Of a stretch of DNA of 39,343 nucleotides, positions 1 to 39,343 are shown piece by piece (the first letter of the stretch is position 1; every line of letters begins with the position of its first letter). This DNA comes from an uncultured Eubacterium sp. (GTDB lineage Bacteria > Bacillota > Clostridia > Lachnospirales > Lachnospiraceae): NCBI GenBank assembly GCA_900321215.1, contig ONVE01000066.1, positions 1 through 39,343 on the forward strand, read 5' to 3'. The position numbers were made by a program, and so were the translations under genes. The notes below the pieces were generated by a model. That model was given only the letters and a program-made list of their open reading frames with translations, ran no database searches and had not been told where the DNA came from.

Positions 1-3000
1 AGATCGTCATAAAATCTCTTATCCTTACAATCATAGTTTCTGTATTCACCCGGCACTCTCTCAAGCAGCTCCTTTGATTTTTCACTGTCTCCCAGGAAAT
101 AATACATTTCTGCAAAACGTGTCAGACGCATCTGTTTATCAGGAGAATAAGCGAGGTAAGACTCTTCATCTTTACTCTTACGGCAGATATGCTCTCTAAA
201 CTTCAGTGCCTCTCTTCTTGCATCCTCATATCTCTTAAGACGGTAGTAACATTCAGCAAGTCTTAAATGTTCACAGCCTACCCACTCCTCATCAGAATAC
301 TCTCCTTCAGTCTCACGCTGCCTGTCATGTATGCGGACTACTCTTTCAAGACAATTTGCGGCAAGTTTATAATCCCTTGAAACATAAAGCATATGTCTTG
401 CTATCATACTGAGGCAGTCTCTTACATCATAAAGAATCCTGACAGCATCATCCGGATCGGGGGTTCGTCCGGTCAAAGCTTCTTTATAAGCATCATGGAT
501 AGTTTTTCTAAAACCACTCTCATATTTTCTGCTATCACTTACAAACTTCCGTATATCCTTGGAAAGATTCTTAAAGCTCTCCAGATCTCCTGAAACCACG
601 TAGAGATCCATTACTGTCAGCTGAAGATCAACTATATTATGCATAATGTCTGTTTTAGGTTCCTTAAGTCTTGATAACAGCTTGTTTATCATAAACGGAG
701 GGATCCTCTGTGAATCCAGATTATCTGCCCCCATCCGCCATTCTTTTCTATATAGATCAAATGATTTCTTATATTCCTCAAGGCTTTTCTTACTGTCTCC
801 GGCTTTAAGCCAGAGCTTTGCAATTTGTTCGTTATATTTAGCGCTGGTAAGCTTAAACCGCTCTCTGATATTGATAAAGAACTTTATCGCTTCATCATAT
901 CTTCCCTGAATTTCAAGACACTTGATATAGTTGGTCTGAAGTGCAGTATATGACTCTTCTTCAAAATGCCTGAGTCCTTCCATGAAAAGCTCCTCGGCTT
1001 CCTTAAGCCTTCCGGTCATCATATATGCATAGGCCTTCGCATTATATCCATAGGCATAATCAGGATCAAGTTCTATACATCTGTCAGCCGTCTTAATTGC
1101 ATTTTCAAAATCATAGGCATCATTATATAAAATAGCAAGCCCGATAATGTAGTAAGGATCCTCATCACCGAGTACTGCCTTCTTTGCATGTAATACAGCC
1201 GCCTCAATATCCTTCTTGTCCTCGGTTTCAAAGTATCTGTCTCTGTAGTAATCAGACAGTTCCTCCCTTGCCTTAGGGAAAAGGTCACTTATCCTTACAG
1301 CCTCTTCAAGCTGGGCAAGCATTTCCTGCTTCTTTCCTTCCTTCTTAAGAACCACCGCATATTCATAATGAACTGCTGCATTTTCAGGGAAAAGCTCCAG
1401 CATATTTTTATATATCTTTATCTTTTCCTTTACTCTCAGACTCTGCTCGCCGTTATGCCCCGTAAGATCCACTAAAAGCCAGTACAGATCCTCATTTCTT
1501 TCATCCGCTGCAAGTCCCTTATCTATACATTCACGAATCTTCTTTATCTTATTCTGCCTTGTCGCAGCATCACTGTTGATATCTAAATATATCGAACGTC
1601 CGTAACTGCAGTAGAATTCTGCTATATCCTCTTCATTATAAAAATCTGTTTTGTTATTTTTGTCTATATCTTTGTCTGTGCCGTCAGTTTCAGCGTTACT
1701 GCTGTCTAACAGTTCTTCAAGCTTTTCAAATATTCGAACAGCTTCTTCGTTCTTACCCTCCGCAGCAAGCTTAGCAGCTACCTCCGCCTCGAGCCTCTGG
1801 CTGTTAACGTTATTCTCTTTTGCTTTCTCAATAACTCTGTCAAAGTCCTCAAAGTATCTGTAGATCCTGAAAACCTTTGCGGCATACAGATATGCATCAG
1901 CAAATCCCGGTACAACAGATGTTATATAGTAATAATCATCAATTACCTGCTGTACTCTTCTCAGATAATACGCCTCAAGCTGTCTTCCGACATACGCAGG
2001 AAGCATCTTATCATCATCCGCTATCATGCTCTCCCATACAGAAAATGCTTCACTGTATCTTTTTTTCCTATGTAAGAACTGAGCGACCGAGCTGCGGTAG
2101 CCCTGCCTTTCTCTTTCGTTATCAGCATACTTTTCCGCAATCCTGTAGTTTTCGAGGGCAGCCTCTTCATTTCCGGTATTCTCCTCACAGATACCCATAA
2201 AATAGTAGCTGTAGCCGAGTCTTTTCAGTCTCTTTCTCTCTTCTTTGGTAAGATTCTCCGGAAGATTGCCGTTCTCATCCTTCTTCTCTTCATAAAGCTT
2301 CACCAGCATCTCATGCCAGTGCCTTACATAAGGAACTGCATCCTCATATCTCTCATCACCAATGAGAGTTCTTGAATATAAATTATAGAAATTATATTCA
2401 TTTTTCTCATCCGGCGGAGCTATACTGTCCAGTAATCTGTATACCTCTTCGGAATTCTTCTCTCTGAGCCTGCACCAGCCGAGTTCTATGGCAGCGTGCT
2501 GATCGTTACTATCCTTTTCCAATCTGTCCAGAAAATACTCGATCATACGTTTATCCGCAATCTCTCTGAAATCGTTTATAAATCTGCTCGAGTCATTTAA
2601 CTCACTTGCCTTTAAGGCTTCATCCTCAGCCTCCTCAAAGTCCCCCTCAAGGAAAAGGTATTCTGCCAAGGCAAGCCTTGCAAAACCAAAGGAATTGTTG
2701 TTCTCGATCACGCTGTCAAGAACACTCTTATATTTCTTATATTCCGGTACAGTGCCCGGATTCTTTATCTCTTCACCAAATAAAACATGAAGCGCAAAGC
2801 CCTCAGTAAAAATGTCTATCTCCTCGCTTCTTTCTTCATCAGCAAGGATCCTTGCGATTCTCAGTGCTTCCTCTGTCCTTCCTGATGAATATAAGCACAT
2901 CATAAGAAGGAGAGCCTCAAAAGGATGCCATATCTCATGCTCTCTCATCGCACTAAGAGTACCTACGCACTTTTTAAAATAGTTATCATTCTCTTCCTGC

Positions 3001-3686
3001 AGCTCATATATGCTGTCATAAAGTCCATAATGGCTGAAGGCTCTTACAGCCTCTCTGATATATATATCATCTTCATTTTTAAGCTTTTCTCTATCCTCTT
3101 CTATCATAGGAGGAAGCTCGATCTCCCTCATAAAGAGATAATCAGACCTGTCCTTTACGAGTGCAAGCTTTCTATACGGAAAGAATGATCCGTTTTTAAT
3201 ATTATTGCAGATATAGGATATAAAATCCTCCGGAAAGCTGTTTTTAAGCTCATCGGCTTCATTTAATATATTGAACGCCTCATCAAAAAGCCTCCACATT
3301 TCATTCGAATATGTAAAGCAGCTCATTGTGAAGACAAGAAATGCATTCCTTACTTCGTCAACTGTATCAAGTCCAACGATAAGAGGATCCGACAGCCATT
3401 CCTTCCAGGCTTCCGGATCATTTCTCTTATATATATCCTTATAAAGCTCTTCAGCCTTATTGATAAGGATCTTCACCGGAGTAAGCTCTTCCTCCTCCGC
3501 TTCCTCCGAAGACTTCTCCTTAGACTCCTTAAGAAATCTGAGAGCTTCTTCAAATGCTTCTCTAAGGTTCTTAAAGCCTTCCGGATCATCCTCCGGATTT
3601 GTAACGAGAAGCTTTTCTCTATAAGCATTTCTGATAACCGCTTCATCACTGGTTTCGGTTATCCCCAGTGCTTTCCAAAAATCCAT
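1..3686 (-). CDS. Large J-domain (DnaJ-like) tetratricopeptide-repeat protein, partial (3' end beyond left edge, >1228 aa)
   Basis: Manually translated from ATG at 3686 (SD-like AAAGGA upstream): [49 protein letters not shown], a short J-domain. The same frame gives TPR-like helices near 1000-1160 ([43 protein letters not shown]) and is still open at 3-62. Its absence from the ORF track fits a frame with no stop in the window. Confidence 0.9.
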
Positions 3687-3707
3687 AAATACTTTCCTTT
3701 TTATCTT

Positions 3708-4364
3708 TTAGTCTTCCAATTTAATATTATCCAGAAGATCTGCCAGAGAATATCTAAGCTCCTCCGGATCTCCATCATCATGCGCTGACTTATAATACGG
3801 ATTAAGCGTAAGGACCGGCTCCTTCATCATTTTTGCATACAGGAGCGCCGTGTTATATGCATCCGTAAGTCCATCGTGAGCGCGCCCTTCTGTTACGATA
3901 TCGGTTGCTATAAGCGCCTCCTCGAGAGAATATGACTTCTTCATTTTCATCTTCTCGGAGAAGAGAGGCTGGCAGTCGTACCAGTTCTCATAAAGCGCAT
4001 TCATTCTGTCAAGAACTATGCCTTTCTTATCAAGCTCATGGATCAGCTGATATTTATCCGTCGTACTCCATGAGACCATTGTGACGTCCCCCTCAGGTAT
4101 CCATGCAAGAAACTTCTCCATCACCGGAAGAAGCAGCTCCGCATTCTGCACATCCTTCGGCTTGATACCGGTAAGCTCACTTATAAACTTACTTATCTGA
4201 CCATACTGCGGATGCACATACGAATTAAATTTATCTATAACATTATAATCTTCATCAAGGGCAGCCGCACCGATCTGTATTATCTCACTTTTATATCCGT
4301 ATTGTGATTTATTCACTCTTGGAACGGTACACATTTCAAGATCGATCACAACATATTTTCCCAT
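3708..4364 (-). CDS. DEDDh 3'-5' exonuclease (ERI-1/KapD-like)
   Basis: ExoI VIDLEM, EIIQIGA, ExoII WSTTD and ExoIII AHDGLTDA motifs; SD AAGGAGG upstream. Confidence 0.9.
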   Translation of the reverse strand: MGKYVVIDLEMCTVPRVNKSQYGYKSEIIQIGAAALDEDYNVIDKFNSYVHPQYGQISKFISELTGIKPKDVQNAELLLPVMEKFLAWIPEGDVTMVSWSTTDKYQLIHELDKKGIVLDRMNALYENWYDCQPLFSEKMKMKKSYSLEEALIATDIVTEGRAHDGLTDAYNTALLYAKMMKEPVLTLNPYYKSAHDDGDPEELRYSLADLLDNIKLED

Positions 4365-4487
4365 AAAAACCCTCCTTAGTTCTCTATGATCCCCCGTTAA
4401 AATGCTCTGAACTATTAGTATACCACATTTTCAAGTATGTAAAAAGTCCTATATATTACCCTTATCTCATGCTTCTTACTGATTTTT

Positions 4488-5861
4488 CTACTCAGCTTCC
4501 TGCATTATTCTTATTTTCTTTCTGACATATCTGTAGACGACCAGAAGCCCTAAGATGGTTATCGTCCACGACACCGGATAAGTTATATATATCATCGCAG
4601 TATTGTGGAATATACTCATCTTGAAGAAGGTCTTCAGCCAGAGTATCCTGAGTCCGCAGGCTCCTATCAGTGACACGATCATCGGAAGCACCGAAAAGCC
4701 CATGCCTCTTATGGAACCGACAAGTACATCCATGATACCGCAAAGGAAATAAATGGTGCATATTATAAGCAGTCTGTCAAAGCCCTTATCTATAACCTCC
4801 GCCTTAGGCGAATATATCCTGAGCAGCTGATGGCCGAACAAAACCTCCAGATTTCCGAGAACAAGGCCAGTTACGAAAACGAAAAGCACTCCTGTTTTCA
4901 GTATCTTTCCTATCCTGTCATACCTTCCTGCACCCATATTCTGGCTTGTAAATGAGATAGTCGCCTGATGAATAGCATTCATAGAAACATATACAAAACC
5001 CTCAAGGTTCTGTGATGCGGAATTACCCGCGACAACTGTGGCTCCGAAGGTATTTACCGACGACTGAATAACAACATTTGAAAGTGAGAAAAGCGTTCCC
5101 TGCAGACCTGCCGGTATACCCACCTTAAGTATACGGATAAGTGTATCCTTATCGATACCAAGCTTTTTCAGATTCAGCCTTATATCGCTCTTCTCTCTGA
5201 TAAGGCATATCACGATAAGAGAAGCCGAAATCACCTGTGAGATGACCGTCGCCGTCGCAACTCCCTGCACATCCATTTTAAGCACGATCACAAATATCAG
5301 ATTGAAGATAACATTTATAACTCCTGCCGCAGTAAGGAAGTACAGCGGTCTTTTGGTATCTCCGACAGCACGAAGTATCGCACTTCCGAAGTTATATATC
5401 ATCATTGCAGGAAGTCCTATAAAATATATCTTAAGATACTTTGATGCAAGCGGAAGCACCTCAGCCGGTGAATCCATAAGCGCAAGTATCTTTCCCGCAA
5501 AGAGAATACCGAAGATCATAAGAAATATACCGCCGAGAAGTGCAAGCACCATGGATGTGCTCACTATCTTTCTGGTATGCTCACTGTCCCTTGCTCCCAT
5601 AGCTTTTGCGATAAGCACGTTGGTTCCCACGCTCAGTCCTATGAAAAGATTTGTCATAAGATTGATAAGTGAACTTGTAGATCCTACAGCCGCAAGCGAA
5701 TTTGAGCCTGCAAACTGACCGACAACAACGGTATCGGCAGCATTAAAAAGCAGCTGGAGCACGCTTGAAAGCATGAGCGGCACTGAGAAAAGTATCATTT
5801 TCTTCAGTATCGGTCCGTTCACCATATCTATAGTATTGCTTTTATTTTTAACTGTTGTCAT
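4488..5861 (-). CDS. MATE family efflux transporter
   Basis: Typical MATE motifs (PLMLSSVLQLLFNAADTVVVG, RAVGDTKRPL, SQNMGAG) and many hydrophobic segments; its start overlaps the upstream stop (TAATG). Confidence 0.93.
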   Translation of the reverse strand: MTTVKNKSNTIDMVNGPILKKMILFSVPLMLSSVLQLLFNAADTVVVGQFAGSNSLAAVGSTSSLINLMTNLFIGLSVGTNVLIAKAMGARDSEHTRKIVSTSMVLALLGGIFLMIFGILFAGKILALMDSPAEVLPLASKYLKIYFIGLPAMMIYNFGSAILRAVGDTKRPLYFLTAAGVINVIFNLIFVIVLKMDVQGVATATVISQVISASLIVICLIREKSDIRLNLKKLGIDKDTLIRILKVGIPAGLQGTLFSLSNVVIQSSVNTFGATVVAGNSASQNLEGFVYVSMNAIHQATISFTSQNMGAGRYDRIGKILKTGVLFVFVTGLVLGNLEVLFGHQLLRIYSPKAEVIDKGFDRLLIICTIYFLCGIMDVLVGSIRGMGFSVLPMIVSLIGACGLRILWLKTFFKMSIFHNTAMIYITYPVSWTITILGLLVVYRYVRKKIRIMQEAE

Positions 5862-8605
5862 TATTCTACCTTTTTTTCTCTTTTCCCAAGCAGCATGCCC
5901 AGAAAATATCTGAATGAGGCATTTTTAAAGAAAACCGCCGCCATAAGAACATTTGGTACAGTAATACATATAATGCCATCAAGGATCAGCTTCTTTAATC
6001 CTGCCGGATTTAAATATGAGTTTACACCTTCCGCAAGAAAAAATGTACATGAACATACAAAAAAGAAGATGAAAAGATACCCCAGCATCTCTTTAGCATA
6101 ATCCACGGCACGTCTCTCGAAAAGTCTGATATAAACAAACTTAGGATAGCTGAAGCACCATAGCGCAAGGGAGCTGATGATTGTTCCCATAAATACACCC
6201 GCAAGTCCGAATATCTTAAGAAGAATGATCGACGAAACCAGATTCAGGAGTGACTCCGCAAGCGGAACAAAGCGGTTTTCGTAAAAAATCCCCGCTGCAT
6301 CCTGAAAAGCACTGTAGGTTCCTCTCATAAGAAGCTGGAAAAACTGCAGCGATAATATCACTGCAACAAGCATACCAAGAAGATACCTGTCCCCGAACCA
6401 CCATCCGATAAAAGGTTGAATAAGGACCATCATGGATGTAGCCGCAAAGCATGCTATCCAGAAATTCATGAATCTTATCCTTTTAAACACGGAAAATGAA
6501 TGTTCTTTATCCTCTGTTATAAGCATATTTCCGACACTCGGTGTCAAAGCTGCTATTGCCTGCTGGAAAAGCTTTGTTGCCGCATCGATCACAAGGAAAT
6601 AATTATTGTATAATCCGACAGTTTTCAGCTTCAGGAAAACAGAGATAAGTATATTATCGGTTCCATTTACTATGAAGGTACCGATCTTGTGAAAGAACAG
6701 CGCCCCGACTTTTTTCTTTATATCAGCAAGCACTTCCTTATCAAGCGGCTGTGCTTTACGTCTTTTTAAGAAAGGATACATTCTGTCCGCAAGGAACGAA
6801 ATGACTATATTCTCAAATATACGGAAAGCAAGCTTAACCAGAAGATATGCATAATAATCATGTGTAAGATAAAGCATCATAAGCTGAGCCGTATTTACAC
6901 TTATAAGATAAATAATATGTATTATGCTTAATAAATAATTCTGCTGGTCTGCATAAAGTATCGATCTTTTGTAGCTTAAAAGATACGAGAATACCACATC
7001 AAAAAGATATATCAGAAAAATAGCGGTAAGATTTACATCTGCCTCCCCCGGTTTTGCTATCAAAGGAAGTATCGGGATCAGGCAGAGTCCTGCCATTAAA
7101 ATAATACCGGCAACAATATGAAAGGCCTTCCTGTAAAACTTCATAAGAGAAAGGACGAGGTCCTCGTCCTTATCCTTAAGCGGTTTATAAAGATGAAATA
7201 CTACTGCTTCACCGATCCCGAGATCGACTATCGCAAGCATGGTTATAACATTTGAAAAAAGTCCGTTCAGACCGGCATATTCAAGTCCGAGTATATTTAT
7301 AAAAATCTTCTGTGCAAGAAGCCCTATTATGATGGCTGTAACATTTGCAAACATTGTGAAGAGAAAATTCCTGGCGGATTTCTTTGTTCTTCCGATTTCT
7401 TTTCCAGATTCCTCTTCCGGTCCGTCCGCCTCCTGCTCATCACGAAGTGCGGCAAGCTGCCCTGCATGAGCCGCAAAGATAAAGATAAAGAAGAAATTGG
7501 CAAATGCATGCTGCTCCAGAACGAACATAAGAAGATACAGACCCAGAAAAAGAGATATCCACTTGCTTATATCCTGTTTTCTTGTTCTGAAAAGCTTTAC
7601 CACCGTATAACCTATAATGGAAAGGAATATAAAGAGTCCTATGATACCGCATTTATAAAGCACTTCAACAAACTCATTATGGGTAGTCTGGATAACACTG
7701 TTAAACCAGAAGGTCTTATATCCGTGTCCGAGAAAAGGATAAACTTTAATCTCCTTAAACGCCTTATCCCATACAAAGGTTCTGTTTGTAAGGTCAAGCC
7801 TTTTGTGAAGTATATCGACAATAAGCCATTTAAAGATCTTCTGCCCCCTGAAAACGACGATAAAAACCGTAAAGAATATCCCTGTCAGCGACAAGGTCAC
7901 AGAATTGAATATCTTCGTCTTATCAAGCATTTTCGGAAACAGCATGATAATAAAAAACGGCAGAAGCACAAGGCAGGCCGTCCTGTTTTTTACAAGAAAC
8001 GAAGAAACCATTATGAGTGCGGTGCTGATATAAGCAAATCTCAGTTTTTCCTTATAAAGTACCGTAAATATCGTAAGGAAGAAAAGAAAAGCAGCCTGAA
8101 ATGCAATATGTCCGCTCTTAAATCCAAGAAGCCAGTTTTCAGGATAAAAGCCGTTCATGGTTGAATACATTCCTTTTCTGAAAATGCATACCAGTATCAG
8201 ATTCCCGTAAGTAAGCGAACCGAAGAAAATGATCTGCGATTCCAGAAAGGCTCTCAGATTCTTAAGAATTCCATATTCAATGATAAGGCATATCATTACC
8301 GTGGCAAAAGCATATTCCAGCGATCTTTTCATGCCATCGTTACCATTTACCTTTGAAGCTATGCACATAACAAGAAGAAGTGCACCGAAAAGAAGGTGAA
8401 CAGGCGATATTCTTTTGACAAGCCTGTCCTTCAGAAAAAGCAGTACGACCACTCCGCCCGCTATCACCTCTAGCATTGTATAGGCAAACGGAACCTTTTC
8501 AAAATTATCCCAAAGAAGCGGAACCTGATAAAAAGGAAATGTCAGGCACAAAAAAAGAACCACATATACCAATTCTTTCAGCCTTTTTTGCTTTTCACTG
8601 TTCAT
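5861..8605 (-). CDS. Fusion protein: N-terminal O-antigen ligase/Wzy-polymerase family domain plus C-terminal Wzx-type polysaccharide flippase
   Basis: aa ~1-385 are polytopic with Wzy_C-like motifs (LTNRTFVW, PFLGHG, THNEFVEVLYKCGIIG), followed by an acidic linker. aa ~404-914 begin GRTKKSARN...LGLEYAGLNGLFSNVITMLAIVDLGIG, typical of clostridial flippases, with TDNILIS and VGLYNNY motifs. Confidence 0.82.
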   Translation of the reverse strand: MNSEKQKRLKELVYVVLFLCLTFPFYQVPLLWDNFEKVPFAYTMLEVIAGGVVVLLFLKDRLVKRISPVHLLFGALLLVMCIASKVNGNDGMKRSLEYAFATVMICLIIEYGILKNLRAFLESQIIFFGSLTYGNLILVCIFRKGMYSTMNGFYPENWLLGFKSGHIAFQAAFLFFLTIFTVLYKEKLRFAYISTALIMVSSFLVKNRTACLVLLPFFIIMLFPKMLDKTKIFNSVTLSLTGIFFTVFIVVFRGQKIFKWLIVDILHKRLDLTNRTFVWDKAFKEIKVYPFLGHGYKTFWFNSVIQTTHNEFVEVLYKCGIIGLFIFLSIIGYTVVKLFRTRKQDISKWISLFLGLYLLMFVLEQHAFANFFFIFIFAAHAGQLAALRDEQEADGPEEESGKEIGRTKKSARNFLFTMFANVTAIIIGLLAQKIFINILGLEYAGLNGLFSNVITMLAIVDLGIGEAVVFHLYKPLKDKDEDLVLSLMKFYRKAFHIVAGIILMAGLCLIPILPLIAKPGEADVNLTAIFLIYLFDVVFSYLLSYKRSILYADQQNYLLSIIHIIYLISVNTAQLMMLYLTHDYYAYLLVKLAFRIFENIVISFLADRMYPFLKRRKAQPLDKEVLADIKKKVGALFFHKIGTFIVNGTDNILISVFLKLKTVGLYNNYFLVIDAATKLFQQAIAALTPSVGNMLITEDKEHSFSVFKRIRFMNFWIACFAATSMMVLIQPFIGWWFGDRYLLGMLVAVILSLQFFQLLMRGTYSAFQDAAGIFYENRFVPLAESLLNLVSSIILLKIFGLAGVFMGTIISSLALWCFSYPKFVYIRLFERRAVDYAKEMLGYLFIFFFVCSCTFFLAEGVNSYLNPAGLKKLILDGIICITVPNVLMAAVFFKNASFRYFLGMLLGKREKKVE

Positions 8606-9693
8606 TATACTCCTCCGTTTTTATGTTTCCAGAATAAAAAGAGCAGTCGCAGCTTAAAGAGAATAGCCTTCTGTCTGTCTCTTCCCGAAGCATATCTTAT
8701 ATACTTTAAGGATTTTATACTCTTCCACGGTTCATCTCTGTGAAGATGCTTAAGTATCTTCCGTCTCTCCACCCTGCCGGGACAGTAGTCCGGATGGCCG
8801 TAAAGACATTTATATATATATCTCAGTGAATCCATGACAAGTCTTGTATATCCATGGTATTCAAGCTTATTATCAAGATCAAGCAGTTCGGATAGTCTCT
8901 CTATCGGTTTTTCGATATCTGATATAACATTTTCATTAAATGCATTTGAAACCGACGCTTCATTTTCGAAATAGTAATACCAGACGGATCTTAAGTAGCA
9001 GATCTTAAGGCCTGAAAGCATTTCAATATTCCAGATTGCATCCTCATATATTCTGATGCCTTCCGGGAACCTGTAATCTCCTTCGATAAGGGCATTTTTT
9101 CTGATGAATCTTCCCGCTATTCCTCTGCTGATATAGCCTCCGTCTTCAAATCTGTAAGGTTCGGCTATACATTCAAAATGTGTTTTATGCTTTCTTTTCT
9201 CTGTAAGCTTTATAGTCCTGCTTTTTAATTCTTCCGCAGTAAATGCTCTTTCTTTTCCGGATATCCCTAAAGAATTATCTACGGACACAGCCGGATTTTT
9301 ATCACTGTTTTTATCGCTGTAAATATATAATGTTCCGCCAAATACCGCATCATACTTTGAACTGCTGAGAACAGTCACTGCCTCTTCAAAGCAGAAACGG
9401 TCAAGAGTATCATCTCCGTCAAGGTAAGTAATGATATCTCCCGCAGCCTTCTCAACCGCAAAATTTCTGGCTCCGGATACTCCAAGGCTTTCCACTCTGA
9501 AATATCTGATCCTTGCATCTGTCCCGGCGATCTTTTTCATTACAGCCGAGAACTCCTCCCTGCTTCCGTCATCTATCAGAAGTATCTCATAATTATCATA
9601 ACTCTGAGTAAGAACACTCTCTACAGCCCGCTTTAAGTACTCCTCATTTCCGTTTTTAACCGGCAGTATTACGCTTATCTTATCATTCTTCAT
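8605..9693 (-). CDS. Glycosyltransferase family 2
   Basis: ISVILPVKN, LIDDGS, GVSGARN, YLDGDD (DxD) and ED motifs. Confidence 0.92.
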   Translation of the reverse strand: MKNDKISVILPVKNGNEEYLKRAVESVLTQSYDNYEILLIDDGSREEFSAVMKKIAGTDARIRYFRVESLGVSGARNFAVEKAAGDIITYLDGDDTLDRFCFEEAVTVLSSSKYDAVFGGTLYIYSDKNSDKNPAVSVDNSLGISGKERAFTAEELKSRTIKLTEKRKHKTHFECIAEPYRFEDGGYISRGIAGRFIRKNALIEGDYRFPEGIRIYEDAIWNIEMLSGLKICYLRSVWYYYFENEASVSNAFNENVISDIEKPIERLSELLDLDNKLEYHGYTRLVMDSLRYIYKCLYGHPDYCPGRVERRKILKHLHRDEPWKSIKSLKYIRYASGRDRQKAILFKLRLLFLFWKHKNGGV

Positions 9694-10504
9694 AATAAGC
9701 CTCTAATTCATGGGTCAGTCTATCCTCTTCCGGAGGAATAGTCATATAATCACCGTAAATACCTGTAAGATATTCATCGTAAGCCGCCGTTGCAAGAAAA
9801 TAATGTCCCTCGAAAAAAAGCTCGGTCATTTCCTCAAATTTTTCCTTCGTAAGTACCTGTCCCGGACCGTCGTAAGCCCAGCTGATCATTCCGCACTTTG
9901 GTGAATGTGAATACGAATACTTTAATCCAAGCCTTCTCTGCAGTGCAGAGATCCTTCTTCTTCCTATAAGCTTTGCAAGCGGCTTAAGAAAAACAGCCTT
10001 TACCACTATCTTAAAGCCTGTTTTTCCGTAACCCGTATTAACAGCTGAAATGATATTCAGCTTAACAAGTATCATACCAATCCTGTAATGAAGCTTTATC
10101 CTCTTCTCCGAATCAGGAAGTCCGTCAACCGGGAAAATATCTATCCAGACTGACTTAACGTCCTTCTGTTTATAATGCTTCTCCGAAACCTTAGTCTTCC
10201 TGTCAAACAATTTCATATATGGTGCGTCAAGCGTCTTATCCTCAAAAGAAGCAAGAAAAAGATTATCCGGCCACAGTTTTTTCTTTCTGTTAAGCCTCAG
10301 AAGCTTTTCATAATCCGGCCTTGGCATCGTAAGATCAATATCATCGTCCCACGGAATAAAGCCTTTATGTCTGACAGCGCCGATAAGAGTTCCAAAGGCC
10401 AGAGAATATCTCAGACCGTATTTTCTTGCAACCCTGTCAAATTCGATCAGCATTTTAAGCTCTGTATTCTGTATATCCCCTAAAGTCATTTTCTTAAGCA
10501 TCAT
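9683..10504 (-). CDS. licD: LicD family phosphotransferase
   Basis: Signature GTLIGAVRHKGFIPWDDDIDL, plus IDIFPVD and YLTGIYGDYM. Confidence 0.93.
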   Translation of the reverse strand: MMLKKMTLGDIQNTELKMLIEFDRVARKYGLRYSLAFGTLIGAVRHKGFIPWDDDIDLTMPRPDYEKLLRLNRKKKLWPDNLFLASFEDKTLDAPYMKLFDRKTKVSEKHYKQKDVKSVWIDIFPVDGLPDSEKRIKLHYRIGMILVKLNIISAVNTGYGKTGFKIVVKAVFLKPLAKLIGRRRISALQRRLGLKYSYSHSPKCGMISWAYDGPGQVLTKEKFEEMTELFFEGHYFLATAAYDEYLTGIYGDYMTIPPEEDRLTHELEAYYEE

Positions 10505-11487
10505 TTATCTCCCTTAAGCCTTGCAAAAATATTACAGAAAATACCCATCAGCGGATAAAAATGGCAGAGCATGAATATCATGACCTTTCTTGATTTAACT
10601 ATAGGACCTGCGAGCAGTCTTTTTTCACATTCCTTAAGGTCGGCTCTTAGCCTCTTCTCCTGCTCTTTATACTCCCTGTTTATAGTTTTTCTCGGAACTC
10701 TGGTGATCATTCTGAGAAGAAGGGTAAAGTTTATTCTCTCCCTGTTCAGTATCGCATAAGAGCTGTCCGGCTCAACGCCTTCGGTTATCCTCTCCATCTC
10801 ATCCCATACGGTGATAAGATCAAAATCCTGCATTGAGAATCTGCTTGTCGCACTCTCCGTATTCTTGAAATAATAATATCCTACATCACTTATCTTTATG
10901 ATCTTTTTCGCATCCGCAACCGCTCTGTAGGTTCCTATTACATCCTCGCCTATTCTTATATCCACCGGGAAAAGGTCTTTAGGCAGCAGTTCTCTCTTAT
11001 ATAGCTTTGCCACCGGATAATGTACCCATTCATTGTTATCAATTTTAAACAGTATCCTAAGATACTTATCTCTGTCGTATTCCTTATATCTTACGTTGGC
11101 TGTAGTAGTCTCCTGATCTTCATTATCAACTCTCTGAAGCTCGCAGGTAACCAGATCAGCCTTTTTTTTGACCATAACCTTAATAAGGTGCATGACCAGA
11201 TCTCTCTTGATCCAGTCATCACTGTCAACAAACATCACATAATCGCCTGAAGCCTTATCCAATCCGGCATTTCTTGCCTTGGATACTCCTCCATGCGGTA
11301 TATCAACCAATATGATCCTGCTGTCATTTTTAGCAAGTTTTCTTGCAATCTCGGGAGAATTATCAGACGACCCGTCATTGACCAGTATTATCTCCAGCCT
11401 TTTGTAGGTCTGATCTGTTATACTGTCAACACATCTTTTTAAATACTTACCCATATTATAATAAGGCACAATAACACTTACCACCAC
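10501..11487 (-). CDS. Glycosyltransferase family 2
   Basis: SVIVPYYN, VNDGSSD, GVSKARN, FVDSDD and GED motifs; GTG start with SD GGGAG. Confidence 0.93.
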   Translation of the reverse strand: MVVSVIVPYYNMGKYLKRCVDSITDQTYKRLEIILVNDGSSDNSPEIARKLAKNDSRIILVDIPHGGVSKARNAGLDKASGDYVMFVDSDDWIKRDLVMHLIKVMVKKKADLVTCELQRVDNEDQETTTANVRYKEYDRDKYLRILFKIDNNEWVHYPVAKLYKRELLPKDLFPVDIRIGEDVIGTYRAVADAKKIIKISDVGYYYFKNTESATSRFSMQDFDLITVWDEMERITEGVEPDSSYAILNRERINFTLLLRMITRVPRKTINREYKEQEKRLRADLKECEKRLLAGPIVKSRKVMIFMLCHFYPLMGIFCNIFARLKGDK

Positions 11488-11506
11488 ATTTTCTCCCTTT
11501 CGATCC

Positions 11507-12574
11507 CTAAAGCCTTTTACTTATATACATTTCACAAAGAGCATCTAACAAGACTTTGTTATCTTCATAAGTTATATGTCCTATATGCCCGACTCTTAAT
11601 ACGCTGTCAGCTTTATCGCCGCCATTCGGACATACCCATATTCCATATTCTTCCTTTAATATCCTGACGATCTCTTTTGCCCCTTTAGATAAAGGGGTAA
11701 GAGCTGTTACGGCATTTGACGGATTCTCCGGAACTATCATGAGGGGCAGATCCCGTATACCCTCTCTGAACTGTTCTGCGACTTTGCTTATCCTTGATAT
11801 TTCACTCTTCGTACCGCCGCAGGAAATTATATCTTCAAATCTTTTATGTATCTGCAGAAGTATCGTAACCGCCGGTGTGAAAGGAGTCTGTCCTCTTACG
11901 CCGTTTATCAAAGCATCTTTAAGGCTTAGATACATGCATACTTCTTCATTATCATTTATTCTTTTAAGTGCTTCCGGTGCCAGCGCCACAAGTGAAACGC
12001 CCGGCTGACAGGCAAGCGCCTTCTGGGAACCGGTGAGCACCGCCGCAGCATTAAGCTCTGTCATATCAAGCTCGTCTGCAAGAAATGCACTTATGGCATC
12101 AACTATGAGCAGAATACCGTTCTCCTTACAGAACTGTGATACCATTTTCATATCATATAACAGTCCTGATGAGGTCTCATGCATATTTATAAGCAGAGCC
12201 GTATGGTCCTCCAGTCCACTGAGCTGCCCGCGGGTCAGCTGTTTTCCGAATTCACATTTTACTTCTGTATATTTTTTCCTATGAAGCCTGCAGAGCATTG
12301 CAAATCTCTCTCCAAAGCTTCCTCCGTTTATTACAATGACCTTATCCTTATCACTCAGGATATTCATCACGCAGGATTCCATTGCACCTGTTCCCGATGC
12401 AGTTAGAAACACCGCCCTGCTGCCCTCCGGCGCATTCAGGAGCTTTAAAAACATTTCTTCATTTTCAAGCATTGTTTTCGAGAATTCCGGAGTTCTGAAA
12501 TATGGTGCGGAAACACCTGCAACACTGATTACATCCTCAGGCGACATTACCGGACCCACAGTAAAATTTAGCAT
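11507..12574 (-). CDS. Class V PLP-dependent aminotransferase-fold enzyme (AGAT/PhnW-like)
   Basis: FTVGPV, SGTGAME, HETSSG, VDAIS and GSQKAL (PLP lysine), C-terminal LRVGHIG. Confidence 0.88.
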   Translation of the reverse strand: MLNFTVGPVMSPEDVISVAGVSAPYFRTPEFSKTMLENEEMFLKLLNAPEGSRAVFLTASGTGAMESCVMNILSDKDKVIVINGGSFGERFAMLCRLHRKKYTEVKCEFGKQLTRGQLSGLEDHTALLINMHETSSGLLYDMKMVSQFCKENGILLIVDAISAFLADELDMTELNAAAVLTGSQKALACQPGVSLVALAPEALKRINDNEEVCMYLSLKDALINGVRGQTPFTPAVTILLQIHKRFEDIISCGGTKSEISRISKVAEQFREGIRDLPLMIVPENPSNAVTALTPLSKGAKEIVRILKEEYGIWVCPNGGDKADSVLRVGHIGHITYEDNKVLLDALCEMYISKRL

Positions 12575-12591
12575 TATAGAGCCTCCAAATA

Positions 12592-13302
12592 TCAGTTAAG
12601 ATCGGTGGAAATGTGCTTTAACACCCTCTGATAATCCTCTATCGTATCAACCTCCGACCAGAAGATACCATCAACATCAACCGTGTGGATATCTTCACTT
12701 CCGACAAAGGAATATAAAACATTTTCCCACCAGAGATCATACTGTCCATTTTCGATCATTAAACATAAACGGTCATGGAATTTTCTGATCCACTTTCCTT
12801 TTAAGACGCCGATTCCGACATATTCACTGTTTCTTTCTTCTCTTCTCAGCTCCTTACCGAATCTTTGGAGCAGACAGTTTTTACTTTCGAAATAATAATC
12901 CCCGGAATCAGCCCTCGTCTTATCCTCAAGAAGAAATTCATCATAATCTGCCGATAATATCCTGTCGATCATCTCCTCAGTATAATATACATCAGCATTT
13001 GCGATCATGATATCTTCATCTGTCAGAAATTCCTTTTCGGCATACCACAGACTTCCGATACTGTTCGTAACTCTGTAGAAAGGATTGTAGTATATTTTAA
13101 CATCATAGCCCTCAAGTGCCTCATCAAGCATCCGATGCTTAAAGCCTGTAATGACTATAACCTCTATGTTGTTTTTTTTCAGAAGTTCAACAGTGTGGAT
13201 GATAAGAGGTTTTCCTCCGACATCCAGAAGGCTCTTCGGCATCATGCCGATATCCTCCGTAATCCTGCTTCCCACCCCTGCAGCAAGCAGTATGGCTTTC
13301 AT
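12592..13302 (-). CDS. LicC-like phosphocholine/sugar-phosphate cytidylyltransferase (NTP transferase)
   Basis: MKAILLAAGVGSR, PKSLL, NSIGSL, NADV and WSEVDTIED motifs. Start moved to ATG 13302 because SD GGGAGG lies at 13311-13316. Confidence 0.85.
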   Translation of the reverse strand: MKAILLAAGVGSRITEDIGMMPKSLLDVGGKPLIIHTVELLKKNNIEVIVITGFKHRMLDEALEGYDVKIYYNPFYRVTNSIGSLWYAEKEFLTDEDIMIANADVYYTEEMIDRILSADYDEFLLEDKTRADSGDYYFESKNCLLQRFGKELRREERNSEYVGIGVLKGKWIRKFHDRLCLMIENGQYDLWWENVLYSFVGSEDIHTVDVDGIFWSEVDTIEDYQRVLKHISTDLN

Positions 13303-13337
13303 CCTACGGTCCTCCCGTCTATCTACAATTAACACTG

Positions 13338-13366
13338 ATTTTACTATATCATTTCAGTGTTTGCAA
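13338..13366 (-). promoter_or_regulatory. Sigma-A-type promoter of the glycan operon
   Basis: Minus strand TTGCAA (13366-13361), 17 bp, TAAAAT (13343-13338). Confidence 0.6.
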
Positions 13367-13430
13367 ACAGTATATAAATATTAATAAAAATTAATGAAGT
13401 GTTTTACACTATTTCTTGGCAAGTGTACTC

Positions 13431-13459
13431 TTGATAATCCTTATAATTTAGTATATATT
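13431..13459 (+). promoter_or_regulatory. Candidate sigma-A promoter of argG
   Basis: TTGATA, 17 bp, TATATT in an AT-rich divergent intergenic region. Confidence 0.45.
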
Positions 13460-13525
13460 AACTAATAGCGTAAAGGCACTTTACAGTGTCTTTAATAGAC
13501 ATACTAATTTATGGAGGATAATAAT

Positions 13526-14752
13526 ATGTCAAAAGAAAAAGTTGTACTTGCCTACTCAGGCGGTCTTGACACAACAGCCATTATACCATGGTTAAAGGAA
13601 AACTATGATTACGAAGTAATCTGCTGCTGTATCGATGTAGGACAGGAGTCAGAGCTTGACGGTCTCGAAGAGAGAGCAAAGCATTCAGGTGCTGAGAAAT
13701 GCTATATCGTAAATGTTATCGATGAGTTCTGCGATAACTACATCATGCCAACAGTTAAGGCTGATGCAGTTTATGAGAATAAATACCTTCTCGGAACATC
13801 ATTTGCAAGACCTCTTATCGGTAAGGTTCTTGTAGATATCGCCCGTAAGGAAGGCGCTGTAGCAATCTGCCACGGTGCAACAGGTAAGGGAAATGACCAG
13901 CTTCGTTTTGAGCTTGCTATCAAGGCACTTGCTCCTGATCTTAAGATCATCGCTTGCTGGAGAGATCCAAAGTGGACATTTGATTCTCGTGAAGCTGAGA
14001 TCGCATACTGCGAGTCAAAGGGGATCAAGCTTACATTTGATGCTAAGCACAGCTACAGCCGTGACCGCAACATCTGGCACATCAGCCATGAAGGTCTTGA
14101 GCTCGAGAGCCCTGCAAACGAGCCTAACTATGATGATCTTCTCGTTCTCGGCGTTTCACCTGAGAAGGCTCCTGATGAAGGCGAATACATCGAGATGACA
14201 TTTGAATCAGGCGTTCCAAAGTCTCTTAACGGCAAGGAAATGAAGGTTTCAGACATCATCCGTGAGTTAAACAAACTCGGTGGAAAGCATGGTATCGGTA
14301 TCATCGATATCGTTGAGAACCGTGTAGTTGGTATGAAGAGCCGTGGCGTATATGAGACACCTGGCGGAACAATCCTTATGGAGGCTCATAAGCAGCTTGA
14401 GGAGCTTGTTCTTGACCGTGATACATTAGATTTCAAGCGTCACATCGGTATCAAGTTTGCTGATCTTGTATACGAAGGAAAGTGGTTCTGCCCACTTCGT
14501 GAATCTCTTCAGGCATTCATCGAGAAGTCTGACGAGAGAGTTACAGGTACAGTTAAGATGAAGCTCTACAAGGGCAATATCATCAAGGCCGGTACAACAT
14601 CTCCATATACACTTTATTCTGAATCACTTGCAAGCTTTACAACCGGTGATCTCTATGATCATAAGGATGCATCAGGCTTCATCAATCTCTTTGGTCTTCC
14701 TATGAAGGTTAGAGCAATGCTCGATCAGGAAAGAGAAAAGAAAAATAAATAA
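13526..14752 (+). CDS. argG: Argininosuccinate synthase
   Basis: [38 protein letters not shown]; start set at MSKEK, after SD GGAGG at 13513-13517. Confidence 0.98.
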
Positions 14753-14781
14753 TAAGCTTTAATCAATAAGTTTATAAAGAT

Positions 14782-14825
14782 AAAAACTGCTGCTTTAGTT
14801 TCTGAGCTAAAGCAGCAGTTTTTTT
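14782..14825. terminator. Bidirectional rho-independent terminator
   Basis: Perfect 17-bp inverted repeat AAAAACTGCTGCTTTAG / CTAAAGCAGCAGTTTTT with an 8-nt loop, between convergent genes. Confidence 0.92.
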
Positions 14826-14879
14826 ATCATTTATATTTTCATTTAATCATTTTAAAGGATCTTTTGATAAATCCATCTC

Positions 14880-16424
14880 CTAGAAGAATACATGATTGCC
14901 GATAACGATGTATGGGCAGTCAAGTGAAGAAGGATCCATATACCATGTAGGTCTGAAGCTGAGGAATGAGCCTATATTGTTGTAGCCTCCTACAGCTGCA
15001 TATACTGCATCAAATGTAGTCTGTGGAACCCCATTATCATAAGCATTTGAATATGCCCATGAATAAACTGCACTGAACTGATACGGCGCATATATTACGT
15101 CGTACATAGAATATCCCCATCTTCCGGTATTAAGTCTATTGATTACAACATTTGCAACCGCTACCTGACCTTCATAGGATTCAGAACCTGCTTCTGCATA
15201 AACAATGGCAGCCAGAAGTCTGATATCTGAAGCTGAGTAACCGCCTGCGTCATAGTAACCGAGAGAGTCTGCATCATGCTCCTCTGTTGTTTCTTCCTCT
15301 GTTGTAGTCTCCTCTTCAGTTGTTTCTTCTTCTGTGGTTGTCTCTTCTTCTGTTGTGTACTCTTCTGTGGTTGTCTCTTCTTCTGTTGTATACTCTTCTG
15401 TAGTTGTTTCCTCTGTATCCTCTTCAGAATACTCGGTAGTCTCTTCTTCAGTAGTTACATCATAATCATCGTAATCAGTGTCGTCATCTGAGTCATCATA
15501 ATCTGAATCATCCGAGTCATAATCCGAATCATCGTCTGTATCGTCATCTGATGAATCGAAGTCGTAATCCTCTGAGTCAGCCTCTGTATCATCCTCGGAA
15601 TTTCTTCCGTTTATAACATTTCTAAGCTCTTTTGCTGAAAAAGCCTCAGGGAAACCATCTGTTACTCTTACGCTCTCAGCTGCGATGTATCCGTATGCAC
15701 CGTCGGCAAGTCTTATACATTTTACTGTATCACTGCTTGCGAACTGTGACACTTCATATATACTTCCTGATGAAGCTGTAAATATCTTAGAGCTGTCAGT
15801 CTCTACGCTGCTTAAAACATTTGCGTTCTGCTTAAGGACAGCCACCTTGACAACATAGTCCTCAGCCGCCTCTGTTGCAGCCTTATCTCTAAGTACTTCC
15901 GACTTCTCAACGTATCCCTTGACCTTACCGGACTTAATCTGTATCCAATCGCCCTTGGCAGCAACAATCTCACCAACAGCGCCCTTATACATATATCCTA
16001 CGATCTCACCATCATTATCAGCTGTCTTTCTGACATAAATGCTGTCTGCTGAAGCGATGACCTTTCCGGCCATATTGTACTTAACCTCTGTTACAGAGTT
16101 TACTTCAACCGCTTCAATACCGATCTTTCCCTCTTCAGAGGTGTTTTTTACTGCCGGACTCTCTGTGACAGCTGTATCTGCTGCTCCGACTGCCGTCTCT
16201 GAAGCAGTCTCCTTTCCGGCTGAAACTGTATTATAACTATCTTTAACTGTTTTCTTCTCACTGTTTGCCTCTTTAAGAGAACCTATAGCAAAAACAGTCA
16301 AAAACACGACCGATACTGCGATCATCAGCACCAGTGTATTCCTAACTGCAAAACGTGTTGTAAGAACATTTTTTCTCAGATAAAGCTTCATTCTCTGAAG
16401 TTTATACTTGTTTCTCTTACTCAT
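14880..16424 (-). CDS. Cell wall hydrolase (SleB/Hydrolase_2 domain) with N-terminal membrane anchor, SH3b domains and acidic Thr/Glu linker
   Basis: C-terminal LLAAIVYAEAGSE...GQVAVANVVINR...VIYAPYQFS...IGNHVF with the catalytic Glu present; SH3b-like IYVRK...WIQIKSGKVKGYV. Confidence 0.9.
   Translation of the reverse strand: MSKRNKYKLQRMKLYLRKNVLTTRFAVRNTLVLMIAVSVVFLTVFAIGSLKEANSEKKTVKDSYNTVSAGKETASETAVGAADTAVTESPAVKNTSEEGKIGIEAVEVNSVTEVKYNMAGKVIASADSIYVRKTADNDGEIVGYMYKGAVGEIVAAKGDWIQIKSGKVKGYVEKSEVLRDKAATEAAEDYVVKVAVLKQNANVLSSVETDSSKIFTASSGSIYEVSQFASSDTVKCIRLADGAYGYIAAESVRVTDGFPEAFSAKELRNVINGRNSEDDTEADSEDYDFDSSDDDTDDDSDYDSDDSDYDDSDDDTDYDDYDVTTEEETTEYSEEDTEETTTEEYTTEEETTTEEYTTEEETTTEEETTEEETTTEEETTEEHDADSLGYYDAGGYSASDIRLLAAIVYAEAGSESYEGQVAVANVVINRLNTGRWGYSMYDVIYAPYQFSAVYSWAYSNAYDNGVPQTTFDAVYAAVGGYNNIGSFLSFRPTWYMDPSSLDCPYIVIGNHVFF
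15280..15600 (-). repeat. Intragenic low-complexity repeats encoding (T)TTEEE/TTEEY and D/S/Y-rich units
   Basis: Repeated tcttctgtggttgtctcttc-type units; protein reads TTEEYTTEEETTTEEY and DSDYDSDDSDYDD. Confidence 0.85.
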
Positions 16425-16534
16425 TATTTATCCCTTACTTTTCTTAAAAGCAACTATCTTATGTTAACTTTTCATCCTGCAAAGCCGCATAAACGTGTGC
16501 TTTTCAGAATATTTATGTCAATTTATGTAAATAT

Positions 16535-16551
16535 GTTACAAATTTGTTACA
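16535..16551 (-). promoter_or_regulatory. WalR/OmpR-type direct-repeat box
   Basis: Minus strand TGTAAC-AAATT-TGTAAC, an exact match to the WalR consensus TGTWAH-N5-TGTWAH, upstream of a wall hydrolase. Confidence 0.6.
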
Positions 16552-16556
16552 AAAGG

Positions 16557-16585
16557 ATAATAACACTATTTAACATTTATGTCAA
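16557..16585 (-). promoter_or_regulatory. Sigma-A promoter of the wall hydrolase gene
   Basis: TTGACA, 17 bp, TATTAT with an extended TG. Confidence 0.7.
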
Positions 16586-16622
16586 GTTTTTAATCTTTTT
16601 GAAAGAATTAACCTGAATAATA

Positions 16623-16709
16623 CCTTTTGAAAACCGGTTCACAGAATTTCCTTTTTGGAAAACCAGCCCACAAAATTTCCTTTGTGGAAAACCGATTCTA
16701 AGAGAATTG
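16623..16709. repeat. Three imperfect ~29-bp tandem repeats
   Basis: ccttttgaaaaccggttcacagaattt / cctttttggaaaaccagcccacaaaattt / cctttgtggaaaaccgattctaagagaattg. Confidence 0.75.
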
Positions 16710-16720
16710 CCCCAAAAAGC

Positions 16721-16763
16721 AAAAAAACACCGTAAATGCCGGTCCACCCTGACATTTACGGTG
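16721..16763 (-). terminator. Rho-independent terminator after the DegV gene
   Basis: CACCGTAAATG / CATTTACGGTG stem followed by a T run on the minus strand. Confidence 0.85.
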
Positions 16764-16773
16764 ATAGTTTTCT

Positions 16774-17619
16774 TTATAGATATGCTACAGCTCCTGTGCC
16801 CGGTCCAAGAAAGGATCCGGAGGTTATGCCCATCGGAAGGATGATAAACTCCTCACCGGCATTTCTCTCTAAGAAGGATTCCTTTATCCTTTCACTTCTC
16901 TCATCATTTGCTGCCGATGAGATAAGAACAGTTTTATCTATACCCTTTTCAACAGCCTTATCGATGATATATTTCTCTGCGTTGGCGTTTCCCCTCATTT
17001 TACTCTTAATGACTACGCTTCCATCCTCTATCGCAAGGATAGGTCTTACCTTCATCGCAACAGCTGGTGACGGCTCGCTTACAGAAACCATTCCGCATCT
17101 CTTTAAATGATTGATATCTTCGACATAGAACCAGGTTGATACAGCCTCAGCCATCTTTTCTACCGCAGAAATGACCTCTTCAAAGCCTGCCCCTTCTTTC
17201 ATCTTCTCCGCAGCCCTGACAGCTATAAGCGACTCTCCAACGGAAGCTGTCTTCGTATCCAGCACACTTATCCTTCGATCAGGATATTTTGTCTCAAGTA
17301 ACTTTTTCGCCTCGCAGGCGTTGCTGAAGCCAGGAAGAAGCTTTCCGGATACAGAAAGATAGATAATGTCCTTTCCTTCCGCAAGGATGCTCTCAAATAT
17401 CTTCATATAGCTTTCCTTATCAGGAATCAGCGGCACCGGAAACAGCCCGCTTTTTACGCTGCTGAAAAACTGCGTATAAGTTATCTCTGTTTCATCATTT
17501 GACAGATAATCCTTATCACTCAGTCTTACCGTAAAAGGGATCACACTAATTCCAAGCTTCTTAGCCATATTTGATGTAATCTCTGAACAACTGTCTGTTA
17601 TGATAATGTAACTCTCCAT
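16774..17619 (-). CDS. DegV/FakB family fatty-acid-binding protein
   Basis: IITDSCSEI, VLDTKTASVGE and LGPGT motifs; some usual residues diverge (TSQP region reads PLIP, SGT/S reads PGF, HxGP reads FLGP). Confidence 0.85.
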   Translation of the reverse strand: MESYIIITDSCSEITSNMAKKLGISVIPFTVRLSDKDYLSNDETEITYTQFFSSVKSGLFPVPLIPDKESYMKIFESILAEGKDIIYLSVSGKLLPGFSNACEAKKLLETKYPDRRISVLDTKTASVGESLIAVRAAEKMKEGAGFEEVISAVEKMAEAVSTWFYVEDINHLKRCGMVSVSEPSPAVAMKVRPILAIEDGSVVIKSKMRGNANAEKYIIDKAVEKGIDKTVLISSAANDERSERIKESFLERNAGEEFIILPMGITSGSFLGPGTGAVAYL

Positions 17620-17692
17620 AACTACACCCCCATATTGTATAAAAACTATTAGCTTTATCTACTGATCCCCCATTGATCATGCATTTGCCCTG

Positions 17693-18805
17693 CTAATTTT
17701 TATCAATATAACTGAAATATTCATCTATTCCGTCAGCGATATATCTTGCCATCTCTTCTCTGTTATCGCTGTCAGAAAGTCTCTTATCATCCTTTTCATT
17801 TGACAGAAAACCTACATTTATAACCGCTGCAGGAATACTGTTACAGTAATTAAGAACAGTCATACCGTCTGTTACAGCTATACCTCTGTTTCCACAGCCG
17901 GTTCCGTCCGCAAGATGATCAAGCACCAGATTGCAGAGCCTGTTGCTGTTATCATATATTTTCTCACTCTCTACATTTGCCTTTGTATTTATAAAGCCTA
18001 TCGCTCCAAAGGTCTCATCAGAGGATGCACTGCCTGCCTGAAGCCTGATGAATATTTCTGCATCACTTCCGGCCGCCATGACCGCTCTGTCTCTGTTGGA
18101 AAGCTCTACTGTTGAAGAATCTCTCGAGAGGATAACAACGTAGCCCCTTCTCTCGAGCTCCGATTTAAGTCTTATTGATATATCAAGCATAAGCTCATAT
18201 TCATAGTTTCCTGTTGAGATACCGATATTTGCCGGAGCCATCTTAGCCTTCTTCTTGTCGGAGCCGGGAGCATTTCCCTCCTCCTCACTCATGGCCTTGA
18301 TCTGCTTTGCAGGATCGATAAATACGATATGGCTGATCTTATCGGCATCCATCGGAGTAGCCCATTTTACATTTGTTTCCTTAACAAGATTTGAGGAAAT
18401 GTAGAAGCTTGAGCCGTTCACCTTTACTCTTGTCCAGCCTTCCTTCGTACCGGTCCTGTGAAGATCCACGCCCTTAAGGAGGACCATGTAGACCTCCGAA
18501 TCGGTATTTGGTTCGGTTCTGACATTTATAAGATCATCTATGGTCACAACATAATCATCATAGATGGTAAAGCCCTGACTGTCCGTCTTGTTATCCTGCT
18601 TATCATCCTTGATAACGCTGCTGTCTACCTTCTTCTTAACCGTTTCCGTGGTAATGCTGTCAGCCTCTCTCGGATCATCCTTCTCCTTCGTACCTTCCTC
18701 TCTGCTGCCGCAGGCTGTTACCATAAGGGCAAGCATCAGTACTGCCAGGATTATCAGCTGTATGCGCTGTATTCTGTTTTTATAGCTCTTTTTTTCCCGG
18801 TTCAC
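17693..18805 (-). CDS. Lipoprotein with SH3b and Amidase_3-like domain, probably catalytically inactive
   Basis: Lipobox MVTAC; SH3b INVRTEPNT...GWTRV; amidase-fold motifs FIDPAKQ, EYE, LSR, RDRA, IRLQA and INVGFLSN. Confidence 0.82.
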   Translation of the reverse strand: MNREKKSYKNRIQRIQLIILAVLMLALMVTACGSREEGTKEKDDPREADSITTETVKKKVDSSVIKDDKQDNKTDSQGFTIYDDYVVTIDDLINVRTEPNTDSEVYMVLLKGVDLHRTGTKEGWTRVKVNGSSFYISSNLVKETNVKWATPMDADKISHIVFIDPAKQIKAMSEEEGNAPGSDKKKAKMAPANIGISTGNYEYELMLDISIRLKSELERRGYVVILSRDSSTVELSNRDRAVMAAGSDAEIFIRLQAGSASSDETFGAIGFINTKANVESEKIYDNSNRLCNLVLDHLADGTGCGNRGIAVTDGMTVLNYCNSIPAAVINVGFLSNEKDDKRLSDSDNREEMARYIADGIDEYFSYIDKN

Positions 18806-18841
18806 TATATATCTCCGAATCTATATATTATCATCCTTTTA

Positions 18842-18870
18842 AGTTTACCATACAGGCCTATAACTTGCAA
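18842..18870 (-). promoter_or_regulatory. Sigma-A promoter of the amidase-like gene
   Basis: TTGCAA, 17 bp, TAAACT with an extended TG. Confidence 0.55.
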
Positions 18871-18875
18871 TCCGC

Positions 18876-20777
18876 TTACTTAAATGCAAAGCGCCTGACA
18901 ATATACGAAAACAGTCCTCCGCTGTATGTTTCATACATGGAATCCTTGACCATTCCCGGATCGTCTGTAATGATATTGTCCACATCGAGGAGCATCATAT
19001 TCTCAAGGTTGGTCTTGTTGTTGATGGTCCAGACGTAGACCTCCTTGCCTCTTCTGTGGATATTTCTGACAATGACATTATCCACATATTTATAGTTTAT
19101 ACTGTATGCATCCGCATATTTAAGATCGTAATAATTACCGCCCGCAACAGACATTACATACACTGTCTTGATCCTGTCATCGATAAGCTTGATCTTTCTT
19201 ATCGCCTTATAGGAAAGCGAAGTGACAACACATCTGTCAAAGAGGTCGTATTCCTCAACCAGAGCCGCTACCGCCTCCTCAAGATGCGTATTTGAATCAT
19301 CCGGCTTAAGCTCGATATTAAGGTCTGCACGGTCTCCTACAAGCTCTATGGCTTCCCGGAGTGTCGGTATCTTCTCGTCAGGATATTTATCCTCGAATTT
19401 ACCGCTGGCAGAGATACTGCGAAGCTCTTCAAATGTCATTTCCTCAACATTCGCATCAATGCCCGTGACTCTCGAGATATTTTTATCATGAAATACCACT
19501 ATCTCTCCGTCAAGCGTCTCTCTGACATCAAGCTCGATCACGTCCGCTCCGTTCTCAATAGCAAGATCAAAGGCCGCAAGGGTATTCTCCGGTGCATGCT
19601 TTGCATCGCCTCTATGAGCAGTTACTATCGCAGTATTAAGGTTAGCTGCACGAAGGCTGATGACATTTCCCCTGACTAAAACATAGTAGGTTCCGTCAAG
19701 CACGAGGACTATCAGCAATATCATGATAAATACCGCTCTCTCATAAAGCCTTGCTCTCTCCGGAAATACGCGCGGATCAGGCTTTCTGTAGACAAGTCTC
19801 TTCTTTCCCGAGGTCTTTCTCTCGCCGTCCTCATACATATCATCAATATCACTGTCAGACGCCTCTACAGGCTTTTCACTGCCCATACCGCCCATATCAA
19901 GTATATTGTAATACTGAACGCTTATATAGCCGAAAAGTATCGGAAAGACAAGAAATACAAATATCAGATAGAAAAATGAATTTACATTTACGGTTGCCTT
20001 ATAGATAAGGTAATTTACCGACTTTGCTCCGCTTATAAGCTTAAGCAGCTTAAGCAGGAGTTCAGACATATATCCGCTCAGGAAGAAGATAGTCGCGATG
20101 ACTATGACATTTACAAATATTATTCCCAGAACCTTCCTGAAGCCGCCCTTCTTGATCATTTCAAGGCTTTTTCCGGCAGCCTTTTTGAAGCTGTATTTTT
20201 TCAGCACATAGAAATGAAGCATAAAGATAAGTCCCATACTGAGAAGACTTATAACTCCGTAGCCTATCATTACGCCATTGATCACGATCTGTCTTCTCTT
20301 CAGGTAGCTTACGATATATCCCGGTATCTTGATATTAAGAAGTGAAAAAGAGGTAAGCGCGAGGCTGCTTAACGGAAGTATCAGAAGCGACGTAAACATG
20401 ATGCCCAGATTTCTTGGTCTTAAGACCCATACCGACCTTTTAAGGCTCTTAAAGAAAAGCCTCGGTAACGTTATCCTTCTGCCTCTTCTTGAACAGTCGA
20501 TTGCAACTATCACACCGGATATATTCATGAAATTCATAAAGGCATATATCAGAAGTATCAGTATGAAGAATATATAGGTTGTCGGAGCTTTAAAAAATGT
20601 TGCGATATTGGCCTTATAGAGATAATCCAGTCCGGCGCATTTTACCGCAACATTTACAAGAGCGTAAAGCATAGGAATAAGAGCCGCATATGAGATAAGT
20701 CTCATCAGCAGCTCAAATACCATTATCGATAATGCATTACGCCTTATCAGTTTAATCGTTTCCTTTAACCCCTTCAT
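18876..20777 (-). CDS. Membrane-bound glycerophosphodiester phosphodiesterase
   Basis: N-terminal multi-TM domain; C-terminal TAHRG, APENTL, IELDV, VFHD, NIELK, VWTIN and IITDDP motifs intact. ATG 20777 preferred over the TTG at 20795. Confidence 0.9.
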   Translation of the reverse strand: MKGLKETIKLIRRNALSIMVFELLMRLISYAALIPMLYALVNVAVKCAGLDYLYKANIATFFKAPTTYIFFILILLIYAFMNFMNISGVIVAIDCSRRGRRITLPRLFFKSLKRSVWVLRPRNLGIMFTSLLILPLSSLALTSFSLLNIKIPGYIVSYLKRRQIVINGVMIGYGVISLLSMGLIFMLHFYVLKKYSFKKAAGKSLEMIKKGGFRKVLGIIFVNVIVIATIFFLSGYMSELLLKLLKLISGAKSVNYLIYKATVNVNSFFYLIFVFLVFPILFGYISVQYYNILDMGGMGSEKPVEASDSDIDDMYEDGERKTSGKKRLVYRKPDPRVFPERARLYERAVFIMILLIVLVLDGTYYVLVRGNVISLRAANLNTAIVTAHRGDAKHAPENTLAAFDLAIENGADVIELDVRETLDGEIVVFHDKNISRVTGIDANVEEMTFEELRSISASGKFEDKYPDEKIPTLREAIELVGDRADLNIELKPDDSNTHLEEAVAALVEEYDLFDRCVVTSLSYKAIRKIKLIDDRIKTVYVMSVAGGNYYDLKYADAYSINYKYVDNVIVRNIHRRGKEVYVWTINNKTNLENMMLLDVDNIITDDPGMVKDSMYETYSGGLFSYIVRRFAFK

Positions 20778-20829
20778 ACTCTTCCTTCTTAACAAAAAGG
20801 ATCACAGTCCTCTCACAGCAGCCACCGTT

Positions 20830-21855
20830 CTATATAAACATGGATGCATCCCCGAATGAGAAGAATCTGTACCTTTCCTTTACCGCTTCCTTATAAGCAT
20901 CCAGGACCTTTTCTCTGTCATAGAATGCTGATACTAACATTATAAGCGTTGATTCCGGTAAATGGAAGTTAGTAATTAATGAATTTACACATTTAAATTT
21001 ATATCCCGGATAGATGAATATGTCCGTCCATCCGCTGCAAGGTGCAAGATTTCCCTCGCTGTCCGCGGCAGACTCAAGCGTTCTGGTACTTGTAGTACCG
21101 ACAGCCACTATCCTTCCGCCGTTTTTTCTGGTCTCATTGACAAGCTCAGCACATTCCTCGCTTATCATATAAAACTCACTGTGCATGTGATGCTCTTCAA
21201 TCTTCTCAACCTTAACCGGTCTGAAGGTTCCGAGTCCGACATGGAGGGTAAGCCTTGCGATCTTAACCCCCTTGTCCTCTATCTTCTTAAGCAGTTCTTC
21301 AGTAAAATGAAGTCCAGCTGTAGGTGCAGCAGCAGAGCCGCTGTTCTTTGCATAAACTGTCTGATAACGGTTTTTATCCTCCAGCTTATGAGTGATATAA
21401 GGCGGAAGCGGCATTTCTCCGAGGCTGTCCAGTATTTCCTCCCAGATACCCTCGTAGCTGAACTTTATAAGTCGGTTTCCGTCCTCTACCACTTCGAGAA
21501 CCTCACCCTTAAGTATTCCGTCGCCAAATGTAACAACTGCGCCCGGCTTCATTTTCTTACCCGGCTTTACCAGTGTTTCCCAGATGTTATTGCCCTTATT
21601 CTTAAGAAGAAGAACCTCTATAACAGCTCCTGTTTCTTCTTTCACTCCCATGAGACGTGCCGGAATAACCTTTGTTTCATTTATCACAAGACAGTCTCCG
21701 GGATTTAGATAATCTATAACATCACTGAAATGCTTATGCTCTATCTTTCCTGTATCCCTGTGAACCACCATCAGCCTTGAATCACTTCTCTTAAGAAGAG
21801 GATCCTGGGCTATCAGCTCCTCAGGAAGTTCGTAATTAAAATCCGAGAGTTCCAT
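20830..21855 (-). CDS. queA: S-adenosylmethionine:tRNA ribosyltransferase-isomerase
   Basis: [35 protein letters not shown] and YRFFSFGD motifs. Confidence 0.98.
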
Positions 21856-21867
21856 ATTTTTCTCCCT

Positions 21868-24300
21868 TTATGATCTAAGCTCTATGCCCTGCTTTCCAAG
21901 TTCCTTAAGGATCTTGTCAACTGCGGCATTTACCTCATCGTCTGAAAGTGTTCTGTCAAGTGCTCTGAACTTAAGTGAGAATGCAACAGACTTCTTTCCA
22001 TCAGCGACCTGATCTCCTTCGTATACATCGAAGAGTGATACATGCTCAAGGATCTTTCCGCCGTTCTTCTTGATGATCTTCTCAATATTTCCAACAAATA
22101 CACTCTTATCGCAGACAAGTGCAAGGTCACGGCTGCTTCCAGGGAATTTAGCGATTCCTGAATACTTGATATCGAAGTCTGCAAGCATAGTAACAATATC
22201 CATGTAAAGAACTGCTGCGTAAACATCGCCCTTCATATCATAGTTCATTACTGCTTCCGGATGAACCTGTCCGATATAACCGATTTTAAGGTCTCCCTTA
22301 ACGATCTCTGCCTGACGTCCCGGATGAAGGAATGGATATACAGATACAGGCTCATAATCTACTGATTCAGCAAATCCAAGCTTCTCTGTAAGCTCCTCGA
22401 TAACTCCCTTAAGTGTGAAGAAATCACCGTCGCCATACATTCCAAGAGTCATTACCATTCTTTCAGAAGGAAGCTCTGTAAGAGGAAGTGCCTTTGGAAG
22501 ATATATATTTCCTAACTCATAAAGTCTTACATTCTTATTTCTTCTATTGTAGTTTAATGCAAGAGAAGTAAGCATACCGTTTAATGATACAGTACGCATG
22601 ATACTGAAGTCCTCACCAAGAGGGTTGCTGATCTTAACTGCCTTTCTAAGCTCTGAATCATTTGGTATAAGAAGCTTGTCATATACCTTTGGACTTTCAA
22701 ATGAATATGTCATACCGCCTGAGAAACCATTTGCTTCGGCAACGTCTCTTGCCATTCCGATGATCTCCTGGTCAAATGTAAGTCCGCCGATTCCTCCATT
22801 TGTTGAAGGAAGTGTTGTAGGGATATTGTCATAACCGTAAAGTCTTGCAGCTTCCTCTGCAAGGTCTGCCATACAATGAAGATCCTGTCTGTATGTAGGT
22901 ATTGTAAGTGTTCTGTCAGCTTCATTATATGAAAGTCCAAGCTTCTCAAAGCTGTGAAGCATATCTGCCTCAGGAATCTCCGTGCCAAGAAGAGCGTTCA
23001 TCTTCTCAGGCTCGAAAGGAAGAGTCCATGGCTTAACAGGTTCAGGATAAACATCAACCATGCCCTGTAAAACTTCGCCGCAGCCCATCTCCTCAATAAG
23101 CTGGCAGGCTCTGTTGATAGCCTCCTCTGCAAGATTTGGATCAAGACCCTTCTCAAATGTGCTTGAAGCCTCTGTACGAAGACCTACTCTCTTCGAAGAA
23201 AGTCTGATATTTGCTCCGTCAAATGTAGCAGCCTCGAAAAGAAGTGTTGTCATGGAATCAGTAACCATTGAGTTCTCTCCGCCCATGATACCTGCGATTG
23301 CAACTTCCTTCTCAGCGTCACAGATCATAAGAACGTCCTTGTCAAGATTTCTTTCCTGACCGTCAAGTGTTACGAACTTATCTCCGTCATTTGCACGTCT
23401 GACTATGATCTTGTTGCCTGCTATGGTATCAAGGTCAAATGCATGCATCGGCTGGCCGAGTTCTTCCATGATATAGTTTGTGATATCTACGATATTATTG
23501 ATAGAACGGATTCCCTGTGCACGAAGTCTCTGCTGCATCCACTTTGGAGAAGGTCCGATCTTTACGTTCTTAACAACTCTTGCAATATATCTCTTGCAGA
23601 GATCCTTATCCTTTATCTCTACATCTATATAATCTGAAGTTTTCTCGCTGCTTTCCTCCTTAACCTTGATAACAGGCGGGTTGAAAGGAAGGTCAAATGT
23701 AGCAGCTGCCTCTCTTGCCATTCCGAGTATTGAGAAACAGTCAACTCTGTTTGATGTGATCTCGTATTCTACATTTGCATCATGAAGACCGAGAGCCTCT
23801 ACAGCGTCATCTCCCGGCTTAACGCCTGAATCCTCGCTGAAGATGTAAATGCCGTTTTCCGGTGCTTCAGGATACATCTCACGTGAAGAACCAAGCTCTT
23901 CGATAGCGCACATCATACCAAATGACTCAACGCCGCGGAGCTTTCCTCTCTTGATCTTGATGCCGTCCTTTGGAAGCTCGCCGCCGTCATGTCCGCCTGC
24001 AACACGACCGCCGTCAAGTACTGTAGGAACAAGAGCTCCTTCAAATACATTAGGTGCACCGGTTACTATCTGTATAGGCTCCTCTGCGCCTACATCAACC
24101 TGGCATACAACAAGCTTGTCTGCATCCGGATGCTTTGCTACTGAAAGCACCTTACCTACTACTATCTTCTCAAGATTCTTATCATATTCTTTATAATTCT
24201 CAACATGTGAGCCTGAAAGTGTTATCTTATCTACAAATTCCTGAACAGGTACGTCAAGATCAGGAACATATGCTTTAATCCATGAAATCGGTGTATTCAT
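21868..24300 (-). CDS. pheT: Phenylalanine--tRNA ligase beta subunit
   Basis: HPDADKL, LRGVESFGM, ITSNRVD, NIVDITNY, EEAARLYGY, LHPGRQA and C-terminal FDX-ACB domain. Confidence 0.98.
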   Translation of the reverse strand: MNTPISWIKAYVPDLDVPVQEFVDKITLSGSHVENYKEYDKNLEKIVVGKVLSVAKHPDADKLVVCQVDVGAEEPIQIVTGAPNVFEGALVPTVLDGGRVAGGHDGGELPKDGIKIKRGKLRGVESFGMMCAIEELGSSREMYPEAPENGIYIFSEDSGVKPGDDAVEALGLHDANVEYEITSNRVDCFSILGMAREAAATFDLPFNPPVIKVKEESSEKTSDYIDVEIKDKDLCKRYIARVVKNVKIGPSPKWMQQRLRAQGIRSINNIVDITNYIMEELGQPMHAFDLDTIAGNKIIVRRANDGDKFVTLDGQERNLDKDVLMICDAEKEVAIAGIMGGENSMVTDSMTTLLFEAATFDGANIRLSSKRVGLRTEASSTFEKGLDPNLAEEAINRACQLIEEMGCGEVLQGMVDVYPEPVKPWTLPFEPEKMNALLGTEIPEADMLHSFEKLGLSYNEADRTLTIPTYRQDLHCMADLAEEAARLYGYDNIPTTLPSTNGGIGGLTFDQEIIGMARDVAEANGFSGGMTYSFESPKVYDKLLIPNDSELRKAVKISNPLGEDFSIMRTVSLNGMLTSLALNYNRRNKNVRLYELGNIYLPKALPLTELPSERMVMTLGMYGDGDFFTLKGVIEELTEKLGFAESVDYEPVSVYPFLHPGRQAEIVKGDLKIGYIGQVHPEAVMNYDMKGDVYAAVLYMDIVTMLADFDIKYSGIAKFPGSSRDLALVCDKSVFVGNIEKIIKKNGGKILEHVSLFDVYEGDQVADGKKSVAFSLKFRALDRTLSDDEVNAAVDKILKELGKQGIELRS

Positions 24301-24348
24301 TTTATATCTCCTCTTTTATATTAATCTGACATTCTGTGCCGTACATTT

Positions 24349-25368
24349 TTAAAACTGACTCAGGAATCTGACATCATTTTCATAAAGAAGTCTCATATCA
24401 TCTATCTCATACTTAAGGAGTGCAACTCTCTCAAGTCCAATACCGAATGCGAAGCCTGAATAAACATTTGGATCTATGCCGCACATCTCAAGCACGTGAG
24501 GATGAACCATTCCGCATCCGAGGATTTCAATCCAGCCTGATCCCTTGCAGACATTACAGCCCTTACCATGACACTTAAAGCATGTTACATCAACCTCTGC
24601 AGATGGCTCTGTAAATGGGAAATGATGCGGACGAAGCTTTGTCTTTGTGTCCGGTCCGAAGAAGCTCTTGGCAAACTGATCAAGAGTTCCCTTAAGGTCA
24701 GCCATAGTGATTCCCTTACCTACAACAAGTCCTTCTACCTGATGGAAGGAAGGAGAATGTGTTGCATCAACCTCATCTGAACGGAAAACTCTTCCCGGTG
24801 AAATGATCTTGATAGGAAGCTCGCCCTTCTCCATGATACGTGCCTGAACAGAAGATGTCTGTGTTCTGAGAAGGATGTCCTTTGTAATGTAAAATGTATC
24901 CTGCTCGTCCTTAGCCGGATGATTTGCAGGGATATTAAGAAGTTCGAAATTGTATCTGTCATATTCAACTTCAGGTCCCTCAACTACCTGATAGCCCATT
25001 CCGATGAATACCTTCTCAAGATCTTCAAGAGCGATCTGATTAGGATGTCTGTGGCCTCTTGCCTGTCTCTTGCCCGGAAGAGTAACGTCTATAGTCTCTC
25101 TCTTCATCTTTGCCTGAAGAAGTGTTCTGTTAAGCTCCTTCTTCTTCTCTTCGAGTTTTTCCTCGATAAGGCTTCTAACTTCATTTACCTTCTGTCCAAC
25201 CTTAGGTCTTTCCTCTGCAGGAATATCCTTCATGCTCTTGAGTATCTCTGTAAGACGTCCCTTCTTGCCAAGGAAGCCTACCTTGATCTCATCTAGTTTG
25301 TCAGGCGAATCTGACGCTTCAATAAGTTTTACTGCTTCATTTCTGATATCTCCAAGTTCCAAGCTCAT
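24349..25368 (-). CDS. pheS: Phenylalanine--tRNA ligase alpha subunit
   Basis: [27 protein letters not shown] and [10 protein letters not shown] motifs. Confidence 0.98.
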
Positions 25369-25424
25369 CTTTTTTCCTCCTTAAAAGCTTAAACCATTTT
25401 TTACATTGTTTTCTAATCTAAAAA

Positions 25425-25690
25425 TATAAAAAACCCGGGAAGCATATAACTTCCCGGGACGAAAAACTTAAGTCTTCCGCGGTACCACCCGCATTCCGAT
25501 ATCTAAAGAACGATACCGGCTCTTTTATACTTAACGCGTATCTCGGCAGCCTCTAATCTCACAGGATTTCAAAGCCGCAACTCCGGTGTGAATATAAGAA
25601 CTGTCTTATCATAACAGGACTTTCAGCCGCCGATCCTGTCTCTCTAAACGCAGTGCAGTTCCTTTTTGCACCATCATGGTCATTTTCTAT
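25425..25690 (-). ncRNA. T-box riboswitch leader (Phe)
   Basis: Minus strand: AGAGA and GCTGAA stem I motifs; specifier TTC (25592-25590) followed by A; T-box AATGCGGGTGGTACCGCG (25495-25478); antiterminator partner CGTCCCG; then terminator. Confidence 0.95.
25427..25458 (-). terminator. T-box attenuator terminator
   Basis: CCCGGGAAG / CTTCCCGGG stem followed by TTTTTT on the minus strand. Confidence 0.9.
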
Positions 25691-25706
25691 TCATTTCTAA
25701 GAAAGC

Positions 25707-25734
25707 ATTTTAGCATAAGAAAAGATAAAGTCAA
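25707..25734 (-). promoter_or_regulatory. Promoter of the pheST leader
   Basis: TTGACT, 16 bp, TAAAAT with an extended TG. Confidence 0.65.
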
Positions 25735-25798
25735 GCACAACCTGCATACAGGCTGAAAAACGCAAGGTTTTATCTCTTCGCAGCCGGCTGCTCTGTCA

Positions 25799-27403
25799 TT
25801 ATTCCGGCGAATTCATGAGTACATCAATATCATTTCTTCCGTACTCATAGAGACTGTCGATGATTCTTTCCCTGATATCATCCGGTGCGTTAAATACGAT
25901 AATGTCCAAAAACTTATCGACGTAACCGCGCCATTTCTCGTAAATAACATTTCTGTCATTCTCATCAGGAGTTTTTGTAGCCTCTGCTTTATCAAATTCA
26001 ATATGTTCCTTACTGTTGATGATAGTACGGAAGTTCATGGATTTGAATCTTACGCCGTATGCGATGTACTGTATCTCCTCAGTTCTGACAAAGGCACAGT
26101 CATACATCTCAACAAGAAGTGAGTTAAATGTCTCTTCCGGTTCATCAAAATAATGACAATAGAAATACATATCCTCTTTCTTGGTCAGATTCTCGATATC
26201 CTGATTGTTATACCAGTAATATCTTCCTCTTCCGAAATCAGGATCGCCGCCGAATTTCTTCTCAAATTCGCGCTCGCTCTTCTTGATCTTCTTTTTCTTT
26301 TTCTTAGGCTTCGGATTCTCCTCAAGGAAATCCTTAACCTCGTTCATATCGCTGATTCCTGCAGATTCATTAATAGTATTAACTGTATCTGTGGAATTAA
26401 CTGTTGAAATATTTACTGCATTTACCGGATTGATCGGTATAGTATCGCTTGTTTCCGGAAGCGGATGAATATGCTCTTCCTTCTCACCTTCGGAAGCTGT
26501 ACCAAAGGCGCTGTCAGCAAACTCATCCCCTGCAAATGCACTGTCTGTAAAGGCGCTGTCTGTTGTTTCAACAGCTGATGCTTCGCTGACGGTTTCTTCA
26601 CTGTCTTTTTCCTTACTCTCAGCTTCTACACTGCTGTTGACCTTATCTGTATCAACTCTTATAGTAACTGAACTAAGAGTATCAGCCGCCTCAGTCTTTT
26701 CTCCGGCTGCTTTCTCTGCTGCAGCCTTCTCCTCAGCTGCCTTCTTCTTTGCTGCTCTCGATGATTCATACTCAGCTCTCTTGACTCTGTCAGCTCTTGC
26801 AACATTTTCAGCAAGCTTATCAGCCATGCTCTGAGGTGCAAAAGCACTGTCAGCGATCTCGGTATCGATGCTTTCCTCTTCTTCCGCTCTGACATCCTCG
26901 ATGATGGCATCCATACTTATAGTATCCTGAGAAGTATATTCCGGATCATATTTTCTTGCTTTTTCCTGTACCTCGGAGATATCATCTGTCGGCTCGTCTA
27001 CCGAACCGCCTTCTTCTTCATCGTCATCAGAATCGTCGTCCTCATCGTCAGAATCATCTTCATCTTCTTCGTCATCATCTTCATCATCAGAAATCTCTGA
27101 AGAAGCCTGATCCTGCTCGTCCTCCGAATCATCCTCGTCTTCATCCTCATCATCTTCCGACTCTTTATCATCGGATTCTTCATCGGATTCTTCATCGGAT
27201 TCTTCGTCAGACTCTTCATCGGATTCCTCATCCCTTGATAACGCTCTCTTTAAGGTTTTTCCAATCTCTTCATCCTCGTCCTTAGATCCGTCATTTCCCT
27301 TCAGGACCTTAACGGTGACTATTATAAGTACTACCATCAGAACAACCAGGATAGCCGCAAAAAGTATCGTTATCTTGGTTATATCATTCATCAACAGCAT
27401 CAA
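25799..27403 (-). CDS. Hypothetical protein: N-terminal TM helix, long acidic disordered region, C-terminal globular domain
   Basis: 534-aa ORF with its own promoter and a purine-rich SD; no family recognised. Confidence 0.8.
   Translation of the reverse strand: MMLLMNDITKITILFAAILVVLMVVLIIVTVKVLKGNDGSKDEDEEIGKTLKRALSRDEESDEESDEESDEESDEESDDKESEDDEDEDEDDSEDEQDQASSEISDDEDDDEEDEDDSDDEDDDSDDDEEEGGSVDEPTDDISEVQEKARKYDPEYTSQDTISMDAIIEDVRAEEEESIDTEIADSAFAPQSMADKLAENVARADRVKRAEYESSRAAKKKAAEEKAAAEKAAGEKTEAADTLSSVTIRVDTDKVNSSVEAESKEKDSEETVSEASAVETTDSAFTDSAFAGDEFADSAFGTASEGEKEEHIHPLPETSDTIPINPVNAVNISTVNSTDTVNTINESAGISDMNEVKDFLEENPKPKKKKKKIKKSEREFEKKFGGDPDFGRGRYYWYNNQDIENLTKKEDMYFYCHYFDEPEETFNSLLVEMYDCAFVRTEEIQYIAYGVRFKSMNFRTIINSKEHIEFDKAEATKTPDENDRNVIYEKWRGYVDKFLDIIVFNAPDDIRERIIDSLYEYGRNDIDVLMNSPE
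27170..27231 (-). repeat. 12-bp intragenic tandem repeat encoding (EESD)n
   Basis: atcggattcttc repeated about 5 times with minor variants. Confidence 0.85.
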
Positions 27404-27474
27404 AAAATACCTTTCCTTTCGAAAATCATTTAGAGAAAGCCCCCAGCAAAATAATTCACGTCATTAACAAAGCG

Positions 27475-27503
27475 ATTATACTACAACGTTTTTTTATTTG
27501 CAA
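27475..27503 (-). promoter_or_regulatory. Sigma-A promoter of the acidic hypothetical gene
   Basis: TTGCAA, 17 bp, TATAAT. Confidence 0.7.
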
Positions 27504-27522
27504 TCCGAATAAATACACTTAT

Positions 27523-28092
27523 TTACATCTCATAGCCTGCGTAGAATGCCTTAAGGTTGATGTCTACTGTCTTAGGAGGTACTGTATTTCTGATAACTTC
27601 TTCCCACTGCGAAACTGTGTAATCCATATGTTTTGCAGCCATACCGAGGACTATCACGTTGAATGTTCTGGTATTTCCGATCTCCTTTGCCTTTGACATT
27701 GCATCAATTGCAAATACCTTATACTTTGAAGACAGATCTTCGATTATTCCTTCAGGATACTCAGCTGCACCTGTGATTACAGGCATAGGATCGATCCTCT
27801 GGTCATTTACTATGATAACTCCGTCCTTCTTAAGGAAATGAGCATATCTTGCAGCCTCAAGTCTTTCAAATGCAATAAGCACATCTGCGCAGCCCTCTTC
27901 TACGATCGGTTCTGCAACATTTTCACCATATCTTACATAAGTAACAACGCTTCCGCCTCTCTGAGCCATTCCATGAACCTCAGAAAGCTTAACATCATAT
28001 CCGGCACTAAGAGCGAGTCCTCCAAGAATACGGCTTGTAAGAAGTGTTCCCTGTCCGCCTACGCCTACTATCATAATATTCTTTACTGCCAT
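27523..28092 (-). CDS. iorB: Indolepyruvate (arylpyruvate):ferredoxin oxidoreductase beta subunit
   Basis: GVGGQG and SEVHGMAQRGGSV motifs; start set at MAVKN (SD GAGGGG). Confidence 0.95.
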   Translation of the reverse strand: MAVKNIMIVGVGGQGTLLTSRILGGLALSAGYDVKLSEVHGMAQRGGSVVTYVRYGENVAEPIVEEGCADVLIAFERLEAARYAHFLKKDGVIIVNDQRIDPMPVITGAAEYPEGIIEDLSSKYKVFAIDAMSKAKEIGNTRTFNVIVLGMAAKHMDYTVSQWEEVIRNTVPPKTVDINLKAFYAGYEM

Positions 28093-28093
28093 A

Positions 28094-29839
28094 TTACTCA
28101 CCCCTCTTCTTAAGTGAAATAGCTTCAAACGGACAATTCTTCATGCAGAGTCCGCAGCCATTGCACATTGTATCATCTATAACAGCCTTGCCTGTTTCCT
28201 TATCCTTCTTTATAGCTGGACAACCGGCCTGGAGACACTTACCACACTTCTTGCACTTTTCAGGATCAACATAGCATTTTCCCTTAGGCACATACTCCTT
28301 AAGGAGTGCACATGGTGACTGAGCGATGATAACTGAAAGCTCATCTCTTGCAACCTCAGTCTTGACAACCTCCTCAAACTTCTCAAGATCATACGGATCA
28401 ACAACTTCAACATGATTGATATTCATAGCCTTGCAGATCTTCACGAGATCGATAGCAAGTGTTGTCTCGCCCTGAAGTGTCTTGCCTGTAGCAGGATTAT
28501 CCTGGTGGCCTGTCATACCTGTTGTAGAGTTATCAAGGATGATAACTGTACCGGTAGCCTTATTGTAAGCCATATTCATAAGTGAGTTAACACCTGTATG
28601 CATAAATGTTGAATCACCGATTACTGCAACCCAGTTCTTAACATACTCGCTGCCCTTAGCCTTTTCCATACCATGAAGCATAGAGATACTTGCGCCCATG
28701 CAGAGTGTTGTATCAACAACATTAAGCGGCGCAACAGCTCCGAGTGTATAACATCCGATATCTCCGGAAGCATGGATCTTCAGCTTCTTAAGTACTGAAA
28801 ATGTAGCTCTGTGAGGACAACCCGGACAAAGGATAGGTGGTCTCATAGGAACCTTTGCAGCCTCAGCTGCTTCTACCGACTCTCCAAGGATTGCCTTACG
28901 GATCATATTTGCACTGTACTCGCCCTGGATCGTAAAGATCTCCTTGCCCGTACACTCGATGCCCCATGACTTAACCTGCTCCTCGATAACCGGCTCAAGC
29001 TCCTCAACGATATAGAGCTTATCAACCTTTGATGCAAACTCCTCGATCAGCTTCTTTGGAAGCGGATTAACAAGACCGAGCTTAAGGATGGATGCATTTG
29101 GAAGCACCTCCTTAACATACTGATAAGGAATACCGCTTGTGATAACACCGATCTTTGTATCATTATATGTAACCTTATTGATATCAAGAGTACATGCATC
29201 CTCAATAAGACGATTTGTTCTTGCTTCAACAACAAGATGTCTTCCCTTTGCATTTCCCGGCATCATGATATTCTTGGCCGGATTTCTCTCGTATGGCTTA
29301 TCATCAGGTGTTACTCGGTCTTCAATATTTACAAGTCCCTGAGAATGTGCAAGTCTTGTGGTTGTACGTACGATTACAGGTGTATCGTACTCCTCTGAGA
29401 TTTCGAATGCTCTCTTGGTAAAATATCTTGCCTCTTCAGAATCTGAAGGCTCGATAACAGGTACACATGCTGCTCTTGCAACACGTCTTGTGTCCTGCTC
29501 GTTCTGTGAACTGTAAAGTCCCGGATCATCAGCAGCTATCATAACAAGTCCGCCATTTGCTCCGATATATGAAACCGAATAAAGCGGATCTGCAGCTACA
29601 TTTACGCCTACATGCTTCATAGCGCACATAGCTCTTACACCTGCTATTGATGCACCGACAGCAACCTCTGTTGCTACCTTTTCATTCGGTGCCCACTCTG
29701 CATATACTCCTTCATACTTAACTAAATACTCACTCACCTCTGTACTAGGTGTTCCCGGATAAGCAGAGGATACTTTTACTCCCGCTTCATAAGCTCCTCT
29801 AGCGATTGCCTGGTTTCCAAGCATTATCTTCTTTTCCAT
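28094..29839 (-). CDS. iorA: Indolepyruvate (arylpyruvate):ferredoxin oxidoreductase alpha subunit
   Basis: YPGTPS, MKHVG, SSQNEQD, LCPGCPH, GDIGCY, TPP-binding GDST...N, and C-terminal 2x[4Fe-4S] Cys motifs. Confidence 0.96.
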   Translation of the reverse strand: MEKKIMLGNQAIARGAYEAGVKVSSAYPGTPSTEVSEYLVKYEGVYAEWAPNEKVATEVAVGASIAGVRAMCAMKHVGVNVAADPLYSVSYIGANGGLVMIAADDPGLYSSQNEQDTRRVARAACVPVIEPSDSEEARYFTKRAFEISEEYDTPVIVRTTTRLAHSQGLVNIEDRVTPDDKPYERNPAKNIMMPGNAKGRHLVVEARTNRLIEDACTLDINKVTYNDTKIGVITSGIPYQYVKEVLPNASILKLGLVNPLPKKLIEEFASKVDKLYIVEELEPVIEEQVKSWGIECTGKEIFTIQGEYSANMIRKAILGESVEAAEAAKVPMRPPILCPGCPHRATFSVLKKLKIHASGDIGCYTLGAVAPLNVVDTTLCMGASISMLHGMEKAKGSEYVKNWVAVIGDSTFMHTGVNSLMNMAYNKATGTVIILDNSTTGMTGHQDNPATGKTLQGETTLAIDLVKICKAMNINHVEVVDPYDLEKFEEVVKTEVARDELSVIIAQSPCALLKEYVPKGKCYVDPEKCKKCGKCLQAGCPAIKKDKETGKAVIDDTMCNGCGLCMKNCPFEAISLKKRGE

Positions 29840-29909
29840 TTATTTCCTCCCTCATATAATTACTGCAGCCGGCTGAAGTAGCCCGGTTCCAGTTATAAGT
29901 CTTAAATAT

Positions 29910-31634
29910 TTATACCTTGACGAACTGTCCGTCACGGTAGATCCTGTAGCGTTCCGTACCCAGTCTGAGACGGATTATCCTGTCGCCGTTGATATGTGTA
30001 TTATAGAATATTCTGAGCTTCGTTGTGCCGCTCCAGTTTCTTAAGTTTATCACATTATCAAATACAAAGCCCTCGTAGATCACCGAATAAGAAACGTTCC
30101 ACAGGGAAATGTTTCTCACAGGATCGTTCAGATAAAGCCTGTATTTCTTGTAATCTACTTCATTTTTCCTGTTGTAGAGATTCTTCTTCAGCATACCACC
30201 GTAGCTTGGTGCGTTAAATACTATCTGCGCCCCCTGGAATCTCTTATATATCTTATCAATGAATTTTCCTACTTCATTAAATGTCTTGTACTGGAAGAAG
30301 TCCCTGCACACGAAGAGCAGTCCGAAGCCCGGATCGCATTTGATATCGTCCAGCCAGCTCATATCATCGATGGACTTATCTATCGTATGCTCTCTCTCCA
30401 TATCGCTTGTGTAAAGTTGTCTTATTGAGACCTTTCCCGGAGTATCAAGATTGTACCAGTTAACCTTTCCGTTATCCAGTCTCTTGAACATGGTATCAAG
30501 ACTGCATCCGAGATATACCACCGTACTCATAGGATACTGCAGTATGAATCTTCTTACTTCATCATCAAAGCATTTGCAGGTTGCAGCCCTCGTCAGATTT
30601 ATAAAATCACCGTTTTTCTTATATTTTGAATATGAAATATGATTATTTACAAGGAATTTTGTTGCTTCGTCGTCCTTGAATATTTCAGGATATTTCTTCG
30701 ACCACTCGCCTCTCTCCTTGATCTCATACATATACTGATCAATGATCCTGTTCCGGCTTCCGGTTATTAGATCCGCAATTATAAGCCTTGCATGATTGCT
30801 CTCATCCAGATTCATATCGTGGAAGAATCTGTGATGCATTCTCGGGAATTCAAAATAACTGCAATGCAGTCCCGCATTTACGGCCTTATCAGTCAGCTCT
30901 CTCGAATAGCAGTTATATATATCATCCGTTCCGGAAATGATGATCAGATGATCGCAGAGTCCTCTCATATCCTCATAGACAGGACTTGTGTATTCGATCT
31001 GTCCGGCGTATTCCTTGACCCAGTAACGGTTTATGAATTCCTTTAAACTGCTGCTATAATATATTCCATCACGGAAATACGATGTGAGGAGCTTATCCTC
31101 AAGCCTTTTATCAAAGAATTCCGTATCTATGACCGGTGACATGAGAAGCAGCTTTTCAGGCGGTTTTCTTCCTTCCTTCCAGGATATAAGCGTCATGGAA
31201 AGTGCTATTCCCGCGCCTGTTCCAGAACCTGCTACTATAAGATCCGTAATATTTTTCTTATGCAGAAGATGATCATATATAAGATTTACATCTTCAAAAA
31301 CATCCTTGCATGAATTCTCCGGAGCAAGCGGATAAAAAGGCACGAATACAGCCATACCGGTCTCTTTGGCAAGATAACCGATAAACTCGTACTCATCCTT
31401 TGAGACAGGAAGCGCATATTTACTGTCGTAAAAATAAAGGATATATTTACCGTTAAAATCATTTTCAGGAATAACGGTCAGGCACTGTGTTTTTCCGATC
31501 CTTTCTTTGTTAAAGTTTAAGCCCGGACAGGCAGCGCCTATAAAATCCTCTTTTGCAATACCCGCTCTCTTCTTTTGCAGATCACGCAAAATCTCATCAA
31601 CATTTTTTTTCTGAAGGGATGAAAGCCCTGCCAT
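29910..31634 (-). CDS. Fusion of a degenerate HSL-family alpha/beta hydrolase and an LCM/TcmP-like class I SAM methyltransferase
   Basis: N-terminal PFYPLAPE, LLLMSPVID, YTSPVY and GTDD motifs; C-terminal FDDEVRRFI...TVVYLGCSLDT...DNGKVNWYNLDTP. Start set at MAGLS (SD AGGAG); the track start is 31682. Confidence 0.75.
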   Translation of the reverse strand: MAGLSSLQKKNVDEILRDLQKKRAGIAKEDFIGAACPGLNFNKERIGKTQCLTVIPENDFNGKYILYFYDSKYALPVSKDEYEFIGYLAKETGMAVFVPFYPLAPENSCKDVFEDVNLIYDHLLHKKNITDLIVAGSGTGAGIALSMTLISWKEGRKPPEKLLLMSPVIDTEFFDKRLEDKLLTSYFRDGIYYSSSLKEFINRYWVKEYAGQIEYTSPVYEDMRGLCDHLIIISGTDDIYNCYSRELTDKAVNAGLHCSYFEFPRMHHRFFHDMNLDESNHARLIIADLITGSRNRIIDQYMYEIKERGEWSKKYPEIFKDDEATKFLVNNHISYSKYKKNGDFINLTRAATCKCFDDEVRRFILQYPMSTVVYLGCSLDTMFKRLDNGKVNWYNLDTPGKVSIRQLYTSDMEREHTIDKSIDDMSWLDDIKCDPGFGLLFVCRDFFQYKTFNEVGKFIDKIYKRFQGAQIVFNAPSYGGMLKKNLYNRKNEVDYKKYRLYLNDPVRNISLWNVSYSVIYEGFVFDNVINLRNWSGTTKLRIFYNTHINGDRIIRLRLGTERYRIYRDGQFVKV

Positions 31635-31696
31635 CTGCACACTCCTGTAAAAAAAATAGTATTCATCATAACCGATGAACATATGACACCTATGTT

Positions 31697-31725
31697 ATTA
31701 TAAGATAAATCTATAATAACTGCAA
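31697..31725 (-). promoter_or_regulatory. Sigma-A promoter of the hydrolase-methyltransferase fusion
   Basis: TTGCAG, 17 bp, TATAAT. Confidence 0.6.
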
Positions 31726-31726
31726 G

Positions 31727-31759
31727 TAAAAGGCAGAGGAGCTTTTAGTTCCTCTGCCT
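31727..31759 (-). terminator. Terminator after the response regulator
   Basis: AGGCAGAGGA / TCCTCTGCCT stem followed by a short T run on the minus strand. Confidence 0.8.
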
Positions 31760-31769
31760 GTACTAAAGA

Positions 31770-32459
31770 TTAATCCGCAAAATAATATCCGACTCCCCAT
31801 TTTGTATGTATATATATTGGATCTGCCGGATGTTCTTCTATCTTCTCCCTGAGTCTTCTTACATGAACATCAACTGTTCTTGCATCTCCCGGATAGGCAG
31901 CTCCCCAAATTGTCCTTAGCAGTTCATCTCTTGAATAAACCTTGTTCGGATTTGATACAAGAAGAAGTACAAGATCGAATTCCTTCGCGGTCAGGTTTGC
32001 TTCCTTGCCATCTATAAAGACTCTTCTGCTGTCGAGCTCAAGTCTGAGTCCCTTCTTCTCAATCACGCTATCCTTGGAAGCCTTCTGTCCCTCACTCTTG
32101 GAATTTCTTCTGAGTATCGCTTTGATCCTTGCTTTAACCTCCAGAATATTGAAAGGCTTGGTGATGTAATCGTCAGCTCCGTATTCGAGACCGAGTATCT
32201 TGTCCATGTCCTCGCCCTTAGCTGTCAGCATAATGATCGGCACGTCCGAAAACTCCCTGATCATCTGACACACTTCAAGTCCCGTAAATTTAGGAAGCAT
32301 TATATCCAGTAAAATGATATCGTAATAATTTTCCCTGGCTTTATTCACTGCCTCCTCACCATCATAGGCTGTATCAACCTCCATATCATCCTGCTCAAGG
32401 CTGAAACGGAGTCCTTTTACTATAAGCTTTTCATCATCCACTACAAGAATCTTCTTCAT
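31770..32459 (-). CDS. OmpR/PhoB family response regulator (WalR-like)
   Basis: ILVVDDE, LLDIMLP, MLTAK, GADDYITKPF; winged helix RTVDVHVRRLREKIE...TKWGVGYYF. Confidence 0.95.
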   Translation of the reverse strand: MKKILVVDDEKLIVKGLRFSLEQDDMEVDTAYDGEEAVNKARENYYDIILLDIMLPKFTGLEVCQMIREFSDVPIIMLTAKGEDMDKILGLEYGADDYITKPFNILEVKARIKAILRRNSKSEGQKASKDSVIEKKGLRLELDSRRVFIDGKEANLTAKEFDLVLLLVSNPNKVYSRDELLRTIWGAAYPGDARTVDVHVRRLREKIEEHPADPIYIHTKWGVGYYFAD

Positions 32460-32471
32460 GACATACCCCTT

Positions 32472-33098
32472 TTAAATGGTAATAAGATCTTTAATCTTTT
32501 CAAATATATTATCTTTTATACCGCTAATCTTTTTTATCTCATCGATACTTTTAAAATCACCGTTTTTCTCTCTGTAGCTTATTATATCGGCAGCTCTCGA
32601 CTCTCCTATTCCCGGGAGCTTCATAAGCTGTTCCTTACCGGCGGTATTGATATTTATCTTCGTTCCGGCTTCTTTCTCCGCAGGATCATTTTTCGAAAGG
32701 CTTATATCTTCCTTTTCATATACAAATGGAAAATATATTCTCATGCCATCCGTAACCTCTCCGGCCAGATTAACATATCCGTGAAGAGCATCCCCGGTAT
32801 ATCCGCCTGCTGCAGAAAGGGCATCATTTATAATGCTTCCCTCAGGAAGACTGTATACGCCTTCATTTATGACAGCTCCGCAGACATAAACCCTGCACAT
32901 CACCGTTTTTCCGGTGTCTGACTTTTGATCTGCTGTACTGCTCTCATGATCTGCTTTCTCACTGCTGGCCGAAGGAGTACCCTCTGCATAGCTTGTTGTC
33001 TCTCTGTCCTCAACTACCTTTACAGAACTGTCCGAAAGGCATCCCGTAAGAGAGATAAGAAGCATAAATACTGCTGCCGCATACTTTATATTTTTCAT
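32472..33098 (-). CDS. comEA: ComEA family DNA-binding protein (SLBB plus helix-hairpin-helix)
   Basis: VYVCGAVINEGVY, VNLA, ININTA and LPGIGESRA motifs; lipobox-like SLTGC. Confidence 0.92.
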   Translation of the reverse strand: MKNIKYAAAVFMLLISLTGCLSDSSVKVVEDRETTSYAEGTPSASSEKADHESSTADQKSDTGKTVMCRVYVCGAVINEGVYSLPEGSIINDALSAAGGYTGDALHGYVNLAGEVTDGMRIYFPFVYEKEDISLSKNDPAEKEAGTKININTAGKEQLMKLPGIGESRAADIISYREKNGDFKSIDEIKKISGIKDNIFEKIKDLITI

Positions 33099-33239
33099 CT
33101 ATGAAGTCTCCTTATCCTGTAACAAAGATCCGAACACCTCAAAAATGAAAGACAAGCCCACCGGCTAAAAATCCATTTAAAATGGATTCTCTTTGTAACC
33201 GAAGCGCTTATGTCATAAATATTCTCAGAGCATATGTAT

Positions 33240-33268
33240 ATTGTAATCAATTCGTAATATTTATTCAA
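33240..33268 (-). promoter_or_regulatory. Sigma-A promoter of comEA-regulator, overlapped by a near-consensus WalR-type box
   Basis: Minus strand TTGAAT, 17 bp, TACAAT; plus strand TGTAAT-CAATT-CGTAAT at 33242-33258. Confidence 0.55.
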
Positions 33269-33289
33269 TATACTTTTTTTATTTTTTTC

Positions 33290-33348
33290 ATGAAAAAACC
33301 TCCTCATATTAAATGCCGGAGCATCTTATATGCAGGAGATTTTTCATA
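33290..33348 (-). terminator. Probable terminator after argB
   Basis: Imperfect inverted repeat AAAAATCTCCTGCATAT / ATATGAGGAGGTTTTTT on the minus strand. Confidence 0.55.
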
Positions 33349-33399
33349 ATATTGCGGCAGAAACAAAATGTTTAATACCGCCTGAAAAGTGTGCAGTTA

Positions 33400-34287
33400 T
33401 TAGAATAAAGGATCCTTAAGAATAGCAGTACCGATACCTTTCTCAGTAAAGAACTCAAGCAGGAGGCAGTGCTCAACACGTCCGTCAAGGATATGGACTC
33501 TGGAAACACCATTTTTGAGCGCTTCAATACAGTTCTGAAGCTTAGGCATCATGCCACCGCCTACTACACCCTTTTCTATAAATTCCTCTGCCTCGGCAAC
33601 ATTCATTTCCGAAACAAGAGTCTTTTTATCACTTGGATCTACAAATACACCTTCGATATCTGTAAGGAATACAAGCTTTTCAGCTTTTACTGCAGATGCG
33701 ATAGCGCATGCGCAGTCATCAGCGTTTATGTTATAACCATGGAAATCATCTCCGAGACCGATAGGTGCGATAACCGGAATGAAATCATCCTGAATAAGTG
33801 TATTAAGGATCTTGATGTCTGATGAGATAACCTCACCAACATATCCGATATCCTTACCGCCAGAGGTCTTCTTATGTGTCTGAAGAAGTCCGGCATCCTT
33901 ACCGCTTATTCCGACAGCCTTGAGGCCAAGCTGAGTCATCATTGCAACAAGGCTCTTATTTACCTTGTTCAGTACCATTTCTGCAACCTCGAGAGTTTCC
34001 TCATCTGTTACACGAAGTCCGTTAACGAACTCAGACTGCTTGTTGATCTTGCCAAGCCATTTGTTGATCTCCTTGCCGCCGCCGTGAACGATGATCGGTT
34101 TAAGTCCTATAAGCTTAAGAAGAGCAACGTCCTTGATAACATTATATTTAAGATTTTCATCAAGCATAGCACTTCCGCCATACTTAACAACAATGGTACT
34201 TCCATTGAAACGCTGAATATAAGGCAGCGCTTCACTCAGTGTCTGAGCCTTAGCAAGCACCCTGTCCAAAGAATCATTACTTACCAT
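33400..34287 (-). CDS. argB: Acetylglutamate kinase
   Basis: EALPYI, VVKYGG, VHGGG, GLRVTD, NINAD and GGMMPK motifs. Start MVSND has SD GGAGG; the alternative start is 34338. Confidence 0.97.
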
Positions 34288-34402
34288 TTTGCCGTCCTCC
34301 GAATTTAATTCCAGTTCCTGTTCATATCTGTAAATCATATCTAATCCCTCTCTACTTTATCACTAAGATTTATTCGAATCAACCTGTATCTGACAAAACA
34401 TT

Positions 34403-35635
34403 CTATGAACGATAATCTGCATTGATCTTAACGTAATCATATGTAAGATCGCATCCCCAGGCTGTTGCTTCGCCATTTCCTTCATGAAGGATGCATTCTG
34501 CAGTTATCTCATCCGGCTGAAGGACTGAAAGTGCTTCTTCCTCTGAGAAAACAGGAAGAACGCCTTTGTCGATAAGCTTTATAGAACCATTCTTGCTGCT
34601 GAGGATAACATCTGTCTGGTTTGGATCAAAATCCGCACCTGAATAACCCATAGCACAGAATATACGTCCGGCATTGGCATCCATTCCAAATACTGCTGCC
34701 TTTGTAAGATTTGATGTGATAACTGATTTTGCAAGTATCCTTGCAGTCTCTTCATCCTTTGCACCTGTAACATGGCAGGTGAAAAGTCTTGTTGCGCCCT
34801 CGCCGTCTTTAGCGATATTCTTGGCAAGGAACTCTGCAACCGCATAAAGTGCTTCCTTAAATGTATCAAGGTCTGCACCCTCGCCTGTAATTAAAGGATT
34901 CTCAGCAAGTCCATTTGCAAGGAGCATTACTGTATCATTTGTTGATGTATCACCGTCAACAGAAACCATATTAAATGTATCATCTATGATCTCTCTGAGT
35001 GTCTTAAGAGCGATCTCATGCTCGATTGCAACATCTGACATAATGAAGCCGAGCATTGTTCCCATGTTAGGATGGATCATTCCGGAGCCCTTGCACATAG
35101 CGCCGATAGTACACTGCTTTCCGCCTATAGTAAATTTAACGGCGATCTCCTTAGGCTGTGTATCTGTTGTCATGATAGCCTTTGCAGCCTCATGTGCCTC
35201 CTCTTCGCTGTCGGTAAGCTTTGAAGCAAGCTCCTCAACTCCGCCGCAGATCTTGTCTACAGGTATCTGAGGACCGATAACGCCTGTTGAAGCTGTAAGT
35301 ACTGTCTCATAAGGGATTCCAAGAACCTCTCCGACCTTCTTTGCTTCAATCTCACAGCTCTTAAGTCCCTCTTCGCCTGTTGCTGCATTTGCTACGCCTG
35401 TATTTACAATAACTGCCTGAGCAGTCTTTACATTATAAGCAATGTTCATATCCCACTTTACAGGAGCGGCCTTAACCAGATTTCTTGTAAATGTACCTAC
35501 ACATACTGCAGGAACATCACTCTTGATGAGTGTTACATCTCTGTTGGTTCCCTTTGGCTTAATGCCAACCCTTGTACTTGAACATTTATATCCCTTGGCA
35601 GCTGTAACACCGCCGGAAATGATTTCGTATGCCAT
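34403..35635 (-). CDS. argJ: Glutamate N-acetyltransferase / ornithine acetyltransferase
   Basis: STGVIG, IMTTDT, KGSGMIHPNMGTML (autocleavage Thr), VDGDTSTND, DGEGAT and WGCDLTYDYV motifs; start set at MAYEI (SD AAGGAG). Confidence 0.97.
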   Translation of the reverse strand: MAYEIISGGVTAAKGYKCSSTRVGIKPKGTNRDVTLIKSDVPAVCVGTFTRNLVKAAPVKWDMNIAYNVKTAQAVIVNTGVANAATGEEGLKSCEIEAKKVGEVLGIPYETVLTASTGVIGPQIPVDKICGGVEELASKLTDSEEEAHEAAKAIMTTDTQPKEIAVKFTIGGKQCTIGAMCKGSGMIHPNMGTMLGFIMSDVAIEHEIALKTLREIIDDTFNMVSVDGDTSTNDTVMLLANGLAENPLITGEGADLDTFKEALYAVAEFLAKNIAKDGEGATRLFTCHVTGAKDEETARILAKSVITSNLTKAAVFGMDANAGRIFCAMGYSGADFDPNQTDVILSSKNGSIKLIDKGVLPVFSEEEALSVLQPDEITAECILHEGNGEATAWGCDLTYDYVKINADYRS

Positions 35636-35696
35636 ACCGATTCTCCTTCTAATCATTAAATTTTTATATATTTTCATTATTCTTTTTATTTTTCAG

Positions 35697-35825
35697 TGCA
35701 TCATACTCACCGATTATATTCTTATCATGAATAATATGCAAGCACTTTATTGAAAATATTCATATTTTTTGTAAATATCTATGCATTTTTATGTATATAT
35801 GCACTTTTTATGCACTAAATATGCA
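35697..35825 (-). promoter_or_regulatory. argJ promoter with ARG-box-like operator sites
   Basis: TTGCAT (35751-35746), 17 bp, TATAAT (35728-35723). Imperfect palindromes TGAATAATATGCA (35738-35750), TGCATCATACTCA (35697-35709) and TGCATTTTTATGTA (35782-35795). Confidence 0.65.
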
Positions 35826-35926
35826 ACACTGTATTACGTTATCTATTTCTATATAAAACTATTTTTAATTCTTTCAATATCTTCTCCTTTCGGGAACTGC
35901 ATTTTTACTTAGTTTCTTATTCCCAT

Positions 35927-35958
35927 AAAAATCACCGCAGGAACTGCTCCTGCGGTGA
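35927..35958 (-). terminator. Terminator after argC
   Basis: TCACCGCAGGA / TCCTGCGGTGA perfect stem followed by TTTTT on the minus strand. Confidence 0.9.
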
Positions 35959-35984
35959 GAAAAAAGCTTTATTATATTCTGTTT

Positions 35985-36920
35985 TTATTCAAGTCCGGTA
36001 TTCTCCGGGATTCCAAGCATGATATTCATGTTCTGAACAGCGGCTCCTGATGCTCCCTTTCCAAGATTATCAAAAAGAGCTGTTAATGTAGTCTGCTCAT
36101 CATTTCCGCAGACGATGATATCAAGATAATTGGTTCCTGCAAGCTGGTTTGCATAGATATTTGCAGGGGCTGCCTCAAATTCCCTTACTCTTACAAAATG
36201 CTCATTCTTATAATACTCATAAATGGCGTTTCTTACATCTTCAGCTGTCTTTATACCATTCAGCTTATCGTTATGAAGCATTACAGTAGTTGCCATTCCC
36301 TTATAATAATCATCAACAACAGGCATAAATACAGGCTTTACCTTAAGTCCTGAATATTTAACCATCTCAGGAAGATGCTTATGCTTAAGAGTAAGACCGT
36401 AAATACATGGTGATGAAAGCTTCTCATCCCTGCCATCAGCCTCATAATCAGCGATCATCTTCTTTCCGCCGCCTGAGTATCCTGTAAGCGAATAGCATGT
36501 AACAGGATAATCATCAGGAAGGATTCCAAGCTTAACCAGCGGAGCTGTTACTGATATAAAACCACTTGCATGGCATCCAACATTTGCTACTCTCTTGGAT
36601 GTTCTGATCTTCTCACGCTGCTCCGGAGAAAGCTCAGGATATCCGTAAACCCAGTCATCATTTACTCTGTGGGCAGTAGATGCATCTATGATCCTTACGT
36701 TATCATTCTCAACAAGGCTGACTGCCTCGATCGAACCTGCATCAGGAAGACATAAGAATACTATATCAGCACTATTGATATATTTTTTTCTTTCATCTAT
36801 ATCATGTCTTTTATCCTCAGGGATTCTGAGAAGTTCGATATCATCTCTCGCACCGATCCTGTCATAGATCTGAAGTCCGGTCGTTCCGCTCTGTCCATCA
36901 ATATAAACCTTTGTCTTCAT
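35985..36920 (-). CDS. argC: N-acetyl-gamma-glutamyl-phosphate reductase (type 2, short form)
   Basis: VYIDGQSGTTGL, IIDASTAHR, ANVGCH, GYSGGGK and DNLGKGASGAAVQNMN motifs. Confidence 0.96.
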   Translation of the reverse strand: MKTKVYIDGQSGTTGLQIYDRIGARDDIELLRIPEDKRHDIDERKKYINSADIVFLCLPDAGSIEAVSLVENDNVRIIDASTAHRVNDDWVYGYPELSPEQREKIRTSKRVANVGCHASGFISVTAPLVKLGILPDDYPVTCYSLTGYSGGGKKMIADYEADGRDEKLSSPCIYGLTLKHKHLPEMVKYSGLKVKPVFMPVVDDYYKGMATTVMLHNDKLNGIKTAEDVRNAIYEYYKNEHFVRVREFEAAPANIYANQLAGTNYLDIIVCGNDEQTTLTALFDNLGKGASGAAVQNMNIMLGIPENTGLE

Positions 36921-36983
36921 TGTATATTTCCTCTTTTCTTAATGATCATATAAACATCTGACTTATCTGCCGGAATAACATAC

Positions 36984-37012
36984 AGTATAGCCTTTCTTTA
37001 CTTTTCTGTAAA
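36984..37012 (-). promoter_or_regulatory. Sigma-A promoter of argC
   Basis: TTTACA, 17 bp, TATACT. Confidence 0.55.
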
Positions 37013-37027
37013 TCCTTCATTTTTAGT

Positions 37028-38191
37028 TTATCCCAGCTTTTTCTTCTCAATATATAGTTTCTCGTCTGCAAGCTCTATCAGTTCGCTTAATTTCTGACCG
37101 CGGACCGCCCTTGCAGCTCCGATAGAAACCGTAAGCTCATACGGCGACGCTGCCTCATGGTTAAGTATCTTAAGATTACTGTTAATGCTCTCCTTAAGCT
37201 GTTCCACGCCCTCTTCATCAAATGACCAGGCAAGTATCACGAATTCATCTCCGCCGTATCTGCAGATATCGTTCTTCTTCTTTATATTCATACAGCTGAT
37301 CCTAAGTGCATCGGCAATCCGAAGCAGTGCCGCATCACCCTCGATATGGCCGTAGGTATCATTTATCCCTTTAAATCTGTTTGCATCAATGATGAGAAGG
37401 TAGAGATCATTTTCTTCATCCATACTGTTCCACTGCTCATAGCTGTAATCCAGCTGTTTTCTGTTGCTGAGCCTTGTAAGCGGATCTACCGAGATCATAT
37501 GATCAAGCCACTGCAGATACATTATAAGCGTTGCGATAGACAGCGCTGCACACGCGAGCGGAAGCTCCGGATAGATGAACTGCAGTATTCCTGCACCTGC
37601 AGGGAACACAGGGAAAAGCGCCAGGCATATCAGCAGCCGTCTCTTCGACAGCTTGCTCCTGTTAAAGATCCCCAAAAACGCCCTTGTGCAGGTAACAAAT
37701 ACATAGATGTACGAGAAAATATACTGCAGTATGAAGAGCTTTCCTCTCTGGTAAACATTTCCTTCATCAACATAGAAGAATATGCCTGTAAAAAGATTTA
37801 CAACAAGCAGTATTCCCATTATCCATACCAGAAATGATGATTTAAGCACCCTCTGGTAGCTGTTGACAAACGGCGAATCCTGCATGTATTCAAAATATAC
37901 AAACCAGAAGAAGCACATCAGGGCTGTTGAGAAGAAATACAGGCTCTTCGTCATTATGACTGCCCATTTACTGTACTTTATAATGCCGCATTTCATCATT
38001 ACATATAATGTATCCGACAGGAAGAACACTATCTCTGCATTAATAGACATGGTAAAATTCCGCTGGGCTACCATCTTGGTAAGTCCTTTGGTCTTATGTC
38101 TGATAATGCCGACCAGGACGACTGCGACTATATTTATTTCAAGATAAAGTATTGCATATGCTGTTTCTATATCCATACTATTTTCCCTCAT
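37028..38191 (-). CDS. Membrane-bound diguanylate cyclase (GGDEF)
   Basis: About 7 hydrophobic N-terminal segments; DPLT, FKGINDTYGH..GD, RYGGDEF and SIG motifs. The true start may be ATG 38176. Confidence 0.93.
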   Translation of the reverse strand: MRENSMDIETAYAILYLEINIVAVVLVGIIRHKTKGLTKMVAQRNFTMSINAEIVFFLSDTLYVMMKCGIIKYSKWAVIMTKSLYFFSTALMCFFWFVYFEYMQDSPFVNSYQRVLKSSFLVWIMGILLVVNLFTGIFFYVDEGNVYQRGKLFILQYIFSYIYVFVTCTRAFLGIFNRSKLSKRRLLICLALFPVFPAGAGILQFIYPELPLACAALSIATLIMYLQWLDHMISVDPLTRLSNRKQLDYSYEQWNSMDEENDLYLLIIDANRFKGINDTYGHIEGDAALLRIADALRISCMNIKKKNDICRYGGDEFVILAWSFDEEGVEQLKESINSNLKILNHEAASPYELTVSIGAARAVRGQKLSELIELADEKLYIEKKKLG

Positions 38192-38332
38192 CTGATCTAA
38201 CTGCGATCATATATTAAAATCTCATCTGATTCTGCTTCGACCAAATATAAAAAACTCATCTGATCCTGCTTCGACCAAATACAAAAAACTCATCTGATCA
38301 TCCTGCGGTCAAATATCAAAAATACTCATCTG
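38187..38332. repeat. Imperfect 34-bp tandem repeat (4 units plus a partial one)
   Basis: Core ctcatctg at 38187, 38221, 38255, 38289 and 38325; units 2 and 3 differ at only 2 positions. Confidence 0.9.
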
Positions 38333-39187
38333 CTTATATTTCTCAGGAAATTCATTCAGGTATTCAAAACATTCGTCCGCTTTATACATTATACCATGTC
38401 TGCGGCATATTTCCTCAAAGATTTTCCATAGTTTTTCACTGTTCTGACTTGGCAGCTCGTAACTGTTGCCGTATTTTTCAATATATTTCTTTTTTAATCC
38501 CGGAAAATGCCTGTCCAGAGCCGCATAATAGTATTCTCTGTCACCCTCGCGAAGAGTAAGTCCCATGCCGAAGCAGACGATTCCCTTCACGCCTACTCTA
38601 ACGCATTCATCAAGTATGCTCCGGACATTTTCTTCGGTATCATTTATAAACGGCAGTATCGGAGTCATCCATACCATAGTCGGTATGCCTCTTTCCTGCA
38701 TTCTCTCAAGAACCTCTATACGTCTCTTTGTATTGCAGACATTCGGTTCCACGATGCTGCAAAGCCTATCATCAAATGTAGTCAGCGTCATCTGAACCAC
38801 AGCTTTTGCCTCTTTATTGATGTCATCCAGAAGGTCTATATCCTGCAGTATGCGGTCGGACTTTGTGATTATCGTCACTCCGAAGCCATACTTCCGGATA
38901 ACCTCCAGACATTTTCTTGTAAGACGCAGGCTTTCCTCGCAGTGCATATATGGATCCGACATCGAGCCTGTTCCTATCATGCATTTCTTTCGCTTTTTGC
39001 GAAGTGCCGCATCAAGAAGCTCAGGTGCATTCTGCTTCACCTCAATATCTTCAAACGGATGCGTGAACTGATAGCATTTACTTCTGCTGTCGCAGTAAAT
39101 GCATCCATGCGAACATCCGCGGTATATGTTCATACCCTTGTAGCCGCCGCTATTTATCAGTATTCCTTTTGCATCCACAAAATGCAT
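38309..39187 (-). CDS. Radical SAM protein, SPL/Rv2578c-like family
   Basis: NIYRGCSHGCIYCD (CxxxCxxC), GSMSDPY, ITKS and PILPFIND motifs; C-terminal QMSIF. Confidence 0.9.
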   Translation of the reverse strand: MHFVDAKGILINSGGYKGMNIYRGCSHGCIYCDSRSKCYQFTHPFEDIEVKQNAPELLDAALRKKRKKCMIGTGSMSDPYMHCEESLRLTRKCLEVIRKYGFGVTIITKSDRILQDIDLLDDINKEAKAVVQMTLTTFDDRLCSIVEPNVCNTKRRIEVLERMQERGIPTMVWMTPILPFINDTEENVRSILDECVRVGVKGIVCFGMGLTLREGDREYYYAALDRHFPGLKKKYIEKYGNSYELPSQNSEKLWKIFEEICRRHGIMYKADECFEYLNEFPEKYKQMSIFDI

Positions 39188-39287
39188 AGAGTATCTCCTA
39201 TAAATTCATTAATAATATAACCACTCTTAATATTATGATTCTAGCATATATCAGAGAAATCGGGTAGGAGGTAGATAATTAATTTAC

Positions 39288-39343
39288 TCGCGGTGCCCAT
39301 TCGCACTCCGCTTCGCTCCGTGCTCATGTCGCGCTGTCGCGCT
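39288..39343. repeat. GC-rich REP-like palindromic element (truncated by window edge)
   Basis: Abrupt GC-rich tract with mini-hairpins GCAC...GCTTCGC...GTGC and GCGC-TGTC-GCGC; only one copy is visible. Confidence 0.45.

What the first reader, a model, noticed from the sequence alone, without database searches (positions are those of the whole stretch)
5861..8605. Single-polypeptide fusion of an O-antigen ligase/Wzy domain with a Wzx-type flippase
Seen: a continuous 914-aa frame with two full-length polytopic domains joined by the charged linker RDEQEADGPEEESGKE. The flippase part starts ATC-GGA-AGA-ACA (I404-G-R-T, 7396), where a stand-alone flippase would be expected to begin M-x-R-T, which suggests an old start codon absorbed into the fusion. 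Known: Wzx and Wzy/WaaL/TacL are normally separate proteins acting in sequence on undecaprenyl-PP glycans. Inference: a natural flip-and-ligate or flip-and-polymerise machine allowing substrate channelling.
Basis: partly seen in the sequence, partly recalled or inferred. Interest (0 to 1): 0.72.

Follow-up and report, generated by a model that had tools for sequence, protein, structure and literature searches.

The report
Natural glycan polymerase–flippase fusion protein
A group of rumen and gut bacteria encodes, as one conserved 914-residue membrane protein, two parts that are normally separate genes, a sugar-unit flippase and an enzyme that likely polymerises (or possibly ligates) those units, and close relatives keep the same two parts as adjacent genes, which gives a natural pair for testing whether flipping and polymerising are coupled.

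Summary
The fusion is real; the frame lies on the minus strand (8605→5861). Residues 1–385 fold like WaaL (Z 17.6) and keep its Arg and His; residues 406–908 fold like WzxE/MurJ. Thirty-three other clusters (54–73% identity) carry both full domains, including Eubacterium ruminantium. Contigs from four DNA studies and two RNA-library studies cross the linker without a stop or indel. The 'absorbed start codon' is not supported: that position is Ile in 4 of 42 fusions, never Met. The gene ends a fixed GT2–LicD–GT2 cassette. A sister clade has the same cassette with the halves as two genes overlapping at ATGA, and both domain trees fit one fusion event. Polymerase is favoured over ligase: stand-alone relatives sit in capsule-type loci and the motifs match pneumococcal type-B Wzy. 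Channelling is untested, and the split relatives show fusion is not required. I found no published natural example in five searches of an open-access library, but the scan noted unrelated Wzx–Wzy-type fusions on other DNA, and the Atlas lists more. Verdict: a new variant of the Wzx/Wzy pathway, useful mainly as an experimental handle.

The parts
5861..8605 (-). 914-aa fusion gene (Wzy/WaaL-class GT-C domain, linker, Wzx-type flippase)
7451..8605 (-). Residues 1-385: GT-C1/GT-CB domain, 12 predicted membrane helices, both ends predicted inside the cell
   Evidence: Pfam Wzy_C; model pLDDT 95.2, pTM 0.93; Z 17.6, rmsd 4.9, 327 aligned to WaaL 7tpj; loop charges
7781..7783 (-). R275, aligns with WaaL R265 (binds the lipid diphosphate in WaaL)
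   Evidence: 42 of 42 fusions, 127 of 128 family rows; alignment to 7tpg; role from PMC10920833
7679..7681 (-). H309, aligns with WaaL H313 (proposed to activate the acceptor); part of the HN-x9-G-x2-G motif
   Evidence: 42 of 42 fusions, 128 of 128 family rows
8114..8116 (-). S164, replacing an Asn that is nearly invariant in the family
   Evidence: Ser in 42 of 42 fusions and in P0122; Asn in 124 of 128 family rows and in 3 of 3 split sister-clade rows
7391..7450 (-). Residues 386-405: charged linker, predicted cytoplasmic, variable in sequence and length; contains I404 (7394-7396)
   Evidence: E364-to-R406 distance 41-53 residues over 42 fusions; pLDDT under 50 at 396-415
5882..7390 (-). 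Residues 406-908: Wzx-type MOP-superfamily flippase
   Evidence: Polysacc_synt_3; Foldseek WzxE 9g9n E 7e-6, MurJ 9nu5 E 1e-5; 29-34% to plasmid 'oligosaccharide flippase' proteins
8605..9693 (-). GT2 glycosyltransferase (GT2a); its stop overlaps the fusion start by one base
   Evidence: conserved directly upstream
9683..10504 (-). LicD-family phosphotransferase
   Evidence: Pfam 152 bits; conserved
10501..11487 (-). GT2 glycosyltransferase (GT2b), first gene of the fixed cassette
11507..12574 (-). Class V PLP enzyme (aminotransferase fold); frequent cassette companion
   Evidence: closest solved relative 3f0h E 9e-119; in 11 of 19 loci
12592..13335 (-). LicC/PntC-like cytidylyltransferase; frequent cassette companion
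   Evidence: best solved relatives LicC 1jyk E 1e-16 and 6pd1 E 2e-11; in 8 of 19 loci

Best explanation
The gene encodes one membrane protein in which a Wzx-type flippase is tethered by a short linker to a WaaL-fold glycosyltransferase that likely acts as a Wzy polymerase, so one chain would both flip and polymerise the lipid-linked repeat unit of a cell-surface glycan. Inferred steps: (1) a phosphoglycosyl transferase encoded elsewhere primes undecaprenyl phosphate; (2) the two GT2 enzymes add sugars; (3) LicD adds a phospho-substituent from a CDP donor, probably an amino-alcohol phosphate made by the PLP enzyme and activated by the LicC-like enzyme; (4) the C domain flips the unit; (5) the N domain, using R275 and H309 on the outer face, joins units with inversion of configuration; (6) an LCP protein would attach the chain to the wall. 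The fusion likely arose once, by a frameshift at an overlapping ATGA junction between two already adjacent genes. Its surest effect is 1:1 stoichiometry and co-localisation; direct hand-over of substrate is possible but untested. Shown: single frame, both folds, conserved residues, cassette, split relatives. Inferred: every activity and substrate.
For: Folds. R275, H309, N310, E364 in 42 of 42 fusions. dN/dS about 0.05-0.15 in both domains for the moderately diverged pairs L060/L076 and L067/L087, where synonymous sites are near saturation. A 12-helix reading puts the linker inside, with K/R enriched in the short inner loops. GT2b-LicD-GT2a lies directly upstream in 17 of 17 fusion loci with enough flank, and in the split locus L089. 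Split loci L089 and L090 have the halves adjacent, in the same order, with TGA overlapping ATG. Both domain trees give outgroup, then split clade, then fusions; the fusions as one clade are not rejected and score better (p-AU 0.85 and 0.62); patristic distances of the halves correlate (rho 0.69, 27 of 39 splits shared). For polymerase: nine stand-alone relatives (22-28% to P0122) lie in glycan loci, with a Wzx identified in 7 of 9, a priming transferase in 4 of 9 and a wzh-wzz-wze set in 1 of 9 (81 chosen ORFs scanned, not all ORFs of those loci). The GN1 and GN2 motifs of pneumococcal type-B Wzy (PMC12502699) are both present. Support genes in 5 of 5 fusion genomes: Bac_transf, LCP.
Against: No chain-length regulator travels with the cassette (no other family recurs in more than 3 of 19 loci), and Wzz was found in only 2 of 5 fusion genomes, missing from two that are 99-100% complete. 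PMC10920833 reports Asp/Glu, not His, at the catalytic position in its classified inverting polymerase families, and the nearest solved relatives are a ligase and an oligosaccharyltransferase. The first WaaL arginine (R191) has no conserved counterpart: Arg at 208 in 14 of 42 fusions. The fusion clade carries N164S, so its activity may differ from that of the stand-alone family. The relatives with informative context are only 22-28% identical. The split sister clade is common (26 clusters). No priming enzyme is in the cassette, so the glycan is unknown.
Confidence: 0.55

Rival explanations
1. Flip-and-ligate: the N domain is a ligase (WaaL/TacL-like, or a protein O-oligosaccharyltransferase) that moves a single short phospho-decorated oligosaccharide onto a glycolipid anchor or a surface protein.
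For: His at the WaaL H313 position; best structure WaaL and best sequence hit an oligosaccharyltransferase, 9rmk; no Wzz in the cassette and none found in 3 of 5 genomes; minimal cassette with only two GTs; clade-specific N164S.
Against: The HN motif also marks pneumococcal type-B polymerases; no solved Wzy of this class appeared in the searches, so the WaaL match cannot separate the two; stand-alone relatives occupy the Wzy position in capsule-type loci; the domain ends near residue 385, without the long C-terminal part of the 610-aa 9rmk.
Confidence: 0.27
2. Passive fusion (independent of which reaction the N domain performs): a frameshift joined two coupled genes, the product was tolerated, and it persists because re-splitting needs a new stop and a new start together. 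The domains work independently.
For: Linker unconserved in sequence and length, pN 0.3-0.65 between diverged pairs; split clade abundant with the same cassette; a second split pair P0122/P0050 (398 + 526 aa) lies very near the fusions (their clusters share four contig lengths).
Against: The fusion has been kept across 42 sequences with near-saturated synonymous sites; the linker stays within 41-53 residues (E364 to R406) and keeps Gln391 in at least 90% of rows; unrelated lineages made the same kind of fusion (P0317; Atlas).
Confidence: 0.45
3. The N domain is catalytically altered or dead and serves as a scaffold or regulator of the flippase.
For: N164S in all fusions; no conserved counterpart of WaaL R191.
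Against: R275, H309, N310, E364, H166 invariant in 42 of 42; purifying selection on the domain; the missing first Arg is a trait of the whole stand-alone family.
Confidence: 0.07
4. Assembly artefact, or a fused frame that is really expressed as two proteins from an internal start.
For: A purine-rich stretch precedes I404 in this window; no protein-level data.
Against: Independent contigs and 33 other clusters are fused; an in-frame ATG/GTG/TTG within four codons of R406 occurs in 2 of 19 genes, neither an ATG.
Confidence: 0.04

Closest known systems
Wzx/Wzy-dependent pathway with a type-B (inverting, Wzy_C-like) polymerase, as in Streptococcus pneumoniae capsules (PMC12502699; PMC10920833 clan GT-C1)
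   Same: MOP flippase plus GT-C1 enzyme with GN1/GN2 motifs, next to GT2 and LicD genes; stand-alone relatives lie in such loci.
   Different: Both functions are in one chain; the cassette has no priming transferase, Wzz/Wze or LCP and sits in different flanks in different genomes.
WaaL O-antigen ligase (GT121, PDB 7TPG/7TPJ) and PglL-type oligosaccharyltransferase (9RMK)
   Same: Fold (Z 17.6), second Arg and catalytic His.
   Different: First Arg not conserved; 14% identity; the host lineage is monoderm, so there is no lipid A-core acceptor (recalled); fused to a flippase.
Pneumococcal teichoic-acid pathway (TacF flippase, TarP/TarQ polymerase, LicC/LicD; PMC13385700; the ligase TacL is recalled)
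   Same: MOP flippase, extracellular GT-C enzyme, LicD and a LicC-like cytidylyltransferase; many fusion genomes are rich in choline-binding-type repeats.
   Different: No choline kinase found in 7 of 7 fusion genomes searched; a class V PLP enzyme is present instead; that paper says no direct TacF-TarP/Q interaction has been reported.
Bimodular WadA ligase-GT25 (PMC10920833) and other, uncharacterised Wzy_C-flippase fusions (P0317, Ktedonobacteraceae; Atlas clusters in Actinomycetota, Chloroflexota, Bacillota)
   Same: A GT-C1 domain fused to another enzyme of the same pathway; P0317 has the same domain order.
   Different: WadA is fused to a soluble GT. P0317 aligns only over about 98 residues of the Wzy_C loop and not in the flippase, which points to a separate fusion.

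Membership tests
GT-C1 / GT-CB clan (WaaL, SEDS, inverting Wzy) | WaaL/SEDS fold with a long outer loop near the C-terminus | tested here: met
   Z 17.6 to WaaL, 11.3-11.8 to RodA/FtsW, next row 6.3; loop 253-318
GT-C1 / GT-CB clan (WaaL, SEDS, inverting Wzy) | One or two conserved Arg and an acceptor-activating His/Asp/Glu on the outer face | tested here: met
   R275 and H309 invariant in 42 of 42
O-antigen ligase GT121 (WaaL) | Both Arg (R191, R265) plus His313 | tested here: not met
   R265 and H313 counterparts present; at the R191 position Arg in only 14 of 42 fusions, mostly Ala/Ser in the family; that part of the alignment to 7tpg is weak
O-antigen ligase GT121 (WaaL) | Transfer onto lipid A-core or another non-self acceptor; match to the CAZy GT121 model | not testable with these tools
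   No CAZy models or assay available
Type-B Wzy polymerase | GN1 R-x(11-24)-G-x-G and GN2 H-N-x9-G-x(2-4)-G motifs | tested here: met
   Both in the window protein; GN2 in 42 of 42 fusions. The motifs are shared with ligases
Type-B Wzy polymerase | Works with a polysaccharide co-polymerase (Wzz/Wzc type) | tested here: inconclusive
   None conserved in the cassette; PF02706 in 2 of 5 genomes; divergent co-polymerases could be missed
Type-B Wzy polymerase | Polymerises Und-PP-linked repeat units | not testable with these tools
   Needs an assay
Wzx flippase (MOP superfamily) | MOP fold and Polysacc_synt-clan profile match | tested here: met
   Foldseek WzxE/MurJ E 1e-5 or better; Polysacc_synt_3 over cut-off
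Wzx flippase (MOP superfamily) | Encoded with the glycosyltransferases of its substrate | tested here: met
   GT2b-LicD-GT2a upstream in 17 of 17 loci with enough flank
Wzx flippase (MOP superfamily) | Translocates an Und-PP-oligosaccharide | not testable with these tools
   Needs an assay
Pneumococcal-type phosphocholine teichoic-acid system | LicC and LicD present | tested here: met
   the LicC-like enzyme is equally PntC-like and its substrate is unknown
Pneumococcal-type phosphocholine teichoic-acid system | Choline kinase LicA | tested here: not met
   PF01633 not found in 7 of 7 fusion genomes, 67-100% complete; a divergent kinase could be missed
Pneumococcal-type phosphocholine teichoic-acid system | Choline-binding-repeat proteins that dock on the polymer | tested here: inconclusive
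   PF21540-rich in 6 of 6 fusion genomes against 3 of 58 others in the genus, but 8 or more matches in only 3 of 12 fusion genomes elsewhere; repeat-rich genomes without LicD or fusion exist
Phosphonate (Pnt) tailoring pathway | PEP mutase in the genome | tested here: not met
   0 of 5 fusion genomes over the cut-off; uptake of ready-made aminoethylphosphonate is not excluded

The most novel reading that the evidence does not exclude
A self-contained, mobile flip-and-polymerise machine: one chain hands lipid-linked repeat units directly from flippase to polymerase without a Wzz partner, building a teichoic-acid-like wall polymer that carries an amino-alcohol phosphate other than choline and serves as the docking surface for the repeat-bearing fibre-degrading enzymes of these rumen bacteria.
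Probability: 0.12. Interest if true: 0.82.

Novelty: new variant of a known kind. Interest (0 to 1): 0.5.

Why it matters
A Wzx-Wzy-Wzz complex was proposed from complementation genetics and is described as a proposal in PMC10030265; for the pneumococcal flippase TacF no direct contact with its polymerase has been reported (PMC13385700). This family supplies a single chain for structure determination, named strains that carry it (Eubacterium ruminantium FB3002, Lachnospiraceae C6A11), and a natural split control with the same cassette, so coupling can be tested by comparing fused and split forms. The cassette also points to an undescribed phospho-decorated surface glycan of rumen bacteria. The value is limited because such fusions recur in other lineages, are not required for the pathway, and nothing here shows new chemistry.

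Tried and rejected
Relic start codon: rejected. Assembly artefact: rejected. Complex prediction of the two halves gave 'no answer' (ipSAE 0.00 twice, controls not folded), which is no evidence either way. The full-length model had pTM 0.50, so the relative placing of the domains is not resolved. Secondary fission: the quick trees nested P0122/P0050 among the fusions, but constrained searches found better trees with them outside (log-likelihood higher by 31.7 and 4.8), so I do not claim it; the quick trees were not optimal. His as a ligase marker: dropped, because pneumococcal type-B polymerases share the HN motif. TagO/WecA as primer: each of 5 genomes has one PF00953 gene; in G000 it follows a PBP gene, so it is probably MraY. 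NCBIfam gave no family for the whole protein or the N domain. A family-wide NCBIfam tally of the N domain was not obtained. The single-sequence locus scan found nothing. The fusion profile found no PDB sequence. The promoter/terminator scan was near chance level, 34 against 25±5 and 6 against 6. The adjacent MATE gene is not part of the cassette: it is a neighbour in 1 of 19 loci. Searching the scan's notes by sequence found nothing. The taxon of the 55-58% GC split clade was not found (no close match in 399 genomes). CAZy family assignment was not possible; the seed lists in the supplements of PMC10920833 were not opened and could bear on it.
Full report
Observation. The stated interval is one 914-codon ORF on the minus strand. 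The linker and the I404-G-R-T codons at 7396 are as described. The genome is an 80%-complete assembly of 277 contigs. Named relatives of the protein are Lachnospiraceae-type bacteria, the closest being Eubacterium ruminantium at 73%, and the runs holding the gene are mostly cattle and sheep gut samples by their record.

The fusion is real. Three of four DNA runs from four studies hold the gene in one contig and the fourth bridges the linker; no indel or stop appears there. Two RNA-library studies also give contigs across the linker, though DNA in those libraries was not excluded. Of the best 120 listed of 344 homologues, 34 clusters cover 97-100% of the protein: its own and 33 at 54-73% identity. 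It is patchy: 6 of 64 genomes in the genus and 2 of 400 in a family sample.

Domains. A model of residues 1-390 (pLDDT 95.2) matches WaaL at Z 17.6 and SEDS proteins at about 11.5, far above the next row at 6.3. A 128-sequence profile aligns R275 with WaaL R265 and H309 with H313, and its best hit is the oligosaccharyltransferase 9rmk; the roles of those WaaL residues are from PMC10920833. R275, H309, N310 and E364 are present in 42 of 42 fusions (34 database proteins and 13 locus ORFs, five duplicates dropped). The first WaaL arginine has no conserved counterpart, and all fusions carry Ser164 where 124 of 128 family rows have Asn. A 12-helix reading, with boundaries set by hand from the model, puts the catalytic loop outside and the linker inside. 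The C domain matches WzxE and MurJ and Polysacc_synt_3 when scanned alone. Both domains show dN/dS of about 0.05-0.15 in two moderately diverged pairs, with synonymous sites near saturation.

The start-codon idea fails. Stand-alone relatives do begin M-N-R-T, but two residues before the conserved Arg the fusions have Ala 12, Lys 7, Gly 5, Ile 4 and no Met. The linker varies in sequence and by 12 residues in length.

Context and origin. GT2b-LicD-GT2a lies directly upstream in 17 of 17 fusion loci with enough flank. A class V PLP enzyme (11 of 19 loci) and a LicC-like cytidylyltransferase (8 of 19) often accompany it; no other family recurs in more than 3 of 19 loci, and flanks differ, which suggests a mobile cassette. 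Two metagenome loci of 55-58% GC carry the halves as adjacent genes with TGA overlapping ATG, L089 within the same cassette; this split clade has 26 clusters. Trees of each half give outgroup, split clade, fusions (quick IQ-TREE, subsets of the stand-alone hits as outgroups). The fusions as one clade are not rejected and fit better, and the two halves' distances agree (rho 0.69). One fusion by frameshift at an overlapping junction is the simplest reading (inference). A second split pair, P0122/P0050, probably shares contigs (matching contig lengths); whether it split again or branched just before the fusion is unresolved.

Polymerase or ligase. Among the best 150 of 1,798 relatives of the N domain, nearly all are stand-alone proteins of about 380-440 residues or fragments. 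Nine such genes from related genomes lie in glycan loci: Wzx in 7 of 9, a priming transferase in 4 of 9, a wzh-wzz-wze set in 1 of 9 (chosen ORFs only). The protein has both motifs of pneumococcal type-B polymerases (PMC12502699), so its His does not mark a ligase, although PMC10920833 finds Asp/Glu there in its classified polymerase families. Against polymerase, Wzz was found in only 2 of 5 fusion genomes. I put polymerase at 0.55 and ligase at 0.27. All five genomes have Bac_transf and LCP genes elsewhere. None has a PEP mutase over the cut-off, and no choline kinase was found in seven, so the LicD donor is probably a CDP-amino-alcohol made by the PLP enzyme (inference; LicC/PntC chemistry from PMC6697681).

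Coupling. Nothing I could compute bears on channelling directly. The split clade shows the pathway can run unfused; long retention and repeated independent fusions suggest some benefit. I give passive fusion 0.45.

A lead. All 6 fusion genomes in the genus have 22-114 matches to choline-binding repeat PF21540, against 3 of 58 others with 15 or more, and in G000 such repeats sit on a GH9 enzyme. Outside the genus the link is partial: 3 of 12 have 8 or more matches (G881 there is the same genome as G336), 6 of 12 counting PF01473, and counter-examples exist. Kin are not independent, so this stays a lead.

Novelty. Five searches of the open-access library listed no paper whose title or abstract start describes a natural Wzx-Wzy or Wzx-ligase fusion; subscription papers are largely missing, and I opened only four of the listed papers for the word 'fused' in this sense plus PMC13385700, without finding one. 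The type recurs in databases: P0317 from Ktedonobacteraceae has the same domain order but an unalignable flippase, and the Atlas, queried with the homologue P0003, lists several clusters of 920-1171 aa with Wzy_C and/or MurJ/Polysacc_synt families in three phyla. The scan's own notes record four such fusions on other DNA. Papers seen: PMC10920833 parts 1-4 of 8; PMC12502699 passages and section 8; passages only for PMC13385700, PMC10030265, PMC6697681, PMC13721041, PMC7445874, PMC10714938 and 10.1101/2020.06.08.139634; Marolda 2006 only as cited in PMC10030265; no supplements opened.

Verdict. Observation confirmed, interpretation partly supported. A new variant of the Wzx/Wzy pathway, interest 0.5: not new chemistry and not unique in kind, but a well-controlled natural system for a long-standing question.

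Noticed in passing
window 3..3686 (-): ORF of at least 1228 aa running off the window end, beginning with what looks like a J-domain-like N-terminus followed by TPR-like repeats (read by eye, not scanned); 1279 aa in L085.
   Followed up: no
P0164 (782 aa), P0263 (765 aa): The same Wzy_C family is also fused to a C-terminal ATP-grasp domain, a second fusion type, perhaps coupling glycan amidation to polymerisation.
   Followed up: partly
window 11507-13335 (-): Class V PLP enzyme plus LicC-like cytidylyltransferase with LicD, in genomes where neither choline kinase nor PEP mutase was found: possibly an undescribed route to a CDP-amino-alcohol. The closest solved relative, 3f0h, is named only 'Aminotransferase'. 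Two subtypes occur (about 70% and about 42% identity).
   Followed up: partly
L060, L076, L086: The cassette sits among genes that look like a cobalamin biosynthesis cluster (judged from N-terminal sequences, recalled, not scanned), directly before a CobD-like PLP enzyme, and lacks the cytidylyltransferase there.
   Followed up: no
window 5871: One-base length polymorphism in the terminal A-run gives 914- and 912-aa alleles and changes the overlap with the MATE gene.
   Followed up: yes
P0302 (cluster of P0016): A full-length fusion is labelled Aeriscardovia sp. (MAG) while its cluster mates are Lachnospiraceae: mis-binning or transfer across phyla.
   Followed up: no
L117:2677-3351, L118:6909-7583: Orphan 224-aa Bac_transf phosphoglycosyl transferases outside any glycan locus in two fusion genomes; candidates for the missing priming enzyme.
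   Followed up: partly
L084:10016-11455, L095: A 40%-identical flippase is broken into three ORFs in Lactococcus cremoris HP and in a food metagenome.
   Followed up: no
L096, L097: Stand-alone relatives of the N domain lie beside PEP mutase and LicD genes, that is, in probable phosphonoglycan loci.
   Followed up: no
L114:14483-18056 (G000): A GH9 enzyme and a CAP-domain protein with choline-binding-type repeats follow a second LicD/IspD glycan locus with its own weak Wzy_C gene; that locus, not the fusion cassette, could make their docking polymer.
   Followed up: partly
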